A stretch of 64,000 nt of DNA from Alphaproteobacteria bacterium. GTDB taxonomy: Bacteria > Pseudomonadota > Alphaproteobacteria > JAAXGF01. The stretch covers positions 2,144,001 to 2,208,000 of the forward strand of contig CAUVXB020000002.1 of NCBI GenBank assembly GCA_963555825.3, written 5' to 3'. This document shows, in pieces, positions 1 through 64,000 of this stretch. The first letter of the stretch is position 1. Each line of letters begins with the position of its first letter. The position numbers and the translations under genes are program-made. The notes under the pieces are model-generated. The model had not been told where the DNA came from. It searched no databases and worked only from the letters and a program-made list of their open reading frames with translations.

Positions 1-2
1 TC

Positions 3-320
3 AATTTCTGGTTTACGCCGGACGTAGCAAACCTAACGCCGAATCGTGGCGGTTTGGTTGTCTACAAGAAGGAAGAACCTCTCGACTGGGACTGGATCCA
101 GTACAACAAGAATAAGAACTCCCCAGAGATTCAAGATCGTATCAAGAGCTACCTTGGCTCGGCCGAGACAGTTCCGATCCCTTACCGCGAAAACAGGGCA
201 GTCTTGTTTCGTTCAACGCTGTTTCACGGATCAGATGAGTACCGCTTCAGGGACGGATTCGAGAACCGACGAATGAACATGTCTATGTTATTCGGCGAGC
301 GCTGCGCCATGCCGAACTGA
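3..320 (+). CDS. C-terminal part of a TPR/2OG-Fe(II) oxygenase-like protein (5' end outside window)
   Basis: Frame open from base 3 (NFWFTPDVANL...GGLVVYK...IPYRENRAVLF...LFH...GFENRRMN). It closely parallels the C-terminus of the 10352-12172 protein. Confidence 0.85.
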   Translation, partial: NFWFTPDVANLTPNRGGLVVYKKEEPLDWDWIQYNKNKNSPEIQDRIKSYLGSAETVPIPYRENRAVLFRSTLFHGSDEYRFRDGFENRRMNMSMLFGERCAMPN

Positions 321-460
321 TAGGCCGACACACGAAGATTGCCGTCCAATCATGACTGAATCGGATGTCGGTACGTTCTACCTTGATGTTCTTCCCGGCG
401 TTGCGAGGCCCAAAATGGTTCGCGGCTGAGGTCATCATTAAATTCCCGGATAGATAGGAA

Positions 461-1135
461 TTGGTGGATCGAATGGCGAACGGCGACAGCACAGTGGCAC
501 TCGAGCGTGAAGAGTTTATCCCATTGTTTGCCAGCCCGCTCATGGTGCACAAATGGCCCGACGCTGACGAACTCAATGCGAAGCTGCGTCACGTAATCCT
601 TGAACGTGAACGCGCCATGCCGGGTCGGGGTATAAGCAATGTGGGGGGCTGGCAATCAAACCACGACTTTCGCCTGTGGTCTGGCGAGGCGGGCAAGGTA
701 TGCGTCGATCGAGTCACCGCAATGGTGAACCATGCTACGTCCAAGGTGTATGGGCCTCGCCGACGGAAGCCAAGCGTTACCTGGGGCATTGATGCGTGGG
801 CCAACGTCAACCGCCAGGGCAATTACAACATTCCACACAGCCATCCGAATTCCACGTGGTCCTGCGTGTATTATGTTGATACCGGCGACGCCGATCTGAA
901 CAATGAAAAAAGTGGCGTGATCACGTTCCTTAATCCTAATTCAGCATCCAGCGTGTCTTTCTTCACGGAGACCGTGGGCGACAAATTCAACCTTTGGCCC
1001 GAGCCGGGAACGATGCTCGTCTTTCCGAGCTATCTCGTTCACCTTGTGCACCCGTATACTGGGAAGCGCCCCCGAGTTTCTATTGCGCTCAATTTTCGGC
1101 CGCTGCGCGCATCGGCAATTTTCTCGCCGAGTTGA
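461..1135 (+). CDS. TIGR02466-like putative 2OG-Fe(II) oxygenase
   Basis: SNVGGWQS, WANVN, HSHPNSTWSCVYYV, LVFPSYLVHLV and RVSIALN motifs. Confidence 0.85.
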   Translation: MVDRMANGDSTVALEREEFIPLFASPLMVHKWPDADELNAKLRHVILERERAMPGRGISNVGGWQSNHDFRLWSGEAGKVCVDRVTAMVNHATSKVYGPRRRKPSVTWGIDAWANVNRQGNYNIPHSHPNSTWSCVYYVDTGDADLNNEKSGVITFLNPNSASSVSFFTETVGDKFNLWPEPGTMLVFPSYLVHLVHPYTGKRPRVSIALNFRPLRASAIFSPS

Positions 1136-1339
1136 AACCGAGACCTGCGCCCCTCACCTAATCTGTTTAATTGGCTGGCAAGTGCGCGCCACGTCGCATC
1201 ATCGAGACACTGGTTCCCAGCACGATCACCGACTGTCTGTATTTCTCCGCCCCTCTCGCGGATTTTTTGCGCCGCGGTTGACACATCGACTGAACTTTCC
1301 GTGTGAACGCCGCTTCTGATGAACTATCTTAGGGACCAC

Positions 1340-1761
1340 ATGGTGACGTATTTCGACACCCGACGTATCGCGCTCGCCGCGCTTCTCGCGGTCGCGTCCG
1401 CTTGGCCGGCGATGGCCGACTTCCGCGCCGGGGTCGATGCCTACGACAGGGGCGACTACATGGCCGCCTACGAGGAATGGCTGCCGCTCGCCGGACAGGG
1501 TGATGCGCGCGCACAGACCAACCTGGGCCACTTGTATCGCATGGGGCGCGGCGTCGCGCAGAACTACACGACCGCGCTGGAGTGGTATCGCAAGGCGGCC
1601 AACCAGAACAACGCGCGCGCCCAGGCCAACCTCGCCAACATGTACCTCAAGGGGCTCGGCATCACCGCCGACCCGGCGGCTGGCATCGCGCTGTTCCGGC
1701 TCGCCGCCGAGCAGGATTTCGCGGTCGCCCAGCTGCATCTCGGCCATATCTATCGGCTCGG
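1340..1761 (+). pseudogene. Secreted Sel1-repeat protein truncated by IS21
   Basis: Signal peptide followed by Sel1 repeats (AQTNLGHLYRMGRGV, AQANLANMYLKGLG). Interrupted at 1762 by the IS21 end TGTCAATGGCGG. Confidence 0.85.
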
Positions 1762-1952
1762 TGTCAATGGCGGAGCAAAAAGGGACCACCTCGGCGGTGT
1801 AAGAAGGGACCGCTTGGCGGCTGCGGGCTTGTCCCCGTAGTCCACGGGAGGGCCCCGCGCGCGACGCGGCGTGCCCTCAACAGGCTGACGCGGCGGCGCG
1901 CGCGGGAGGGACCTGTGGGCCCACGGGGTCAAGCGTGGGCTGGGTGGTCGGT

Positions 1953-2717
1953 TCAGTTAGCAGTCGGGGTTTGACGCCTGCGGCTCTGGTTGAGCCTGTA
2001 GCTGTCACCGTTCATCTCGAGGATGTTGACGTGGTGGGTGAGGCGATCGAGGAGCGCGCCGGTGAGGCGCTCGGAGCCGAACACCTCGGTCCATTCGTCG
2101 AAGGGCAGATTGGTGGTGACCAGGGTCGAGCCCCGCTCGTAGCGTTGGCTGAACACCTCGAACAACAGCTCGGCGCCGGTCTTCGACAGCGGCACGAAGC
2201 CGAGTTCGTCGACGATCAGAAGCTTGTAGGTGGCGAGCTTCTTCTGGAACCTCAGCAGCTGCTTGTCATCGCGGGCCTCGATGAGTTCGTGGACCAGCGC
2301 GGCGGCGGTGATGAAGCCGACCGAGAGGCCCTTCTGGCAGGCCGCCAGGCCGAGACCGAGGGCGATGTGGGTCTTGCCGGTCCCACTGTTGCCGAGCGCG
2401 ATGAGGTTCTCGCGGCGCTCGATGTACTCGCAGCGGGCCAGCTCCAGGACCAGCGCCTTGTTGAGCGAGGGGATGACCTTGAAGTCGAAGCTGTCGAGGC
2501 TCTTGACCACGGGGAAGCGCGCCGCCTTGATGCGCCGCTCGACCATGCGGCGCTCGCGGTCGATCAGCTCGAGCTCGGCGAGTCTCAACAGGTAGCGGAC
2601 GTGATCGACGCCTTCCGAGGCGCACTGCCGGGCGATCTTGTCGTACTCGCGCAGGAAGGTCGGCAGCTTCAGCGTCTTGAGGTGGTGGGCGAGCAGCACT
2701 TGCGGTGTGTCGGTCAT
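1953..2717 (-). CDS. istB: IS21 helper ATPase
   Basis: Walker A GNSGTGKT, Walker B LLIVDELG, ALLDRLTHH. Confidence 0.95.
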   Translation of the reverse strand: MTDTPQVLLAHHLKTLKLPTFLREYDKIARQCASEGVDHVRYLLRLAELELIDRERRMVERRIKAARFPVVKSLDSFDFKVIPSLNKALVLELARCEYIERRENLIALGNSGTGKTHIALGLGLAACQKGLSVGFITAAALVHELIEARDDKQLLRFQKKLATYKLLIVDELGFVPLSKTGAELLFEVFSQRYERGSTLVTTNLPFDEWTEVFGSERLTGALLDRLTHHVNILEMNGDSYRLNQSRRRQTPTAN

Positions 2718-3399
2718 GCGCCGAGCCCCGACAGCAGGCTCATGTACGACTTGGCGGACGTCATCGCGACCCGGGCGCGCGGCAGATACGGATAGACGTC
2801 GAGGTTGAGCCTGGGCGGCCGCCGCTCGATGCGGCACAGTACCAGGTGCTTCACCGCATCAAAGCCGATTGCGCCGAGCCGCAGGGCGTCGCCGACCGCA
2901 CCCTCGACCTCCTCGAGCCGGAAGGTCTCCAGTAGACGGAGCACCTGGACGTACTCGCGCTTGCCTGCCTTGCCCATACGAGCTTCGAGGAGCCGCCGCA
3001 GAGTGATGAAGGCCTCGGGCAGGTCCCAGCCCGCCAATGGCGCGGCCTGGTCGAGGGCGCCGATCTTCTGCTCGATCAAGGGCAGGTAATGCAGCGGGTC
3101 GAAGATCAGGTCCTCGCTGTCGTAGGACCGGCGGTGCCGGGCGATCACCTCGGCCCCGCAGCTGATCACCACCTCATCGACGTAGCCCCGGATGAGCACC
3201 TCACGGTGGCCGTAGGCCACGGGCACGGAATAGTCGTTGCTGCGGTAACGCACCAGCGACAGCGAACTCGCCCGTCCAGGGCGCTTATCGCAGGCATCAT
3301 AGGGAGCAGGCGGCAATGGCAAGAGAACTTGACGATCCCGCTCGAGACGCTCGCCGATGGTCTCCTTATATGAGGCGTTTGCTGTCAAGGTGGATTTAA

Positions 3400-3682
3400 T
3401 CTACGCCACATGATCGTCTCTTCCATTGGTTATGGCTTTGTATCCAGGGCGGGTCTTGCGATGAGTTCCGTGTTTCGTGCGAGTGATCGCATCACCTTAT
3501 ATCCGGCAGCTCCGATCCGGCTTGCCACAATGCTGTATACATGGACCATCACAGGACGGGGATGGGACTAATCTTGTGGACGGCACCTTCGCCAAGGAGA
3601 CATGCAGTCACACATCCAACCTGCCAACAAGCGTTCCCATCGGGGAATGAAGCCCGTTAGAACGCTGAGCTGATCCGCAGTC
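3400..3682 (-). ncRNA. Predicted bridge/seek RNA of IS1111 element 1 (ends approximate)
   Basis: Target guides at 3593-3601 and 3573-3579 and donor guides at 3530-3534 and 3496-3502, each pair flanking a hairpin. Outer stem GATGGGA (3561-3567) / TCCCATC (3635-3641). Confidence 0.8.
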
Positions 3683-4816
3683 CTATTTGACGACAGCACC
3701 CACCGGGATCAGCCCGGTTTCCAGATACCGCCAAAGCGCGATCGCCAGTTTGCGGGCCAGGGCGACGATCATGACGCGCCTGATGCGCCCCTTCTGACCT
3801 TGGGTGCGGTCATGGAACCACTGGGTCAGAGCGCTATCGGGTTGATGGCGGACCCAAAGCCATGCGGCTTCGATCATGGCAACCCGTGCCAGCCGATTGC
3901 CCGCCTTGGAGATGCCTTGGCTGCGGCGCCCGTCGCCGCTGTCATAGGCACTGGGCGTGATCCCGATATAGCTTGCCACCTGTCGGCGATTGGCGAACTG
4001 GCGATAATAGACTTCCCGTGCGAGCGTCGTGGATAAGGCCGGGCCGAGGCCCTTTAAGCGCAGCAGCTGGTGACGCTTGCTTTCCGTGGCCACACACGGT
4101 GTCGGCGCTTGATCACGCTCACGCTCGACCTCGACGATCTGCGCTTGGACCTGGGCCAGTCTCGCGATCTCCCGCGCGATCTCGCGGCCGAGACGGTCCG
4201 GCAGGGGTCGGCCGTCTCCGGTGACCAGCGCCGCCGGTGTCAAGGTCTTGTAGCGCGCCTTGACATTGATGCCGCGAATGCCCTGACCGAATAGCAGACC
4301 CTTGATCCGGTTGATGTGGGCGGTTCGCTCGCGGACCAATCGGTCACGTTCCCGATGAGAGCGGCGAAGGTCCTCCTCCGCGACGCTCGGAATCACCACC
4401 ATGGAGCAGACATGACGCTCGCCGCGGCACCAGGCGATCAGCGTATGAAGAATATTCTCGACATCGATGCGGTCGGTCTTCACCCGCCGCGCCCGGCGGT
4501 TGACCCGCAAGCTGGCCGGCTCCATGACCAGACACTCGATGCCGCGCTGCTCGAGGAACCGCGCCAACCAGAAGCCGTCGTAGCCGGCCTCGTAGCACAG
4601 CGTTATCGTCGGCGTTCGACCCGTCACCTTGACCACCCGGTCCCGCGCCGCGTCCAGCTTGGCCATCAGTCCTTCAGCGTCGCCGCCCTTGATCGGATGC
4701 AAGCTCGGATTGCCCCGCCCCGGAGCCTGGATCGCCAAAAGCCAGCTGTTCTTGCTCAACTCCAGTGCCGCATAAATAGCGTGTTCATTGGAGGTCGATA
4801 CCGGAAACTGTGCCAT
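3683..4816 (-). CDS. IS110-family recombinase/transposase
   Basis: RuvC-like acidic motifs (ALELSK, CYEAG, KTDRID) and Tnp-domain YDSG / ISKAGN. Confidence 0.93.
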   Translation of the reverse strand: MAQFPVSTSNEHAIYAALELSKNSWLLAIQAPGRGNPSLHPIKGGDAEGLMAKLDAARDRVVKVTGRTPTITLCYEAGYDGFWLARFLEQRGIECLVMEPASLRVNRRARRVKTDRIDVENILHTLIAWCRGERHVCSMVVIPSVAEEDLRRSHRERDRLVRERTAHINRIKGLLFGQGIRGINVKARYKTLTPAALVTGDGRPLPDRLGREIAREIARLAQVQAQIVEVERERDQAPTPCVATESKRHQLLRLKGLGPALSTTLAREVYYRQFANRRQVASYIGITPSAYDSGDGRRSQGISKAGNRLARVAMIEAAWLWVRHQPDSALTQWFHDRTQGQKGRIRRVMIVALARKLAIALWRYLETGLIPVGAVVK

Positions 4817-5854
4817 CGTGTCGCTCCTTCTGATCGAGGTTGAAATAATCGAAGGAGCTTGAGGCTGCGTCCTTCAGCCTCATAGCATCTTGTGGCCCCG
4901 CAGCCGCGCCGCCTGGCGCCGGCGGCACTGTTCGGCGAGAGCATCGTTGAGGGCCGCGAAGCTCTCGGCACGCGGGACGGGGACCAGGAAGTTCCGCCGG
5001 ATGAAGCCGACCAGTCCCTCGACCTTGCCCTTGTCGTTGCCCTTGCCCGGCCGGCCGAACCTGTCCTCGAACAGATAGTGGGACTGAAGCTCCGTGAAGA
5101 CGCGCGTTCGCTGCCGCTTCCCATCGCCCAGGATCCGGGCAACCGCCAGCTTGGTGTTGTCGTATAGGATGGATCGGGGGACGCCGCCGAAGAAGGCAAA
5201 CGCCGCGTTGTGGCCATCGCAGAATGCTTCGGTCGTCTCCGCCGGATAGGCCGCAACAAAGCAACCATCACTGTGGGGAAGGTCGAAGGCAAGGAAGTGG
5301 ATCTTCCGTAACGCGCCGCCGATCACCGCCATCGCTTCGCCGAAGTCCGCCTGGGCGTGACCGGGGGAATGGGAGAGTGGCACGAACACCTCACGCGACC
5401 GAAGCCCCTGCTCACGAACGTAGTCCTTCACGATGGTGTAGCCGCCCGTGAAACCGTACTCGTCCCGGAGGCGGTCGAAGATGCGCTTCGCAGTGTGCCG
5501 TTGCTTGCGGTGGCTGGTCCGATCGTCTTCCAAGATCCGATCGATGATTCCCGTGAACGGACCCAGCTTTGGCCGCCTCGGCGGCGCGCTTCGGCGATAC
5601 CCTGGCGGCACCGAGAACGACAGCATCTTACGGACCGTCTTGCGGTCCACACCAAACACCCGCGAGGCCTCGCGGGTGCTCATCCCCTCGACATGACACG
5701 CCCGCCGAACCCGTGCGTACAACTCCACCCGATACATCCCCCCGCCTTCCAGTCAGAGCAACCCTGACAGAAGGCTATACGCGGTCCCATTTTGGTCCGC
5801 CGCAGCCGGATCGACCGGCCGCTTCAGTGGGGGATTATTGCTCTGCCGTTCTCA

Positions 5855-5965
5855 GGCTCAACAACAGCAGCAGGATGTGATAAACACGATTTTGGCAGCA
5901 TGATCAGGAACTGGAATACACCTTAACTGCGCTGCCAAGCTGTCCAACAATGTGGGACCAGCTCA
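5855..5965 (+). mobile_element. Isolated right-end fragment of the IS3 element
   Basis: Reverse complement of 12309-12419 with about one mismatch. Ends ...GGGACCAGCTCA. Confidence 0.9.
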
Positions 5966-6092
5966 CTCGACAGTACCCAATTTTTACCGTCATGGGAATA
6001 GTTTCAAAGCTATAACCGATTATGGGTAATGCATGGGCGGCGTATCCTGTCGATGTGAGGGTCGCCATGGTCATACGAATAAAGGATACGCC

Positions 6093-6310
6093 ATGTACGC
6101 AGATACAGTTGTCTCATTTTCGCATTCAGACAGTATTACAGTTTTGGACCCTTTGATCGAAAGTGTTTCGCGCGCGAGCGCGGCGACTTCTGACCGAGGC
6201 CGTGGAGGCGGAAGTCGAGGTTTTCATCGCCGCGCACACACTTTTGGTGAACGAGGTTGGCCGCTGCCGTATTGTCCGCCACGGTAATCCGCCGGCGCGC
6301 AATTCTTCGA
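6093..6310 (+). pseudogene. IS256-family transposase N-terminal remnant
   Basis: Frameshifted DPL...RARARRLLTEAVEAEVEVFIAAH...RIVRHG, typical of the IS256 N-terminus. Confidence 0.7.
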
Positions 6311-6487
6311 AACTCGACCACACGCTGATCGGGATGCTCAAGGCCCGAAATTCGCGATCGCGGCCGGCTATGAGAACGGCGGCGCAATAATCCCCCACTG
6401 AAGCGGCCGGTTGATCCGGCTGTGGCGGACCAAAATGGGACCGCGTATAGCCTTCTGTCAGGGTTGCTCTGACTGGAAGGCGGGGGG

Positions 6488-7990
6488 ATGTATCGGGTGG
6501 AGATGTACGCGCGGGTCCGGCGGCGGGCGTGTCGTGTCGAGGGAATGAGCACCCGCGAGGCCTCGCGGGTGTTCGGGCTGGACCGCAAGACGGTACGCAA
6601 GATGCTGTCGTTCTCGGTGCCGCCAGGGTATCGCCGAAGCGCGCCGCCGAGGCGGCCAAAGCTGGGTCCGTTCACGGGAATCATCGATCGGATCTTGGAA
6701 GACGATCGGACCAGCCACCGCAAGCAACGGCACACTGCGAAGCGCATCTTCGACCGCCTCCGGGACGAGTACGGTTTCACGGGCGGCTACACCATCGTGA
6801 AGGACTACGTTCGTGAGCAGGGGCTTCGGTCGCGTGAGGTGTTCGTGCCACTCTCCCATTCCCCCGGTCACGCCCAGGCGGACTTCGGCGAAGCGATGGC
6901 GGTGATCGGCGGCGCGTTACGGAAGATCCACTTCCTTGCCTTCGACCTTCCCCACAGTGATGGTTGCTTTGTTGCGGCCTATCCGGCGGAGACGACCGAA
7001 GCATTCTGCGATGGCCACAACGCGGCGTTTGCCTTCTTCGGCGGCGTCCCCCGATCCATCCTGTACGACAACACCAAGCTGGCGGTTGCCCGGATCCTGG
7101 GCGATGGGAAGCGGCAGCGAACGCGCGTCTTCACGGAGCTTCAGTCCCACTATCTGTTCGAGGACAGGTTCGGCCGGCCGGGCAAGGGCAACGACAAGGG
7201 CAAGGTCGAGGGACTGGTCGGCTTCATCCGGCGGAACTTCCTGGTCCCCGTCCCGCGTGCCGAGAGCTTCGCGGCCCTCAACGATGCTCTCGCCGAACAG
7301 TGCCGCCGGCGCCAGGCGGCGCGGCTGCGGGGCCACAAGGAGACCATCGGCGAGCGTCTCGAGCGGGATCGTCAAGTTCTCTTGCCATTGCCGCCTGCTC
7401 CCTATGATGCCTGCGATAAGCGCCCTGGACGGGCGAGTTCGCTGTCGCTGGTGCGTTACCGCAGCAACGACTATTCCGTGCCCGTGGCCTACGGCCACCG
7501 TGAGGTGCTCATCCGGGGCTACGTCGATGAGGTGGTGATCAGCTGCGGGGCCGAGGTGATCGCCCGGCACCGCCGGTCCTACGACAGCGAGGACCTGATC
7601 TTCGACCCGCTGCATTACCTGCCCTTGATCGAGCAGAAGATCGGCGCCCTCGACCAGGCCGCGCCATTGGCGGGCTGGGACCTGCCCGAGGCCTTCATCA
7701 CTCTGCGGCGGCTCCTCGAAGCTCGTATGGGCAAGGCAGGCAAGCGCGAGTACGTCCAGGTGCTCCGTCTACTGGAGACCTTCCGGCTCGAGGAGGTCGA
7801 GGGTGCGGTCGGCGACGCCCTGCGGCTCGGCGCAATCGGCTTTGATGCGGTGAAGCACCTGGTACTGTGCCGCATCGAGCGGCGGCCGCCCAGGCTCAAC
7901 CTCGACGTCTATCCGTATCTGCCGCGCGCCCGGGTCGCGATGACGTCCGCCAAGTCGTACATGAGCCTGCTGTCGGGGCTCGGCGCATGA
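6488..7990 (+). CDS. istA: IS21 DDE transposase
   Basis: N-terminal HTH, QADFG, LYDN, KGKVEGLV. Overlaps istB by ATGA. Confidence 0.95.
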   Translation: MYRVEMYARVRRRACRVEGMSTREASRVFGLDRKTVRKMLSFSVPPGYRRSAPPRRPKLGPFTGIIDRILEDDRTSHRKQRHTAKRIFDRLRDEYGFTGGYTIVKDYVREQGLRSREVFVPLSHSPGHAQADFGEAMAVIGGALRKIHFLAFDLPHSDGCFVAAYPAETTEAFCDGHNAAFAFFGGVPRSILYDNTKLAVARILGDGKRQRTRVFTELQSHYLFEDRFGRPGKGNDKGKVEGLVGFIRRNFLVPVPRAESFAALNDALAEQCRRRQAARLRGHKETIGERLERDRQVLLPLPPAPYDACDKRPGRASSLSLVRYRSNDYSVPVAYGHREVLIRGYVDEVVISCGAEVIARHRRSYDSEDLIFDPLHYLPLIEQKIGALDQAAPLAGWDLPEAFITLRRLLEARMGKAGKREYVQVLRLLETFRLEEVEGAVGDALRLGAIGFDAVKHLVLCRIERRPPRLNLDVYPYLPRARVAMTSAKSYMSLLSGLGA

Positions 7991-8751
7991 CCGACACACC
8001 GCAAGTGCTGCTCGCCCACCACCTCAAGACGCTGAAGCTGCCGACCTTCCTGCGCGAGTACGACAAGATCGCCCGGCAGTGCGCCTCGGAAGGCGTCGAT
8101 CACGTCCGCTACCTGTTGAGACTCGCCGAGCTCGAGCTGATCGACCGCGAGCGCCGCATGGTCGAGCGGCGCATCAAGGCGGCGCGCTTCCCCGTGGTCA
8201 AGAGCCTCGACAGCTTCGACTTCAAGGTCATCCCCTCGCTCAACAAGGCGCTGGTCCTGGAGCTGGCCCGCTGCGAGTACATCGAGCGCCGCGAGAACCT
8301 CATCGCGCTCGGCAACAGTGGGACCGGCAAGACCCACATCGCCCTCGGTCTCGGCCTGGCGGCCTGCCAGAAGGGCCTCTCGGTCGGCTTCATCACCGCC
8401 GCCGCGCTGGTCCACGAACTCATCGAGGCCCGCGATGACAAGCAGCTGCTGAGGTTCCAGAAGAAGCTCGCCACCTACAAGCTTCTGATCGTCGACGAAC
8501 TCGGCTTCGTGCCGCTGTCGAAGACCGGCGCCGAGCTGTTGTTCGAGGTGTTCAGCCAACGCTACGAGCGGGGCTCGACCCTGGTCACCACCAATCTGCC
8601 CTTCGACGAATGGACCGAGGTGTTCGGCTCCGAGCGCCTCACCGGCGCGCTCCTCGATCGCCTCACCCACCACGTCAACATCCTCGAGATGAACGGTGAC
8701 AGCTACAGGCTCAACCAGAGCCGCAGGCGTCAAACCCCGACTGCTAACTGA
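7987..8751 (+). CDS. istB: IS21 helper ATPase
   Basis: Same protein as the other copies, with Walker A and B motifs. Confidence 0.95.
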   Translation: MTDTPQVLLAHHLKTLKLPTFLREYDKIARQCASEGVDHVRYLLRLAELELIDRERRMVERRIKAARFPVVKSLDSFDFKVIPSLNKALVLELARCEYIERRENLIALGNSGTGKTHIALGLGLAACQKGLSVGFITAAALVHELIEARDDKQLLRFQKKLATYKLLIVDELGFVPLSKTGAELLFEVFSQRYERGSTLVTTNLPFDEWTEVFGSERLTGALLDRLTHHVNILEMNGDSYRLNQSRRRQTPTAN

Positions 8752-9405
8752 ACCGACCACCCAGCCCACGCTTGACCCCGTGGGCCCACAGGTCCCTCCC
8801 GCGCGCGCCGCCGCGTCAGCCTGTTGAGGGCACGCCGCGTCGCGCGCGGGGCCCTCCCGTGGACTACGGGGACAAGCCCGCAGCCGCCAAGCGGTCCCTT
8901 CTTACACCGCCGAGGTGGTCCCTTTTTGCTCCGCCATTGACACGGGCTACGAGGATGCCGACGATTCGATGCCCTGCGCCATGACCCGGTATTCAAGATG
9001 GCGGTGGCGCGCGCACCGGAGATGGGCGCGGCGCTGTCCTCGCAGCGGACCATGTCGCAGCTCGTGAACGTGCCGTTGAAGCTCTTAAACGCGCCGTCGA
9101 AGATCGCTATCGCACGCATGGTGGCGGCTGTGGTCGAGCTGTTCTGCGTGAGCTGGGATCACCCGCCGGCCGCGATTACGCCGGATGTCGACAATACCCT
9201 CGATTCGGTGCACGGTCATCAGCAACTGGCATTGTTCAACACCCACTACGACGAGCGCCGCTTCCTGCCGATCCACATCTACGAGGCGACCAGCGGCAAG
9301 CCGGTGGCGGTGATCCTGCGCCAAGGCCGCACCGCCGAGGCGCTTGACCCAGCAACGCGTCAACACCACAGCCCCATCGGCGCGACCAACTCATGAACAG
9401 ATCGT

Positions 9406-10239
9406 CTAGTATCCTTTCGGCACGTAATCGAACCGCTGCATCTGCTCGCGGTGATGCGTAACGATCGTAGACACCTGCTCGGGTGTCAGAACCTCCTGCC
9501 ACTGGCCCTCCCGCCCCTCGCGGAAGAAGCGGGTAAACTTACTACGCTCGATAAATCCGTGTTTCTCTTCCTGCTTGCGCAATGCTCTGAATGATGAGTT
9601 CGCAATTGCCTTCTTCAACCGATTGCGTGGCGGTTTCAGACCCAGGAATTGAGCGATCCCACCAAACGTAGAAAGCGGTTTGGCGAGCAAATCTTCGTAG
9701 CGTACGACCATCAGGTTACGGACAGATTTTTGGGTCCAGCTCTTCACGTGGTTGGACCAAGAACTGAAGATTTGGCGCACATTTACATCCGTTGTCATAG
9801 TGCCCAGGTTTGGACTCGACATAGCCACAATGGTTTCGTCTATCGTCTGTCCGTAATGGCGAGAATAGGAAATTGTCACGTCGAGTGGATTGCGAACCAA
9901 ATAGATCGCGGCGACAGTATATTCTAAAGTAATCAATGGAACCCCCTCATCTTCTCCCAGGAAATTGTGAGTCTTGACAAATACAGAATCAGAAAACGAT
10001 CGCGTTAGCAGTTCATGAACTTTGGGACGGATCTCGGCGATTTCCTTGGGCGTCATTTCAGTGCATGGACGGGGGTCAAAATGATTGTAATAAGCCGCCG
10101 AGTCTTCACTTAAACAAAAATTGTTTAGTTGGTTAATATTTGCAGGCACATCAGGATTAAGTAAGAGATTGTGCAGGTACGCTCGCATCCAAGTATTTCC
10201 AGACTTGGGAAATGACGCAAGCCAGACTATATTACCCAT
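9406..10239 (-). CDS. PAPS-dependent sulfotransferase domain protein
   Basis: WLASFPKSGNTW (5'-PSB loop), VKTH, YLVRNPLDV.IS, RYEDL, FFREG. Alternative start at 10254. Confidence 0.9.
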   Translation of the reverse strand: MGNIVWLASFPKSGNTWMRAYLHNLLLNPDVPANINQLNNFCLSEDSAAYYNHFDPRPCTEMTPKEIAEIRPKVHELLTRSFSDSVFVKTHNFLGEDEGVPLITLEYTVAAIYLVRNPLDVTISYSRHYGQTIDETIVAMSSPNLGTMTTDVNVRQIFSSWSNHVKSWTQKSVRNLMVVRYEDLLAKPLSTFGGIAQFLGLKPPRNRLKKAIANSSFRALRKQEEKHGFIERSKFTRFFREGREGQWQEVLTPEQVSTIVTHHREQMQRFDYVPKGY

Positions 10240-10351
10240 ACGGCCCGTCCCCATCTTCCAATTTGCACCAGTCCACGGCGAGGGTCGCTAGTGAAAGTTC
10301 GATACTCACCACTCGACCAGCAGCTACGTGGTTTTATTTGCGGCATCCTGG

Positions 10352-12172
10352 TCAACTGCGAAAGCCAAAGAGAATCGTTACATTAATACGGCGGTTCTCG
10401 TAACCTTGCTTGAATCGGAACTTGTCGCTCTTGTGAAAGAGGTTGGAATTGAAGATTACAGCCCGATTCTGTCGGTACGGTATTGTAACTTTGTCACTTC
10501 CCTCAAGAAACGCAGCAACACTCTCTTGATTTTTATTGTATTTGTCAAAATTCCAATCTGACGGTGCCTCACGTTTGTATATGACGAGCCCGCCACTGTC
10601 TGGATCGAGATTCGCGTCGTCAGGCGTTATCCAGAAGTTTACATTTATGGCCGCCGCGTCGGCGTGAGTGGGAATGGCGCGCATTGTGCTATCATATTTG
10701 TACGCCCAGATTTGACGAAACTTGTGATCCCCGATTATCCCGGGAAACCCCTGCCTCAAAGATTCAACAATTTGGAACAACAGGCCGCAGCCGAAACCTT
10801 CGCTTAGGTATGCGCCGAGGTAACCACCACGGTCGTTGAAATCGTACCAAATGGTTGATTCGAGGCAAAACCGGCGCAACGCCTCGAATGCATCGCCCGC
10901 GATCAGATTGTCTACCACGGTCAGACCGGGTGCGTTGCCATGGAAATCGGCCTCAATAGCGGCATGATCGAGCTCGCCGTTAATTGGATCATCAGACATG
11001 GCCGGAGCATCAGCAGTGTGAACCAGCCTGTTGTAAGTGCCGCCGATCTCGCTCCTCTGTGTCGAATTCAACGGTATGACGGCGCCGTCCGGATGAGACG
11101 CAATGACCTCGGCGAGCACAGACTTGTACGCGTCGATTTCGGTAATGGACGAGGACGGCAGCAAGCCGCGGGAATCCAGGTACTCGAATTGCTCGATATC
11201 GTGCCGAAGTTTGTGCGCCGCGGTGAACCTGTACGTGCTGTATTGCTCCCGTTGCCCGGCCGATTCATGAGAACTCGGCTCCGTTGAGATGTCGCGCTTT
11301 AATTCCAGGCCCGTTTGGTAGCACCCAACCGCCTCGTCAAGATCGCCTCGGGTGAGCAGCGCCATGCCTAGATTGGTATGTCCGGCAGCAAATTCGGGCC
11401 TGATGGTTATCGATTTTCGCAGGCACTTCACGGCATCCTCGGTCTTGCCCAGACTCCTGAGCGCGGCGCCGAGATTGGAATATGTTATCGCGTCGTTGGG
11501 ATATAGCTCGACTACCCGCTTAAAATTCGCGACCGCCTTTTCTGGTTGACCTTGAGCCTGAAAAGTCATGCCTAAGGCTGAAATCGCACCGGCGAACTTG
11601 GGATTGATCTCGATTGCTCGTTCATAGGCGGCAACGGCGCGATCGTAATTGCCACGACCACGCCATGCATTACCGAGATTTGCGTGAGCCTCGGCAAAGT
11701 CAGGCTGAAACTCGATCGCCGTCTCCAATGCATCGACGGCTTCATCACGCTTGCCCAATGCATTAAGGGAGGCGCCTAGTGTGTTGAGCGCATCGGGGAG
11801 AACCTCCCTTAGGTCGAGTGCCCGACGGCATGCATCGATGGCATCCTCATAGTTGCCGACGGCTCGAAATGCCTCACCCAAATGGGAGTAAAGACTGGGC
11901 GATCGCGGGAGCTCAACAACCGCTCGGATCATAAGCTCCACCGCAAGGTCTAGCATTCCCTTTTGATAATAGAGAGCACCAAGCAGATGGAGACAGTTCC
12001 CATGCCGCGGTTCTTGCGCCAGTACTTTTTCGTATAGGGGCCTTGCTTCGTCCAGTCGTCCAGCCCGGTGATGACGCCAGGCGGCCTGAACGATTTGCGT
12101 GGGTGTCAATTCACCGGATTCGCTCAGAGCGTCTCCTTGGCCCAAATCAAAGCCGCCAGATGATTTTGTCAT
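10352..12172 (-). CDS. TPR-repeat protein with C-terminal 2OG-Fe(II) oxygenase-like domain
   Basis: About 8 TPRs, then WAYKYD...THAD..INVNFWITPD...LFH (HxD...H triad). Confidence 0.88.
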   Translation of the reverse strand: MTKSSGGFDLGQGDALSESGELTPTQIVQAAWRHHRAGRLDEARPLYEKVLAQEPRHGNCLHLLGALYYQKGMLDLAVELMIRAVVELPRSPSLYSHLGEAFRAVGNYEDAIDACRRALDLREVLPDALNTLGASLNALGKRDEAVDALETAIEFQPDFAEAHANLGNAWRGRGNYDRAVAAYERAIEINPKFAGAISALGMTFQAQGQPEKAVANFKRVVELYPNDAITYSNLGAALRSLGKTEDAVKCLRKSITIRPEFAAGHTNLGMALLTRGDLDEAVGCYQTGLELKRDISTEPSSHESAGQREQYSTYRFTAAHKLRHDIEQFEYLDSRGLLPSSSITEIDAYKSVLAEVIASHPDGAVIPLNSTQRSEIGGTYNRLVHTADAPAMSDDPINGELDHAAIEADFHGNAPGLTVVDNLIAGDAFEALRRFCLESTIWYDFNDRGGYLGAYLSEGFGCGLLFQIVESLRQGFPGIIGDHKFRQIWAYKYDSTMRAIPTHADAAAINVNFWITPDDANLDPDSGGLVIYKREAPSDWNFDKYNKNQESVAAFLEGSDKVTIPYRQNRAVIFNSNLFHKSDKFRFKQGYENRRINVTILFGFRS

Positions 12173-12370
12173 ATCGGTATCTATACCTTTTTATGTACAA
12201 ACATTGGTACGAACTTATCTACTCACGCATCCGCTGGTTAATCCGTTAAACAACGCGCTGAGCACAATGCTCGCACCACGTATTCATAGCAGACGAACCA
12301 TGCCGCTCTGAGCTGGTCCCACATTGTTGGACAGCTTGGCAGCGCAGTTAAGGTGTATTCCGGTTCCTGA

Positions 12371-13300
12371 TCATGCTGCCAAAATCGTGTTTATCACATC
12401 CTGCTGCTGTTGTTGAGCCTGTGGGGATGTGGGTAAGCCGTCAGGCTTATCCATCATATCCACGGGCTGCCCGGCGCCGTAGGCTTCCGCCGGCGTTTGA
12501 CCGCCGAGGGACGAATGGGGCCGCTCGGTGTTGTAGAAGTCGATCCACTCGCCGATGACCCGTTCGGCCGCGAAGCCGCCGGTCAGCTCGTGCAGGTAGA
12601 CCGCCTCGTATTTCAGCGACCGCCACAGCCGCTCGATGAAGATGTTGTCCATGCAGCGGCCGCGACCGTCCATGGAGATGCGCACGCCGGCGTTTTTGAG
12701 GACGCCGGTGAAGTCGAAGCCGGTGAACTGGCTGCCCTGGTCCGTGTTGGAGATTTCTGGGTTTCCGTAGTCGGCCAGCGCCGCATTCAAAGCGTCAATA
12801 CAGAACCTGGCGTCCATGGTGTTCGACAGCCGCCACGACAGGACATGGCGCGTCGCCCAGTCCATGATGGCGATCAGGTACAGGAAGCCACGCTGAACCG
12901 GGATGTAGGTGATATCGGCGCACCAGACCTGATTGGGTCGATCGATCTCAATCCCCTTGAGCAGATAAGGGTAAATCCGATGCGTCGGGTGCGGCGTGCT
13001 GGTTCGCGGCGCCTGATAGATGGCTTCCAGGCCCATGAGACGCATCAGGCGCCGCACACGATGACGGCCGACGCAAACGCCGTCCCGCCGCAACTGGCGG
13101 ACCATCTGGCGGCTGCCATAGAACGGATACTTCAGGAACAACTCATCGATGCGGCGCATCAGGGCCAAGTTCTCCGGGCTCTCCCCCTTGGGCGCGTAGT
13201 AGAAAGACGACCGGCTGATCGACAGAACCTTGCATTGCCGGCTCAAGCTCAGAGCGGGATGATCGCGCCGCATCATGGCCTTGCGTTCCCCCCGGCTCAT
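12371..13300 (-). CDS. IS3 transposase OrfB (rve integrase core)
   Basis: WCADITY, NTDQGSQFT, DNIFIERLWRSLKYE. Confidence 0.93.
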   Translation of the reverse strand: MSRGERKAMMRRDHPALSLSRQCKVLSISRSSFYYAPKGESPENLALMRRIDELFLKYPFYGSRQMVRQLRRDGVCVGRHRVRRLMRLMGLEAIYQAPRTSTPHPTHRIYPYLLKGIEIDRPNQVWCADITYIPVQRGFLYLIAIMDWATRHVLSWRLSNTMDARFCIDALNAALADYGNPEISNTDQGSQFTGFDFTGVLKNAGVRISMDGRGRCMDNIFIERLWRSLKYEAVYLHELTGGFAAERVIGEWIDFYNTERPHSSLGGQTPAEAYGAGQPVDMMDKPDGLPTSPQAQQQQQDVINTILAA

Positions 13301-13578
13301 CGCTTGAGCCCTCTGGCCAAAAAATCGTTGACCACGGTCAGCTCCCCTATCTTGGCGTGCAACTCCTTGATCTCGGACCCGTGATCCGAACGCGCCCGAT
13401 CTGCGCCACCCGAGAACACATCGCCAAGGCCATCAATCGCCTGACGCTTCCATGTGCTCACTTGGTTCGGATGAACCTTGTGCTTCGTCGCAATCTCCTG
13501 GATCGTCTTGTCGCCCCGCAGCGCTTCCAGCGCCACCCGCGCCTTGAAATCTGCCGTGAACCGGCGTCGTGTTACCAT
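13297..13578 (-). CDS. IS3 transposase OrfA
   Basis: FKARVALEA..HPNQVSTWK HTH and LHAKIGEL coiled coil. Confidence 0.9.
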   Translation of the reverse strand: MVTRRRFTADFKARVALEALRGDKTIQEIATKHKVHPNQVSTWKRQAIDGLGDVFSGGADRARSDHGSEIKELHAKIGELTVVNDFLARGLKR

Positions 13579-15070
13579 CGTCGTACTCCTCCATTATCTG
13601 GCGGAATACACCTTAGCAACCTGTCCGATTTTCCAGGACCAGCTCAGTAATCTCGATCGGGCTTGAAGCCGAAAAGCTCATAGGCTCGGATCAAAGTGCC
13701 AAACCGTCGCTGGTAGGACCCGCTTGACGGCATGCTTTCGGCTTCATCGATTACGAGGCCGGAGAGGTATCCGTGCTGCTCGAATAAGCGTTTGAGGCGC
13801 TCGAGCATTTCTTCCTCGGAGAACCGTCGATTTCGCTCTCGGATCATCCCCTGAGCGGTGTAGAACATCTGCGGGTCAATGACGGCCTCGAACACGCCAT
13901 CAGCCCGTATCCACATTTCGGGACTGTTCTCGACCCGCTTTTTCTTTAGCTTGAAGGAGCGGCGGTTATAGACGTTGTTGCCTATGTACTTCTCGTTGGT
14001 CAGAACCTGATGAACGGTTCCACGGGTCCAGGGTCGACCAAGGTCTGTCCTGCCACCTTGTTCGATTAGCGATGTCGCTATCTCGCTTTCGACCTTCCCG
14101 CCGTCGACAAATTGGCGATACATCCAGCGAACGATCTCGATTTCCTCATCAGGACCGGGAACCAGAATGACGCGGTCGGTTTGAAGGCTCTTGTGTTCAC
14201 CAAATTGGAGGATCCCTTGGGGAGCGCCGGTCTGGTCGATCCGCATTCGGCGTAGCCCATAGCCGGCCATGCCGCCTTGTCTAAACCCCAACTCGATGAG
14301 CCGGCACTGGCCGGCAAAGACTTTTGCAGATAGCTCCCGGCTGAATTCGCCGGCCATCGCGCGTTTGACGCCTTTGACGATCGTCGAGGCGGGACTGCCA
14401 TCGTTATCAAACTGCTCGGCGCAGTAATGGACGGAGATACCCTTCCGGCGGCATTTATACTCATAATAGGCACTTTCATCGGCATCCTGAAATCGCCCCC
14501 ATCGACTGATGTCATAGACTAGGATTACTTCGAACCTTGCCTATCCGGTTAACGCCCATGACCGCTACATGTAGGGTGCCGCCACTCTCCCGAGTAAAGC
14601 TCGGCATAGGTTGGAGCAGAGGTGTCGCCCGCGATGCCGAGCAATGAGCGGAAGGCGTTGAACGGGTAGAACCGCCTGTTGAAGCGGAAGGTGAACTCGT
14701 TGAGGTAGGCTTGTAGGTGCTGGTGGCTAACGCCGTGGTGGATACCGATCAGCCACGTCTTCAGGTTGGCGAAAACCAGATGGATGATCGGCAGGTATTG
14801 CTCGGCAACCTCTGGATCACCACACTCGGCAACAGCGAAGTGCTCATAGCCGCGCTTACCGAGGCCAGCATAGCCGCTCTGTCAATGGCGGAGCAAAAAG
14901 GGACCACCTCGGCGGTGTAAGAAGGGACCGCTTGGCGGCTGCGGGCTTGTCCCCGTAGTCCACGGGAGGGCCCCGCGCGCGACGCGGCGTGCCCTCAACA
15001 GGCTGACGCGGCGGCGCGCGCGGGAGGGACCTGTGGGCCCACGGGGTCAAGCGTGGGCTGGGTGGTCGGT

Positions 15071-15835
15071 TCAGTTAGCAGTCGGGGTTTGACGCCTGCG
15101 GCTCTGGTTGAGCCTGTAGCTGTCACCGTTCATCTCGAGGATGTTGACGTGGTGGGTGAGGCGATCGAGGAGCGCGCCGGTGAGGCGCTCGGAGCCGAAC
15201 ACCTCGGTCCATTCGTCGAAGGGCAGATTGGTGGTGACCAGGGTCGAGCCCCGCTCGTAGCGTTGGCTGAACACCTCGAACAACAGCTCGGCGCCGGTCT
15301 TCGACAGCGGCACGAAGCCGAGTTCGTCGACGATCAGAAGCTTGTAGGTGGCGAGCTTCTTCTGGAACCTCAGCAGCTGCTTGTCATCGCGGGCCTCGAT
15401 GAGTTCGTGGACCAGCGCGGCGGCGGTGATGAAGCCGACCGAGAGGCCCTTCTGGCAGGCCGCCAGGCCGAGACCGAGGGCGATGTGGGTCTTGCCGGTC
15501 CCACTGTTGCCGAGCGCGATGAGGTTCTCGCGGCGCTCGATGTACTCGCAGCGGGCCAGCTCCAGGACCAGCGCCTTGTTGAGCGAGGGGATGACCTTGA
15601 AGTCGAAGCTGTCGAGGCTCTTGACCACGGGGAAGCGCGCCGCCTTGATGCGCCGCTCGACCATGCGGCGCTCGCGGTCGATCAGCTCGAGCTCGGCGAG
15701 TCTCAACAGGTAGCGGACGTGATCGACGCCTTCCGAGGCGCACTGCCGGGCGATCTTGTCGTACTCGCGCAGGAAGGTCGGCAGCTTCAGCGTCTTGAGG
15801 TGGTGGGCGAGCAGCACTTGCGGTGTGTCGGTCAT
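15071..15835 (-). CDS. istB: IS21 helper ATPase
   Basis: Same protein as copies 1 and 2. Confidence 0.95.
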   Translation of the reverse strand: MTDTPQVLLAHHLKTLKLPTFLREYDKIARQCASEGVDHVRYLLRLAELELIDRERRMVERRIKAARFPVVKSLDSFDFKVIPSLNKALVLELARCEYIERRENLIALGNSGTGKTHIALGLGLAACQKGLSVGFITAAALVHELIEARDDKQLLRFQKKLATYKLLIVDELGFVPLSKTGAELLFEVFSQRYERGSTLVTTNLPFDEWTEVFGSERLTGALLDRLTHHVNILEMNGDSYRLNQSRRRQTPTAN

Positions 15836-17331
15836 GCGCCGAGCCCCGACAGCAGGCTCATGTACGACTTGGCGGACGTCATCGCGACCCGGGCGCGCGG
15901 CAGATACGGATAGACGTCGAGGTTGAGCCTGGGCGGCCGCCGCTCGATGCGGCACAGTACCAGGTGCTTCACCGCATCAAAGCCGATTGCGCCGAGCCGC
16001 AGGGCGTCGCCGACCGCACCCTCGACCTCCTCGAGCCGGAAGGTCTCCAGTAGACGGAGCACCTGGACGTACTCGCGCTTGCCTGCCTTGCCCATACGAG
16101 CTTCGAGGAGCCGCCGCAGAGTGATGAAGGCCTCGGGCAGGTCCCAGCCCGCCAATGGCGCGGCCTGGTCGAGGGCGCCGATCTTCTGCTCGATCAAGGG
16201 CAGGTAATGCAGCGGGTCGAAGATCAGGTCCTCGCTGTCGTAGGACCGGCGGTGCCGGGCGATCACCTCGGCCCCGCAGCTGATCACCACCTCATCGACG
16301 TAGCCCCGGATGAGCACCTCACGGTGGCCGTAGGCCACGGGCACGGAATAGTCGTTGCTGCGGTAACGCACCAGCGACAGCGAACTCGCCCGTCCAGGGC
16401 GCTTATCGCAGGCATCATAGGGAGCAGGCGGCAATGGCAAGAGAACTTGACGATCCCGCTCGAGACGCTCGCCGATGGTCTCCTTGTGGCCCCGCAGCCG
16501 CGCCGCCTGGCGCCGGCGGCACTGTTCGGCGAGAGCATCGTTGAGGGCCGCGAAGCTCTCGGCACGCGGGACGGGGACCAGGAAGTTCCGCCGGATGAAG
16601 CCGACCAGTCCCTCGACCTTGCCCTTGTCGTTGCCCTTGCCCGGCCGGCCGAACCTGTCCTCGAACAGATAGTGGGACTGAAGCTCCGTGAAGACGCGCG
16701 TTCGCTGCCGCTTCCCATCGCCCAGGATCCGGGCAACCGCCAGCTTGGTGTTGTCGTACAGGATGGATCGGGGGACGCCGCCGAAGAAGGCAAACGCCGC
16801 GTTGTGGCCATCGCAGAATGCTTCGGTCGTCTCCGCCGGATAGGCCGCAACAAAGCAACCATCACTGTGGGGAAGGTCGAAGGCAAGGAAGTGGATCTTC
16901 CGTAACGCGCCGCCGATCACCGCCATCGCTTCGCCGAAGTCCGCCTGGGCGTGACCGGGGGAATGGGAGAGTGGCACGAACACCTCACGCGACCGAAGCC
17001 CCTGCTCACGAACGTAGTCCTTCACGATGGTGTAGCCGCCCGTGAAACCGTACTCGTCCCGGAGGCGGTCGAAGATGCGCTTCGCAGTGTGCCGTTGCTT
17101 GCGGTGGCTGGTCCGATCGTCTTCCAAGATCCGATCGATGATTCCCGTGAACGGACCCAGCTTTGGCCGCCTCGGCGGCGCGCTTCGGCGATACCCTGGC
17201 GGCACCGAGAACGACAGCATCTTACGGACCGTCTTGCGGTCTACACCAAACACCCGCGAGGCCTCGCGGGTGCTCATCCCCTCGACATGACACGCCCGCC
17301 GAACCCGTGCGTACAACTCCACCCGATACAT
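15832..17331 (-). CDS. istA: IS21 DDE transposase
   Basis: Full-length, near-identical to 6488-7990. Confidence 0.95.
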   Translation of the reverse strand: MYRVELYARVRRACHVEGMSTREASRVFGVDRKTVRKMLSFSVPPGYRRSAPPRRPKLGPFTGIIDRILEDDRTSHRKQRHTAKRIFDRLRDEYGFTGGYTIVKDYVREQGLRSREVFVPLSHSPGHAQADFGEAMAVIGGALRKIHFLAFDLPHSDGCFVAAYPAETTEAFCDGHNAAFAFFGGVPRSILYDNTKLAVARILGDGKRQRTRVFTELQSHYLFEDRFGRPGKGNDKGKVEGLVGFIRRNFLVPVPRAESFAALNDALAEQCRRRQAARLRGHKETIGERLERDRQVLLPLPPAPYDACDKRPGRASSLSLVRYRSNDYSVPVAYGHREVLIRGYVDEVVISCGAEVIARHRRSYDSEDLIFDPLHYLPLIEQKIGALDQAAPLAGWDLPEAFITLRRLLEARMGKAGKREYVQVLRLLETFRLEEVEGAVGDALRLGAIGFDAVKHLVLCRIERRPPRLNLDVYPYLPRARVAMTSAKSYMSLLSGLGA

Positions 17332-17954
17332 CCCCCCCGCCTTCCAGTCAGAGCAACCCTGACAGAAGGCTATACGCGGTCCCATTTTGGTCCGCCGCAG
17401 CCGGATCGACCGGCCGCTTCAGTGGGGGATTATTGCTCTGCCGTTCTCACCGCTCCAATCGTCAGTAACGATCAGCGATCCCGGCGCGACGGTGCTCTCG
17501 ACGAACCCACAGAGCGACTCGGCGCTACGGTCGAGCACGACGGCGAGCCGAACGCGTCCGGCATAGCGTCCGTCTTTCCGGTTGTCGAGCTTGGTGCCCG
17601 GCTTTCGATGACGCACCTCGATGGCACAGGAGACGAGAACCTTGTGGTGAACACCACGGCCTTCCCCACGCGTTCGCCCGCCAACCCAGGTTTCGTCCAC
17701 CTCAACATGGTTCTTGGGCTGTCCACCGATCCTGTCTTGGTTGGGCCGCACCATGCCCGAGCGGAGCTTGTGGAGAATTTGAAAGGCCGTCTCGTAGCGC
17801 GAAAGACCAAGTTGCCGCTGAAACTGCACGGCGGACATGCCGGGCGTCTGACTGGCGACCAGATAAGCGGCCCAGAACCAGACGTTCAGCGGAGTGTGGC
17901 TACGCTCCATCACTGTTCCCACCGTCAGCCCGGTGTTCTGGCGGCACTTGCGGC

Positions 17955-19604
17955 GGGTGCGAGTCTCGTATGGCATTGATAGCAGCGGCTTCGTTCATTG
18001 AGTTCAGGCAGCGATGGCGATGACGGCACAGGGATTGATGTTGTCGTTGGCCGGTGTGTCGGTTGCGCCGATGATGGCCTTCCATGCCCGGTCGAAGCGA
18101 GCGGATTTGATCAGGGCGCGGAAGGTCAGCACAGCCTGCCCGCTGGCGATCCGCCAGCGCATGCCGGAGCGCTTCATGCGCTGGGTCACCAGGGTCTTGT
18201 TGGCCGCCTCGACGACGCCTGAGCCGATGGCGACGCCCTCTGCCTTCAGGGTGTGGTAGCGCATGCGCTGGCGGTGCTTGCGGAAGAAGGCGAGTTCCCG
18301 TTCGATCTCGGCCCGATCCGGCTTTGCGCTATCACGAAGGTGGCGCAACGCCCGGATCACCTTGTCGACGCCGCAGGGGTCGTGACGCAGAACCTCGCGG
18401 TACCTCTCGAACCAGTCGGAGGCCACCGCATGGTCGGATGCCGTTCGGAGATGTTCGCAGGCATGCCAGAAGTCGATGACCTCGGTTTCGGGCGACAGGG
18501 TCTCCAGGAAGGTCCAATTGTCGGCGGCGGCGTCGGCGATAGCGACGATCCTGACGTCGGGGCGCAGCTGCCTGATATGTGCGACTTCGCTTGCGAGCTG
18601 CGCCTTCAGTGTGACCTTGCCGCTCTCCGGCATGCGGCCGAGATAGATGGTCTTCAGACGCTCGCCCCTGGCGTCGTGGAAGGAAACCGTGCCGCAGGCG
18701 GCCTCGCGCCAGGAGGCCTCGGCACGGCCGTCCTCGCCGGCCCGCAGCGGCACCATGACGCCGTCGAGCGACACCGAGGCGCTGTGACCGCCTCGTGCGG
18801 TACGCCCTCGGCGTCACGGATGCTGTCCAGCGTCTCGGGGCCGAGGGTCTCCCAGCGCTCGTGCATGGTCCGTGTCAGGCGCTGCAGGGTGCTCACCGAC
18901 GGCGTCATGGCGCCGGTCTTCGCAAAGAACGCCGCCGCTTCCCGCGCCGTGCAGTGACCCATCATCAGCAGACCGAGCTGAGCCGCCGGCCGCGTCAGGT
19001 AATCGTCGACGAGACCCAGGCTCTCGTCGACCGGCACCGGCGATGACCCGCTTGCGCCGCTACGGTAACGGGCACGCCGGTAGGTCAGCGGACCGAGCGA
19101 GGTCATGATCGTCTTCGCCGTCACCGCGACCCGGAACCAGCTCTGCCCGTCCCGCTCGATCCGGGACGCGCCGTCGTCCCGCTTCTCGATGACGGCGCCC
19201 AGAAGCTCACAAGCGAGCGCGTTCATGGTCTCACGCACCCGCAACTCAGCCTCCTCGAACGCCTCGGGACACGGGTCCGAGCGAAACTGCTCGTGACAGA
19301 CTGCGACCACCTGGGCGACCGCCTCGGCGACCCGGGCAGGCACGCCGGAAAGATCGATGGACGAGGGTGCCGGAGAGCGGGATACTGACATGGGAACGCT
19401 CCTGATGTTGGGCTTCTCCACACAGCATCCTACCGTCTCTTGCGGTACGGAGCGTCCCCACCTTCCCCCGCTCGGCCCTGCCGGCGTGACAAAATCCTCC
19501 CCTGGGATGGCCGATTGTCACGAAACCCCGTTTCCGGCCGTCCGTTTCGACAGCGAAATCGCGCTACTTCAATAACTTACGTTTGCCACACCAGACCCAC
19601 ACCC
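17955..19604 (-). mobile_element. ISKra4-family element
   Basis: Imperfect TIRs GGGTGCGAGTCTCGTATGGCA / GGGTGTGGGTCTGGTGTGGCA. 8-bp duplication CTTGCGGC (17947-17954, 19605-19612). Confidence 0.88.
18004..19421 (-). pseudogene. ISKra4-type transposase with a frameshift near 18780
   Basis: SLDGVMV, IADAAADNW, IDFWHACEHL, IGSGVVEAANK, RMKRSGMRW, spread over two overlapping frames. Confidence 0.82.
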
Positions 19605-20355
19605 CTTGCGGCAGCGCAGGACGCCAGGGCGGTTTTCAAAGTGGAACGGCTCTCCCGCCGTGCCGCAGTGCGGGCAGGCAAAGCCGTCTCCCCAGCGGGC
19701 TTTCTCCAGGTAGGCGGCGCAGGCCGCATCATCGGGGAAAAGTCGCTGGAACTCGGGTAGCGAATGCGGGAATGGGAGATCGGCGCGGTCGAGAACATCC
19801 ATGGCGCGCTCCCCTATATCCGGTTTGCGCCCATTCTAGCCCTAGTGGGTGTGGGTGTAAACCGGATAGGCAAGGTTCGAACCCCGTGTCACCGCCTTCG
19901 ACATCGTCAATGAGTTGCCTGAGTGCTTTCCTCCCCTCAATCTTCAGACCACTCTTTCCAGCGTCTGTATATGTCTTGACGATTTCCATGTCATGCAGCT
20001 CTGCGTACCTCTGGATGGCATCGGACTGGTTTTCGGTCGAGTATATTTGATGCTCTGTGGACATCCGAACGTATTCGGCGGCCCGGAACTTCCTGGTTTC
20101 CGTGTCGTCAGTGATCTCCCGTCCTCGGTCTGACTGTTCGATCAACTTGCTTTCCCTACCAACACGCTCTCGCGCCGCCAATTGCAGGCTTGACCCTGCC
20201 TTTTCGAAACGAAAGGGACGTTCGACCGGCTGGTGATCTTCTTCGTGTTTTCAAACCTTAGACACGGAGATCAGGAATGTCCTTTCGTAAAAAGGGCCGA
20301 AAATTTCGGCCCATTTCCGTAAAAAACTTTTCCGAAACCATCTGATAGAGCTGGG

Positions 20356-20682
20356 GTGAGTGACGAGTATGATTTCACCGCCGTTATCGCTGAGACGTTA
20401 CGGGATGCTCTTGGCGGCAGCCGCATGGCCATCAAAACGGTGATGGCGTACACAGGCGCCGGCGAACGCGCGGTCAAGAACTGGTTTGAGGCCAAGAACG
20501 GTCCAAACGGTGAAAACCTGATTGAACTTGTCCGCCACTCAGACGAGGTCCTAGAGGCGTTCCTGCGAATGTCTGGCCGAGAAGAAATCCTAACGGCGAA
20601 AAAGCTGGTAGATGCTCGCAGCACATTGGTCGAGATGTTGAAAACCATCGACCAGCTACAAGGCAGCGACCCGCCTGGATAG
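20356..20682 (+). CDS. Small HTH-like protein divergent from the serine recombinase
   Basis: AIKTVMAYTGAGERAVKNWFEAKNGPNGENLIEL resembles an XRE-like helix-turn-helix. Located at the island end. Confidence 0.7.
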   Translation: MSDEYDFTAVIAETLRDALGGSRMAIKTVMAYTGAGERAVKNWFEAKNGPNGENLIELVRHSDEVLEAFLRMSGREEILTAKKLVDARSTLVEMLKTIDQLQGSDPPG

Positions 20683-20821
20683 TCGTTGAGCGTTTAGCGA
20701 GTGGTTGGTCGCACGCGCACGGTGCATCTATCACGATCAACCCGCCAGCCGACGGTAGCTGAACAAGCGTGTATAGAAGTTTAGCGCTTGTTCTCCGTTA
20801 CCACATTGTTATTATTAAGGT

Positions 20822-21484
20822 TTAATTAGTTACAACATGGTCGACCAGTACCAGATGGCGGCCGTCGGCCAGGGTGCGGCGCTTGGCGCGCACGGCGAAG
20901 GCGCCGCGCATGTTCTCAAAGCGCTGGCGCCGGGTGCGACCGGCCTGGCTCGGCGTCGGCCGCGTGCGCTTGAGCAGATCGGGTACGAAATCGACGCCGG
21001 CGAGGCGCGCCAGCGCGCCGCCGATCAGCGCCGACTGGTTGTAGCGTCGCGCGAACAGGCGGAAGCGGTGCAGCGGCACCGGCACGACCGCGTCGCAGTC
21101 GGCGAGCAGCGTGTCGCCGACGCGCATCATGAGCTGGGCGAGCGACAGCGCCGCGTGGGTCTGGTCGCCGTGCTTGAGGCCGAGCACGACCTCGCGCCCG
21201 ACGCCGGCATAGCGCACCGCGGACCGGGCATGGTCGAAGTCGGGCGGCGTCGCGGTGCAGGCGCCGCACAGCGCATCCGGCCCCTCGTCGACGTCGAACG
21301 GGAAACCGCATAGCGCGCAGTTCGGCGGCGTGATGAAATCGACGCCGGTCCAGCAGCGCGGGCACAGCCGGCCCGGCCGGTCGACCGGCGCCGGGCAGGC
21401 CAGGCAGCGCGGCGGCAACAGCGCATCGAGCAGCGCGGCACCCCAGCGCCGGGGCGCCCCGGACGATGTCTCGGGCGGCAACAT
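20822..21484 (-). pseudogene. comF: ComF-family double-zinc-ribbon phosphoribosyltransferase, 3'-truncated
   Basis: CLAC, CPRC, CALCG, CGAC, VPVPLH..R..RRYNQS. Ends LVLVDHVVTN* where LVDDVxTTG and the C-terminus are expected. Confidence 0.9.
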
Positions 21485-21562
21485 GACCCAGTATGCGCGC
21501 CGCCCCCGGCCCCGCGTCAAGCGCGGCGGCTGGACGGCTCGACAGACAAACGATCATCACAT

Positions 21563-21586
21563 ATAGTTAACTTGATGGTTAACTAT
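21563..21586. promoter_or_regulatory. Probable ArsR autoregulatory operator
   Basis: Perfect 9-6-9 inverted repeat ATAGTTAAC-ttgatg-GTTAACTAT overlapping the ArsR start codon. Confidence 0.7.
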
Positions 21587-21880
21587 GATCTCGACACGGC
21601 CTTCGCGGCGCTCGCCGACGCGACGCGGCGCGCCATTCTCGTGCGCCTCTCCGAGGGCGACGCCACGGTCGGCGCGCTGGCGGCGCCCTTCGACATGTCG
21701 TTGCCGGCGGTCTCCAAGCACCTCAAGCTGCTCGAGCGCGCCGGGCTGATCAGGCGCGAACGCGACGGCCGCGTGCACCGTTGCCGTCTCGACCCCGACC
21801 GGCTGCGCGCCACCGCGGCGTGGCTCGAGCACCAGGGGCGCGCCTGGGAGGATCGGTTCTACGCACTCGACGGCGATTGA
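21575..21880 (+). CDS. ArsR/SmtB-family transcriptional regulator
   Basis: FAALADATRRAIL, SLPAVSKHLKLLERAGLI. Confidence 0.9.
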   Translation: MVNYDLDTAFAALADATRRAILVRLSEGDATVGALAAPFDMSLPAVSKHLKLLERAGLIRRERDGRVHRCRLDPDRLRATAAWLEHQGRAWEDRFYALDGD

Positions 21881-22192
21881 GCGCGGAGACTTCGGCGCCT
21901 TCATCGAGAGCAAAGGCTTCCGCCTGATATAGGCTCGAACTGAAACTTCCAGCCCGCGCCAATCTTATCCCAACAAGAGGGGGGCCGCCGACCGTTCGGC
22001 CAATCCTTATGGGATCAAGAATGGCCTTGTGGGATAAAGATTGGCATGCGCGGCGATTGAGCGCAGGTCACCAAAGGTGACCGCACAATAGTTACGTTTG
22101 GCTGAACCGGTAGTGGCTGCTCTGGGTCTGGGTGACCGCCGCGCGCAGCCAAGCCTCGTCGACGCCCGCTCACCGAAGCGGTCGGCCGCATA

Positions 22193-23664
22193 GCAGCCCG
22201 TTGACGAAGTCTTCCCTGGACGAAGTCGGCATGGTCTGATTCTCTGGTGTCCTGGCCTGAAGGGGGGTTCGCTGATGGCGATGGGACAGCAGAAGGATCG
22301 TCAGGGGGACTTGATGGTGAGCTGGTCGGAGATGCCGCGCTCGCCAGGTCATGTATTTTACGACCGCCTGCAGTTGGTACTGATCGAGGGCGGCTTCGAC
22401 GGCTTCGCCGAGGCGGTCTGCCAGCCCTATTACGCGGCCAGGATGGGGGCGCCTTCGGTGCCACCCGGGCGCTACTTCCGTATGCACCTGGTGGGCTACT
22501 TCGAGGGTATCGACTCTGAGCGTGGGCTGGAGTGGCGGTGCTCGGATTCCCTGTCGCTACGGGAGTTCCTGCTGTTGGAGAGGCGGGAACGGGTGCCGGA
22601 CCATTCCTGGCTGTCACGGACCCGCGCGCGCCTGCCCCATGAAGTCCACACGGCGGTGTTTGACTGGGTCCTGGCGCTGATCGCCGAGGCGGGTCTGGTG
22701 AAGGGCGAGCGCATCGGGGTGGATGCCTCGACCATGGAGGCCAACGCGGCGCTGCGCAACATCGTGCGGAGGGACACGGGCGAGGGTTACCGGGGGATGC
22801 TGGAGCGCTTGGCCCAGGAGAGCGGTATCGAGACACCCACGGCTGAGGACCTGGCGCGTCTGGACCGCAAGCGCAAGGGCAAGAAGCTCTCGAACCAGGA
22901 CTGGGTTTCCAGGAGCGACCCCGAGGCCAAGATCGCCAAGATGAAGGACGGCACCACGCACCTGGCCTACAAGCCCGAGCACGCGGTGGATCTGGACACC
23001 GGCGCGGTGGTGGCGGCGGAGCTGCACCCGGCCGACGAGGGCGATACGACAACGCTTCCCAAGACCCTGGCGGCGGCCGAGGCAAACCTCGAGGCGGTGG
23101 ATGTGGCGCCGACGGCCGAAGATCCGGCCGAATGTGTGACCGATAAGGGCTACCACTCACGGTTGGTCTTGAAGGCGCTCGACGACGGCCCCTGGAAGAG
23201 CCGGATCTCCGAGCCCAAGCAGAAGGGTTTTGCGCGCTGGCACGGAGATGATGCGGCTCGCCGGGCGGTCACCAACAACCGGACCCGGCTGTTATCGGGG
23301 GTGGCCAGGGAAGCCTTCAAGCTGCGCGCCGAGATCGTCGAGCGCTCCTTTGCCCACAACCTCGATCGCGGCGGTATGCGCCGGACCTGGCTTCGGGGCC
23401 GCGAGAACGTGCACAAGCGATACCTGCTTCACGTCGCCGGCCACAACCTATCGTTGCTGATGCGCCAACTCATCGGCGCCGGCACCCCGAAGGAGGCCGT
23501 GGCGGGCGGAATTGGCGCCTTGTTCGTGCTTGTTACGCCCGCTGGAGCCGTCCTGGTCGTTCAGATCGTCCTCATCGTCTCGGAGGATGGCGAAACCGCC
23601 TTCGCCGCGATATGCTTCGCCGTGGCGTGAAACCCGGTCAATGACGCCTTTTTCAACGGGCTGT
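22193..23664 (+). mobile_element. IS5/IS1182-like element inserted in the FAD oxidoreductase gene
   Basis: TIRs CAGCCCGTTGACGAAG / CTTTTTCAACGGGCTG with TA(G) duplicated. Confidence 0.88.
22275..23630 (+). CDS. IS5/IS1182-like DDE transposase
   Basis: GIDSERGLEW, PDHSWLSR, GVDASTMEANA, TDKGYHS, VERSFAH. Confidence 0.9.
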   Translation: MAMGQQKDRQGDLMVSWSEMPRSPGHVFYDRLQLVLIEGGFDGFAEAVCQPYYAARMGAPSVPPGRYFRMHLVGYFEGIDSERGLEWRCSDSLSLREFLLLERRERVPDHSWLSRTRARLPHEVHTAVFDWVLALIAEAGLVKGERIGVDASTMEANAALRNIVRRDTGEGYRGMLERLAQESGIETPTAEDLARLDRKRKGKKLSNQDWVSRSDPEAKIAKMKDGTTHLAYKPEHAVDLDTGAVVAAELHPADEGDTTTLPKTLAAAEANLEAVDVAPTAEDPAECVTDKGYHSRLVLKALDDGPWKSRISEPKQKGFARWHGDDAARRAVTNNRTRLLSGVAREAFKLRAEIVERSFAHNLDRGGMRRTWLRGRENVHKRYLLHVAGHNLSLLMRQLIGAGTPKEAVAGGIGALFVLVTPAGAVLVVQIVLIVSEDGETAFAAICFAVA

Positions 23665-24779
23665 TAGGGCGCGGGGTCGAGGCGTGGTTTCGCGCCGGTC
23701 ACGGCATCGGCGATGAGACGCCCGGCGAGGCCCGAGAGCGTGACGCCCGCCGAGTTCATGGCGCTCGCCACGAACAGCCCGTCGATGCCGCCGACCGGGC
23801 CGACCAGCGGCTCGCCGTCGGGCGTGAAGGCCTCCGGGCCGTTGACGAAGCGCGTGACCGGCGCGTGCTCGAGCGCCGGAAATAGTTGCATCGCGCGTTC
23901 TGCATAAGGCGCGATCTTGTCCCAGTCCTCGTCGAGCAGCGAGAAGGTAAAGTTGTCGGGCGGCGCGCCGTCGCCGGCGTCCAGCGTCTTGGCGTCGGCG
24001 TCGAAGAAGCCGTAGAGCATGCCGCCGACCTCCTCGCGACCGTAAATCGAATCCTCGGGCGAGACGAACGATGGCGTCGCGGGGCCGAGCGCCGGTTCGG
24101 GCCGCGCGATGAGGTAGAAATGCTCGCAGCCCCACTGCGCCAGCGCGACGCCGGCGCCGGCCAGGAAACGGCGCGACCAGAGCCCGGCGGCGACGACCAC
24201 GACATCGGCGTCGATGCGCCCGTCGGCGGTGTCGAGCCCGGCGACCCGGCCGCCCCGGGTTACCAGGCCGGTGACCGCGCAGCCCTCGCGCAGCACGACG
24301 CCGCGTCGGCGCGCCGCGCGCGCATAGGCCGCTGTCAGGTCGGCCGGGTTGAGCCGGCCCGACAGGCCGTTGAGCCAGGCGCCGGCGATCGCGCCGGGAT
24401 CGAGCAGCGGGTGGTGGCGCGCCGCCTCGGCGGGGCTGAGCAGTCGCGAGCCGTAGCCGCGTTGCTCGGCAATGCGCATCGAATCGGTAAAGTCATCGAG
24501 CGTCTCGGGCTTGCGCGCCAGGAACAGACGGCCGGTCTTGAGCCAGCCGGTCGCCTGGTCGGCCTCGCGGGCGACCGTCTCGGCCGCCTCGAGGGTGGCC
24601 AGCACCGGCCCGTCGTTGCGCGCCGACCAGGTGATGTTGCCGGCCGAATGCCAGGTCGAGCCGGCGCCCAGCCGCGCGCGCTCGACGAGCACGATCTCGC
24701 CGGCCTCGGCCGCCGCCAGATGCCAGGCGACACTCGCACCGATCACCCCGCCGCCGACGATCGCGATGCGTCGCGCCAT
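23664..24779 (-). pseudogene. FAD-dependent oxidoreductase (sarcosine/dimethylglycine dehydrogenase-like), 3' end displaced by IS
   Basis: GGGVIG, GSTWHSAG, NGPEAFTPDG. The tail YAADRFGE resumes at about 22190, beyond the IS. Confidence 0.85.
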
Positions 24780-24844
24780 GGCGTCCCCTTCGGTATCGCT
24801 GCGCGACGTTTAGCACGTCGGCGCTGTCGGGTTATAGTGGCGTC

Positions 24845-26314
24845 ATGGGCGACGCCATCGACGTCTTCGATCCCGCCGCGGTGCGCCGCCACCGCGCGCG
24901 CGCCGCGCCGGACTTCGGCTCGCACGACTTTCTCGTGCGCGAGATCGCCGAGCGGCTCGCCGGCCGGCTCGACGACGTGCGCCGCAGTTTTCCCGTCGCG
25001 CTCGATCTCGGCCATCACGCTGCCCTGGCGGCGGGCCGCGGCGGCATCGGCCGCGTGCTGCGCTGCGGCACCGTGGCCGACCACGGACCGGTCGCGGCCG
25101 ACGAGGCACTGCTGCCCTTCGCCAACGCTTCCTTCGACCGGGCGATCGCCTGCAGGCCTGAATTCGTGCTGGCGCATACCAATTTGGGCAATCTGCAAAA
25201 GCTTCTCGGCCGGCCCGACGAATCGGCCGCGTGCTTTCGGCGCGCGATCGCGCTCAAGCCGGACATGGCCGAATTGCGGGTTAACCTCGGCACCGCGCTG
25301 AAGGCGGCCGGCCGGCTCGACGCGGCCGCTGACGCCTACCGCGCGGCAGTGGCGCTCGATCCCGGCCTCGCCGAGGCGCATCGCGGGCTCGGCATCACGC
25401 TCGCGGATCTGGGCCGCGATGACGCGGCCGAGGCGGCGCTGTTACGCGCCATCGGGCTCGACCCCGATGCCGCAGCGGCACATCATGATCTGGCCGAATT
25501 GCTGCTTCGGCGGGGTGACGCGACGGCCGCGTTCGCGGCCTGCGATGACTGCCTCGCCGTCGACCCGGGCAACAGCCGGGCACTTGCCGTGAAGGCGGCC
25601 GCCCTCGATGAACGGGGCGCGCGCGCCGCGGTCCGCGTGCTGGTCGACTTGGACCATTTGATCAAGACGACGCGGTTCGACGCGGCTGACGGTTTCGCCG
25701 ACATGGCGGCATTCAACGCGGCGCTTGCCGATCACGTGTGCAACCACCCGACGCGCAACTTCGAACCGCCCAACAAGGCCACCCGGCTTGGTACTCAGAC
25801 GCGCGAACTGCTGATCGAACCCAAGGGGCCGGTCGCGGCGCTCGAAGGGATGATCATCGGCGCGGTCGAGGACTACCTCGATATCCTGCCGGCAATGGCC
25901 GACCATCCGGTTGCCGCCGCCGCGCCGCGCGATTGGTGGCTGACCGCCTGGGCGACGATCCTCGATAGCGGCGGGTACCAGACGCCGCACATCCACCCAG
26001 CCGCTTGGCTCTCGGGCGTCTATTACGTTCAGGTTCCGTCGGCCGTCACGGCCGATGATCCCGCATGCGCCGGATGGATCGAATTCGGCCGACCCGATCC
26101 GGGCTACGATCTGGCGGTCGAACCAGACGTCCGGCTGATCCGACCCGAAGCGGGGCGGATCGTGCTGTTCCCGTCCTATTTCTATCACCGCACACTGCCG
26201 TTCGAGGCGAGCGATTGTCGCATCAGCATCGCGTTCGATATCATGCGCGAGGATATGTCGCAGAGTCTCGCGAAACTCGTCCCTATCGCACCCGGCGCCG
26301 GTGGCGGCCGGTGA
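24845..26314 (+). CDS. Chimeric ORF: truncated SAM-methyltransferase N-terminus fused to TPR + 2OG-Fe(II) oxygenase domain
   Basis: FD..AVRRHRARA..DFL..EIAERL..LDLG..ADEALLPFANASFD, then TPRs, then HIHPAAWLSGVYYV..LFPSYFYH..RISIAFD. Confidence 0.8.
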   Translation: MGDAIDVFDPAAVRRHRARAAPDFGSHDFLVREIAERLAGRLDDVRRSFPVALDLGHHAALAAGRGGIGRVLRCGTVADHGPVAADEALLPFANASFDRAIACRPEFVLAHTNLGNLQKLLGRPDESAACFRRAIALKPDMAELRVNLGTALKAAGRLDAAADAYRAAVALDPGLAEAHRGLGITLADLGRDDAAEAALLRAIGLDPDAAAAHHDLAELLLRRGDATAAFAACDDCLAVDPGNSRALAVKAAALDERGARAAVRVLVDLDHLIKTTRFDAADGFADMAAFNAALADHVCNHPTRNFEPPNKATRLGTQTRELLIEPKGPVAALEGMIIGAVEDYLDILPAMADHPVAAAAPRDWWLTAWATILDSGGYQTPHIHPAAWLSGVYYVQVPSAVTADDPACAGWIEFGRPDPGYDLAVEPDVRLIRPEAGRIVLFPSYFYHRTLPFEASDCRISIAFDIMREDMSQSLAKLVPIAPGAGGGR

Positions 26315-26327
26315 CCCGCGGGCCCCA

Positions 26328-28156
26328 ATGAACCGCCGCGATCGTCGCCGCAAGGCCGCCGCGGGATCGGGCGACGCGCCGCGTCAGGCTCTCGAGCAGG
26401 CCGTCCAGGCGCACCAAGCCGGCCGGCTGGCCGAGGCCGAAGCCGCCTATCGACGCATTCTCGAGGTACGGCCCGACGAGCCGGACGCACTCCATCTCCT
26501 GGGGTTGCTGGCCCACCAGGGCGGCCAACCGGCGGCCGCAATCGAGCTGATTGGCCGCGCCATCGAGATCGACGCCAAGATGCCGAGATTTCATAACAAT
26601 CTGGGCCTCGCCCATGCCGCGAACGCCGTTTCGACGCCGCCGAGGCGAGCTATCGCCGCGCCTTGGCGCTCGATCCCGACTATGTCGAGGCCTGGCACAA
26701 CCTGGCGACCGCGTTGGCCGGAAGCGGCCCGCCCGAGGACGCCGTGGACTGCTTCGAGAGCGCGCTCGGGCGCAACCCGAATTATGCGCCGGCGCACAAC
26801 AACCTGGCCAACCTGCGCCGCGAGACCGGTGACCATCGGGCGGCCGCCGAGGGCTACCGGCGCGCCCTGGCGCTCGCCCCCGACTACGCCGACGCGCATT
26901 ACAATCTGAGCGTCGCGCTGACCGCGCTCGGCGAGCTCGAGGCCGCGGAAGCGAGCTGCCGCGCCGCGCTGGCGCTGCAGCCCGACCGTGCCGAGGCGCA
27001 CAACAATCTGGCTACGATCCTCAAGTTCCGGGGCCGTCTCGAGGCCGCGAAGGCGGCGTACCAGCGCGCGCTCGACCTCAAGCCCGATTTGGTCGCGGCG
27101 CGCGATAGCCTGGCGGAATTCGAAGGCGCCAACGCCCACTCGATCGACGCGCTGACCGCTTTGGAGGCCGACGACAGCCTCCCTGCCGGCGACGCAATCC
27201 GGGTCCGTTTCGCACTCGCCCGCCATCATGCCGATGCCGGCGATCACGCGCGCGCCTTCCAATATTACCGAAACGGTAACGAGATGCGCGCCCGGGAAGT
27301 GGGCCGGTACGGCCGGGTCTTCGACCGTGCCGCCGTCGAGCGTCTGGCCGACCGGTCGATGGCGCTCTTCACGCCGGAGTTTTTCGCCGCGCGGGGGGCC
27401 GAGGGCGCGCCATCCGAGCGGCCGGTCTTCATCGTTGGCATGCCGCGCTCGGGCACGACGCTGGTCGAACAGATCCTGGCGAGCCACCGCGCGGTGTTCG
27501 GCGCCGGCGAGCTCGACGCCATCGAGGCGACCGCGCACCGGCTGTCCGCCGAGACGGATGTCGACGCCACCTACCCCGACGACGTGGCGGGACTCGACGC
27601 GGCGGCCTGTCGACGGCTCGGCGACGCCTATCTCGAGCGCCTCGCTACGCTCGACGCCAATGCCGCCCGCGTGACCGACAAGATGCCCGCCAACTTCCGC
27701 CACCTCGGCCTGATCGCACTCCTGCTGCCGGGTGCGCGCATCGTCCATTGCCGGCGAAATCCGCTCGACGTTTGCCTCTCGTGTTACGTCCAGAACTTCA
27801 CCCAGGGCAACGAGTTCAGCAACGACCTCGGCGATATCGCCGTCACCTATCGCGCCTACCGGCGGCTCATCGACCATTGGCGTCGAGTGCTGCCCGTGCC
27901 GATGCTCGACGTCGGCTACGAGGAACTGGTCGCCGACCAGGCGGCGGTGAGCCGCCGCATCGTCGAATTCGTCGGTCTCGAGTGGGATCCCGCCTGCCTC
28001 GAATTCCACGCCAACCGGCGGGCCGTACAGACCTCGAGCGCGCTGCAGGTTCGCCGGCCAATCTACCGCAGTTCGATCGAACGCTGGCGCGTCTATGAGG
28101 CCGAACTCCAGCCCTTGATCGAAGCGCTTGGCGACGACGCCACGATTGAGAATTGA
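26328..28156 (+). pseudogene. TPR-repeat sulfotransferase, frameshifted near 26630
   Basis: TPRs continue in a different frame after AHAAN. C-terminal FIVGMPRSGTTLVEQIL, DKMP, RNPLD, YEELV. Confidence 0.85.
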
Positions 28157-28302
28157 TCGACCGCGCGACGCGGCTTGCCGCGCGTTCGCCGTTGCGGTAG
28201 AAACCCGCCTGTTCCCGCGGCCAAACGGTTGTCAGGGCGCCTCCGCGCGACGATATGTGTGGCGGCCTTGCCGTTCCGTGGGCAGTCATTCGGAGGCGTG
28301 CG

Positions 28303-29154
28303 GTGTCTGGTATTCTTTGGTTGGCGTCATACCCGAAGCCGGGCAACACCTGGCTCAGGGTGTTCATCGCCAATTACATGCGCAACCCGCCCTCGGCGCT
28401 CTCGATCAACGAGCTGCCGAACTTCATCATGGGCGACGGCATGGCGTGGCCCTTCGAGAAGGTCGCCGGCCGGCCGATCGCCGATTTGAGCGTCGATGAC
28501 ATCCAGCGCTTGCGCCCCAAAGTCCATCAGATGTTCGCGACATCGAGCGCGGACAATGTCTTCGTCAAGACGCACAACGCCATCGCGTTGCTGGGCGACG
28601 TGCCGACGATCAGTCCCGAAGCGACCGCCGGCGCGATCTATATCATCCGCAACCCGCTCGACGTCGTGGTGTCCTACGCCAATCACTATGGCGTCGACTA
28701 CGACCGCGCGGTCGAGGTCTTCGGCCGCGAGGACACGCTGCTGCCGACCCACGGGCCGCTGGTCGTCCAGTATCTCGGCGGCTGGAGCGACCATGTGCGC
28801 AGCTGGCTCAACGCGCCGGGGCTCAAGCCCCACCTGATCCGTTACGAGGACATGGCGCGCAAGCCAGACAAGGCGTTTCGTGGCGTGATAAAGTTCCTCA
28901 GTCTGCCGCTCGAGGCGCCGCGCCTGAAGAACGCCATCCGATTCAGCTCGTTCGACACGCTCGCCCGGCAGGAGAAGGACGCGGGATTCGTCGAGGCCGT
29001 TCCGATCGACGATCGGGTGTTCTTCCGCAAGGGCAAGGTCGGCGACTGGCGCAACCATCTGTCGGCGGCCCAAGTCGACCGGCTGATCGAGGATCATCAC
29101 GAGGTCATGGCCGAACACGGTTACCTCACCAAGGACGGCCGCCCGGCATTCTGA
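28303..29154 (+). CDS. Sulfotransferase domain protein (paralog of 9406-10239)
   Basis: GGAGG RBS with GTG start. WLASYPKPGNTW, VKTHN, RNPLDV, FFRKG. Confidence 0.88.
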   Translation: MSGILWLASYPKPGNTWLRVFIANYMRNPPSALSINELPNFIMGDGMAWPFEKVAGRPIADLSVDDIQRLRPKVHQMFATSSADNVFVKTHNAIALLGDVPTISPEATAGAIYIIRNPLDVVVSYANHYGVDYDRAVEVFGREDTLLPTHGPLVVQYLGGWSDHVRSWLNAPGLKPHLIRYEDMARKPDKAFRGVIKFLSLPLEAPRLKNAIRFSSFDTLARQEKDAGFVEAVPIDDRVFFRKGKVGDWRNHLSAAQVDRLIEDHHEVMAEHGYLTKDGRPAF

Positions 29155-29203
29155 GGACGACGGTCCGCCGGCCGCTATCGATTAACCCCGGACGAACAAA
29201 CAC

Positions 29204-29998
29204 ATGAACCATCTCGACCACCTCGAAAGTCACAGCGTCTACATCTTCCGCGAGGCCTTCGAAAAAATCGCGCCGCTCGGCATGCTGTGGTCGGTCGGCA
29301 AGGATTCGAACGTCATGCTGTGGCTCGCGCGCAAGGCCTTCTTCGGCCATGTGCCGTTCCCTGTGGTGCACATCGATACCGGCAAGAAGTTTCCCGAAAT
29401 GTATGAATTCCGTGATCGCTACAGCGCGGAATGGGGGCTCAACCTGGTGCTCGGCGACTGCCCGCCGATCGAGGAGATCGACGAGACCCTGCCGCCGGCG
29501 GCGCGCTCGGCGGCGCGCAAGACCGAGGGCCTCAAGAAGCTGATCGCCGAGCACCGCTTCACCGGCATCATCGCCGGCATCCGCCGCGACGAGGAAGGCA
29601 CGCGCGCCAAGGAGCGCGTCTTCAGCCCACGCGGCGAGGCCGGGCGCTGGAACTACCGCGACCAGCCACCCGAGTTCTGGGACCAGTTCAACACCGACTT
29701 CCCGCCCGGCACGCATCTGCGCATCCATCCGCTGCTGCAATGGACCGAGATCGATATCTGGCGTTACATCCAGCGCGAGAACATCCCGATGGTCGACCTC
29801 TATTTCGCGCGCGACGGCATGCGCTACCGCTCGCTCGGCGACCGCGACATCACCTCGCCGGTCGAGAGCACGGCGTCGACGATCGCCGAAATCATCGCCG
29901 AGCTTGAGCAGACCAAGGTCGCCGAACGCAGCGGCCGGGCCATGGACCACGAGTCGGAAGACGCGTTCGAACGGCTGCGGGTCGCGGGGTACATGTAA
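29204..29998 (+). CDS. cysD: Sulfate adenylyltransferase subunit 2
   Basis: WSVGKDS PP-loop, [24 protein letters not shown]. Confidence 0.93.
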
Positions 29999-31941
29999 TG
30001 ACGAGCCGGGAAACCAGCAGCGCGGCGGAACAGACGCTCGGCGACGCGATGCCCGTGGACGCATCGCGCAACGTCATGAACATCGTCATGGTCGGCCATG
30101 TCGATCACGGCAAGTCGACCCTTGTCGGCCGCCTGATCCACGACACCGGCACGATGCCCGAGGGCAAGCTCGAGGCGCTACGCGCCATTTGCAAGCGTCG
30201 CGGCATGCCTTTCGAATGGGGCTTCCTCTTGGACGCCCTGCAGGGCGAGCGCGACCAAGGCGTGACCATCGACGCCGCGCATATCCGGTTCGCCACCGAG
30301 CGCCGCGACTACGCGATCATCGACGCGCCCGGCCATCGCGAGTTCCTCAAGAACATGGTGACCGGCGCGGCCAGCGCCGAGGCTGCCGTCCTGCTGATCG
30401 ACGTGGCCGAAGGCGTGCGCGAGCAGACACGCCGCCACGCCTATCTCCTGCACCTCTTGGGCGTGCGCCAGGTGGCGGTGGCGGTAAGCAAGATGGACCT
30501 CGTCGATTTCGCCGCGCCGCGCTTCGAGGACGTCGCCGGCGAATGCCGCGACTATCTCGCCGCGATCGGCGTCGCGGCGACGGCGATCATCCCGGTCGCC
30601 GCGTGCGACGGCGACAACGTCGTCGATAGATCGTCGCGTATGGACTGGTACCGGGGGCCGACCGTGGTCGGTGCGCTCGACGAATTCATCACGGCGCCGT
30701 CGCCGGTCGAGCGGCCGCTACGCCTGCCGCTGCAAGACATTTACCGCTTCGACGACCGACGCATTCTGGCCGGGCGCATCGACACCGGCCGGCTCGCGGT
30801 CGGCGACGAACTTCTGTTCTCGCCGTCGAACAAGACCGCGCGCGTCGCGACGATCGAGAACTGGAACGGTCCGGCGCCGTCCGAGGCGTCGGCCGGCCAG
30901 TCGATCGGCATCACGTTGGACGAGCAGATCTTCGTCGAGCGCGGCGAGGTGGCGAGCCACGTCGAAGACCCGCCGCTCGAAAGCAACGTCTTCCGCGCCC
31001 ATCTGTTCTGGCTCGGCGCCAAGCCGTTGGCGCCCGGACAACGCTACAAGCTGAAGCTCAACACCACCGAGGCCCAGGTCGAGGTGCAGGAGATCGAGCG
31101 CGTCATCGACACCCGCGACCTCGGCACGTCCGAGGCCGAGAAGGTCGAACGCAACGGCGTCGCCGAAGTCGTGCTGCGCAGCCCCGCCCTGCTGGCGTTC
31201 GACGAATTCGCCACCAACCCGCGCGGCGGCCGTTTCGTGCTGGTCGACGGTTACGAGATCGCCGGCGGCGGCATCATCAACATGGAGGGCTATCCCGACC
31301 AGCGCAGCCTGATCACGGTGATGGGCACCAACCTGACCGAGGTCGAGCACCGTGTGCCGCTCGAGGCGCGCATCACGCGCAACGGCCACCGCGGCGGCGT
31401 GCTGTGGTTCACCGGCCTGTCCGGTTCCGGCAAGTCGACGCTCGCCATCGAGGTCGAGCATCGCCTGTTCCGCAAGGGCTACCAGACCTATGTGCTCGAC
31501 GGCGACAACGTGCGGGCCGGGCTCAACGCCAACCTCGGCTTCTCGCCCGACGACCGCGCCGAGAACATCCGCCGTGTCGGCGAGGTCGCGGCGCTGTTCT
31601 CGGACGCCGGCTTCATCGTCATCAGCGCCTTCATTTCGCCCTACCGCACCGACCGCGACCGCGCCCGCGAGGCGGCCGAGGCCTATGAGGTGGGACGCTT
31701 CCACGAAATCTACATCAAGGCCGACCTCGAGACCTGCGAGGATCGCGACCCCAAGGGCCTCTACAAGCGCGCGCGGGCCGGCGAGATCGCCGACTTCACC
31801 GGCATCTCGGCGCCCTACGAGCCGCCCGAGGCGACCGACCTCGAGGTCGATACCGGCGCCCAAAGCGTCGCCCAGAGCGCCCAGCACATCATCGACTACA
31901 TCGAGCGGCACTTCGCGCTCGAGCCGCGCGGCGAAAAGTGA
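29998..31941 (+). CDS. cysNC: Bifunctional sulfate adenylyltransferase subunit 1 / APS kinase
   Basis: [14 protein letters not shown] GTPase domain, then [26 protein letters not shown]. Confidence 0.93.
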
Positions 31942-32645
31942 GCCACGCGGCGCCAGCGGCCGGCGACGCGATCGACGTCGCCGCCCGGCTCGCCGATGTC
32001 GAGGCGCGCATCGCCGAGGCCGCCCGGGACGCTGGCCGCGCGGCGCAAGACATCACGCTGGTCGCCATCGCCAAGATGCATGTCGATGCGCGTATCGTGC
32101 CGGCGCTCGAGGCAGGCCACCGCGTGTTCGGCGAGAACCGCGTGCAGGAGGCCGAGGCCAAGTGGCCGGCGCTGAAGGCGCGCTACCCGGACGTCGCGCT
32201 GCATTTGGTCGGCCCGCTGCAGACCAACAAGACGCGAAACGCCATAGCATTGTTCGACGTCATCGAGACCGTCGACCGACCCAAGCTGGCGCGCAGGTTG
32301 GCCGGGGAGATGGACCGCGCCGGCAAGCGCCCGTCCTGTTTCATCGAGGTCAACACCGGCGAGGAAGCGCAGAAGGCAGGCGTCCTGCCGGCCGACGCCG
32401 ACGCCTTCGTCGCGCTTTGTCGTGATGAGCTCGACCTGCCGATCGTCGGCCTGATGTGCATTCCGCCGTTCGACGACGAACCCTCGCTGCACTTCGCGCT
32501 GTTGGCCGACATCGCCGCGCGCAACGGGCTCGACCAGATCAGCATGGGCATGACCGCGGATTTCGACGTCGCGGTGCGCTTCGGCGCGACCCATGTGCGC
32601 GTCGGCACGGCGATCTTCGGCCAACGCCCGCCGCGCGGTGTCTAG
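31938..32645 (+). CDS. yggS: PLP homeostasis protein, YggS family
   Basis: [36 protein letters not shown]. Confidence 0.92.
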
Positions 32646-32709
32646 GGCGGCGTCGGGACGCGAAGCATAGCCGGGCCCGGTTCACCGGTCGCACCGCGCC
32701 CGGCGCGAC

Positions 32710-32770
32710 GTCCGCTAACCGCTCGAAACCGGACCTCCAAGCCGCTATTGCTCAATGTCTGGTTCTGACC
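32710..32770. repeat. REP-like double hairpin, left (second hairpin completed at 34461-34472 after IS1182)
   Basis: GTCCG-N15-CGGAC (32710-32734), about 19-nt spacer, then TGTCTG-gttctGACCcttaa-CAGACA when reconstructed. Confidence 0.75.
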
Positions 32771-34456
32771 CAGCCTGTGTAAAAACGTCGATGGTGTTAT
32801 GATTCTCTCGTGCTTTGGCGGGAGGGTCTGATGAAGCGTTTTGTCGAGGGTGTCGATCGCAGCCAGGGCACGTTGTTTCCGGAGCGCCTGGAAGACTGGA
32901 TCGGCGACGACAACCCGGTTCGGGCGATCGACGTCTTCGTCGATGAGCTCGATCTTGGCGGCCTCGGGTTCGACCGGGTCGAGCCGCTGGCGACCGGCAG
33001 GCCGGCCTATCATCCTTGCGATTTGTTGAAGCTCTACATCTACGGCTATCTCAACCGGGTTCAGTCGAGCCGTCGGCTCGAGAGGGAGGCCGGGCGCAAT
33101 GTGGAAGTGATGTGGCTGGTCGGCCGGCTGGCGCCGGATCACAAGACGATCGCCGACTTCGGCCAAGGACAATGGTTCTGCGATCCGCCAGGTCTGTGCC
33201 CAGTTCATCGCCCTGTGCCGCCAACTGGGGCTGTTTGCCGAGGCGAGCGTGGCGATCGATGGCGCCAAGTTCAAGGCGGTCAACAGCCGGGACAGGAACT
33301 TCACGCGGGCCAAGATGGCGCGGCGGGTGGCGCAGATCGAGGAGAGCGTTGCGCGCTATCTGCAGCAACTCGACAGCGCCGACCGGCAAGAGCCGTCGCT
33401 GGCGCGCACGACCAAGACGACTCGTCTGGCCGACAAGATTGCGATCCTCAAGCAGGAGATGCGGCGCCTGAAGGCGCTTGAAGTCGAGCGGCGTGCGAGC
33501 CCGGACCAGCAGATCTCTCTGAGCGATCCCGATGCCCGCTCGATGGCGACGAGCGGCCGGGGTTCCGGCGTGGTGGGCTACAACGTTCAGGCCGCCGTCG
33601 ACACCAAGCATCACCTGATCGTTGCCCACGAGGTGACCAATCAGGGCACTGACCGCGCCCAGCTCTCAGCCATGGCGAAGCGGACCAAGGCGGCTCTGGA
33701 GACCGACGAGTTGGATGTCGTTGCCGATCGCGGCTACTACAACGGCAAGGAGATTCTGGCCTGCGATCAGGCCGGCATCACCGTCACGTTGCCTAAGCCG
33801 CTGACCTCTGGAGCCAAGGCCAAGGGCCGCTTCGGCAAACAGGACTTCGTCTATCTGGCCGCCGACGATGTCTATCGCTGCCCGGCCGGCGAGCGTTTGG
33901 TCTACCGCTTCACCAGCCAGGAGAGGGGGCTGAGCATGCGGCGCTACTGGACCAACGCCTGTCAGGGATGCGCCATCAAGCATCGCTGCACCACGGCCAA
34001 GCAGCGCCGCATCACCCGTTGGCAGCACGAACACATTCTCGAGGCCGTCGAGAGGCGGCTCGACGAGCACCCGGAGGCGATGCGTCGGCGGCGCGAGACG
34101 GCCGAGCATCCCTTCGGCACCCTCAAGGCCTGGATGGGCGCGACGCACTTCCAGATGAAGACGCTGAAGCGGGTGAGGACCGAGATGGCCTTGCACGTGC
34201 TGGCCTACAATCTCAAGCGCGTCATGAACATCATGGGCATCGACCCGCTGATCGCGGCGATCAGGACGGCATAGGCGCCCCTGCGCCGACAATTACGCCC
34301 ATACCCGGCCACATCGCGGCTCACAACGGCGCCAGCCGGCCGAAAAGCCCGCACGAGCGGCGAAAATCCATAATCCCGGAAAACACGTCCCGACTGATCA
34401 TCCAAACCCAAAGACGCGCCACACAGAAATAGCAGCAAACGTTCTCACACAGGCTG
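32771..34456 (+). mobile_element. IS1182-family element
   Basis: TIRs CAGCCTGTGTAAAAACGT / ACGTTCTCACACAGGCTG with a 4-bp duplication GACC. Confidence 0.92.
32831..34274 (+). pseudogene. IS1182 transposase, frameshifted near 33160
   Basis: GRPAYHP..LLKLYIYGY..PDHKTIADF, then in another frame AIDGAKFKA, ADRGY, EHPFGTLK. Confidence 0.88.
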
Positions 34457-34618
34457 GACCCTTAACAGACACGTTGCGGTGTGTGGGATATGACAAAACT
34501 TGCGGACCATGTGGCGTGGCCAACCCGTCCTCGGCCACGCGTAGCCCGGTTTGGGTGGAACGGTACGATCAAGCCTGCGCGAGACGTGGAGCATTCCGCT
34601 GCAAACTCGAAGCATTAG

Positions 34619-34771
34619 CTAACCATTCGTCATGATTTGAACGAATTGGTGGCAGAATTCTACTGCCTTCTCGAGTCTGAGCGTTTGCCAGATGTTCACT
34701 CCGATCAGAACTATGATCATCACAAAGAGCGCGATCTCAATATGTTTGTGAGGCATCGTCGTTTGAGCCAT
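34619..34771 (-). CDS. Small (50 aa) single-transmembrane orphan protein
   Basis: MAQTTMPHKHIEIALFVMIIVLIGVNIWQTLRLEKAVEFCHQFVQIMTNG, with a GGGGAAG RBS. Not in the ORF track (too short). Confidence 0.55.
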   Translation of the reverse strand: MAQTTMPHKHIEIALFVMIIVLIGVNIWQTLRLEKAVEFCHQFVQIMTNG

Positions 34772-34989
34772 TGATCTTCCCCCATTTGACCAAGATGTTC
34801 ACGATGAATTGCTGAGAAAGCCAACTCCATTGAACAATCATCCCACTGAGCGGGCCATGTATGCTAGCGATAGCATCTCAGTACACGTCTGAGAAAACGA
34901 AGAGCCCGTGACCCTACCCGAGTTGGGCAGGAATAATCCAGCTTCTCGCTCCCGCTCGAATGTCTTGTGTGGATGGCTCCCGCGTTGCA

Positions 34990-35228
34990 AGGACTTTTTT
35001 CGGCGTAGCGACCTAGTCAGGTACAGTCTTGTGTCCGGCCTGTTGATGCGGTTTTGTTGAACCGCTGGCCCTGATGGTATCCGTGGATCGGGTCCCTATC
35101 TGCTTAGCGGGCTCGAACACCCAGGACATTGGTCGGGTTGTCCCGATCCCCGGTCTGACCGGTTCGCCATCACGTCTCGTCGTCCTTGCAATCGTCGAAA
35201 GGCGTTGTGCCTTCGAGCGATCAATTGG
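34990..35228 (-). ncRNA. Predicted bridge/seek RNA of IS1111 element 2 (ends approximate)
   Basis: Target guides at 35125-35130 and 35100-35106 and donor guides at 35073-35077 and 35028-35034, each pair flanking a hairpin. Confidence 0.8.
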
Positions 35229-36263
35229 TCATGCGGTCTCCTCAGTTGCGGGTCGGTGAGCGCGGTAGGCCTCGCCACGGGTCATGATGACCCAGGCGAT
35301 CCGCGCGGCCTTGTTGGCCATGGCCACGGCGACCAGCTTGTTGGGCTTGCTTACCAGCAAGTTGGTGATCCAGGGGTGAACCTCGGGCTTGCGCCGTGCC
35401 GATTGAAGCTGTGATGTCATGCCGATCACCAGCAGACGGCGAAGATAGCGGTCCGCCATCTTGGAGATGCGTCCCATGCGATCCTTGCCGGCGCTGGAAT
35501 CGGCCTTGGGCGTTAGCCCGAGCGAGGCGGCAAACTGGCGAGCCGATGTGAACCGGTGCGGATCGGTGACCGAGGCCGCCAGCGCCGAGGCGGTGATGTA
35601 ACCAATCCCCGGAATGGTCGCGAGCCGTTTGGCCAGGTCGTTGCCGCGGAACCAGGTCTTGATCTCGCCCTCGATCATGGCGACCCGGGCTTGCAACTCG
35701 CGGATCTGCTCGGCCAGGGCAATGACGATCTTGCATGCCAGCGGGGGAATGTCCGGCACCACTCCTTCGACAAGCTGATCGACGAGCCTCAGCGCGTGAT
35801 GAATGCCTTTGGCCAGCACGATGCCCAACTCGGCCAGCTGGGACCGGATCATGTTGACCAGCTGGGTGCGCTGGCCGACCGGCAGATCCCGTGTTCGGTG
35901 GAGCGCCAGGACCGATTGCTGCTCGGCCGACTCGATCGCGACGAACCGCATCGTGGGGCGCGTCACCGCCTCGCAGATCGCCTCCGCATCGGCGGCGTCG
36001 GTCTTGCCGCGCTTGACGTATGGTTTGACGTAGATCGGTGGCATCAATTTCACCTCGTGCCCCAATGCCTGGAGCTCGCGGGACCAGAAGTGGCTCGTGC
36101 CGCACGCCTCGATACCGATCAGACACGGTTCCAGCTTGCCGAAGAACGGCATCATCTGGCGCCGGCGCAACGATCGGCGGACGATGACCTTGCCGGTGCT
36201 GTCAATGCCGTGGACTTGGAAAACGTTCTTGGCCAGATCGAGGCCGACAGTGGTAACTTTCAT
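35229..36263 (-). CDS. IS110-family recombinase/transposase
   Basis: GLDLAK, GIEAC, KTDAAD (DEDD), SSAGK and ISKM. Confidence 0.93.
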   Translation of the reverse strand: MKVTTVGLDLAKNVFQVHGIDSTGKVIVRRSLRRRQMMPFFGKLEPCLIGIEACGTSHFWSRELQALGHEVKLMPPIYVKPYVKRGKTDAADAEAICEAVTRPTMRFVAIESAEQQSVLALHRTRDLPVGQRTQLVNMIRSQLAELGIVLAKGIHHALRLVDQLVEGVVPDIPPLACKIVIALAEQIRELQARVAMIEGEIKTWFRGNDLAKRLATIPGIGYITASALAASVTDPHRFTSARQFAASLGLTPKADSSAGKDRMGRISKMADRYLRRLLVIGMTSQLQSARRKPEVHPWITNLLVSKPNKLVAVAMANKAARIAWVIMTRGEAYRAHRPATEETA

Positions 36264-36358
36264 GGCGGATAGCTCCTCTTGCTCGTGGTTGATAACAACC
36301 ACCACTTTGGCATCTCGGTGCCGGGAGCGGGAGCCATCCACCCCATCTGCTTATGGCC

Positions 36359-36519
36359 GAGGCTGTTGAAAAAGTCCCGAAACATCCATTTTGAGCCTGA
36401 ATTGGCCAATTCTCCGAAATCGGTGTTTTCCTAAGTCTTTGATTTCATTGAACTCGAATTCTCATTGGTTCCGGGAAATTGGCGAGTTTGGTTCCGCTAC
36501 CGACTTTTTCAACAGCCTC
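36359..36519. mobile_element. 161-bp MITE with IS5/IS1182-like ends
   Basis: Perfect 18-bp TIR GAGGCTGTTGAAAAAGTC. Flanks GGCC / GGCT. Confidence 0.8.
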
Positions 36520-36580
36520 GGCTATAAGCTGACGTTACGACGGATTGATCAGCATGTCCGGTTCCTGCTCGTAAGCGGAC
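36520..36580. repeat. REP-like double hairpin, right
   Basis: Right arm ATAAGCTGACGTT of the reconstructed hairpin AATGTCTGCTTAT-ggct-ATAAGCTGACGTT, then GTCCG-N15-CGGAC (36556-36580). Confidence 0.75.
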
Positions 36581-36586
36581 CCGGCG

Positions 36587-37099
36587 TCAGCCGTCGCCGT
36601 CCTCCGCCGAGATACAAATCCGGGTGGTTTCGTCGCACTCGGCCAGGATGGCCAGCAGGTCCTCTCGCGCGACGGTGACGCAGCCCTCGGTCGGGCCAAA
36701 GTCGGGCCGCGCGACGTGGAGGAAGATGGCGCTGCCCGCGCCGGGCACCACAGGATCGCCGTTGTGGGCCAGCGCCACGACCACGTCGTAGAGCGCATCG
36801 TCGCGCCACAGGGTCTCGGTGCCGGCGGCGTGAGCGCTGCGGACCAGCGTGTTGTACGCGACATCGGCCGGGTCGTCGCACCAGGCGTCCGCCGGGTCGG
36901 TAGCGCTCACCGGCAGGGCCGTTTCGGGCGGCGCACCGCGGTCGGGGCGGTAATAGACGCGGCGCAGCGCGAAGCAGCCGGCCGGCGTCGCGCCGTCGCC
37001 CTCGCGCTTGACGTCGGTCACGCCGGCGCGGCCGAGCGCGCAGCGCAGGCGCCGGCCGCGCCATTCCAGCGTGCCGTCGGCGCTCACCCGGATGTCCAT
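36587..37099 (-). CDS. L,D-transpeptidase family protein
   Basis: CALGR, KREGDGATP, GSAIFLH, PTEGCV. Confidence 0.88.
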   Translation of the reverse strand: MDIRVSADGTLEWRGRRLRCALGRAGVTDVKREGDGATPAGCFALRRVYYRPDRGAPPETALPVSATDPADAWCDDPADVAYNTLVRSAHAAGTETLWRDDALYDVVVALAHNGDPVVPGAGSAIFLHVARPDFGPTEGCVTVAREDLLAILAECDETTRICISAEDGDG

Positions 37100-37240
37100 G
37101 GCGCACGTCCCTCTCTGCCCGCCCGCCACCATCGGCGCGTGGCGGCGGCTGTCAAGTCCGCCGCGCGCGCCGCGCCATTCTATTCTGGCTGACCGACCCT
37201 ATATAACTGGGGTATAGACAGCGGGACCAGTGAGGGAGAC

Positions 37241-37960
37241 GTGACTGCAATGGTGTCGAGGGACCGATCGCCGACCATCGGCAAGCGCATTCTGATCGTC
37301 GACGATGACGATGCGTTGCGTCAATCGCTCGCCGAACAGCTCGAGCTGCACGAGGAATTCGAGATCGGCGTGGCGGCGACCGGCGGCGACGCGCTCCAGG
37401 CGGTCAAGTCGCTGCGCTACGACATCGTGCTGCTCGACGTCGGCCTGCCCGACATCGACGGCCGCGAGCTGTGCAAGGTGATGCGCCGGGGCGGCCACAA
37501 GATGCCGATCATCATGCTGACCGCCGCCGACACCGATTCGGACACCATCTTGGGCCTCGAATCGGGCGCCAACGATTACGTCGCCAAGCCGTTCCGGCTC
37601 GGCGTCCTGCTCGCCCGCATGCGCGCCCAGCTGCGCCAGCACGAGCGGAGCGAGGACGCGGTTTTCTCGATCGGCCCCTACACCTTCCGGCCGAGCGCCA
37701 AGCTGCTCGTCGAGCCCGACAGCAACCGCAAGATCCGTCTGACCGAGAAGGAGACGGCGATCCTCAAATATCTCTACCGCGCGGGCGACAAGGTGGTCGC
37801 GCGCGAGGTGCTGCTCGACGAGGTCTGGGGCTACAACGCCGGCGTCGCGACCCATACGCTCGAGACACATATCTACCGGCTGCGCCAGAAGATCGAGCGC
37901 GACCCGAGCGACGCCGTCCTGCTGCTCACCGAACCCGGCGGCTACCGCCTGGCGCCTTGA
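37241..37960 (+). CDS. OmpR-family response regulator
   Basis: ILIVDDD, LLDVGLPD, DYVAKPF and winged helix LETHIYRLRQK. Confidence 0.93.
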   Translation: MTAMVSRDRSPTIGKRILIVDDDDALRQSLAEQLELHEEFEIGVAATGGDALQAVKSLRYDIVLLDVGLPDIDGRELCKVMRRGGHKMPIIMLTAADTDSDTILGLESGANDYVAKPFRLGVLLARMRAQLRQHERSEDAVFSIGPYTFRPSAKLLVEPDSNRKIRLTEKETAILKYLYRAGDKVVAREVLLDEVWGYNAGVATHTLETHIYRLRQKIERDPSDAVLLLTEPGGYRLAP

Positions 37961-37995
37961 GCCGCCACAAAACAACTCAAAAACACTTAATAAAT

Positions 37996-38179
37996 AGGGT
38001 CAGACACTATTTAATGCTTTGAATATAAACGATTCGTCACATGTTGGGACGCGCGTTCCCGATCCCACAGCCAGCGCCGAGGCCGAACCCGTGTCCGATC
38101 ACGCCGCCGTCTGGTGGGTGCCGATGCGAAAGCCACGGTTTTCTTTGTAATATCAAATATATAAATGGTGTCTGACCCC
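37996..38179. repeat. Inverted GGGTCAGACAC pair (REP/MITE-like) between convergent genes
   Basis: GGGTCAGACACTATTTA ... TAAATGGTGTCTGACCCC. Related pair at 48524-48603. Confidence 0.7.
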
Positions 38180-38243
38180 GATAGTAAGAGCGTCAGACGC
38201 CGTTTTGGGGTTGTCGTGGTCGGCGGCGCGGGCGGGCGGGTCG

Positions 38244-39506
38244 TCAGCACGCGCCAGCCGCGTCGCGGTCGATGCGTCTTAGCCGGCGGCCGATGTCGAG
38301 TGCGCCGAGTGCCGCGAGCGCCGTCACGGCGCCGAACAACGGCCATGAAAAGCGCCAGTCGCCGGCCATGACGACGGCCTGGGCGAGCAATACGGGGCCG
38401 ATCAAGATGCCGATGTTGCGCCCGGTCATGATAACGGCGAAGGAACTGGCGGCGCGGTTGGCGCCCATGACGGCGTTCGGCATGGCGAACAGGCAGGCCG
38501 GCGTGACGCCCGAGGTGACGCCGTAGAGAATGAGCGCCAGCGCGCCGAGCGCACCGCCGCCGAGCGCCGGCACGGCGAGCCAGATGACGACCTGGATGGC
38601 GATCGAACCGGCGAACAGCGGGATCAGGGGCACGCCGGCGCGCAACAGTGCGCCGGTAACGACGTTGAACACGATCACCATGGCGGCCGGCGGGACATAG
38701 GCGAGCGCGGCGCTGCCCGGGCTGAAGCCGTGCACCTCGACGAGAAACTGCGGCAGCCAGGTCATGAAGGCGATGTACTGGCCCGACCACAGCCCGAAGA
38801 CCGCGCCGACGACGACCAGGGCACCGCGCTGCGCGGATGTCGCCGTCGCTGCCCGGCCGTCACTGCCGCGTCGTGTCTCGAGCCGCGCCACGCCGGCCAC
38901 CTTGAGGCGCCACCCCCACAACGCAAGCGCAACGGTGAGCCCGACACCGATCCACCACAGAGGCTGCCACAGCCCGCGATCGATGACCGGCAGCGCGAAC
39001 AGGGTGGCGCTGATCTGGCCGATCGGAATCCACGCAGCCGTCATGCCGACGACGAGCGGCAACTGCATCCGGCTGGCGTTGATGTTGGCGAGCAGCGGCC
39101 CGGCGATCGCGCAGACCGTGAAACCGACGCCCTCGAGGCCGCGCGCGAGCAGCATCAGCCAGCCATTCTCGGGCAGCGCCAGCGCCAACGCCTCGCCGGC
39201 GAGGAAGGCGCCGAAGGCGAGCGTCAGATAGGGCACCAGGCCGTGCCGTTCGAGACCCCTGCCGACGCGCAGCGAGAGCGTCAGCCCGGCGAGCGCGAAG
39301 ACCGACATGAAGCCGCCGGCGAGCACCCGATCGTAGCCGTAGGTCTCGAGCATCACCGGCAGGGCCGGCGGCAGCTTGTACTGGTGATAGGCGGCGAGCG
39401 CCGCCAGCGCGAGGCCGAAAGCGACCCCGGACCAGCAGGTCTGCGTCTGGACGGGCGCGTCGGTGGCGCCTGCGGCGGCCGGCCCGCCGCGGGTTTTCCC
39501 TTTCAC
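38244..39506 (-). CDS. MFS transporter
   Basis: About 12 hydrophobic segments and an RGLEGVG motif. Confidence 0.85.
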   Translation of the reverse strand: MKGKTRGGPAAAGATDAPVQTQTCWSGVAFGLALAALAAYHQYKLPPALPVMLETYGYDRVLAGGFMSVFALAGLTLSLRVGRGLERHGLVPYLTLAFGAFLAGEALALALPENGWLMLLARGLEGVGFTVCAIAGPLLANINASRMQLPLVVGMTAAWIPIGQISATLFALPVIDRGLWQPLWWIGVGLTVALALWGWRLKVAGVARLETRRGSDGRAATATSAQRGALVVVGAVFGLWSGQYIAFMTWLPQFLVEVHGFSPGSAALAYVPPAAMVIVFNVVTGALLRAGVPLIPLFAGSIAIQVVIWLAVPALGGGALGALALILYGVTSGVTPACLFAMPNAVMGANRAASSFAVIMTGRNIGILIGPVLLAQAVVMAGDWRFSWPLFGAVTALAALGALDIGRRLRRIDRDAAGAC

Positions 39507-39572
39507 GACAACGTCCTCTGAGGCATGCTAGACAGCCAATGGTAACCATTTGCTGGACGTTGGAGAACATCC

Positions 39573-40406
39573 TTGGCGTCTGACGACGACTTTTATGTCT
39601 GTTTTCGCGGCGTGCGCGGCTCGATTCCCTGTCCGGGCGCCAGGACGGCGCGCTATGGCGGCAACACGTCCTGCCTCGAGATCCGCTGCGGCGGCGACCT
39701 CTTGATCCTCGACGGCGGCACCGGCATTCGCCCGCTCGGCATGGCGGTGGCGGACGAAGGTCCGCTCGACGCCAACGTCTTCTTCACCCATACCCACCTC
39801 GACCACATCTGCGGCTGGCCCTATTTCACCAGCCTGCTCGACCCCGACAATTCGCTCACGGTGTGGGCCGGCCACCTGCTGCCCAACCACACCATCGGCG
39901 GCGTGCTCAACGGTCTGTTGACCGAGCCCTTCGCGCCGGTCAACGTCGATCGGGTGCGCGCGCGCGTGAACTACCGCGACTTCAAGGCGGGCGAGACGCT
40001 CGAGCCGCGCGCCGGCGTGGCCGTGCGCACCGCGCCGCTCAACCACCCGCAGGGCGCGACCGCCTACCGCGTCGAGTTCGGCGGCAAGTCGATCTGCTAT
40101 CTGACCGATACCGAACACGTACCCGGCGCGCCCGACGAGAACATCCTCGGCCTGATCGACGGCGCCGACGTGGTGATCTACGATTCGACCTACACCGACG
40201 AGGAATTCCCGGCGCATGTCAACTGGGGTCATTCGACCTGGCAGGAAGGCGTGCGCCTGTGCGACGCGGCGGGCGCCAAGACCTTCGTCGTGTTCCACCA
40301 CGATCCCGACCACGACGACGAATTCATGGACCGGGTCGCCGCCGAGGTCGAAAAAATGCGCCCGGGCTCGGTGGTGGCGCGGGAGGGCACGACGCTCAGG
40401 CCGTGA
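39573..40406 (+). CDS. MBL-fold metallo-hydrolase (possible phosphodiesterase)
   Basis: GVRGSIP, YGGNTSC, THTHLDH, WGHS, FHHDP. Confidence 0.88.
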   Translation: MASDDDFYVCFRGVRGSIPCPGARTARYGGNTSCLEIRCGGDLLILDGGTGIRPLGMAVADEGPLDANVFFTHTHLDHICGWPYFTSLLDPDNSLTVWAGHLLPNHTIGGVLNGLLTEPFAPVNVDRVRARVNYRDFKAGETLEPRAGVAVRTAPLNHPQGATAYRVEFGGKSICYLTDTEHVPGAPDENILGLIDGADVVIYDSTYTDEEFPAHVNWGHSTWQEGVRLCDAAGAKTFVVFHHDPDHDDEFMDRVAAEVEKMRPGSVVAREGTTLRP

Positions 40407-41275
40407 GCGCGCGGTGCCTGCGATTCGGCCTCGCCACCGTGCTCGGTCTCGCCAAGCGCGGCTTCTTCATCCCCTACCGTTATGCCGACACCCTGCCACC
40501 GCCCGGCGCGCGACCCTCCTATCGCGCCATGGAAGCGTTGTTCGATGCGCATCGGGCCGAATTCGTGGCGCTGATCGACGGCCTCGACGGTTACGCGGAC
40601 GCCTTCGCCGCGATCGGCCCCGATGACCCACCGGCGCCACGCTGGAACCAGGACTGGTTCCCGCGCCTCGACGCTGCCGTCGCCTATGCACTGGTGCGAC
40701 GAGGCGCGCCGGCGCGCATCGTCGAGGTCGGCTCGGGCCATTCGACGCGCTTCATGGCCCGCGCGGTCGCCGACGGCGGCCTGGCGACGCGCATCACGGC
40801 GATCGACCCGGCGCCGCGCGCCGCACTCGAAGGCCTCGACGTCGAAATCCACCGTCAGCCAGTGCACCAAGCCGGTGCCGCGCCGTTCGCCGCGCTCGCG
40901 GCCGGCGATGTATTGTTCATCGATTCGAGCCACATCCTGATGCCCGGCAGCGACGTCGACTGGCTGTTCAACCATCTGCTGCCGACGCTGCCGGCGGGGC
41001 TGCGCGTTCACATCCACGACGTCTTCCTGCCCGACGACTACCCGGCCGGCTGGGATTGGCGCGGCTACAACGAACAGCTCGGCGTCGCCGCCATGCTGCT
41101 GGCAGGCGGCTACCGGCCGCTGTTCGCAAGCCATTACGCGACGACCCGCCTGGCCGCGGCGTTGGCCGAAAGCGCCGTCGCGCGGCTGCCGCTCGGCGCC
41201 GGCGCGTACGAGACGAGCCTGTGGCTCGAAAAGACCTGCCCGGCGGTCGGCTCACGCGCAGTTGAGGGGAATTGA
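40403..41275 (+). CDS. Class I SAM-dependent methyltransferase
   Basis: GTG start overlapping the upstream stop. IVEVGSGHST, LFIDSSH, HIHDVFLP. Confidence 0.85.
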   Translation: MSARCLRFGLATVLGLAKRGFFIPYRYADTLPPPGARPSYRAMEALFDAHRAEFVALIDGLDGYADAFAAIGPDDPPAPRWNQDWFPRLDAAVAYALVRRGAPARIVEVGSGHSTRFMARAVADGGLATRITAIDPAPRAALEGLDVEIHRQPVHQAGAAPFAALAAGDVLFIDSSHILMPGSDVDWLFNHLLPTLPAGLRVHIHDVFLPDDYPAGWDWRGYNEQLGVAAMLLAGGYRPLFASHYATTRLAAALAESAVARLPLGAGAYETSLWLEKTCPAVGSRAVEGN

Positions 41276-41327
41276 TTGGAACCGTGGCCTATATAGGCAG
41301 CGAAACGACGATGAGAGGTCGACGCTC

Positions 41328-42674
41328 ATGCCCGGCTCGTTGAAAGAATGGCTGTTCGGCGCCGGCGGCGGGCGGATGCCGGAGCGCGTCGCGGCACGCA
41401 TCCGCGAGACCCAGGACGAGAGCGAGGTCCTGATCGGCTGGGTGCAGCTGGTCGGCGTCGTCTTTTTCGGCATCGTCTACACCATCGCGCCAAAGACCTT
41501 CGACGCCGACGCCATGTTCGCGCCGGTGCCCTGGGCGCTCGGCTTCTACCTCGGCTTCACGCTGATCCGCCTGTTCCTGGCGCTCCGCCGCCGGCTGCCG
41601 GACTGGATGATCGTCGCCTCGGTGGTCGTCGACATGAGCGTGCTGCTGATCACCATATGGAGCTTTCACCTGCAGTATGAGCAACCGCCCGGCTTCTCGC
41701 TCAAGGCGCCGACGCTGCTCTACGTCTTCATATTGATCGCGCTGCGCACGCTGCGTTTCGAGCCGCGCTACGTCGTGCTGGCCGGCGCCGCCGCGGTGAC
41801 CGGCTGGCTGACGCTGTTGTTCTACGCGTTGTTCTTCAGCGCCATGCCGAGCGAGGTGACGCGCGACTACGTGCATTACATCACCTCGCCGAGCATCCTG
41901 ATCGGCGGCGAGGTCGACAAGATCCTGTCGATGGTCGCGGTCACCGCGATCCTCGCCTTCGCGCTGGCGCGCGCGCGCCGGCTGTTGATCCAGTCGGCGA
42001 CCGAGCATCTGGCGGTCTCCGACCTGTCGCGCTTCTTCGCGCCCGAGATCGCCCGGCAGATCACCAGCGCCGAGCACGGCGTGCAGCCCGGCCAGGGCGA
42101 GGTCCGCGAGGCCGCGATCCTCAACCTCGACATCCGCGGCTTCACGCCGCTGGCGCACGGCATGCCGGCCGACGACGTGATGGCGTTGCTGGCCGAGTAT
42201 CAGGCGCGCATGGTGCCGGTCATCCAGCGCCACGGCGGCAGCATCGACAAGTTCATGGGCGATGGTATCATGGCGACCTTCGGCGCCGCGATGGAGACCG
42301 AAAGCTACGCCGCCGACGCGCTCGACGCCGTGCGCGGCCTGCTCGAGGCGTCCGATGCGTGGAACGTCGAGCGCGAGACGGCAGGCAAGTCACCGCTCCG
42401 CGTCGGCGTTGGCGTCGCCGTCGGCGCGGTGGTGTTCGGCGCGGTCGGCGACGCGACGCGGCTCGAGTACACGGTGATCGGCGATGCCGTCAACCTCGCC
42501 GCCAAGCTCGAGAAACACACCAAGGTCGAGGGCCGCCGCGCGTTGACCACGGCCGACGCGCTGGCCCGCGCGCTGGCCCAGGGCTACGCCGCCCCGGCCG
42601 GTCTCGAGACCCGCGCCGCGCGGACCGTCGAAGGCGTCGACACGCCTCTCGATTTGGTCGTGATGGACGGCTAA
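41328..42674 (+). CDS. Membrane-bound class III adenylate/guanylate cyclase
   Basis: Multiple TM helices, then DIRGFT, DKFMGDG, YTVIGDAVNLAAKLE. Confidence 0.92.
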   Translation: MPGSLKEWLFGAGGGRMPERVAARIRETQDESEVLIGWVQLVGVVFFGIVYTIAPKTFDADAMFAPVPWALGFYLGFTLIRLFLALRRRLPDWMIVASVVVDMSVLLITIWSFHLQYEQPPGFSLKAPTLLYVFILIALRTLRFEPRYVVLAGAAAVTGWLTLLFYALFFSAMPSEVTRDYVHYITSPSILIGGEVDKILSMVAVTAILAFALARARRLLIQSATEHLAVSDLSRFFAPEIARQITSAEHGVQPGQGEVREAAILNLDIRGFTPLAHGMPADDVMALLAEYQARMVPVIQRHGGSIDKFMGDGIMATFGAAMETESYAADALDAVRGLLEASDAWNVERETAGKSPLRVGVGVAVGAVVFGAVGDATRLEYTVIGDAVNLAAKLEKHTKVEGRRALTTADALARALAQGYAAPAGLETRAARTVEGVDTPLDLVVMDG

Positions 42675-43609
42675 TCGAAGACGATCTTGGGGAAGTAGAG
42701 CGAGACCACCCAGTTGGGCTGGTCGACGATTTCGCTGATACGCAGATCGGCGCACACGCTGCACAGCATGTAGGCCTCGGCGGCGGCGAGGCCGTGCAGC
42801 GTGCCCAGCCGCTCGATCATGCCGCTCACCGCGTGCTTGGCGCCCTGCATCAGGTCGGGGCCGATGCCGGTGGTGACGTGGTAGCCCTTCTCGTCGAAGT
42901 GGCGTGACACCGGCCCCGCCGTGTCGTAGCGCGGAAAGGCGAGGTCGGCGCCCTTGACCAGGTCGAACGTCAGCGCGACCGTCATCGGGCTCTCTATCGC
43001 CGTGCCGCAGACCTCGCCATCGCCCTAGGCGGCGTGGGTGTCGCCGACCGAGAACAACGCGCCGGCGACCTCGATCGGCAGATAGAGCTCGGTGCCGGCC
43101 GAGAGGTCGCGGATGTCCATGTTGCCGCCGACCCGGCGCGGCGGCACGATCGAATGCAGCCCGGCCTCGCCCGGCGCGACGCCGATGGTGCCGCAGAAGG
43201 GTTTCAGCGGCACCTTGCCGCCGGGGCCGTAAAGCGCCGGCGCCAGGCCTTGGGCGTAGTACTTCCAGATATGGAGCGCCGGCTCGGGGAACTGATCGGC
43301 GAGCAGGCCGAAGCCCGGGATGACCGCGGTCCAGCCCCAGCCGGAGGGCTCGAAGGCGTCGATGGTGACCTTCAGCGCATCGCCCGGTTCGGCGCCGTCG
43401 ACGTAGACCGGCCCGGTGACCGGATTGATCGTGCCGAAATCCAGCGCGGCGACCTCGGCGACGCCCGACGAAGGGCTGAGCTGGCCGCCGGACGCGTCGA
43501 CGACCTCGAACGCGACACTGTCGCCGGGCGCCACGGTCAGCACGGGCTCATTCGCGTTGTCCCAGCCGTAATGGTGGTGTTCACCGTGGATCGTGTGCTT
43601 GCCCGCCAT
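42671..43609 (-). pseudogene. Acetamidase/formamidase family, internal TAG at 43025-43027
   Basis: GGNMD, FSVGDTHAA*GDGEVCGTAIE. Same frame on both sides of the stop. Confidence 0.88.
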
Positions 43610-43681
43610 TTTTCCGACCTCCCTGACCCGTTGCAACGGCGATTATGTCCGAGTCTGCGCGGCGCCACAAAGGCGCACGTG

Positions 43682-44497
43682 TCAGCCTTCGCGGAACTTG
43701 GTGTCGCGCCAGGCCAGCGCGGCCTTCAGGCCCTCATCCTCGCGGATGCGTTTGAACTCGGCCTTCTCGGGCGTCATGGTCGATTCGATCAAGATATCGA
43801 TATCGAGCGCGGCCTCGAGCGCCTGGCGCATGCCCATGATCTCGTAGCCGCGGTGCACGGCGCGCTTGGTCATGCGCACCGAATGCGCCGCCGCGTTCGC
43901 CATGTCGCGGGCGATCGCCATGGCGGCGTCGAATTCCTCGCCGTCGGGCACCACCCGGTTGATCAGGCCGAACTCGTAGATCCGTTGCGCCGGGATCCGG
44001 TCGTTGCCGCTCAACAGCAGCTCCTTGGCCTGTTTCGGGCCGGTCGACCAGGGCAGCAGCATGGCGATGATGCCCGATGAGAAGCGCACCTCGGGTTCGC
44101 CGAACATGGTGCTCTCGGCCGCCACGGTGATGTCGCAGGCGAGCGCGAGTTCGAAGGCGCCGGCCAGGCAATGGCCGTGCACCGCGGCCAGCGTCGGCTT
44201 GGGGCAGTCCCAGAACTGCATGATGAAGTCGAAATCGGCGCGCAGGATGGCCTCCCAGTCGCCCGGCCCGTCGGGTTTGCGCTCGGTCGACGCCTTGAGG
44301 TCGAAGCCGGCCGAAAAGGCGCGCCCCGCGCCGCGCACGACGATCGCGAACACCGCCTCGTCGGCGCTGAGCGCCGCCATGGCGGCGTTGGTCTCCTCGA
44401 CGAGCTGCGGGTTGAAGGCGTTTAGCACCCTCTCGCGGTTGAACGTCAGGATGCCGATCTTGCCGTCGCGTTCGACGGTAATGCACTCGTAGCTCAT
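43682..44497 (-). CDS. Enoyl-CoA hydratase/isomerase family
   Basis: AFSAGFDL, GHCLAGAFELALACD, FGEPE. Confidence 0.9.
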   Translation of the reverse strand: MSYECITVERDGKIGILTFNRERVLNAFNPQLVEETNAAMAALSADEAVFAIVVRGAGRAFSAGFDLKASTERKPDGPGDWEAILRADFDFIMQFWDCPKPTLAAVHGHCLAGAFELALACDITVAAESTMFGEPEVRFSSGIIAMLLPWSTGPKQAKELLLSGNDRIPAQRIYEFGLINRVVPDGEEFDAAMAIARDMANAAAHSVRMTKRAVHRGYEIMGMRQALEAALDIDILIESTMTPEKAEFKRIREDEGLKAALAWRDTKFREG

Positions 44498-46587
44498 GTC
44501 ACTTCCCTTTCGCTCCGTGGCACGACCAACGCGTCGACGGCGACGACGCCGCGTTGGTGCGCGATGATCGGATTGACGTCCAGCTCGGCGATGGCATCGC
44601 CCAAATCAGCCGCCAGCACCGAGAGCCGCGCCACCGCGTCCGATAGCGCGTCGAGATCGGCGGCCGGCCGGCCGCGCGCGCCGGCGAGCAGCGCGAAGCC
44701 CTTGAGCCGCTCCAAATATCCCATGGCGTCGGCCGCGCCGACCGGCGGCAGGAAGGTCACCGTGTCGGCGAACACTTCGACGAAGACGCCGCCCAGGCCG
44801 ACCGTCATGACCGGGCCGAACTGGACGTCCAAGACCATGCCGACGAGCAGCTCGGTGCCGGCGGGCGCCCGTTGCTGGATCATCACCGCCGGCCCGAGCG
44901 TCGCCGCCATGGCATCATAGGCGGTGGCGACCGCATCCGCGTCCTCGAGGCCGAGCACGACGCCACCCGCTTCCGTCTTGTGCCCGACCGCGGCATCGGC
45001 GGTCTTCATGACGACCGGATAACCGAGTCGTCCGGCGGCGTCGATGGCGCCGTCGCGGCTGTCCGCTTCGATGCACGCCGGCACGGCGACGCCGAAATCG
45101 GCGATCAATCGCAGCGCCTCGCCAGACCCGAGCGCCGGGCCGGCGAGCCGCTTGCGCCAGCGCGCGATCGTCGCGGCAGGCGGGCGCTCGGGCGGTGGCG
45201 CGGGCATGCGGCGGCGCCGCGCGTGCCAGGTGATCAGGTGGTCGATCGCCGCCAGGCCCGTTTCGGTGCCCATGAGCACCGGGATGCCGAGCGCGCGCAA
45301 GCGCGCGGCCTCGGCCGGGTCGACCGAGGAGTGCAGGTTGCTGAGCGCCAGGCAGGGCTTGTCGGTCGCCGCGTGGGTGTCCTCGATCGCCTGGGTCGAG
45401 GCGTAGAGGATGTCGCGGCCCGAGACCAGGTTGGTGGCCAGCGCGACGACGCCGACCGTCTCGTCTTCGGCCAGCGCCCGCGTCACTTTGGGCAGCACGC
45501 TCAAACCGCTCTCGCCCCAGTAATCGACCGGGTTTTCCGCATCGAGACCCGCATCGAGGGTCGCCCCGAGCTTTTCCTTGGTCGCTTCGGTCAGCGCTGC
45601 GAGCGTGAGCCCAATGTCATCTGCGAGATCGACGATGAGTTGGCGTTCGCCGCCCGAATCGGTCTGCACGCCGAGCGCGTCGGTCGTCGGCGTGCGGCCG
45701 CAGGCCATCAGCTCCAGCGTATCGTGCATCTCGTCGAGCGTGCGTACGCGCACGACGTTGTGGCGCTCGAACACCGCGTCGAAGGCGGCGTCCGAGCCGG
45801 CCAGAGCGCCCGAGTGGGTGAAGGCGAAGGCGCGCGACTTCTCGGTGCGGCCGATCTTGAGCGCGACGATCGGAATGCCGCGTGCTTGCGCCGCGTCCGC
45901 GGCGGCGAGGAAGTGTTCGGGCGCACGCATGGTTTCCATGACGCAGCCGATGACCCGGGTTTCCGGCTGTGCCACCAGGAAGTCCAGGTAATCGGCCATC
46001 GTCGCGCCGATCTCCATGCCGGTCGAGACGCCATAGTTCATGGCCAGTTGACGGTGGCTGCCGCCGAGGCCCGACCAGGTCGAGCCCGAATGCGACAACA
46101 GCGCGACGCCGCCGACAAGCGGCGTCCCGGGCAGTGCGGTCAGGCACATATGAACGTCGTCGATCAGGTTGAACAGCCCCATGCAGTTGCCGCCGCAGAC
46201 CGCCATGCCGGCCTCGCGCGCGATCGCCGCGAGCCGCTCGGCAAGCGGCGGGTCGGCCGGCTCGGCCTCGTAGCAGCGGCCGAAGATCATCGCCGCCGGC
46301 ACGCCCGCCGCGGCGGCCTCGGCGAGCGCCTGCTCGACGCGACCGTCGTTGACCGTGAGCACCACACAGTCGGGCGGCGCGGGCAGCTCGGCGACCGAGG
46401 GGTAGCACGGCAATTCGCCGATCGCGTCGTAGCGCGGGTTGACGCCCCACACCGCGCCGCCGTAGCGCGGCCCGGCGACGATACCGAGCACGTGGTTGCC
46501 GGCCGCGCCGGCTCGCCGCGTCGCACCGATCACGGCCACCGAGCGGGGCCGCATCAGGGCAACCATCGCTTCGGGGGGCGTGGCCAT
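44494..46587 (-). CDS. Acetate-CoA ligase family (NDP-forming acyl-CoA synthetase)
   Basis: PRSVAVIGA, GGNCMG, THSGALAG, HKTEAGGV, ELDVNP. Confidence 0.9.
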   Translation of the reverse strand: MATPPEAMVALMRPRSVAVIGATRRAGAAGNHVLGIVAGPRYGGAVWGVNPRYDAIGELPCYPSVAELPAPPDCVVLTVNDGRVEQALAEAAAAGVPAAMIFGRCYEAEPADPPLAERLAAIAREAGMAVCGGNCMGLFNLIDDVHMCLTALPGTPLVGGVALLSHSGSTWSGLGGSHRQLAMNYGVSTGMEIGATMADYLDFLVAQPETRVIGCVMETMRAPEHFLAAADAAQARGIPIVALKIGRTEKSRAFAFTHSGALAGSDAAFDAVFERHNVVRVRTLDEMHDTLELMACGRTPTTDALGVQTDSGGERQLIVDLADDIGLTLAALTEATKEKLGATLDAGLDAENPVDYWGESGLSVLPKVTRALAEDETVGVVALATNLVSGRDILYASTQAIEDTHAATDKPCLALSNLHSSVDPAEAARLRALGIPVLMGTETGLAAIDHLITWHARRRRMPAPPPERPPAATIARWRKRLAGPALGSGEALRLIADFGVAVPACIEADSRDGAIDAAGRLGYPVVMKTADAAVGHKTEAGGVVLGLEDADAVATAYDAMAATLGPAVMIQQRAPAGTELLVGMVLDVQFGPVMTVGLGGVFVEVFADTVTFLPPVGAADAMGYLERLKGFALLAGARGRPAADLDALSDAVARLSVLAADLGDAIAELDVNPIIAHQRGVVAVDALVVPRSEREVT

Positions 46588-46610
46588 GGCGCTATGCAGC
46601 GAACCGGCTA

Positions 46611-47570
46611 TCACGCCAGGGCGGCGCAGGCTTCGGCGAACTCGGCCGCCAGGCGGTCGACCAGCGCGGCGACCGGCGGCGCGTCGTGGATGCCGCCGAT
46701 GCCCTGGCCGGCGCTCCAGATGTCGCGCCACGCCTTTACCTCGGACCCGTCGTTCGAGCCGAAGTCCATCTTCGGCTTGTCGGGCGTCGGCAGGTCGTCG
46801 GGGTCGAGGCCGACAGCCTCGATCGACGCGCGAAGGTAGCTGCCCGGCACGCCCGAGAACGCCGCCGTGTAGACGATGTCCTTGGCCGCGCCTTCGATCA
46901 GCATGGTCTTGTAGGCCGCGCTCGCGTTGGCTTCTTGCGAAGCGATGAAGCGCGAGGCCATATAGGCGAGGTCGGCGCCCATGGCGCGTGCGCCGGCGAC
47001 CGACCAGCCGTCGGTGATTGCGCCGGAGAGGATGATCGTGCCGTCGAACCAGGCACGCACTTCGCGCAACAGCGCGAACGGGCTCAAGACACCGGCGTGG
47101 CCGCCGGCCCCGGCGCAGACCAGGATCAACCCGTCGACGTCCTGCTCGGCGGCCTTCTGGGCGTGGCGCAGGTTGACGACGTCGTGGAACACGACGCCGC
47201 CATAGCCGTGCACCGCCTCGACCACCTCGGCGGGCGGGCGCAGGCTGGTGATGATGATCGGCACTTCGTGCTCGACACAGATCGCCATGTCGGCGGCCAG
47301 CCGATCGTTGGTCGTGTGGCAGATCTGGTTGACCGCGAAAGGCGCCGCCGGGCGTTCCGGATGCGCCGCGTCGTGGCCGGCGAGATCGTCCTTGATTTGC
47401 CGGATCCAATCGCCGAGCGCCGTCTGCGGCCGGGCGTTGAGCGCCGGGAAGCCGCCGACGATACCCGCCTTGCACTGCGCCGTGACCAACGCGACGTCCG
47501 AGACGATGAACATCGGCGCGCCGATGACCGGAATGCGGAGCCTGTCGCGCAGGACGTCGGGGAGCGGCAT
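46611..47570 (-). CDS. Nitronate monooxygenase / FMN oxidoreductase family
   Basis: PVIGAPMF, FPALNAR, AGAGGHAG, WSAGQG. Confidence 0.9.
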   Translation of the reverse strand: MPLPDVLRDRLRIPVIGAPMFIVSDVALVTAQCKAGIVGGFPALNARPQTALGDWIRQIKDDLAGHDAAHPERPAAPFAVNQICHTTNDRLAADMAICVEHEVPIIITSLRPPAEVVEAVHGYGGVVFHDVVNLRHAQKAAEQDVDGLILVCAGAGGHAGVLSPFALLREVRAWFDGTIILSGAITDGWSVAGARAMGADLAYMASRFIASQEANASAAYKTMLIEGAAKDIVYTAAFSGVPGSYLRASIEAVGLDPDDLPTPDKPKMDFGSNDGSEVKAWRDIWSAGQGIGGIHDAPPVAALVDRLAAEFAEACAALA

Positions 47571-47721
47571 GGCGGTTTCCTCTGATGTCTCGAAAGCCGC
47601 GCGATGGTAGGCGAGCTGGCGCGATTGTGCGAGCCCCGAGCGACATATACCGGGCGATTGCAATCAGACGGTGGCCGGCTAGTCTGTATCCCCGCCAACA
47701 GCATTGGGGACCGCGCGCGAA

Positions 47722-48507
47722 ATGGCCGAAGACACGGAACGACCGGTAGCGATCGTCAGCGGCAGTGCCTCGGGCATCGGCGCCGCCTGCGCGCGGCGCT
47801 TCGCGGCGGAAGGCTTCAACCTGGTGGTCAATTACACGCGCTCGGCCGAGGCCGCCGAGACGACCGCCCGGGCCTGTCGGGACGCCGGCGCCGAGGCCGT
47901 CGTGGTCCAGGGCGACGTCGCCGACGACGCGGCCTGCATCGCGATGGTCGCGGCGGCCGAACGGACGTGGGGCCGGCTCGACGTTCTGGTCAACAACGCC
48001 GGGGTGACCCGTTTCGGCAATCCGGCGGACCTGGCGACGCTCGATGCCGACGACTTCGCGCGCGTCTTCGCGGTCAACGTGACCGGCGCCTATCAGCTGT
48101 CGCGCGCTGCGGCGCCGCTGCTCGGCGCTCGCGCCTCAGGCGCCATCGTCAACATCTCGTCGCATTCGGGGTTCTCGGGCATCGGCTCGTCGATCGCCTA
48201 CGCGGCATCCAAGGGCGCGCTCAACACGCTGACGCTGTCGCTGGCGCGCGCCTTGGCGCCTGATGTGCGTGTCAACGCCGTCTGTCCCGGCTTCGTCGAC
48301 ACCCAGTGGCTGGCGGGCAGGTTCGACGACGACGCGCTGGCCGCCTTGAAGCGCCGCACCGCCGAGATCGCGCCGCTGCGCCGGCTGGTCTCGCCCGACG
48401 AGGTCGCCGAGGCGGTCTCGTGGTTCGCGCTCGGCGGCCGTTCGATCACCGGTCAGCTGCTGGTCATCGACGGCGGCACCCACCTCACCGTCGCCGACCC
48501 GTTGTAG
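47722..48507 (+). CDS. SDR-family oxidoreductase
   Basis: SGSASGIG, NNAG, YAASK. Confidence 0.92.
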   Translation: MAEDTERPVAIVSGSASGIGAACARRFAAEGFNLVVNYTRSAEAAETTARACRDAGAEAVVVQGDVADDAACIAMVAAAERTWGRLDVLVNNAGVTRFGNPADLATLDADDFARVFAVNVTGAYQLSRAAAPLLGARASGAIVNISSHSGFSGIGSSIAYAASKGALNTLTLSLARALAPDVRVNAVCPGFVDTQWLAGRFDDDALAALKRRTAEIAPLRRLVSPDEVAEAVSWFALGGRSITGQLLVIDGGTHLTVADPL

Positions 48508-48523
48508 GAACGGTCAAAATATT

Positions 48524-48603
48524 AATGGGGTCAGACATCATTTAGAGGAGTTAACGTATTGATTCAACGTCGTAAAATAAAAGAAAAGGTGTCTGACTCC
48601 ATT
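48524..48603. repeat. Inverted GGGGTCAGAC pair between convergent genes
   Basis: AATGGGGTCAGACATC ... GGTGTCTGACTCCATT with an AT-rich spacer. Confidence 0.7.
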
Positions 48604-48641
48604 TGGAGGAGGTCGCGTGTGGTGTGCGAATGCCGACCGTG

Positions 48642-49661
48642 TTAGCCGAACTTGGTCAGGTAACGGTCGGCCAGCCCGACCGATTGGTCGGTCGCCTCGT
48701 CGCCCAGCGCCTTGGCCAGATCGGTCTCCGAATGGGATGCGGACCAGGCCAGGATCTGCATGCGCCGGAGCATCAGGAAGCTCGGGACTTCGTCTTCCTC
48801 GGCTTGCGACATGGGCCGCTCACGCCGGTAGCCTTCGAGCCAGGCGGCGACCAGTTCGGGCACGTCTGCGCGGTGTTCGATGAAGCTGAGCGCGGTGCCG
48901 AGGTCGTGCAGGTACCAGCTGAACCCCGAATCGTCGAAGTCGATGACCCGCGTGTCGCCGTCGTGGATCAACAGGTTGGCAACGCGCATGTCGGCGTGCA
49001 CCAGGCCGTAGCGGTCGCGGCCCATGCCGAAGGCCTTGAGGCGGCGCTCGAGGGTCGCGGCGACGCGGCCGAACAGCGCGATGCGTTCGGCGTTCAGGTT
49101 CGGGCCGTCGAACCAGTGGCCCCAATGCGGCGTCACGCCCAGGATGGTCTGGCAGTTCCAGCTGAAGCGCTCGAAGCCGGGCGGCGGCGTCCAGCGCTCG
49201 ACGTGGCGGTGCATGCGCGCGGTGACCGCGCCCAGGTTGGGCATCGACGGCAGCAGGTTGTCGGGATCGGGCTCCTCGCCCGCCAGATGCTCGAAGAAAA
49301 CGCAGACCCGCCCGTCGGGCAGCTCCTCGGTCGCGACGCGGTGGAGGCCCGCGCCGTCGGGATACGCGATGACGTCGGGCGTGTGGACGCGTGCGTCGGT
49401 CTTGAGCGCGGCCATCCAGGCGTGCTCCGAGGCGATCGCCGCGGGCGTGTGGTAGCGGGTGCGGTGGATGCGCAGGATGCGCGTCGCGCCACTCGCCCTG
49501 TCGGTCACCAGATAGGTCGTGTTCTCCGACTGGTTGAGCAGCGTGAGCGAGACCGCGCGGCCGGGCGCGATGATCACCGCCGCCTTGCTCGCGACGCCTT
49601 TGAGGCGGCGCAGCAGTTCGACCTGGCCGAGGCCGCTGGTCGGGTCGACCGTGTTGGTCAT
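48642..49661 (-). CDS. APH-family phosphotransferase (homoserine-kinase-II-like)
   Basis: SENTTY, HADMRVANL, IDFDD. Confidence 0.88.
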   Translation of the reverse strand: MTNTVDPTSGLGQVELLRRLKGVASKAAVIIAPGRAVSLTLLNQSENTTYLVTDRASGATRILRIHRTRYHTPAAIASEHAWMAALKTDARVHTPDVIAYPDGAGLHRVATEELPDGRVCVFFEHLAGEEPDPDNLLPSMPNLGAVTARMHRHVERWTPPPGFERFSWNCQTILGVTPHWGHWFDGPNLNAERIALFGRVAATLERRLKAFGMGRDRYGLVHADMRVANLLIHDGDTRVIDFDDSGFSWYLHDLGTALSFIEHRADVPELVAAWLEGYRRERPMSQAEEDEVPSFLMLRRMQILAWSASHSETDLAKALGDEATDQSVGLADRYLTKFG

Positions 49662-49662
49662 G

Positions 49663-50583
49663 TCATCTTTGCGCCGGCGGCAGCGGTTTCAGGCCTTCGA
49701 GCAGCGTCAACAGGTTGTCGTCGCGCCAGGCGTGGATCTCGTCCATCGTCAGGTGGCCGGTCGTCGCGTCGACCTCGTCGATCGCCACCCGGTCGAACCC
49801 GTCCGGCCCGCGCCAGCCCCAATGCTCGATGGCGCCGCGGATGCCGCCGAGACCGCCCGCCATGTTCCAGCAGGCGAGCGGTCCGGCGAAGGCCCAGCGC
49901 AGGCCAGGGCCGTAGACCAACGCGTCGTCGGCGTCGCGGTAATCGCAGATGCCGGCCTCGACGAGCTCGTGGTTTTCCCGCAACACGACCATTTGCAGCC
50001 GGTTGGAGATATAGGATTCGATCTCCTTCTTGAGCCGCACCGCGCGCTTGCCGATGGCGGTGTAAAACGCCATCGACCAGTCGAGCACGGCGTCGTCGGT
50101 GCGCTCGCCGCCGACCACCTCGACCAGCGGCAGCAGATAGGACGGCGCGAAGGGGTGGCCGACGATGCAGCGTTCCGGGTGTTGGCACTTGCTGGCGATC
50201 CGCGAGGGCAGGAAATGCGACGACGAGGAGGCGATGACGACGTCGTTGGGCGCCGCGGCGTCGATCCGCGCGAACAGCTCGATCTTGAGGTCCTCGTGGT
50301 CGAGCGCGCTTTCCTGGATGAAATCGGCGTCGGCGACCGCGTCGGCGAGGTCGGCGGTGAAGCGCAGCCGATCGCGCCGCGCCCCCGGCGCCTGGCCGAT
50401 CGTCTCGAGGCTCGGCCAGGCGACGTCGACGATATGCGCCAGCCGGGCCTCGGCGTCGGTGCCCGGATCGGTCGCGACGACGTCGAGGCCGTGGGCGAGA
50501 AAATAGGCGGCCCAGCCGCCGCCGATCGCGCCGGCGCCGACGCAGGCGATGCGTTTCACGTGGTCGGGGTCGGGTCGTGCCAT
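49663..50583 (-). CDS. 3-hydroxyacyl-CoA / carnitine dehydrogenase-like protein
   Basis: GAGAIGGGW, FIQES, ASSSS, GHPF, GPGLRWA. Confidence 0.85.
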   Translation of the reverse strand: MARPDPDHVKRIACVGAGAIGGGWAAYFLAHGLDVVATDPGTDAEARLAHIVDVAWPSLETIGQAPGARRDRLRFTADLADAVADADFIQESALDHEDLKIELFARIDAAAPNDVVIASSSSHFLPSRIASKCQHPERCIVGHPFAPSYLLPLVEVVGGERTDDAVLDWSMAFYTAIGKRAVRLKKEIESYISNRLQMVVLRENHELVEAGICDYRDADDALVYGPGLRWAFAGPLACWNMAGGLGGIRGAIEHWGWRGPDGFDRVAIDEVDATTGHLTMDEIHAWRDDNLLTLLEGLKPLPPAQR

Positions 50584-50692
50584 GGCTGTCTCTCCCGCGG
50601 TTACCGGCCGACGCTATCTCAATCACCCTTTCGCGGCATCATCGAATCGTGGCAAACCAGGCGAACGGGATAAATATTTCGGAGCACGCGCG

Positions 50693-51862
50693 ATGCCCAG
50701 CGATCGTCTCGACACGATGCCCAACCCCGACCTCGTGGTCGGCGCGCAAGGCCGCGAAAGCTGGAACGTGGCGGAATGCCGCCGCGCCAGCTTTCACCGC
50801 CTGCACGCCATCGCGCGCTATGGCTTCAGCCTGCGCGCGCCCGACGTGCTGCGTCTTGGCAAGAACATCGACCGCCGCATCGCCGACATGCCGACGGTTC
50901 GCAAACTGACCGAGACGACCATCTTCTCGGCCATGGTCGTGCTGCGTGACACCACGGTGATCTTCGAGAAATACGCGCCTGATTTCGGCCCGACCGATGC
51001 CCACAGCGTGATGTCGATCAGCAAGACGGCGATCAACCTGATCTTCGGCAAACTGATCGACGACGGCCTGATCGACAGCGCGGCAACGGTCGGCGGGCAC
51101 CTGCCCGAGATCGGTACGGGCTACGCCCAAGCGACCATCCGAGACGTCCTCGACATGAACATCGTCAACGACTACACAGAGGACTATTCCGACCCCGAGA
51201 CGACGGCGCTGTTGCACGAGGCGGCGATGGGCTGGCGCCTGTTCCCGGCCGGCACGAGCGACATCACCGACCGCGAGTTCCTGTGCACCATCGCCAGCGA
51301 CGATCTGGTCAACCGTTCGGGCGAGCCGCAGTACAAATCGGCCAACACCGACGTGCTGGGTTGGATCGCCGAGCGCGTCAGCGGGCGCGGCCTGCGCGAC
51401 CACTTCATCGATATCGTCGAGGCCGCCGGGATCGAGGACACGTTCCACATGTCGACCGATCGCGCCGGCGTCGCCAACCTGAATGGCGGCATCTGCATGA
51501 CGGCGCGCGACCTGGCGCGGTATGGCCTGATCTTCGCGCGCGGCGGCATCGGCGTCCACGGCGAGACGGTCGGCAGTCGCGCCTTCATCGAGGCGACGCG
51601 GGCCGGTCGGGGGCCGCGCTATCCGGCGCCGCACGACCATGTGTACTATTGCAACCAAATGCGCAGCGACGGCCGCTGGATCGGCCATGGCGGCTGGGGC
51701 GGTCAGTTCCTGCTGATCGATCCGGACACGCGCGTCGTCGTCGTGTTCTTCAGCGTCTTGGAGAACGAAGACGCGTCGGACTGGGATTATCAGCTCGAAA
51801 CGATCGCCATGGCCGAGGCGATCACGCGGCTCGCGTTCGACGACGAGAGCGCTTGGCTCTAG
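50693..51862 (+). CDS. Serine hydrolase, beta-lactamase/NylB-like
   Basis: SISK, YKSANTD, TARDLARYG, HGGWGGQ. Confidence 0.85.
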   Translation: MPSDRLDTMPNPDLVVGAQGRESWNVAECRRASFHRLHAIARYGFSLRAPDVLRLGKNIDRRIADMPTVRKLTETTIFSAMVVLRDTTVIFEKYAPDFGPTDAHSVMSISKTAINLIFGKLIDDGLIDSAATVGGHLPEIGTGYAQATIRDVLDMNIVNDYTEDYSDPETTALLHEAAMGWRLFPAGTSDITDREFLCTIASDDLVNRSGEPQYKSANTDVLGWIAERVSGRGLRDHFIDIVEAAGIEDTFHMSTDRAGVANLNGGICMTARDLARYGLIFARGGIGVHGETVGSRAFIEATRAGRGPRYPAPHDHVYYCNQMRSDGRWIGHGGWGGQFLLIDPDTRVVVVFFSVLENEDASDWDYQLETIAMAEAITRLAFDDESAWL

Positions 51863-52134
51863 CCCGGATTTCTCACCAAGGACAGGCGCGTCATCGCGTC
51901 GGGCGGTCGCCGATCCGCCAGGAGAAGGCCGCGGAGCGTAGCCTGGGCTACGCGCAAGGCCTTCGACGCCGCGCACGCCCCGCCCGGCGCGACCCGAAGG
52001 GCGGCGGATCTCGGAAGACAGGCGGCGTCAAAGCGTTTGCCCGATGCGCGAGCATCGTGGCCCGCGCGCCTTTCCTAGCCTGTCGTCCGATATCCGCCGT
52101 GCCGCACCCGTCCTTGGTGAGAAAGCCGGGCTAG
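51859..52134. mobile_element. About 270-bp MITE flanked by CTAG
   Basis: CTAGCCCGGATTTCTCACCAAGGAC ... GTCCTTGGTGAGAAAGCCGGGCTAG, a 25-bp IR with one mismatch. Confidence 0.8.
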
Positions 52135-53306
52135 CGGTACGGATCGGCGGCGTCGCGCAGGCCGTCGCCGAAGAAGTTGAAGGCGAGCACGATGATGATG
52201 ACCGGCGCGACCGGCAGCATGAGCCAGGGATAGAGCGCGACGACGTTGATGTTCTGCGCCTCGTTCAACAGCACGCCCCAGCTGGTGATCGGCGGGCGCA
52301 GGCCGAGCCCGAGGAATGACAGCGCCGTCTCGCCGAGGATCATCGACGGGATCGACAGCGTGGCGCTCGCGATCAGGTGGCTCAGAAAACTCGGCAAGAG
52401 GTGACGGCCGATGACGCGCGACGGCGAGGCGCCCATCAGCACGGCGGCGGTCGCGAAATCTTCCTCGCGCAGCGCCAAGAGCTTCGAGCGCACCGCGCGC
52501 GCCAATCCCGTCCAGTCCAGCAGCCCGAGGATCACGGTGATGCCGAAGTAGATCAGGATCGGGTTCCAGGTCACCGGCAGCGCCGCCGAGAGCGCCATCC
52601 AGAGCGGCAGCTCCGGGAAGCTCCGGATGATCTCGATGAGGCGCTGCGCGACGGTATCGACCCAGCCGCCGTAATAGCCCGACACACCGCCGATGACGAT
52701 GCCCAGCGTGAAACTGATGATGATGCCGAACAGGCCGACGGTCAGCGAGATGCGCGTGCCGTAGATGATGCGCGACAGCATGTCGCGGCCCAACCGGTCG
52801 GTGCCGAACAGGAACAACTCGCCGCCCTCGGCCGGGCAGATCAGGTGAACGTCGCTCTCGAACAGGCCCCAGAAGGTGTAGCCGTCGCCCCGGCAGAAGA
52901 AGCGCAGCGGCTGAACCTTGTCCGGATTGGGCGTGTAGACGCGGCGAAAATCGGTCATGTCGAGGTAGTAGTCGAAGCCGTGGACGAACGGCCCGACAAA
53001 GCTGCCGTCGTGGAACAGATTTAGCGTCTGCGGTGGCGCGTAGATGAAATCGGTGTGCCGCGTGTGCAGGTTGTAGGGCGCCAGGAACTCGCTGATCAGG
53101 ATCGAAAAGTAGAGCGTGACCAGGACGGCGCCCGAGATGACCGCGATACGGTGGCGTCTGAGCTTGAACCACATCAGCGTCCATTGCGACGCCATGTAGT
53201 AACGCTCCTGCTCGGGCGTCAGCTGCTCGACCGCGTAGGGGTCGAACGGTTCGCGCGAGACGACGTGCTCGATTTCGGGCAACGAGGATTTGGTCGCGTC
53301 GGTCAT
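52131..53306 (-). CDS. Opp/Dpp-type ABC permease (OppC-like)
   Basis: FGTDRLGRD, EAA-loop region, ETALSFLGLG, GDGLRDAADP. Confidence 0.92.
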   Translation of the reverse strand: MTDATKSSLPEIEHVVSREPFDPYAVEQLTPEQERYYMASQWTLMWFKLRRHRIAVISGAVLVTLYFSILISEFLAPYNLHTRHTDFIYAPPQTLNLFHDGSFVGPFVHGFDYYLDMTDFRRVYTPNPDKVQPLRFFCRGDGYTFWGLFESDVHLICPAEGGELFLFGTDRLGRDMLSRIIYGTRISLTVGLFGIIISFTLGIVIGGVSGYYGGWVDTVAQRLIEIIRSFPELPLWMALSAALPVTWNPILIYFGITVILGLLDWTGLARAVRSKLLALREEDFATAAVLMGASPSRVIGRHLLPSFLSHLIASATLSIPSMILGETALSFLGLGLRPPITSWGVLLNEAQNINVVALYPWLMLPVAPVIIIVLAFNFFGDGLRDAADPYR

Positions 53307-53307
53307 G

Positions 53308-54306
53308 TCAGCGCGAGACCCCGCCTTGGAGCCGGATGCGCGGGTCGAGCATGGCGAGCAGCAGGTCCGAGATGAACACGCCGATCACCGTCAGCGACGC
53401 CAGGAACATCAGGAACGAGCCGGCGAGATACATGTCCTGGGTGCGCAGCGCGTTGAGCAACATCGGTCCGGTGGTCGGCAGCGACAGCACGACAGAAACG
53501 ATCGCCGCGCCCGAGATGATCTGCGGCAGCAGCATGCCGATGTCGGCGATGAACGGGTTGAGCGACATGCGCAGTGGGTATTTGACCAACAGCTTGAACG
53601 GCGGCAGGCCCTTGGCGCGGCCGGTGATGACGTATTGCTTGTGCAGCTCGTCGAGCAAGTTGGCGCGCAGGCGCCGGATCATGCCGGCGGTGCCCGAGGT
53701 GCCGATGACGATGACTGGAATCCACAGATGCTCGAGCACCGACATCGCCTTGGACCAGCTCCACGCCTCTTCGAGGTACATCGGGTCCATCAGCCCGCCG
53801 ATCGAGGTGCCGAAGGTGACGTTGGCGAAATAGAGCAGCACCAGGGCGAGCAGGAAATTGGGCGTTGCCAGGCCAAGAAAGCCGATGAAGGTGAGGCCGT
53901 GGTCGGCCCAGCTGTATTGGTGCGTCGCCGAGTAGACACCGATCGGGAACGATACCGCCCAGGTGAACATGATGGTCGAGAACGCGACGATGAAGCTGAG
54001 CAACAGGCGGTCGCCGACCACGTCGGTGACCGGCAGGCTGAACTCGAACGAATAGCCAAAATCGCCCTGCAGCATGCCGAATACCCATAGCAGGTACTGC
54101 TCGTACATCGGCTTGTCGAAGCCGTACTGCTGGCGCAAGAACTCGATCTTGTCGAGGTTGACCCTCTCGCCCTGGGACTCGAGCTCGGCGATATAGGTGG
54201 TCAGATAATCGCCCGGCGGCAGCTGGATGATGACGAAGGTGATCAGGCTGATCGCCAACAGCGTCGGGATCATGATCAAGAGACGGTGGGTCGTGTATGC
54301 GAACAC
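53308..54306 (-). CDS. Opp/Dpp-type ABC permease (OppB-like)
   Basis: LPPGD, GDFGYS, RAKGL, LDPRI. Confidence 0.92.
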   Translation of the reverse strand: MFAYTTHRLLIMIPTLLAISLITFVIIQLPPGDYLTTYIAELESQGERVNLDKIEFLRQQYGFDKPMYEQYLLWVFGMLQGDFGYSFEFSLPVTDVVGDRLLLSFIVAFSTIMFTWAVSFPIGVYSATHQYSWADHGLTFIGFLGLATPNFLLALVLLYFANVTFGTSIGGLMDPMYLEEAWSWSKAMSVLEHLWIPVIVIGTSGTAGMIRRLRANLLDELHKQYVITGRAKGLPPFKLLVKYPLRMSLNPFIADIGMLLPQIISGAAIVSVVLSLPTTGPMLLNALRTQDMYLAGSFLMFLASLTVIGVFISDLLLAMLDPRIRLQGGVSR

Positions 54307-54321
54307 CCGGGGCGGCCTCGC

Positions 54322-56291
54322 TCAGCCCGACGTATCGGCGGCGCCGTCGGGCGCGAACCAGAACGTCTCGGGCCGATACATGCCGAAGTGCGAGCCCGGG
54401 TCCCAATTGTAGATCCCTTCGGGCGGCACGTTTCGCATGCGGTTGCTGACCACCACCGGCTGGGGAATGCCGCTGACCAGGCCGATGGTGAAGACCTGCT
54501 CGGCGTGAATTTCGAGCATGCGCCGCCAGATCGCGGCGCGCTGGTCGCGCGAGCTTGCGCCGAGCCAGGCCTCGTGCAGGTCGGCGAGCTCGAGCGCCGC
54601 GTCGAGATCGACCGGCTCGCCCGAACGGCCGCCGGTCTCGTAATACTGGCCCCACATCGGCCAGTGATAGCCGTGTTGCGAGGTCGGCGCCAGCTCGTGC
54701 GGGCTCATGTCGGCGGTCGGCACGCCGTTTTCGTAACCGAACCAGATCGCCATCTGGGTCTGGCCGGCGAAAATGCGGTTGCGGAACACCTCGCGCTGCG
54801 ACGGCCTGGTGTAGAGCTTGATGCCGGCTTGCAGCCAGCTGTCGTGAATCAGTTCGAGGACGTCGGTCTGCTCGGTGTCCTCGCCGGCGGTCTCGACGAT
54901 GATCTCGAGCGACCGGCCGTCGGGCAGCAGGCGCACGCCGCGGTCGTCGCGCTCGGTCAGCCCGATCTCGTCCAACAGCACGTTGGCGGCTTCGACGTCG
55001 AGCTCGGCCCAGGCCGAGCGGTACTCGGCCCTGAACAGCGGGCTCAATGGCAGCACCGTGTTGTTGCCCTCGATGCCCAGCCCGTAATAGATCACCTGGT
55101 TGATCTCGTGCCGGTTGATCGCCATCGACAGCGCGCGGCGAAAGCGCAAGTCGCGCATCAGGGCGCGCCACACCGGGTCGGTGACGTTGAGATTGGGGTA
55201 GAGCGCAAGCTGCGAGCCGCGCACCGTGCGCCACAGCCGCACGCGATAGTCGTTGCGCTCCTCGCCGGCCTTGAGGAACGTGTAGTTGTTGAAGAACAGT
55301 CCGCGCGCCTGCAAATCGCTCTCGCCGGCGCCGGTCTTGGCCGGGATCAGCCGCGAGCTGCCGACGTCGAGCAGCACGCGGTCGATGTAGGGCAGCTGCC
55401 GCCCGACCGCGTCGATGCGGTGGAAATAGGGGTTGCGCACGGCCACGAAGCGCGTCGCCGGCTGCACCGTCGTGTTCATCCAGGGCTGCAGCGTCGGCAG
55501 CGCCGGATTGTCGAAGCGGTACATGTTGTCCTTGGAATTGTGCAGTGCCGCCCAGTTGTGCTTGCCGGTCTCCTCGGCCTGCGCCTCGAGCGCCGCCGGG
55601 TCGGTATAGGCGATGTGAAACTGCTTGAGGTAATGCGCCGGGCGAAAGATGAACAGCGGCGAGGCGCCGGCCAACGCGGGCAGGAAGTTCGGGTTGGGCT
55701 TCGACCAAGTGAACCGTACCGTGGTCGCGTCGACAACCTCGAACTTGGGCGGCTTGCTGTCGATCAGCATGATCTTGGGCGGACCCGACGGCGCCAAGAG
55801 CTCGTTGTTGGCGACGTCCTCCCAGTAATAGCGGAAGTCCTCGGCGGTGAACGGTTGGCCGTCCGACCAGCGGTGACCGGCGCGCAGCGACAGCGTGAAG
55901 ACGCGCGAGTCGACGATCTCGATGCTCTTGAGGATGTCCGGCTCGAACTCGAACGTCTCGTTGTAGCAGACCAGCCGCGCATAACCGTAGACGACCAGAA
56001 GGCGCACGTCTTTCGTGCGGCCGACCAACATGTGCCAGTCGCCGCCATACTCGCCCAGGCTGCGCGCATCGCCGGGCGGCACGACCAGCGGCTCGGCCGG
56101 CAGACGTTCGGTGACCGGCGGCAATTCGCCGGCGCCGACCGGTTCGCTCAGCGCGGGCGGCTCGACGAACGCATCCGGCACGCCGGCGGCCGGCAATTCG
56201 AGGACCACCGTGCCGGCCGCCGCGGGCAGCGCGGCGAGCAGCAATGCGCCGAGTGCCGCGAGGCCCAGCCGGCGGTAACGGCGGCGTGCGC

Positions 56292-56295
<4 letters not shown>
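54322..56295 (-). CDS. ABC substrate-binding protein (family 5)
   Basis: Signal peptide, LPPVTERLP, WSDGQPFTAED, RNPYF, LPYID. Confidence 0.92.
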
Positions 56296-58171
<1,876 letters not shown>

Positions 58172-58175
<4 letters not shown>

Positions 58176-58672
58176 TTGGAGTCCGGCGCGGGCTCGACGG
58201 CGTCCAGGCCGAGCGCCGTCAAATTGATGGCAGTCGAATCGCCCAGCGCAACACTATTGGCGCGCGCCGCGGACAGCGCGCGCCCGACAATCTGCGAGAA
58301 ATCGCCGATCGTCGAATCGAGCCTAAACGTGCGGCCCGACCCGCTGAGCTTCAGTTGCATCCATCCTCCCTGCCGATCTTTTTTCGTTGAATAATACCTG
58401 AGGGTCATAGCGTTAAGGTCCCGCCAACGCAACAAGCCTCCAGCGGGACCCGTCACCTCGATCGCTTCGTCGGAAATCTCCACGCTCGACAGATGATGGA
58501 GAATCGTTCGCAACCCATACAAGGCGAATAATGAGGCAAGCGCGACCAGGATGTAAACCACTACGGGCACGGCATCGGCCAGGACGATCGGCCCGACCGT
58601 GCAGGCGAGGCCGGCGGCGGCGCGGGTATAATCGGCGGCGAGCGCGCCAAGCGGATAACTGTGCCGGCTCAT
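58172..58672 (-). CDS. Hypothetical 2-TM membrane protein
   Basis: In-operon ORF overlapping the ATPase start. Two hydrophobic helices followed by a beta-rich domain. Confidence 0.7.
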
Positions 58673-58744
58673 GACACCGCGTCGTGACCCGCGTCGCGCC
58701 TTCGGTCCGGCGCGTCGTTCAGACCATGCCAGTCGGTCATTTGC

Positions 58745-59890
58745 TCACTCCGCCCACTCGGCGATCAACGCGGCGCTCCGCGCCGCGCCGTCGATTGCGA
58801 TAGCGCCCGAGCCGGGCCGTGGCGCCGCCAGCGCCGTGTCGACGGCCGCGGCGAGCCCGGCCGCGGTGAGATCGTGCTCGTCAACCACGCGCGCCAAACC
58901 CATTGCCGCCAGACGCGCGGTACGCAGCGCCTGCTCGGTCTGCCCGCCGCGCGCGAACGGCACCAGGATCGTCCGGACGCGCGCCTGCATGAGGTCGACG
59001 ACGGTATTGTATCCAGCCTGGGAAATCGACACAGCGCAATTCGCCAGCAGATCGGCGAAATCGGGCCGCGCCGGCTCGACGACGACGCCGTCGGGCGGCC
59101 GCGCCGCCAGACGGGCGAAATCCGCCGCCGGCAGGTTGGCGCCGGCAAGCAGGCGCCAGCGCTTGTCCGCCGCGCCGGTCGATATTGCGCGCGCCTCGAT
59201 CGCGGCCGCCATCAGCGCCGTGCCGACGGCGCCGCCGCCGGCCGAAACGACGACCTCGTCCCAACCGTCGTCGCCCGGGCGACCGCGCCGGCCCGCGGCG
59301 GCGGCGACGTAGCCGGTGTAGGCGATCTGCTCGGCGATCTCGCCGGCCGCCGGAAAGCTGTCGTCGAAGCACACGACCGCCGGGTCGCCATGCACCAGGA
59401 CAGCGTCGAAATAGCGCCGCGCCCAAGCGGCCGCCTCGGCGGTGCGCTTGGGCGCCCGTGCGGTCAGGATGTCGCGCACCGACGAAATTATCCGTGGCCG
59501 GGGTGTCACTGCCTGTGCGGCGTCGAGCAGCGGCAGCAGCTCGAAGCGCATCTGGCGGCGGCCGAAGGGAAACATCTCGACTACCAGCACGTCGGGTGCG
59601 GCGGCGCGGAACAACGCCAAGAGCCGGTCGCGGCGGCGCGCGAGCCAGGCCTCGTCGACCTCGCTTCCGCCGGCGTCGACCAGACCCGAGAACGCCGCGT
59701 CGTGGCTCTTGAGCGGCGGCAGCTGGACGAGCGTCGCATCGCCGACGTCGAGACCGTCGACCGGCACGCCGCCGCTCGCCAGCGTGACCTCGAGACCGAG
59801 TTCGGCGCTGGCGCGCGCAATGATGGCGGCGCGCTTCAAGTGGCCGGTCCCCAGCAGGTGTTGGACGTAGATCAGCACGCGGCGCGTCAT
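58745..59890 (-). CDS. Glycosyltransferase (GT28 C-terminal-like)
   Basis: YVQHLLGTGH, EMFPFGRR, SQAGYNT, EQALR. Confidence 0.85.
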   Translation of the reverse strand: MTRRVLIYVQHLLGTGHLKRAAIIARASAELGLEVTLASGGVPVDGLDVGDATLVQLPPLKSHDAAFSGLVDAGGSEVDEAWLARRRDRLLALFRAAAPDVLVVEMFPFGRRQMRFELLPLLDAAQAVTPRPRIISSVRDILTARAPKRTAEAAAWARRYFDAVLVHGDPAVVCFDDSFPAAGEIAEQIAYTGYVAAAAGRRGRPGDDGWDEVVVSAGGGAVGTALMAAAIEARAISTGAADKRWRLLAGANLPAADFARLAARPPDGVVVEPARPDFADLLANCAVSISQAGYNTVVDLMQARVRTILVPFARGGQTEQALRTARLAAMGLARVVDEHDLTAAGLAAAVDTALAAPRPGSGAIAIDGAARSAALIAEWAE

Positions 59891-60477
59891 GGCGCGCCGA
59901 GTGGCAGGTTGAGCGCCACGACGGTGGGCGTGCCGTCGGCGGCGAGGCCGAACAGATGGGCGCGGTCCCAGGCGAGCCGCGCCGGTGGGTCGACGGTCAT
60001 GTCCCAACGAGTGGCCAGCGCGTAAAGCGCGCGGATGACGCCCTTGTGGCTGACCACGGCAACCGGGCGCCCGGCGCGCGCCAGTTCGGCCAGCCAGGGC
60101 GCGAGCCGCGCCTGGACGTCGCGTGGGCTCTCGCCGCCGTCGGGCCTGAAGTCGAGGCCGCGCGCCTCGTTCTCGGTCATCGCCGCGCCCAGCTCGGCGC
60201 GCAGCTCGGCGAGCCGGCGACCTTCCCATGCGCCCCAGTCCATTTCGATCAAGCGCGGTTCGGTGGCGCAGTCGCGGGCCCCCATGAGCCGCGCCGTCTC
60301 GCGCGCCCGCCCGAGTGGGCTCGACAGCCAGCCGACGGCGCCCAGCTCGGGCGGCAGGCGCCAGCCGGCGGCGGCGCTGCGGCCAGCGGCGCTCAACGGC
60401 TCGTCGGCGTGGCCCTGGATGCGGCCCGCTTCGTTCCACGCCGTCGGCGCGTGGCGGATCATGGCGAGCCGGGTCAT
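59887..60477 (-). CDS. Histidine phosphatase family
   Basis: RHAPT.WN, SSPL.RARET, SHKGV. Confidence 0.88.
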   Translation of the reverse strand: MTRLAMIRHAPTAWNEAGRIQGHADEPLSAAGRSAAAGWRLPPELGAVGWLSSPLGRARETARLMGARDCATEPRLIEMDWGAWEGRRLAELRAELGAAMTENEARGLDFRPDGGESPRDVQARLAPWLAELARAGRPVAVVSHKGVIRALYALATRWDMTVDPPARLAWDRAHLFGLAADGTPTVVALNLPLGAP

Positions 60478-61616
60478 CGCGCCGTCCGGGCAACGGCGAG
60501 CGCAACGGCGAGCGTCGCGCTGGCGGCCGCCATGCCGTGATCGCGTGCGATGCGGTCGGCGGCGTTGGCGCCGAGGCGCGCGCGCAGGCTCGGGTCGGCA
60601 AGCAACGCACGGAGCTGCTCGGCGAACGCCGCGTCATCACCGGGCGGTGTCAGAAAGCCGGTTTCGCCATCGACGACGATGTCGACGACGCCGCGCACCC
60701 GGCCGGCGACGACCGGCGTGCCGGCGGCCTGCGCCTCGAGCAAGGCGAGACCGTAGGCCTCGTTGACCGCCGGCCAGGCGACGATGTCGGCGGCGGCGTA
60801 AAGCGCCGGCATCGCGTCCGGGTTGCGTTCGCCGGCGTCGGCAACGCGTCTCGGGCCGAGCGCGTCGAGCGCTGCGACGACCTCGCCGCGCGCCGGGCCG
60901 TCGCCGACCACGACGAGGCGCCACGCGATGTCGCCGAGATGACCGAGTGCGGCGGCCAGGCGGCGATACGAGGCGAGCTTGTCGCCCGGTCGCATCATGC
61001 CGACGGCGAGCAGCCAGGGCGCGTCGGTGTCGAGGCCGAGCTCGGCGGCAAGGTGCATCCGGTGCGCCGTGCGATCGGCACGCGCCGCTTCGAATGGCGC
61101 CGGGTCGAGGAAGGGCTTGAGCGCAATCAGGCGCTCGGGCGCGCCGACCAGGGGGCGCAGGCAGGCGACGTCGTCGCTGTTGACGGTCAGCACCGCATCG
61201 GCGCCGGCGATCGCGGCGGCGGCGGCGGCGTGGCCGGCGGCCCAGAGTCCGTCGACTTGTTTCGGCGCCGACGACGCCTCGGCGACCAGATAGGGGATGT
61301 CGAGCGCCGCGCTCACCGCCGGACCGAGCCAATCGGGCGCCTTGTGGTAGAGGTGATAGGTGAACCACGCCTCGGGCCGCGTGGCCGAAGCCGTGTAGCG
61401 CTCGATCAGCGCAGCCGCCTCGGCTTCGCCGCGCGCGCGTATGCCGGCTTGCCGCGCGGCGTCGCCGGCGCCTTCGAAGCTGCGCAGTGTGGAGGCGACG
61501 TCGACCTCGTGGCCGGCGGCGCGGAGCGCGGCGACGATCAGGCCGGCCATGCGGCGGTCGCCCGACGGCACCGGGTGGCTCGGCGCCTTGAGCGGGGCAT
61601 AGAAGGCGATGCGCAT
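60474..61616 (-). CDS. GT4 glycosyltransferase
   Basis: PSGDRRM, EAYGLALLEAQAAG. Confidence 0.9.
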   Translation of the reverse strand: MRIAFYAPLKAPSHPVPSGDRRMAGLIVAALRAAGHEVDVASTLRSFEGAGDAARQAGIRARGEAEAAALIERYTASATRPEAWFTYHLYHKAPDWLGPAVSAALDIPYLVAEASSAPKQVDGLWAAGHAAAAAAIAGADAVLTVNSDDVACLRPLVGAPERLIALKPFLDPAPFEAARADRTAHRMHLAAELGLDTDAPWLLAVGMMRPGDKLASYRRLAAALGHLGDIAWRLVVVGDGPARGEVVAALDALGPRRVADAGERNPDAMPALYAAADIVAWPAVNEAYGLALLEAQAAGTPVVAGRVRGVVDIVVDGETGFLTPPGDDAAFAEQLRALLADPSLRARLGANAADRIARDHGMAAASATLAVALAVARTAR

Positions 61617-61634
61617 GGCGGCTCCGTTGCCCCG

Positions 61635-62861
61635 TCAGCCGACGAGCCCGAACTTCGCCGCCAGCCGAACGATGCCGTCGCGCATGGCGAAACGTTCGCG
61701 CACCCGCGCCTCGCCCGCCGCGCCGAGCTCGGCGCGCCGCGCCGGATCGCCGATCAACGCAACCAGCGCAGTGCCCAGCGCGGCACGGTCGCGCGGCTCG
61801 ACGAGGCGGCCGGTGACGCCGTCCTCGATTAGCTCGGGTACCGCCGAGACCCGCGTCGCGAGCACGGCGAGCCCCTGGGACTGGGCCTCCATCAACACGT
61901 TGGGCAGGCCGTCGCGGTCGCCGTCATCGGCGATCCGGCTGGCGAGCACGAAGAGGTCGGCGGCGCGGTAGTTGCGCAGCACGACGTCTTGCGGCTGGGC
62001 GCCAAGCCAGTCGATCCGGCCATCGAGGCCGGCGGCGCGCGCTGCGCGCTCGAGTGTCTCGTGCAGCGGGCCATCGCCGATGTGAACCAACCGCCAGTGG
62101 AGATCGTCGGGCAGCGATGCCAGTGCGGCGATAAGATCGTCGTAGCCTTTCTTGACCACCGCGCGCCCGACCGAGAGCAGGATGACGGGGTCATTCGGGT
62201 TGCTGCCGTCGCGCGGCGGCCGCCGGCCGTCGGTGGGCGGAAAGCGGGCCAGATCGAGACCATGATAGGCGAGCTCGACACGGCCGGCCGGGGCAAGCGC
62301 GGCGAGATGATCGCGGTTGGTCGCCGTGCAGGTCACCAGCCAGTCGCAATCGGCGAGCTTTTCGGCCAGTTCCCATTCGGGCGAGGTCCAGATGTCCTTG
62401 GCATGCGCCGAGCAGCTCCATGGCAGACCGGCGATCGTTGCGGCGTAGCGCGTCACCGACGCCGGCGTATGCAGGAAATGCGCATGCAGGCGAACGGCAT
62501 CGGCCGGCGCTTCATGCGCCAGCACCAGCGCCTGGCCGAAGCGGCGCGCCCGATTGCGGCTGATGTCGCGCCGCAGGTCGCCGAGCCAGGCGCGCCGCGC
62601 CGCACGGTAGCCCGGCTTGCGGCGCATCGCCCGCCAGGCGCGCCACACCCGGCGCGGTTCGTCGCCGAGATATTCCGGCAGGTAGTTGACCGGCGCGACG
62701 ATTTCGCCGTGGATCGGATGGACATGAGCATCGGTCGGGTGGCGCAGCGAGGCAATCGTGATGTCGAGGCCGCGCTGCTCGAGGCCGCGAATCTCTTGTG
62801 CGATGAAAGTCTCTGAGAGACGCGGGTAGCCCTTCAGGACGAAGACGACCGGGCCGTCCAC
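61635..62861 (-). CDS. GT4 glycosyltransferase
   Basis: YPRLSETFI, KKGY, DGLPNVLMEA. Confidence 0.9.
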   Translation of the reverse strand: MDGPVVFVLKGYPRLSETFIAQEIRGLEQRGLDITIASLRHPTDAHVHPIHGEIVAPVNYLPEYLGDEPRRVWRAWRAMRRKPGYRAARRAWLGDLRRDISRNRARRFGQALVLAHEAPADAVRLHAHFLHTPASVTRYAATIAGLPWSCSAHAKDIWTSPEWELAEKLADCDWLVTCTATNRDHLAALAPAGRVELAYHGLDLARFPPTDGRRPPRDGSNPNDPVILLSVGRAVVKKGYDDLIAALASLPDDLHWRLVHIGDGPLHETLERAARAAGLDGRIDWLGAQPQDVVLRNYRAADLFVLASRIADDGDRDGLPNVLMEAQSQGLAVLATRVSAVPELIEDGVTGRLVEPRDRAALGTALVALIGDPARRAELGAAGEARVRERFAMRDGIVRLAAKFGLVG

Positions 62862-62869
62862 CGAACCCC

Positions 62870-64000
62870 TTATCCCGATTGCCGGCGCTGCGCGATACCG
62901 AGCTCGCGATCGCGATCGTCCAGGCGCATGCCGACGAGGCGGTTGAGGTTGATGAAGCCGTCCAGGAGGCCCGGAATGACGACCTCGGAGGGCTGGCTCT
63001 GCTGCGGCAACTGGCGCAGCGCGGTCGCCATGGCGAAGGGGTCGCGCATCTCGTCATCGACCAGCATCGACACCAGGCCCAGGTCGCGCGCCTGCACGGT
63101 GCGGATGTATTGCTCCATGCGCGGCACCCGGCGCGGCACGATCAGCGCCCGCTTGTCTAACGACAGGATCTCGCAGAAGGTGTTGTAGCCGCCCATGGCA
63201 ACGACGCCGGCGGCGCGCGCCATCAGGCCCTCGAGATAGGTGTCGAAGACGATCGCCTTGACCCGCGGCAGTTGGCTGACACGCTCTTGGAACATCGCCT
63301 GCAGCTCGGGTTGCATGAACGGTCCGAACACGATCAGCGCGTTCCACGGCGGCGGCGTGCTGCACTCATAGGCGCCCAGCACCCAGTCGATCAGTCCCTC
63401 GCCGTCACCGCCGCCGCCCGCGGTGACCAACAGATAGGGCTCCTCGATCAAGTCGCCGATGTGCGAGGCCGCCGCGCCCGCCGGCACGGTGCGCGGCAGA
63501 TAGCCGGTGAAGGTGACCTTGCGGCGTACCTTGGCGGGCATGTCGATCTCGGCGATCGGGTCGCAGATCTGCGGCAGGCCATAGATCCAGATGTCGTCGT
63601 AAAGATCGGTCAACGACGGCATGACTTTCTTGCGCTCCCATTCGGGCACCAGGAGCTTCGGTTCGTCGAGCACGTCGCGCAAGCCAAGGACGAGACGGGT
63701 GCCGCCTTCCTTGAGCATGCTCAGCGTGTCCTCGACCTCGCCGCGCAGGCCGAGCGGCTCCTTGTCGACGATGAAGATGTCGGGCTGGAAGATATCGGCG
63801 GTGTGCTTAATGATCGAGGCGCGCATCGCCAGCATCTGCTCGATGTCGATGTGCAGGTTGAGCGACGTGTATTCGCCGTTGCGCAGCTTGATGACGCCCG
63901 GGATGCGCACGAAGTCGACGCGGGCGCGAAAGTCGAAGCTGCCGATGATCGGCGAGCCCGACAGGATCAGCACCGACAGGTGCTTGTTTTCCTCGACCAG
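62870..64000 (-). CDS. Glycosyltransferase (GT28 C-terminal-like), 5' end outside window
   Basis: VDKEPLG, GGGGDG, MGGYNTFCE, EQYIR. Frame open to the window edge. Confidence 0.85.
   Translation of the reverse strand: MVEENKHLSVLILSGSPIIGSFDFRARVDFVRIPGVIKLRNGEYTSLNLHIDIEQMLAMRASIIKHTADIFQPDIFIVDKEPLGLRGEVEDTLSMLKEGGTRLVLGLRDVLDEPKLLVPEWERKKVMPSLTDLYDDIWIYGLPQICDPIAEIDMPAKVRRKVTFTGYLPRTVPAGAAASHIGDLIEEPYLLVTAGGGGDGEGLIDWVLGAYECSTPPPWNALIVFGPFMQPELQAMFQERVSQLPRVKAIVFDTYLEGLMARAAGVVAMGGYNTFCEILSLDKRALIVPRRVPRMEQYIRTVQARDLGLVSMLVDDEMRDPFAMATALRQLPQQSQPSEVVIPGLLDGFINLNRLVGMRLDDRDRELGIAQRRQSG

What the first reader, a model, noticed from the sequence alone, without database searches (positions are those of the whole stretch)
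3365..4891. IS1111 element 1 has a readable bridge RNA whose guides match its insertion site inside an IS21 transposase
Seen: removing the element restores GGTCTC-CT-TGTGGCC, and its circular donor junction would be TAGCAT-CT-TATATG. The 3' non-coding region, read on the minus strand, contains GUCUCCUUG (3601-3593, equal to the left target) and CCACAAG (3579-3573, complementary to the right target) around a GGC/GCC hairpin. It then has AGCAU (3534-3530) and AUAUAAG (3502-3496), matching the donor halves around a second hairpin. Established: this is the target-loop/donor-loop architecture of IS110/IS1111 bridge (seek) RNAs with a CT core. Inference: this is a natural RNA-guided recombinase orthologue with a directly predictable specificity. 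Two empty target sites remain in the window (7333-7344 and 16478-16489). The first RuvC acidic residue is Glu (ALELSK).
Basis: partly seen in the sequence, partly recalled or inferred. Interest (0 to 1): 0.85.

Follow-up and report, generated by a model that had tools for sequence, protein, structure and literature searches.

The report
IS1111-type insertion sequence with bridge RNA
This is a recently active IS110/IS1111-type jumping gene whose own non-coding RNA spells out both its insertion site and its own ends, a mechanism described in 2024, so it is a well-supported but ordinary new example.

Summary
Observation confirmed. A 1524-bp element (window 3367-4890, CT at both junctions) interrupts an IS21 istA gene.

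It encodes a 377-aa IS110-family transposase on the minus strand. Its 316-nt 3' non-coding region holds an RNA of about 175 nt (3620 to about 3447, minus strand) with two internal loops.

- **Structure:** across 57 distinct homologous RNAs, 92.9% of cells pair, against 33.5-42.8% in slid controls. 28 of 36 pairs show double changes.
- **Target guides:** they track the flanks of homologues; 0 of 20000 shuffles reach the observed match on either side.
- **Donor guides:** they track the element ends.
- **Own genome:** 11 full copies lie in 5 distinct sites that share GTCTC-CT-TGTGG.

Corrections:
- The UG after the core in the left guide is conserved structure, not guide.
- The genome holds 69 empty exact sites, not two.
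- The first catalytic residue is Glu in 62 of 62 relatives.

Transcription is not shown. Bridge/seek RNAs of IS1111 elements are published (PMC11187229, PMC11208160), so this is a new member of a known kind, of moderate to low interest.

The parts
3367..4890 (-). Whole insertion sequence, 1524 bp. The CT core at 3365-3366 and 4889-4890 makes the boundary ambiguous by 2 nt.
   Evidence: 11 full-length copies in the genome, 8 of them 100% identical, end exactly here; a joint skipping 1524 bases.
3683..4816 (-). Transposase/recombinase gene, 377 aa. Predicted catalytic residues E19, E76, D115, D118 and S293-G294.
   Evidence: ORF; PF01548, PF02371; NF033542, 204.4 bits, cut-off 140; residues.
4877..4883 (.). 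Subterminal inverted repeat at the transposase-proximal (5') end: GCCTCAT on the + strand, 5 nt inside the end.
   Evidence: 7 of 7 complementary to 3370-3376.
3370..3376 (.). Subterminal inverted repeat at the 3' end: ATGAGGC on the + strand, 3 nt inside the end.
3447..3620 (-). Predicted bridge (long seek) RNA, about 174 nt, two domains. The ends are inferred from conservation and helices, not mapped.
   Evidence: Covariance model R1 hits 3448-3620 at 203.9 bits. Structure counts.
3560..3617 (-). Target-binding domain. Base stem P1 is 3617-3606 with 3569-3560; it encloses the internal loop and the apical hairpin.
   Evidence: helix 1 has 10 pairs, 7 with double changes, 95.9% paired.
3595..3601 (-). 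5' target guide GUCUCCU. It is identical to the + strand at 3360-3366 and pairs with the other strand of left target plus core.
3582..3593 (-). Apical hairpin P2 of the target loop (GGC GAAGGU GCC).
   Evidence: helix 2, 97.1% paired, 1 of 3 pairs with double changes.
3573..3579 (-). 3' target guide CCACAAG, complementary to + strand CTTGTGG (core plus right target, 4889-4895).
3458..3552 (-). Donor-binding domain. Closing stem P3 is 3552-3543 with 3469-3458.
   Evidence: helices 3 and 4, 10 of 10 pairs with double changes, 81.7% and 86.2% paired.
3530..3534 (-). 5' donor guide AGCAU, identical to + strand AGCAT at 4884-4888 (the element end next to the transposase start).
3505..3526 (-). Apical hairpin P4 of the donor loop.
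   Evidence: helices 5 and 6, 96.8% and 98.2% paired, 5 of 8 pairs with double changes.
3496..3502 (-). 3' donor guide AUAUAAG, complementary to + strand CTTATAT (core plus the other element end, 3365-3371).
   Evidence: three guide states match three end states in homologues.
3478..3491 (-). Hairpin P5, 3' of the donor loop.
   Evidence: helix 7, 5 of 5 pairs with double changes, 94.1% paired.
3359..3366 (.). Left target half GGTCTC plus core CT, inside the IS21 istA gene.
4889..4897 (.). Core CT plus right target half TGTGGCC, inside the IS21 istA gene.
7333..7344 (-). Empty exact target site in an intact IS21 istA gene.
16478..16489 (+). Empty exact target site in another IS21 copy.

Best explanation
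An IS110-family insertion sequence of the IS1111 type. Its 3' non-coding region is transcribed with, or just after, the transposase gene. It folds into a bridge (long seek) RNA of about 175 nt with two internal loops.

Loop 1 pairs with both strands of the 12-14-bp target GTCTC-CT-TGTGG. Loop 2 pairs with the two element ends as joined in the excised circle (AGCAT-CT-TATAT). The RuvC-like/Ser recombinase then exchanges strands at the CT core, which places the element in one orientation with no duplication beyond the shared core.

Shown here:
- the anatomy of the element;
- five insertion sites in the genome;
- covariation of the stems;
- covariation of guides with flanks and with ends.

Inferred:
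- that the RNA is made and is bound by the protein;
- that a circle forms;
- that a promoter is assembled at the circle junction (a TTGACA lies 17 nt before GATGCT only when the ends are joined);
- the chemistry of strand exchange.
For: **Anatomy**
- Searches give the element, the ORF and the split IS21 gene.
- Protein family: PF01548 and PF02371. NF033542 'IS110 family RNA-guided transposase' scores 204.4 bits against a cut-off of 140.
- hhalign to the IS4321 transposase: probability 98.7%, 330 aligned columns. E19, E76, D115, D118 and S293 lie on its D, E, D, D and T.

**Insertion sites in the own genome**
- 11 full-length copies at 99.9-100% identity.
- 7 lie in the same IS21 site and 4 in unrelated sites. 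All read (A)TGTCTC-CT / T(G/A)TG(G/A).

**Chance**
- Both target 7-mers occur in 75 of 200000 shuffles of the non-coding region; all four strings occur in 1.

**RNA structure**
- RNAalifold on a MAFFT alignment of 43 RNAs recovers the loop-1 base stem. 9 of 12 predicted pairs have compensatory changes.
- Hand structure on the model-fitted alignment of 57 distinct RNAs: 92.9% of cells paired against 33.5-42.8% when slid. 28 of 36 pairs have double changes. 0 of 500 shuffles reach any measure.
- G-U pairs are tolerated, as expected for RNA read from this strand.

**Target guides against flanks**
- Left flank: 53 unique elements with 36 distinct 7-mers. 24 match perfectly, 15 have one mismatch, 14 are worse. 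Mean 6.15 against 5.12 shuffled; 0 of 20000 shuffles reach it.
- Right flank: 36 unique elements with 26 distinct 7-mers. 13 perfect, 14 with one mismatch, 9 worse. Mean 6.08 against 5.22; 0 of 20000.
- The best matches sit at a constant place in the RNA.

**Donor guides**
- The 3' guide states ATATAAG, ATATGAG and ATACGAG go with ends ...ATATAAG (26), ...ATATGAG (13) and ...ATACGAG (1).
- The 5' guide against the first 5 nt of the other end, 36 elements: mean 4.31 Watson-Crick pairs of 5, against 3.74 shuffled; 0 of 20000.

**Literature**
- PMC11187229 (sections 6, 8, 9, 12-14 read) and PMC11208160 (passages) describe this mechanism for IS1111 and IS110 elements.
Against: - **No direct evidence of the RNA.** The only RNA data are contigs assembled from four metatranscriptome runs of one study. 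They cover the region but cannot show strand, ends or even transcription.
- **No promoter.** No sigma-70-like promoter is predicted inside the element (0 sites).
- **Folding energy is no better than shuffles.** z = +0.87 for the 316 nt, with 83 of 100 shuffles folding as well. z = +1.19 for the 174 nt, with 178 of 200.
- **No Rfam family matches.** The best E-value is 5.4.
- **The structure alignment was fitted to the model.** It therefore leans towards the structure.
- **The 5' donor guide is weak.** It is only 5 nt and has exceptions. 14 of 36 elements have a true mismatch. Few independent state changes underlie the donor covariation, and relatedness inflates shuffle tests.
- **Flank boundaries were found by motif rules.** 14 of 53 left flanks and 9 of 36 right flanks match poorly, partly from mis-set boundaries.
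- **The seven IS21-borne copies may not be independent.** They could be copies of one insertion spread by IS21 itself, which would leave five independent sites.
Confidence: 0.9

Rival explanations
1. Target-only seekRNA. Only the first domain, a short seekRNA of about 65-100 nt, guides the reaction. It recognises the target both at the new site and flanking the donor copy. The second domain is a precursor or scaffold, and its matches to the element ends are not used as guides.
For: - PMC11187229, sections 8 and 14: the abundant 70-100-nt seekRNA holds the target matches and sufficed for ISEc11. The donor had to be flanked by the target.
- Here the 5' donor guide is only 5 nt and has mismatches in 14 of 36 homologues.
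- The donor strings are nearly invariant among close relatives, so they carry little information.
Against: - The 3' donor guide changes together with the element end in three states.
- The 5' donor guide follows ATGCT, ATCCT and ATTCC ends.
- The two loops have the same geometry.
- The donor-domain stems covary as strongly as the target domain (helices 3-7).
- PMC11208160 (passages) reports donor loops and predicts bridge RNAs in 93.0% of ISfinder IS1111 elements.
Confidence: 0.08
2. No RNA guide. The internal copies of target and end sequences are DNA sites, for example transposase-binding repeats or relics of nested ends, and the protein reads the target directly.
For: - Transcription is not shown.
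- No internal promoter is found.
- Folding energy is not better than shuffles.
- Covariation of internal strings with flanks would also arise for DNA-level pairing.
Against: - 28 of 36 helix pairs show compensatory changes, with G-U pairs tolerated on this strand only.
- One guide of each loop is sense and the other antisense to the same duplex. That fits pairing with both strands, not a repeated protein site.
- The protein matches NCBI's 'IS110 family RNA-guided transposase' model.
- Experiments on relatives show an RNA (PMC11187229).
Confidence: 0.015
3. Chance resemblance in an otherwise ordinary 3' untranslated region.
For: The strings are short (5-9 nt). The UG extension of the left guide is indeed coincidental.
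Against: - All four strings together arise in 1 of 200000 shuffles.
- Covariation with flanks holds across homologues.
- Five sites in the genome share the 12-nt consensus.
Confidence: 0.005

Closest known systems
IS1111-family elements with a 3' seekRNA (ISEc11, ISPa11, ISKpn4; Siddiquee et al. 2024, PMC11187229)
   Same: - The long non-coding region lies downstream of the transposase gene (316 nt against 74 nt upstream).
- Subterminal inverted repeats are present.
- There is no duplication beyond the shared core.
- Read in the gene's direction, the match to the top strand lies 5' of the match to the bottom strand.
- The predicted RNA (about 175 nt) is near the reported 'long seekRNA' of 145-170 nt.
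- The C-terminal motif is G(I/L)xPxxxxSG.
- The target lies inside another insertion sequence's transposase gene. That was reported for ISEc21, an IS110-type element that targets IS3-family genes.
   Different: - The transposase is 377 aa, against the 330-350 aa given for IS1111 transposases.
- It is only about 24% identical to IS4321.
- The first catalytic residue is Glu, not Asp, in all 62 relatives seen.
- The inverted repeat is at the short end of the range (7 bp).
- None of the RNA, circle or transposition work has been done for this element.
IS621 bridge RNA and recombinase (IS110 group; Durrant et al. 2024, PMC11208160; structures 8WT6-8WT9)
   Same: - Two internal loops, one for the target and one for the donor.
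- A CT core is included in the pairings.
[quoted passage not shown]
- The RNA length is similar.
- The C-terminal domain aligns to IS621.
   Different: - The RNA lies downstream, not upstream, of the gene.
- The gene and RNA are read opposite to the CT-core orientation.
- Only the C-terminal half aligns by sequence to IS621 (E 3.9e-12 with a profile).
- The inverted repeats are longer.
- The 5' donor guide does not cover the core by Watson-Crick pairs (AGCAU-UG against AGCAT-CT).
Closest relatives found here (L022-L030, alphaproteobacterial genome bins, transposase 75-89% identical)
   Same: Same ends (ATGCT... / ...CATATAAG), same donor guides and same RNA structure.
   Different: Their target guides differ (GUCCGCU, GUCGACU or GGUAGCU; CCAAAAG, GGUAGAG, GGUAAAG and others) and so do their flanks. 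This is natural reprogramming. Their common target is a hairpin-forming repeat, not IS21.

Membership tests
IS110 family (RNA-guided DEDD transposases) | Protein matches the curated family models above their cut-offs. | tested here: met
   NF033542 scores 204.4 bits (cut-off 140) over residues 15-368. PF02371 scores 60.9 bits and PF01548 scores 38.7 bits, both above cut-off.
IS110 family (RNA-guided DEDD transposases) | Four acidic residues of the RuvC-like domain plus the C-terminal Ser/Thr-Gly. | tested here: met
   E19, E76 and D118 are invariant; D115 is conserved in 90% or more; S293-G294 are invariant in 34 sequences. They align with D, E, D, D and TG of the IS4321 transposase. The first residue is Glu instead of Asp (62 of 62). 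Positions in a structure were not checked.
IS110 family (RNA-guided DEDD transposases) | Site-specific, orientation-specific insertion without a target duplication other than the shared core. | tested here: met
   All 11 copies share the consensus target in one orientation. Excision in silico restores the intact IS21 site. An empty-site joint is seen in contigs.
IS1111 group | Subterminal inverted repeats of 7-17 bp. | tested here: met
   ATGAGGC (3370-3376) and GCCTCAT (4877-4883), 7 of 7, lie 3 and 5 nt inside the ends. The range is taken from PMC11208160.
IS1111 group | Longer non-coding region, and the RNA, downstream of the transposase gene. | tested here: met
   316 nt downstream against 74 nt upstream. 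The RNA model hit is at 3448-3620.
IS1111 group | Transposase related over its full length to IS1111-group transposases. | tested here: met
   hhalign to the IS4321-family transposase gives probability 98.7% over 330 columns (7-372 against 3-336 of 346). IS621 and ISCro4 (IS110 group) align over the C-terminal half only. IS1111 itself was not compared and no tree was built.
IS1111 group | Typical (descriptive, not defining) transposase length of 330-350 aa. | tested here: not met
   377 aa here and 376-392 aa in the relatives. The range comes from PMC11187229, section 6.
IS1111 group | Placement inside the IS1111 clade in a tree of ISfinder transposases. | not tested
   No ISfinder sequences are available in the tools.
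Bridge RNA / seekRNA | Structured RNA with two internal loops closed by conserved stems. | tested here: met
   7 helices and 36 pairs, 92.9% paired, 28 pairs with double changes. An independent RNAalifold run recovers helix 1.
Bridge RNA / seekRNA | Loop 1 carries one segment for each strand of the target, overlapping at the core, and these covary with targets among orthologues. | tested here: met
   (0 of 20000 shuffles on either side).
Bridge RNA / seekRNA | Loop 2 carries segments for the two element ends, and these covary with them. | tested here: met
   The 3' guide is clean in three states. The 5' guide is significant but has 14 of 36 elements with a mismatch.
Bridge RNA / seekRNA | The RNA is expressed and bound by the transposase. 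| tested here: inconclusive
   Contigs from four RNA libraries of one study cover the region. They cannot show transcription, strand or ends. Binding is not testable here.
Bridge RNA / seekRNA | Changing the guides changes the target. | not testable with these tools
   Only natural reprogramming among relatives was seen.

The most novel reading that the evidence does not exclude
This element stands for a distinct alphaproteobacterial branch of IS1111-type bridge recombinases, with three proposed features.
1. The first catalytic Asp is replaced by an invariant Glu (an 'EEDD' site) and the protein carries about 30-40 extra residues.
2. The gene and RNA are read opposite to the CT-core orientation, while the RNA keeps the IS621-like left-guide/right-guide order.
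3. The RNA can be extended modularly. One relative (L038) carries two tandem target-binding domains with different guides, which would be a natural dual-target bridge RNA.
Probability: 0.3. Interest if true: 0.45.

Novelty: new member of a known kind. Interest (0 to 1): 0.3.

Why it matters
It adds one more natural RNA-guided recombinase whose target (GTCTC-CT-TGTGG) and donor (AGCAT-CT-TATAT) can be read straight from the sequence.

It has an unusually complete natural record in one genome:
- 11 near-identical copies;
- five distinct occupied sites;
- 69 empty sites;
- paralogous empty sites for two of the non-IS21 insertions.

The set of about 50 relatives with different guides is a ready-made series of natural reprogramming. 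It could serve to choose orthologues or to study mismatch tolerance.

The conserved Glu at the first catalytic position, and the two-target-loop relative, are small new points. The mechanism itself has been in print since 2024, so a specialist would not be surprised.

Tried and rejected
- **Rfam**: no family matched. The four listed matches had E >= 5.4 and lay far below their gathering scores.
- **Folding energy**: not better than shuffles, so stability alone says nothing here.
- **Promoter scan**: no promoter found. The single terminator-like site lies on the + strand across the left junction and is not meaningful.
- **RNAalifold on the plain MAFFT alignment**: it found only 12 pairs, because the variable hairpins were misaligned. 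I therefore wrote a structure by hand from the window's fold and the relatives and used a covariance model.
- **Generic search for subterminal inverted repeats**: too noisy. A first motif-based boundary finder picked the internal donor guide as the element end in six loci. This was corrected.
- **Copy-to-copy boundary finding**: it worked for some groups. It overran where the target is itself a repeat (the L059 and L075 groups).
- **RNA libraries**: only contigs were available.
  - The apparent contig breaks at 3447 and 3476 are assembly branch points, not RNA ends.
  - Parts of the transposase gene without cover in X3 and X4 are not evidence of anything.
- **PDB sequence searches**: only the C-terminal half aligned, so they could not place E19. 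I used hhalign to an IS4321-family transposase from a plasmid record instead.
- **Structure prediction**: not run, because the tools return no coordinates to measure an active site.
- **Independence of the seven IS21-borne copies**: I asked whether they are independent insertions. The IS21 halves around them have the majority IS21 haplotype, which does not decide it.
- **Reading the element as a dedicated 'killer' of IS21**: not favoured. The RNA's AUGUCUCCU matches three non-IS21 sites better on the left than the IS21 site. About 9 IS21 copies are interrupted at this site, against 64 uninterrupted full-length copies.
- **Supplementary files of papers**: closed. Supplementary Table 5 of PMC11208160 and the supplementary figures of PMC11187229 may list this element or close relatives, and I could not see them.
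- **Subsets given to calls**:
  - One search used 43 of the 58 unique non-coding regions.
  - One search used 60 of 81 sources (the window plus 80 loci). Duplicates of multi-copy groups and loci with too little downstream DNA were left out.
  - One search used 63 of 81 sources.
  - In one search, duplicates and elements without a determinable flank were dropped.
  - In the left-flank test, the last two letters (AG) were fixed by the boundary rule for real and shuffled pairs alike. Only the last 175 nt of each RNA region were searched, which is why L038 scored 5.


Full report
**What is there**

Window 3367-4890 is a 1524-bp insertion sequence. It sits between GGTCTC-CT and (CT)-TGTGGCC, and the CT dinucleotide is present at both junctions.

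It splits an IS21 istA gene on the minus strand. The pieces are 2714-3388 and 4880-5737. The intact copy at 6488-7990 reads ...RLRGHKETIGERL... across the same point.

The element carries one ORF on the minus strand (3683-4816, 377 aa). This leaves 74 nt of non-coding DNA before the ORF and 316 nt after it.

A 7-bp subterminal inverted repeat lies 3 and 5 nt inside the ends: ATGAGGC at 3370-3376 and GCCTCAT at 4877-4883.

**The protein**

- It matches PF02371 and PF01548.
- It matches NCBI's equivalog NF033542, 'IS110 family RNA-guided transposase', at 204.4 bits against a cut-off of 140.
- In 34 aligned relatives, E19, E76, D118 and S293-G294 are invariant, and D115 is conserved in at least 90%.
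- A profile of these relatives aligns over 330 columns with an IS4321-family transposase from a plasmid record. IS4321 is an IS1111-group element. The probability is 98.7%.
- In that alignment, AiELSK lies on GIDLGK, so E19 takes the place of the first Asp of the DEDD set. Glu is present in 62 of 62 relatives that cover the position.
- Against solved structures, only the C-terminal half aligns, to ISCro4 and IS621.

**Copies and sites in the same genome**

The genome has 11 full-length copies, 8 of them 100% identical, plus fragments.

Seven copies lie in the same IS21 site. Four lie in unrelated sequence, with these flanks:
- tatGTCTCCT / TATGGct
- gatGTCTCCT / TGTGAtg
- ctcGTCTCCT / TGTGGac
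- aatGTCTCCT / TGTGAcc

That gives at least five independent insertions into GTCTC-CT-TGTGG, all in one orientation.

The exact 12-mer occurs 69 times in the genome, against 0.75 expected, and always in the IS21 context. Two of these are in the window. The genome holds 64 uninterrupted full-length istA copies.

Two of the non-IS21 insertions have paralogous empty sites elsewhere, at C2:859664 and C2:2412047.

**The RNA**

I collected 80 loci encoding relatives of the transposase, 49-89% identical, mostly from alphaproteobacterial genome bins.

Their 3' non-coding regions align. They show conserved stems around variable loop segments.

RNAalifold on a plain alignment of 43 regions recovers the base stem of the first loop. 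9 of its 12 predicted pairs have compensatory changes.

I wrote a seven-helix structure from the window's fold and the relatives. I then built a covariance model from the window and seven close relatives.
- It found 58 matches in 60 sources, and one in the window at 3448-3620 on the minus strand.
- It found 14 matches in the genome.

On the resulting alignment of 57 distinct rows:
- 92.9% of cells form pairs, against 33.5-42.8% with the partners slid;
- 28 of 36 pairs have changes on both sides;
- no shuffle in 500 reaches any measure.

This alignment is fitted to the model, which favours the structure. The size of the effect and the independent result argue that the structure is real. Folding energy alone is not better than shuffles.

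**Layout of the RNA**

- Domain 1 runs from 3617 to 3560. It has a base stem and an internal loop, with GUCUCCU on the 5' side and CCACAAG on the 3' side, around a GGC/GCC hairpin.
- Domain 2 runs from 3552 to 3458. It has a closing stem and a loop, with AGCAU on the 5' side and AUAUAAG on the 3' side, around a longer hairpin. A further hairpin follows.

**Guides against DNA in relatives**

Among close relatives, the 5' target guide changes to GUCCGCU, GUCGACU or GGUAGCU. The right flank then reads AGCGGAC, AGCCGAC or AGCTGCC.

The 3' target guide changes to CCAAAAG, GGUAGAG, GGUAAAG, CCCUGAG or CCGCGAG. The left flank ends with the same letters.

I set element boundaries by end motifs, by the inverted repeat and, where possible, by copy-to-copy comparison.

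| Flank | Unique elements | Distinct 7-mers | Perfect | One mismatch | Worse | Mean score | Shuffled mean | Shuffles reaching it |
|---|---|---|---|---|---|---|---|---|
| Left | 53 | 36 | 24 | 15 | 14 | 6.15 | 5.12 | 0 of 20000 |
| Right | 36 | 26 | 13 | 14 | 9 | 6.08 | 5.22 | 0 of 20000 |

The best matches fall at a constant distance from the donor loop.

For the donor guides:
- The 3' guide has three states, ATATAAG, ATATGAG and ATACGAG. Each is found with the same end sequence. A group of 11 has a right core of AA instead of AG, and one element has a single mismatch.
- The 5' guide follows the first five bases of the other end: AGCAU with ATGCT, AGGAU with ATCCT, GGAAU with ATTCC.
- 14 of 36 elements have one true mismatch in that guide.
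- The mean is 4.31 Watson-Crick pairs of 5, against 3.74 shuffled. No shuffle in 20000 reaches it.

The letters UG that follow the core in the window's 5' target guide are part of a CUUGG motif. Relatives with other targets keep this motif, so they are not guide.

**How it compares with what is known**

PMC11187229 (sections 6, 8, 9 and 12-14 read) shows the following for IS1111-family elements:
- The long non-coding region is downstream of the gene.
- An RNA from it co-purifies with the transposase and is essential.
- It holds one match to each target strand, the top-strand match lying 5' of the bottom-strand match.
- A long form of 145-170 nt and a short form of 70-100 nt exist.
- No promoter is seen other than the one formed at the circle junction.

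PMC11208160 (passages) describes the two-loop bridge RNA of IS621, with the CT core included in each pairing. It predicts bridge RNAs in the right end of 93.0% of ISfinder IS1111 elements.

The element here fits both descriptions. Read in the gene's direction, the 5' guide pairs with the top strand. [quoted passage not shown] Gene and RNA are therefore oriented opposite to the CT core.

In the joined ends, a TTGACA would stand 17 nt before GATGCT. On the + strand it reads TGTCAA at 3383-3388, and it is conserved in relatives. This is my reading, not a tool result.

**Expression**

Four metatranscriptome runs of one study hold contigs that cover the non-coding region. The records span 3447-4002, 3447-4184, 3360-3748 and 3473-3818. 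The same runs also hold the uninterrupted IS21 site. Contigs cannot show that the region is transcribed, from which strand, or where an RNA ends.

**Verdict**

This is a recently active IS110-family element of the IS1111 type with a readable bridge RNA. It is a new member of a known kind.

Three points are mildly new: the invariant Glu at the first catalytic position, the longer protein, and a relative (L038) with two target-binding domains. Function remains to be shown at the bench.

Noticed in passing
window 6488-8751, 1953-5737 and 16478-16489; genome-wide: The host genome carries a very large expansion of one IS21 element. There are 64 uninterrupted full-length istA matches plus many fragments, and about 9 copies are interrupted at the bridge-RNA target site. 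All 69 exact target 12-mers lie in IS21.
   Followed up: partly
L038:2654-2722 and L038:2789-2854: One relative has two tandem target-binding-loop domains, scoring 51.1 and 69.5 bits with the domain-only model R2. It was the only one among 63 sources. Its own left flank ...CGTGGAG matches the 3' guide of the upstream loop. The downstream loop's guide CCCGGAG matches the flank of relative L051. This may be a natural dual-target RNA.
   Followed up: partly
L022, L025, L026, L030 left and right flanks; L075 and L089 groups, right flank: The close relatives insert into a hairpin-forming repeat (GTCCGCTTT...AAAGCGGAC). The L075 and L089 groups insert next to a repeated palindromic unit, GGTGGGCAAAGCGAAGCGTGCCCAC. 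Their targets are REP-like elements rather than IS21.
   Followed up: no
window about 3624-3660 (minus strand): A covarying hairpin (CAAC...GUUG) lies between the transposase stop codon and the first RNA domain. It is conserved in the close relatives. Its role is unknown; it could be a processing site or the 5' part of the long RNA.
   Followed up: no
window 3383-3388 (+ strand TGTCAA): A perfect -35 hexamer TTGACA in the 3' end of the element is conserved in relatives. It would stand 17 nt before GATGCT only when the two ends are joined in a circle. This would be a junction promoter, as described for other family members. Read by eye.
   Followed up: partly
L039-L052 group: In 11 elements the dinucleotide after the right end is AA while the one before the left end is AG, and the 3' donor guide still reads ...AAG. 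The two cores of an inserted copy therefore differ.
   Followed up: no
G000:C1:1251385-1251551 and G000:C2:2829434-2829593 (outside the window): The genome also holds a solitary, diverged copy of the RNA region next to an IS21 half (155.3 bits). It holds a distant second member of the RNA family as well (45.8 bits), near weak transposase matches.
   Followed up: no
L045:3589-3768 (minus strand): A second, different element of the same family lies about 750 nt from the first on the opposite strand of the same contig.
   Followed up: no

Follow-up and report, generated by a model that had tools for sequence, protein, structure and literature searches.

We found that element 1, an IS1111-type insertion sequence that interrupts istA in an IS21-family element, probably carries an RNA guide derived from one that sought REP-like palindromes, and that a look-alike of its target in the istA gene of the abundant IS21 absorbs most of its insertions. 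This reading draws on the structure of a loop in the element's 3′ noncoding DNA, the covariation of that loop with the flanking DNA, the flanks themselves, the pattern of occupied and unoccupied sites, and the nesting of element 1 among REP-seeking relatives. In the mechanism that we propose, a DEDD recombinase would pick its insertion site via an RNA from the 3′ noncoding region, with a left guide, AUGUCUC+CU, pairing with the bottom strand to the left of a CT core and a right guide, CCACA+AG, pairing with top-strand sequence on the right side of the core. REP seeking would be ancestral, relatives with AUGUCCG-CU inserting at ATGTCCG-CT-T inside 24-28-nt palindromes. The guide of element 1 would have changed at two core-adjacent bases (CG to UC) and in its right half; the changed guide would fit a minority form of the REP arms, with GTCTCC, and canonical REPs would present it with two core-adjacent mismatches. 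The three best sites, each with one mismatch, would fill, and the two-mismatch look-alike in istA, offered by ~80 IS21 copies, would take 11 of 16 insertions, each breaking the IS21 transposase. The istA gene would be struck through resemblance and not through selection.

The interrupted IS21 copy occupies 1761..5854 (minus strand; identified by Pfam, with its extent set by BLAST to an intact copy) of the window, by which we mean the whole 64,000-nt stretch of DNA that was analyzed. Its istA gene is split into fragments at 4880-5737 and 2714-3388, and its istB gene lies at 1953-2837 (Pfam IstB_IS21), all on the minus strand. Pfam matches on IS21 were rve, Mu-transpos_C_2, and IstB_IS21, and all three copies in the window have the arrangement by which the family is recognized, an istA with HTH, rve, and Mu-transposase C-terminal domain followed by the istB ATPase. 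The other two copies each retain an unoccupied element 1 target. One of these, TGGTCTC-CT-TGTGG, lies at 7333..7346 (minus strand) in the intact IS21 at 6371-8942, and the other lies at 16476..16489 (plus strand) in the third copy, whose istA is at 15832-17385 (minus strand).

Element 1 (3367..4888, minus strand) is bracketed by CTT repeats at 3365-3367 and 4889-4891, 1521 bp apart, and its boundaries were set from 11 copies with both ends and 69 unoccupied istA sites. We place the core at CT (3365-3366 and 4889-4890) rather than CTT because in two relatives, L063 and L065, an AAG junction is paired with one reading TAG / GAG. The 377-aa transposase (3683..4816, minus strand), present in 12 identical copies in the host genome, matched both DEDD_Tnp_IS110 (PF01548; 1.1e-9) and Transposase_20 (PF02371; 1.6e-16), the RuvC-like DEDD N-terminal domain and the C-terminal domain that together characterize IS110/IS1111. 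The layout is that of the IS1111 type, with 315 nt of noncoding DNA downstream of the gene (3368-3682) vs. 72 nt upstream and with subterminal inverted repeats (TATGAGGC / GCCTCATA), which at 8 nt are below the length typical of IS1111. We therefore assign the element to IS110/IS1111, IS1111 type, on the strength of its domains and layout.

Within the 3′ noncoding region, the stretch 3573-3604 reads tcttgtggacggcaccttcgccaaggagacat on the plus strand and ATGTCTCCTT-GGCGAAGGTGCC-GTCCACAAGA, i.e., AUGUCUCCUU-GGCGAAGGUGCC-GUCCACAAGA, on the minus strand. An alignment of 12 relatives (element 1 and 11 others) outlines a putative target-binding loop at 3560..3617 (minus strand), in which a closing helix of 10 bp (3606-3617 with 3560-3569) encloses the left guide (AUGUCUC+CU, 3595-3603, 9 nt), a hairpin of 4 bp (3582-3593), and the right guide (CCACA+AG, 3573-3579, 7 nt). 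The alignment has two hypervariable windows, framed by the conserved sequence that forms the closing helix and the hairpin. In these helices, 96.4% of cells were paired, with three compensatory pairs, vs. 33-52% in slid controls. When the guides of element 1, L061-L067, L070, and L071 were compared with their own flanks, the 10-nt left window matched at 8-10 of 10 positions and the 7-nt right window at 6-7 of 7. Guide and flank also changed together: ACGUCCG occurs with ACGTCCG (L067), ACGGUAG with ACGGCAG (L063), and AGGUCCG with AGGTCTG (L066), and at locus L046 of the related genome G001 the guide AAUGUCCGCUU accompanies the flank AATGTCCGCTT. Both sides of the loop match target strands, include the core, and covary with the flanks, and we read 3573-3604 as the loop by which a bridge/seek RNA of the IS1111 type, presumably expressed by element 1, binds its target. 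Contigs from three RNA-library runs (X1-X3) span element 1 including its noncoding region, and as contigs they carry no transcription, strand, or end information. A longer right guide, reaching to GUCCAC(GG), was considered and rejected; it fits site 2 (described below) only, and the relatives show ~7 nt.

A candidate donor-binding region was noted by eye at 3485..3550 (minus strand). It contains AGCAU, complementary to the 5′ end of the element (ATGCT), and AUAUAAG, identical to the 3′ end plus the core. Both the region and the element ends are conserved among relatives and hence show no covariation, and this visual reading suggests a donor-binding loop.

The closest public relatives point to the REP-seeking origin of the lineage. 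Among the nine relatives with a readable flank (76-89% amino acid identity), seven (L061, L062, L064, L066, L067, L070, and L071) lie in ATGTC...GAC palindromes or their arms and two lie elsewhere. All of the seven but L066 are located in ATGTCCGCTT-N8-AAG|CGGACAT, and the palindrome of the relatives takes the form ATGTCCG-CT-T...AAGCGGACAT. From the related genomes G001 and G005, we also recovered one-sided junctions at contig ends, six on the left (AATGTCCG-CTT|, five in G001 and one in G005) and four on the right (|CTTCGGGGGTAAAGCGGACGT, all in G001), which together make up a complete REP palindrome, and the G001 copies with a readable guide bear AAUGUCCGCUU. A maximum-likelihood tree placed element 1 inside a clade (support 98/92) of 10 rows, seven of them REP-flanked, with REP seekers as its successive sisters; L078 and the element 2 outgroup had very long branches, probably reflecting frame problems, and were left out of conclusions from the tree. 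No IstA was found next to the element at any of the 36 loci L061-L096 (56-89% identity). These relationships argue that the element 1 lineage is a REP seeker and that the UC in the guide of element 1 is derived. The original prediction, that element 1 is aimed at a REP family, had been staked on finding relatives in REP-like palindromes, and the seven loci and 10 one-sided junctions supply them. The accompanying expectation of mostly palindromic flanks held for the homologues but not for the element's own copies, most of which (11 of 16) are in istA.

In the host genome, 11 copies of element 1 have both ends. Seven of these are in istA, with the junction GATGGTCTC-CTT-GTGGCCCC, and four are elsewhere, with the flanks TCGATGTCTC-CTT-GTGATG, GCTCGTCTC-CTT-GTGGACG, CCAATGTCTC-CTT-GTGACCC, and GGTATGTCTC-CTT-ATGGCTG. 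With the remaining copies and remnants included, the total of 16 divides into 11 in istA (the seven full copies, C2:1500330, C2:1618223, and the remnants C1:1730237 and C1:1251402), three in REP arms, and two elsewhere. The REP-arm cases are C2:1503420, in the second arm of a REP doublet and adjoining another IS1111 element; C2:3498615, in an arm adjoining an IS1182-like element; and an orphan end at C2:1770126, flanked by CT-TGTAGCCAGGAGGAGACAT. Sites 1 and 3 are the full copies in REP arms, making up two of the four full copies outside istA. Site 2 is inside a serine-recombinase gene, a paralogue of which is unoccupied, and site 4 (C2:800125) is unique sequence. Site 4 has ATGTCTCCTTATGGC in common with the arm in the window, but we rejected the idea that it is a degenerate MITE arm or REP, as it has no palindrome partner and belongs to no repeat family. 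The diverged remnant at C1:1251402-1251699 was examined as a possible record of older guides but stops partway through the guide and so gives no information on them. Outside istA, three of the four sites read ATGTCTC-CT, consistent with the earlier proposal that the left guide extends to AUG. The AT at positions −7/−6 that these three share (chance of AT in at least three of four flanks, ~3e-4 at the genome AT dinucleotide frequency of 0.042) is lacking in istA, where the match begins short of the AUG end, as had also been proposed.

The match between guide and site parallels occupancy. We scored every CT in the genome by a model of seven left positions, the CT, and five right positions (maximum, 12), for which the preferred 14-mer of element 1 is ATGTCTC-CT-TGTGG. 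The genome contains no perfect (12/12) site, and genome-wide scoring found no unoccupied site at 12/12 or 11/12: sites 1, 3, and 4 score 11/12 and are all occupied. Site 2 and istA score 10/12, as do 97 unoccupied sites (69 intact istA, 12 copies of the element 1 guide DNA, and 16 others). Filled sites thus numbered 3 of 3 at 11/12 vs. 12 of 97 at 10/12 (P = 0.003, on small counts), the latter 97 comprising 80 istA and 17 other sites; within the 10/12 class, istA was filled at 11 of 80 sites vs. 1 of 17 for the others (P = 0.69, likewise on small counts). The bias toward istA can be attributed to the abundance of IS21, given a guide that tolerates one or two mismatches, and the look-alike reading fits the occupancy data. 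As a separate observation, the DNA of the element's own left guide (window 3590-3603, ATGTCTC-CT-TGGCG) is itself a 10/12 match, and none of the 12 such matches in the genome is occupied.

The palindromes in question recur through the host genome as short, imperfect repeats of the kind that define REPs. A search with GTC[CT]G[CG]T-N11-A[CG]C[AG]GAC returned 53 matches, 48 of which were exactly 25 nt, and a looser count gave 87 at the 25-nt spacing vs. 13-37 at 11 of 12 other spacings. Two intact 25-nt palindromes are in the window, one (GTCCGGTTCCTGCTCGTAAGCGGAC) at 36556..36580 and one at 32710..32734, beside an IS1182/IS5-like element (about 32767-34461). We call them REP-like because no Y1 transposase (RAYT) gene adjoins one; of three PF01797 matches in the genome, none had a REP-like palindrome within 1.5 kb by a loose regular expression. 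The palindromes are often split by the ~1.75-kb IS1182/IS5-like element (~30 copies) or by a MITE-like repeat of ~190 bp (11 genome copies; 36349..36535 in the window, with the outer 15 nt on each side being REP-type half arms), and half arms remain. These two repeats have related terminal repeats and carry palindrome arms as their outer flanks; among copies, the arms are variable and the insides are 92-98% alike. There is a second spacing peak, of 82 genome-wide matches to GTCYG-N9-CRGAC (19 nt), which may reflect a further family of palindromes or the rebuilding of palindromes around the ends of insertion sequences.

A second IS1111-type element in the window uses the same arm. Element 2 (about 34966-36346, minus strand; subterminal repeat GTGGATGGCTCCC / GGGAGCCATCCAC; transposase open reading frame 35229-36341, minus strand) has the flanks GAATGTCT | GCTTATGGCCGAGGCTG, the right side also being given as GCTTATGGCC, and its site is the REP-type arm GAATGT-CT-GCTTATGG. 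In its other copies, the left flank is AATGTC[C/T] and the right flank GCT.. or GTA... Element 2 cuts the arm at ATGT-CY-GCTT, and the element 1 lineage uses a CT lying 3 nt downstream, which bears out the offset between the two cores that had been predicted. By eye, and by comparison with the flanks, a loop of the same build as that of element 1 is apparent at 35085..35149 (minus strand), with a helix (GGAUCGGG / CCCGAUCC), a left guide CCAAUGU-CC-U (35123-32, minus strand; register assigned by analogy with element 1), and, across a hairpin, a right guide UAAGC-AG-A (within 35098-35108, minus strand). The REP arm ascribed to element 2 in the window is indeed of REP type, but it is a half-palindrome adjoining the MITE-like repeat and not an intact REP; one element 2 fragment (C1:941234) lies in an intact palindrome. 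The broader claim, that two guided elements share one repeat family, holds for element 2 and for the relatives of element 1 and must be qualified for element 1 itself, given how many of its copies are in istA.

The main competitor to the look-alike reading is that element 1 is a specialized IS21 parasite, its guide having been selected for istA as a harmless, multiplying harbor and its REP-arm copies being leftovers or off-targets. Several observations can be cited in its favor. Besides holding 11 of the 16 copies or remnants, istA is matched by the right guide at 7 of 7 positions; by hand count, the istA match rises from 7/12 with a relative's guide (ATGTCCG / TTTGG) to 10/12 with the guide of element 1, and each of the derived changes raises it. 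In C2:3336900-3337900, a decayed 5′ end of element 1 (73% over 644 nt) abuts istA at the position of the present insertions, suggesting that the association is not purely recent, and a separate clade of elements found in istA (described below) shows that such a lifestyle exists in the group. The claim of mimicry in the original prediction agrees with occupancy, yet sequence alone fits selection for IS21 as well, and the decayed junction and the istA clade speak for that alternative. We nevertheless regard specialization as rather unlikely. The distal AU of the left guide mismatches istA and matches three of the four other sites, the better-matching sites are all filled, and istA is filled no more often per site than its equals in score. 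The closest relatives seek REPs and have no IstA beside them, and the istA clade, which inserts at a different site, does not group as the sister of element 1.

A quite improbable alternative is that element 1 entered istA a few times, possibly once, and that the resulting IS21::element 1 composite later multiplied through IS21 transposase provided in trans, in which case the istA count would overstate targeting. IS21 has undergone a recent burst (54 full copies in the genome, with 59 of 81 other copies or pieces at 0-1 private differences from the consensus), and all the copies that bear element 1 are almost the same in sequence and retain intact IS21 ends. However, this route needs trans-mobilization of a copy without IstA, and element 1 has moved alone to at least four other sites. 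The IS21 copies are so alike that only a poly-G indel was informative for haplotyping them, and the element 1-bearing copies split 6:3 between its two states, which argues against a single founder insofar as a weak marker prone to recurrent change can do so. It is very improbable that the resemblance between loop and flank is due to chance and that the protein alone chooses the site. An Rfam scan of 3300-4960 (E ≤ 1) matched no family, and a minimum-energy fold of the whole noncoding region was no better than shuffles (z = 0.97), an uninformative result; set against these are the covariation of guide and flank, seen in 10 elements, and the helices, which are conserved and enclose two hypervariable windows. 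We therefore favor a REP-derived guide that strikes istA as a look-alike.

Both the mechanism and the kind of target have precedents. SeekRNAs (bridge RNAs) are placed in the 3′ noncoding region of ISEc11, ISPa11, and ISKpn4 (Siddiquee et al. 2024, PMC11187229), and that paper describes elements like element 1, with DEDD and PF02371 domains, a long downstream noncoding region, and subterminal inverted repeats. Read in element orientation, the guides also follow the order of IS1111 seekRNAs, the segment complementary to the top strand coming 5′ of the one complementary to the bottom strand, and the transposase of element 1, known from sequence alone, has 377 aa vs. 330-350 aa for IS1111 (PMC11187229). 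According to Durrant et al. 2024 (PMC11208160), IS621 resembles element 1 in having an internal loop with the CT core within both guides (left, 8-9 nt, bottom strand; right, 4-7 nt, top strand), but its RNA is upstream of the gene and its guide order is reversed. The natural target of IS621 is a REP and its off-targets typically have one or two mismatches (PMC11208160), whereas the majority natural target of element 1 is a two-mismatch site in another IS. Among IS110-family elements of Pseudomonas putida, ISPpu9 inserts into a REP and ISPpu10 into a conserved intergenic stem-loop sequence (PMC12288879; 10.64898/2026.03.19.712850); here, in contrast, at least two families cut one arm at different offsets and one of them has partly left the REP.

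Element 1 is also like IS1383, which reportedly targets the inverted repeats of IS1384, and IS4321/IS5075, which reportedly target those of the Tn21 family (titles cited in PMC11208160), in having its target in another mobile element. The targets of those elements are terminal repeats, whereas that of element 1 is inside istA, where insertion inactivates the host IS. The literature cited in PMC11208160 includes papers by Tobes and Pareja in 2006, Partridge and Hall in 2003, and Müller and colleagues in 2001. The novelty here lies in a guide that has drifted and for which another IS serves as the principal sink. Element 1 would exemplify guide drift in nature, a few core-adjacent changes having moved most insertions from a palindromic harbor to a two-mismatch look-alike, and about one-seventh of IS21 copies have been knocked out by it. 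The same data give a view of mismatch tolerance in a real genome, where one-mismatch sites are all filled and two-mismatch sites are ~12% filled, and of several guided IS families using one palindrome at differing offsets.

A related clade, apparently dedicated to the IS21 transposase gene, also emerged from the analysis of element 1. These elements share 47-48% amino acid identity with element 1 and lie in istA of diverse IS21 elements at 12 of 92 loci, in four MAG genomes (L097, L098, L099, L100, L102, L104, L108 [1397-2910], L115, L118, L119, L121, and L122). The insertion is always at the GNDK|GKVE codons (IstA residue ~237) and oriented as istA, the loop partially matches this site, and the junctions by themselves leave the exact base of the core ambiguous. 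Searching the literature by title and abstract, we found no IS110-family element aimed at istA; the targets tabulated by Siddiquee et al. might include some. It is possible, and we suggest it tentatively, that guided IS-on-IS parasitism arose at least twice in this subgroup, through a move of element 1 from REP to the istA of an expanding IS21 and in the clade dedicated to istA of diverse IS21 elements, at the codons of its catalytic GNDK-GKVE motif. If so, such elements would be natural, programmable brakes on IS21 bursts.

Several further features were noted. The IS21 copy in C2:3336900-3337900 bears an unoccupied element 1 target, and ~40 nt past it is a 46-nt patch of two pieces of element 1 noncoding DNA, equivalent to window 3528-3554 and 3576-3592, with the decayed 5′ end of element 1 lying farther on. 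Over window 3250-5010, contigs from RNA-library runs X1 and X3 contain an element 1 junction, CTTGTGGCC followed by GGAGCGGTCATTGG, that is absent from the genome. Run X2 (depth 3.1) has ..GATGCCCG-CTT, a REP-like arm, ahead of element 1, and this junction is likewise absent from the genome. Inspection of flanks indicated that at least three to four more IS1111-type families insert into the arm used by element 2 and the element 1 lineage, though at different offsets, with subterminal repeats GTGGACGGCCCCAC, GTGGACGGCTCCCA, and GTGGACGGCTCCAC and left flanks such as AATGTCTGCTCAT and AATGTCCGCTAG. We also observed tandem arrays, with periods of about 66, 94, and 134 bp, whose unit contains GTGGACGGCTCCC, which is the subterminal repeat of a different family of the IS1111 type; these arrays adjoin full copies of that family at C2:1402808-1403006, C2:2097956-2099650, C1:169601-170057, and C1:2233734-2234484.

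What the first reader, a model, noticed from the sequence alone, without database searches (positions are those of the whole stretch)
34964..36348. Second, divergent IS1111 with the same four-guide RNA layout, targeting a REP-like hairpin
Seen: the empty site is GAATGT-CT-GCTTATGG and the donor junction is CCCCAT-CT-TGTGTGG. The non-coding region holds AAUGUC (35130-35125) and UAAGCAG (35106-35100) around a GGGU/GCCC hairpin, closed by GGATCGGG/CCCGATCC. It then holds CCAUC (35077-35073) and ACACAAG (35034-35028) around a GCGGTT/AACCGC hairpin. Finding the same order and polarity in two elements with different sequences makes chance matching unlikely, and gives two candidate orthogonal systems in one genome.
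Basis: partly seen in the sequence, partly recalled or inferred. Interest (0 to 1): 0.78.

Follow-up and report, generated by a model that had tools for sequence, protein, structure and literature searches.

The report
IS1111-type insertion sequence with bridge RNA
This is an intact but ordinary jumping gene of the IS110/IS1111 family whose tail encodes a small guide RNA matching both its insertion site and its own ends, as already described for this family.

Summary
Window 34966-36348 (minus strand) is a 1383-bp IS110-family element of the IS1111 group. It has a 344-aa DEDD/Ser transposase, 15-bp subterminal inverted repeats, a CT at both junctions and a 263-nt non-coding region (NCR) downstream of the gene. 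The genome holds five copies at four independent sites, all beside AATGTC.

The NCR folds into two internal-loop modules. Across 52 relatives, 96.4% of cells pair and 15 of 34 pairs show compensatory changes. Both target guides covary with the flanks in 55 relatives (0 of 5000 permutations reach the observed match). The right donor guide tracks the element's right end in 61 of 61 cases.

The fourth guide, CCAUC, is the weak one. It is 5 nt long, and it also pairs inside the RNA with UGAUGG about 100 nt upstream.

The target motif is an arm of a REP-like palindrome family. At this copy it lies on the edge of a MITE's terminal repeat.

Verdict: a new member of a known kind (bridge RNA / seekRNA). 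Side observations worth a look are an asymmetric junction core, the masked donor guide, and three orthogonal families tiling one motif.

The parts
34966..36348 (-). Whole insertion sequence, 1383 bp counting one copy of the CT core. It is one of five copies in the genome that are 99-100% identical.
34964..34965 (.). Core dinucleotide CT at the RE-side junction. It reads CC in two of the four independent copies.
36347..36348 (.). Core dinucleotide CT at the LE-side junction. It reads CT in all five copies.
35229..36263 (-). Transposase, 344 aa. It matches PF01548 and PF02371, and NCBIfam NF033542 at 319.6 bits. Catalytic candidates are D9, E52, D89, D92 and S257.
36327..36341 (.). Subterminal inverted repeat at the left end (GCGGGAGCCATCCAC on the + strand), followed by the 5-nt extension CCCAT (36342-36346).
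34969..34983 (.). Subterminal inverted repeat at the right end (GTGGATGGCTCCCGC on the + strand), preceded by the 3-nt extension TGT (34966-34968).
34985..35191 (-). Predicted long bridge/seek RNA region, closed by the long-range helix UUGCAAGGAC (35191-35182) / GUCCUUGCAA (34994-34985).
35142..35149 (-). 5' strand (GGAUCGGG) of the stem that closes the target-binding loop. Its partner is CCCGAUCC at 35085-35092.
   Evidence: 5 of 8 pairs with compensatory changes
35124..35132 (-). Left target guide CCAAUGUCC. It has the same sequence as the + strand AATGTC(C) next to the element, so it pairs with the other strand.
35109..35122 (-). Central hairpin of the target loop (GGGU GUUCGA GCCC).
   Evidence: 3 of 4 pairs compensatory
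35098..35106 (-). Right target guide UAAGCAG plus the handshake bases AU. Its reverse complement, ATCTGCTTA, is the integrated right junction at 36345-36353.
35072..35077 (-). CCAUCA. It is alternatively the 3' strand of a helix with UGAUGG.
35167..35172 (-). UGAUGG. This RNA segment has the same sequence as the left-end DNA (core G + ATGG) and is predicted to pair with CCAUCA.
35048..35065 (-). Central hairpin of the donor loop (GCGGUU CAACAA AACCGC), flanked by the GGCC/GGCC stem (35067-35070 / 35037-35040).
   Evidence: 4 of 6 pairs compensatory
35026..35034 (-). Right donor guide ACACAAG plus the handshake bases AC. Its reverse complement, GTCTTGTGT, is the integrated left junction at 34962-34970.
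36349..36529 (.). MITE-like palindromic element with 28-bp terminal repeats at 36349-36376 and 36502-36529. The insertion site lies on its outer edge.

Best explanation
This is an intact, probably active IS1111-group member of the IS110 family. Its 3' non-coding end encodes a structured RNA of about 200 nt of the bridge RNA / seekRNA kind.

How it is built (shown here by sequence and comparison):
- The first internal loop holds two guides. One pairs with one strand of the left half of the target AATGT-C(C/T)-GCTTA. The other pairs with the opposite strand of the right half.
- The second loop holds a guide for the element's right end, ACACA + core.
- It probably also holds a short guide for the left end, (G)ATGG.
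- Each 3' guide is extended by two handshake bases that fit the recombined junction.

How it most likely works (inferred by analogy with IS621 and ISEc11):
- The DEDD/Ser transposase, bound to this RNA, synapses the excised circle junction CCCCAT-CT-TGTGTGG with the target.
- It exchanges strands at the core dinucleotide.
- The element lands in one orientation, without a target duplication.

The target motif is an arm of a REP-like palindrome. The same motif also forms the outer edge of the terminal repeats of a MITE and of IS1182-family elements in this genome.
For: Family membership:
- Pfam PF01548 + PF02371.
- NF033542 'IS110 family RNA-guided transposase', 319.6 bits against a cutoff of 140.
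- The C-terminal domain aligns to the IS621 and ISCro4 structures, with S257 opposite the catalytic Ser.
- 15-bp subterminal repeats and a long downstream NCR.

Copies and sites:
- Five copies at four independent sites, all with AATGTC on one side.

RNA structure:
- The single-sequence fold has z = -4.18.
- On 52 sequences, 96.4% of cells pair against 22-44% when partners are slid. 15 of 34 pairs show changes on both sides. 0 of 500 shuffles reach the observed values.
- RNAalifold recovers the same helices independently.
- Many G-U pairs exist only on the transposase-sense strand.

Guides:
- In 55 non-redundant relatives, guide 1 matches its own flank at 303 of 385 positions against 240 +/- 6 when flanks are permuted.
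- Guide 2 matches at 267 of 330 against 214 +/- 6. In both cases 0 of 5000 permutations reach the observed value.
- The result holds after collapsing to 31 guide classes.
- The right donor guide follows the right-end triplet in 61 of 61 cases (36 ACA, 25 AGA).
- The donor-loop handshake bases equal the first two target bases in 55 of 61.
- Families B and C in the same genome have different ends, cores (TG, TA) and targets, with correspondingly changed guides.

Literature:
- The order of the two target matches is the one reported for IS1111 seekRNAs (PMC11187229, sections read).
Against: - No direct evidence that the RNA is made or bound. Contigs of four metatranscriptome runs cover the non-coding region, but that does not prove transcription.
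- Rfam gave no match.
- The promoter scan found nothing on the minus strand inside the element.
- The left donor guide is only 5 nt. The same bases are predicted to pair within the RNA: 99.7% of cells pair and two pairs are compensatory.
- For ISEc11, a short 82-nt seekRNA was sufficient for transposition. By its size it probably lacks a second loop, but I could not see the figure. This means the donor loop may not be needed in IS1111 elements (PMC11187229).
- One of the four sites matches the right target guide at only 1 of 5 positions.
- The window copy's own left target guide matches its own site at only 7 of 9 positions.
Confidence: 0.9

Rival explanations
1. Only the first module works as a guide, as a short seekRNA of about 105 nt running from UGAUGG to CCAUCA. 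In this reading CCAUCA is simply the 3' strand of that module's terminal stem. The ends are recognised by the protein through the subterminal repeats. The second loop belongs to a precursor, or long form, of unknown role.
For: - The UGAUGG/CCAUCA helix is 99.7% paired with two compensatory pairs.
- It encloses a module of about the size of the published 70-100-nt seekRNAs.
- The short seekRNA was sufficient for ISEc11, and the role of the long form is stated to be unknown (PMC11187229).
Against: - ACACAAG covaries with the right end in 61 of 61 cases, with the core in families B and C, and with the first two target bases in 55 of 61. A protein-only recognition of ends does not explain this.
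- The second loop mirrors the first in shape.
- A 48%-identical relative has UUCCAU matching its own left end, ATGGAA, beyond the stem bases (read by eye).
Confidence: 0.15
2. The repeated words act as DNA. The internal copies of the junction sequences (ATCTGCTTA, GTCTTGTGT) are protein-binding or alternative recombination sites, and no RNA is involved.
For: - Each 3' guide with its handshake bases is an exact 9-bp copy of an integrated junction.
- Related families show tandem reiteration of right-end segments.
Against: - The helices are kept through compensatory changes and G-U pairs that are strand-specific. This points to a folded RNA of the transposase-sense strand.
- The experimental literature for the family shows an RNA that co-purifies with the transposase (PMC11187229 abstract).
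Confidence: 0.03
3. The matches are due to chance, in an element that is no longer mobile.
For: CCAUC alone is common by chance: it appears in 50,231 of 200,000 shuffles.
Against: - 0 of 200,000 shuffles hold all four words.
- Permutation tests give 0 of 5000.
- Five copies are 99-100% identical, each with a full-length reading frame.
Confidence: 0.01

Closest known systems
seekRNA-guided IS1111 elements ISEc11, ISPa11, ISKpn4, ISPst6 (Siddiquee et al. 2024, PMC11187229; abstract and sections 6, 9, 10, 13, 14 read)
   Same: - Transposase within the 330-350 aa range, subterminal inverted repeats and a long non-coding region downstream of the gene.
- The RNA has two short matches to opposite strands of the target, with the top-strand complement 5' of the bottom-strand complement.
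- Natural re-targeting occurs among relatives.
   Different: - Different target (AATGTCYGCTTA).
- Here comparative data also support a donor-side guide and handshake bases. The parts of that paper that I read do not describe these.
- I could not see its figures or supplements, which may show them.
IS621 bridge RNA (Durrant et al. 2024, PMC11208160, passages read; Hiraizumi et al. 2024, PMC11208158, passages read)
   Same: - Two pseudo-symmetric internal loops, target then donor. Each has a 5' guide for one strand, a central hairpin and a 3' guide for the other strand.
- Handshake bases lie 3' of the 3' guides.
- The core is CT, and the enzyme is a DEDD + Ser recombinase.
   Different: - The RNA lies at the right end and is antisense to the CT strand as seen from the gene, which is the IS1111 arrangement.
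- The subterminal repeats are long.
- The second core base often differs between target (C) and donor (T).
- The left donor guide is short and is paired to an internal mimic.
- By phmmer, only the C-terminal domain aligns to IS621.
IS4321/IS5075, IS1111-group elements that insert into the terminal repeats of Tn21-family transposons (title of Partridge and Hall 2003 seen in reference lists; one IS4321 copy read here, L111)
   Same: - They target the terminal inverted repeat of another mobile element.
- In L111 the same layout is seen by eye. AAAACGGAA is the complement of the right flank, and AUAGAUUC equals the right end plus the flank.
- A UGAUGA/UCAUCA pair is also present.
   Different: 35% protein identity, and a different target and different hosts.
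ISPpu9/ISPpu10 of Pseudomonas putida (Pares-Guillen et al. 2025, PMC12288879, abstract and outline read)
   Same: - IS110-family elements inserted in REP sequences.
- Separate copies of the RNA-bearing module occur elsewhere in the genome.
   Different: - In ISPpu9 the Ssr9 RNA was not required for transposition.
- Here the orphan modules include the last ~70 codons of the transposase gene and carry a duplicated target loop.

Membership tests
IS110 family, IS1111 group | Transposase with an N-terminal DEDD (RuvC-like) domain and a C-terminal PF02371 domain carrying the catalytic Ser | tested here: met
   - PF01548 at 4.3e-15 and PF02371 at 7.5e-23.
- NF033542 at 319.6 bits.
- S257 aligns to the IS621 serine, and D89 and D92 align to the IS621 KTD..D motif.
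- D9 and E52 are assigned from motifs only.
IS110 family, IS1111 group | Subterminal inverted repeats of 7-17 bp, set in from the ends | tested here: met
   The 15-bp repeat GTGGATGGCTCCCGC / GCGGGAGCCATCCAC lies 3 nt and 5 nt inside the two ends.
IS110 family, IS1111 group | The longer non-coding region lies downstream of the transposase gene | tested here: met
   263 nt downstream (34966-35228) against 83 nt upstream (36264-36346).
IS110 family, IS1111 group | Sequence-specific, orientation-specific insertion without a target duplication beyond the shared core | tested here: met
   Four independent sites lie in the same orientation relative to AATGTC, with only the dinucleotide repeated. 55 relatives show the same pattern.
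Bridge RNA / seekRNA | Conserved secondary structure with guide-bearing internal loops | tested here: met
   96.4% of cells pair and 15 of 34 pairs are compensatory. RNAalifold agrees.
Bridge RNA / seekRNA | Two target guides that pair with opposite strands of the two target halves and covary with them | tested here: met
   Permutation tests give 0 of 5000 for both guides, on 55 elements and on 31 guide classes.
Bridge RNA / seekRNA | Donor guides that covary with the element's ends | tested here: inconclusive
   - The right donor guide is concordant in 61 of 61 cases.
- The left donor guide is only 5 nt. It changes together with the left end between clade A and families B/C.
- It also pairs with an internal UGAUGG.
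Bridge RNA / seekRNA | Handshake bases 3' of the 3' guides that fit the recombined junction | tested here: met
   - Donor loop: both bases agree in 55 of 61.
- Target loop: the first base is A opposite the left end's A in 58 of 61, and both bases agree in 5 of 61, including this element.
Bridge RNA / seekRNA | The RNA is transcribed, bound by the transposase and required for transposition | not testable with these tools
   There are only contigs from RNA libraries covering the region. These do not show a transcript, a strand or RNA ends.
Rfam families | A match to a curated covariance model | tested here: not met
   No match at E <= 1 in 34000-37500. This says nothing against the RNA, because a family must have been curated to be found.

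The most novel reading that the evidence does not exclude
In this IS1111 clade the RNA may encode direction, and not only address. Three observations point that way.

1. The 5' target guide reads the substrate core (CC in 42 of 55). Both 3' guides, with their handshake bases, read the donor's CT and the recombined junctions.

2. Natural insertions keep the target's base at the right-end junction (37 of 55 differ from the donor) and the donor's base at the left-end junction (53 of 55). Random segregation of a 2-nt heteroduplex core would not give this.

3. The left donor guide is held in a helix with an RNA copy of the left end. This helix covaries three ways (RNA mimic, guide, DNA end). It could act as a gate that opens only on donor engagement.
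Probability: 0.2. Interest if true: 0.55.

Novelty: new member of a known kind. Interest (0 to 1): 0.3.

Why it matters
RNA-guided IS110/IS1111 recombinases are being developed as genome-insertion tools. This element adds one more natural system with a clearly readable code, so on that count it is ordinary.

Its value is comparative. The clade offers about 55 natural re-targetings and three co-resident families with distinct cores (CT, TG, TA). Together these give sequence-level support for a donor loop and handshake bases in the IS1111 group. Published experiments on that group showed that a short target-only RNA can suffice.

The core asymmetry and the masked donor guide are testable hints about how these enzymes handle unequal cores and how they set directionality.

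Tried and rejected
- **Rfam**: no match.
- **Promoter and terminator scan**: nothing on the minus strand within the element. A junction promoter TTGCAA-17-CAAGAT across the circle junction is only my reading of the sequence (7 of 12 matches) and is not supported by any tool.
- **Chance control:** the dinucleotide-preserving shuffle timed out, so I used mononucleotide shuffles instead.
- **RNA evidence**: all runs are kept as contigs. Contigs show presence in four RNA libraries, including two contigs identical to the window in run X17. They do not show transcription, strand or RNA ends. I make no claim from the depth figures.
- **Alternative core 'TC', one base to the left:** rejected. It predicts a constant base at the right-end junction and a target-derived base at the left-end junction, which is the opposite of what is seen. 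The C/T state of this genome's copies also disagrees with their other shared differences.
- **Alternative helix GGCGA/UCGCU:** only 71.5% paired, so it ranks below UGAUGG/CCAUCA.
- **Helix ACGG/CUGU closing the donor loop:** 97.1% paired, but its one compensatory pair comes only from this genome's four copies. It cannot form in a nested structure together with UGAUGG/CCAUCA. Which of the two forms is undecided.
- **Orphan right-end modules:** I looked for a target-like site at their left boundary and found none that fits. Two of the three are one segmental duplication.
- **Families D to H:** not analysed.
- **Supplements and figures:** I could not see any. Supplementary Figs 6-9 of PMC11187229 and Extended Data Fig. 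10 of PMC11208160 may already show donor-side matches or the terminal stem for IS1111 elements.
- **Novelty of the side observations:** I did not search the literature for the core asymmetry or the masked guide, so I do not claim that they are unpublished.

**Rows dropped before counts**
- Of 94 sequences (80 loci and 14 from this genome), 16 lacked one of the two repeat motifs.
- The stricter spacing and flank-length rule left 65, of which 61 are non-redundant.
- The six B/C rows were left out of the permutation test because their guide-1 columns are shifted by one.
- L082 was kept, although its left side is mis-assigned.
Full report
**What is there**

Window 34964-36348 holds a 1383-bp insertion sequence on the minus strand, bounded by CT on both sides.

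- A 344-aa reading frame at 36263-35229 matches Pfam PF01548 (DEDD transposase) and PF02371.
- It also matches NCBIfam NF033542, 'IS110 family RNA-guided transposase', at 319.6 bits against a cutoff of 140.
- Its C-terminal domain aligns to the solved IS621 and ISCro4 recombinases. S257 lies opposite the catalytic serine, and D89/D92 lie opposite the KTD..D motif. D9 and E52 are assigned from motifs only.
- The 15-bp inverted repeat GTGGATGGCTCCCGC / GCGGGAGCCATCCAC lies 3 nt and 5 nt inside the ends.
- The long non-coding region (NCR, 263 nt, 35228-34966) lies downstream of the gene.

These are the defining features of the IS1111 group as listed in PMC11187229 (section 6) and PMC11208160.

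**The observation**

None of 200,000 mononucleotide shuffles of the non-coding region contains all four words. CCAUC alone is common by chance.

**Other copies**

The genome (2 contigs, 6.04 Mb) holds five copies at 99-100% identity. All five have full-length frames. Two copies share flanks, so there are four independent sites.

- All four sites have AATGTC on the right-end side.
- On the other side, GCTTA is matched at 5, 4, 3 and 1 of 5 positions.
- There are 22 unoccupied AATGTC[CT]GCT sites.

**RNA structure**

- The non-coding region folds with z = -4.18.
- I fetched 80 relatives (60-92% protein identity, almost all Alphaproteobacteria) and aligned 52 distinct non-coding regions.
- For a seven-helix model, 96.4% of cells pair against 22-44% with partners slid. 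15 of 34 pairs change on both sides. 0 of 500 shuffles reach the observed values.
- RNAalifold recovers these helices on its own and adds a long-range helix, UGCGAG/CUUGCA, that closes the whole region.
- Frequent G-U pairs fit only the transposase-sense strand.

The result is two pseudo-symmetric modules. Each is an internal loop with a central hairpin, as in IS621 (PMC11208158).

**Guides**

In the CT orientation (window + strand), the target is GAATGT-CT-GCTTATGG and the donor junction is CCCCAT-CT-TGTGTGG.

- The 5' target guide, CCAAUGUCC, has the sequence of the + strand left half. The 3' target guide, UAAGCAG, is complementary to the + strand right half.
- In 55 non-redundant relatives, guide 1 matches its own flank at 303 of 385 positions. 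Guide 2 matches at 267 of 330.
- With flanks permuted, the figures are 240 +/- 6 and 214 +/- 6. No permutation of 5000 reaches the observed values. The result holds for 31 guide classes.
- Examples read: UCAAC, UAACC, UUAGC and UGAGU variants of guide 2 lie beside TCAAC, TAACC, TTAGC and TGAGT flanks.
- The right donor guide follows the right-end triplet in 61 of 61 cases.
- Families B (core TG) and C (core TA) of the same genome carry ACACAUGGC and ACACAUAGC, matching their own ends and targets.

- UAAGCAG is followed by AU. The 9-mer is the exact complement of the integrated right junction ATCTGCTTA.
- ACACAAG is followed by AC, giving the left junction GTCTTGTGT.
- The donor-loop handshake equals the first two target bases in 55 of 61. 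The target-loop handshake agrees at its first base in 58 of 61, and at both bases in only 5 of 61.

This matches the handshake guides of IS621 (PMC11208158).

**The weak guide**

CCAUC is complementary to G+ATGG of the left end. RNAalifold instead pairs CCAUCA with UGAUGG about 100 nt upstream.

- That helix is 99.7% paired. Two of its pairs change on both sides in families B and C (UAAUGC/GCAUUA), whose left ends also differ.
- So the upstream strand, the guide and the DNA end covary together.
- The helix encloses about 105 nt, near the size of the 70-100-nt short seekRNA. That short RNA was sufficient for ISEc11, while the role of the long form is unknown (PMC11187229).
- In a 48%-identical relative, UUCCAU matches its own left end ATGGAA beyond the stem. 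An IS4321 copy shows CUCAU opposite ATGAG (read by eye).

I therefore keep 'guide', 'stem strand' and 'masked guide' all open.

**The target**

- The genome has a palindrome family GTCYGCTT-N9-AAGCRGAC, with 38 exact instances. Spacing 13 accounts for 37 of 111 loose matches.
- The element inserts inside the arm, at GT^CY^GCTT.
- In 10 of 55 relatives the rebuilt empty site has its reverse complement (9 or more of 12 nt) 13-18 nt away. This is the same kind of hairpin (I counted these from the output and excluded L082).
- The window copy is different. Its half-site is the outer edge of the 28-bp terminal repeat of a 181-bp MITE-like element (36349-36529). The partner arm, AACGTCAGCTTAT, lies at the other end.
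- A second copy sits on the edge of an IS1182-like terminal repeat.

**Core asymmetry (unexplained)**

In element orientation:
- The left-end junction reads AG in 53 of 55.
- The right-end junction reads GG in 37 and AG in 18.
- The palindromes have R at that position.
- The nearly identical copies of this genome differ there.

The right-end junction therefore seems to keep the target's base, and the left-end junction the donor's. The 5' target guide reads GG in 42 of 55, while both 3' guides read AG. Random segregation of a 2-nt heteroduplex would not give this pattern. The mechanism is not shown.

**Expression**

Contigs of four metatranscriptome runs from four studies cover the element. Two contigs in run X17 are identical to the window across 34900-35130 and 35132-35398. 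This shows presence in RNA libraries only.

**Verdict**

This is a real, intact IS1111-group element with a bridge/seek RNA: a new member of a known kind. Durrant et al. state that they predicted bridge RNAs in 93.0% of IS1111 elements. Siddiquee et al. showed the mechanism experimentally for four of them (abstract). The interest lies mainly in the comparative side observations.

Noticed in passing
window 34964-34965 and 36347-36348; relatives L034-L110: The junction core is asymmetric. In element orientation, the left-end junction is AG in 53 of 55 relatives. The right-end junction is GG in 37 and AG in 18. This follows the R of the target palindrome. The 5' target guide reads GG in 42 of 55, while both 3' guides read AG.
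   Followed up: partly
window 35167-35172 with 35072-35077: UGAUGG is an RNA copy of the left-end DNA, and it pairs with the putative left donor guide CCAUCA. The pairing holds in 99.7% of cells. It is compensated in families B and C, whose left ends differ. Similar pairs are seen by eye in an IS4321 copy (L111) and in L112.
   Followed up: partly
L006 (G000:C1:1262874-1263400), L007 (C1:945995-946514), L009 (C1:1714258-1714799): These are three orphan right-end modules; L006 and L009 are one segmental duplication. Each starts at about codon 272 of the transposase gene. Each carries a 42-nt tandem duplication of the target loop. The duplication joint reads AAGC-GG-ACAAC, which resembles the element's own target AAGC-RG-ACATT. 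Their origin is not explained.
   Followed up: partly
L011, L012, L014, L015 (family B copies, e.g. G000:C2:2096599-2099389): Family B elements (56% protein identity) carry tandem reiterations of right-end segments. The units are about 134, 94-98 and 296 bp, and their number differs between copies.
   Followed up: no
G000 family A, B and C sites; window 36349-36365: Three IS1111-type families insert at different points of one ~25-nt motif. Family A inserts at AATGT^CT^GCTTA. Family B inserts at GCTTA^TG^GC. Family C inserts at GCTCA^TA^GCCGAGG. Each family has its own guides and core.
   Followed up: partly
G000 family C copies (C2:526848, 1013315, 1017307, 1067099, 2451901): Some family C copies share only the ~1045-bp gene region. 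In one pair the 1.15 kb downstream of the gene is inverted relative to the gene.
   Followed up: no
window 35124-35132 and the other four copies: The five near-identical copies differ in the 5' target guide. It reads CCAAUGUCC in two copies, CGAAUGUCC in one and CGAACGUCC in two. Some sites fit another copy's guide better than their own, as expected if the RNA acts in trans.
   Followed up: partly
window about 32775-34440: An IS1182-family element lies about 500 bp from the finding. The frame at 33249-34274 matches NF033551 at 282.7 bits. About 20 ends of this kind in the genome are preceded at a fixed distance by a GTCTGC-like motif, as are the MITE ends.
   Followed up: partly
window 36349-36529: A MITE-like palindromic element with 28-bp terminal repeats. 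The genome holds 13 ends of this kind, as five pairs and three single ends. One end carries a family B insertion.
   Followed up: partly
window 3683-4816 (minus strand), with 2714-3388 and 4880-5737: This is the other IS110-family transposase of the window: 377 aa, NF033542 at 204.4 bits, 27.5% identical to this one, with about 15 similar tblastn hits in the genome. The frames on either side look to me like halves of an IS21-type istA gene; I did not test this.
   Followed up: no
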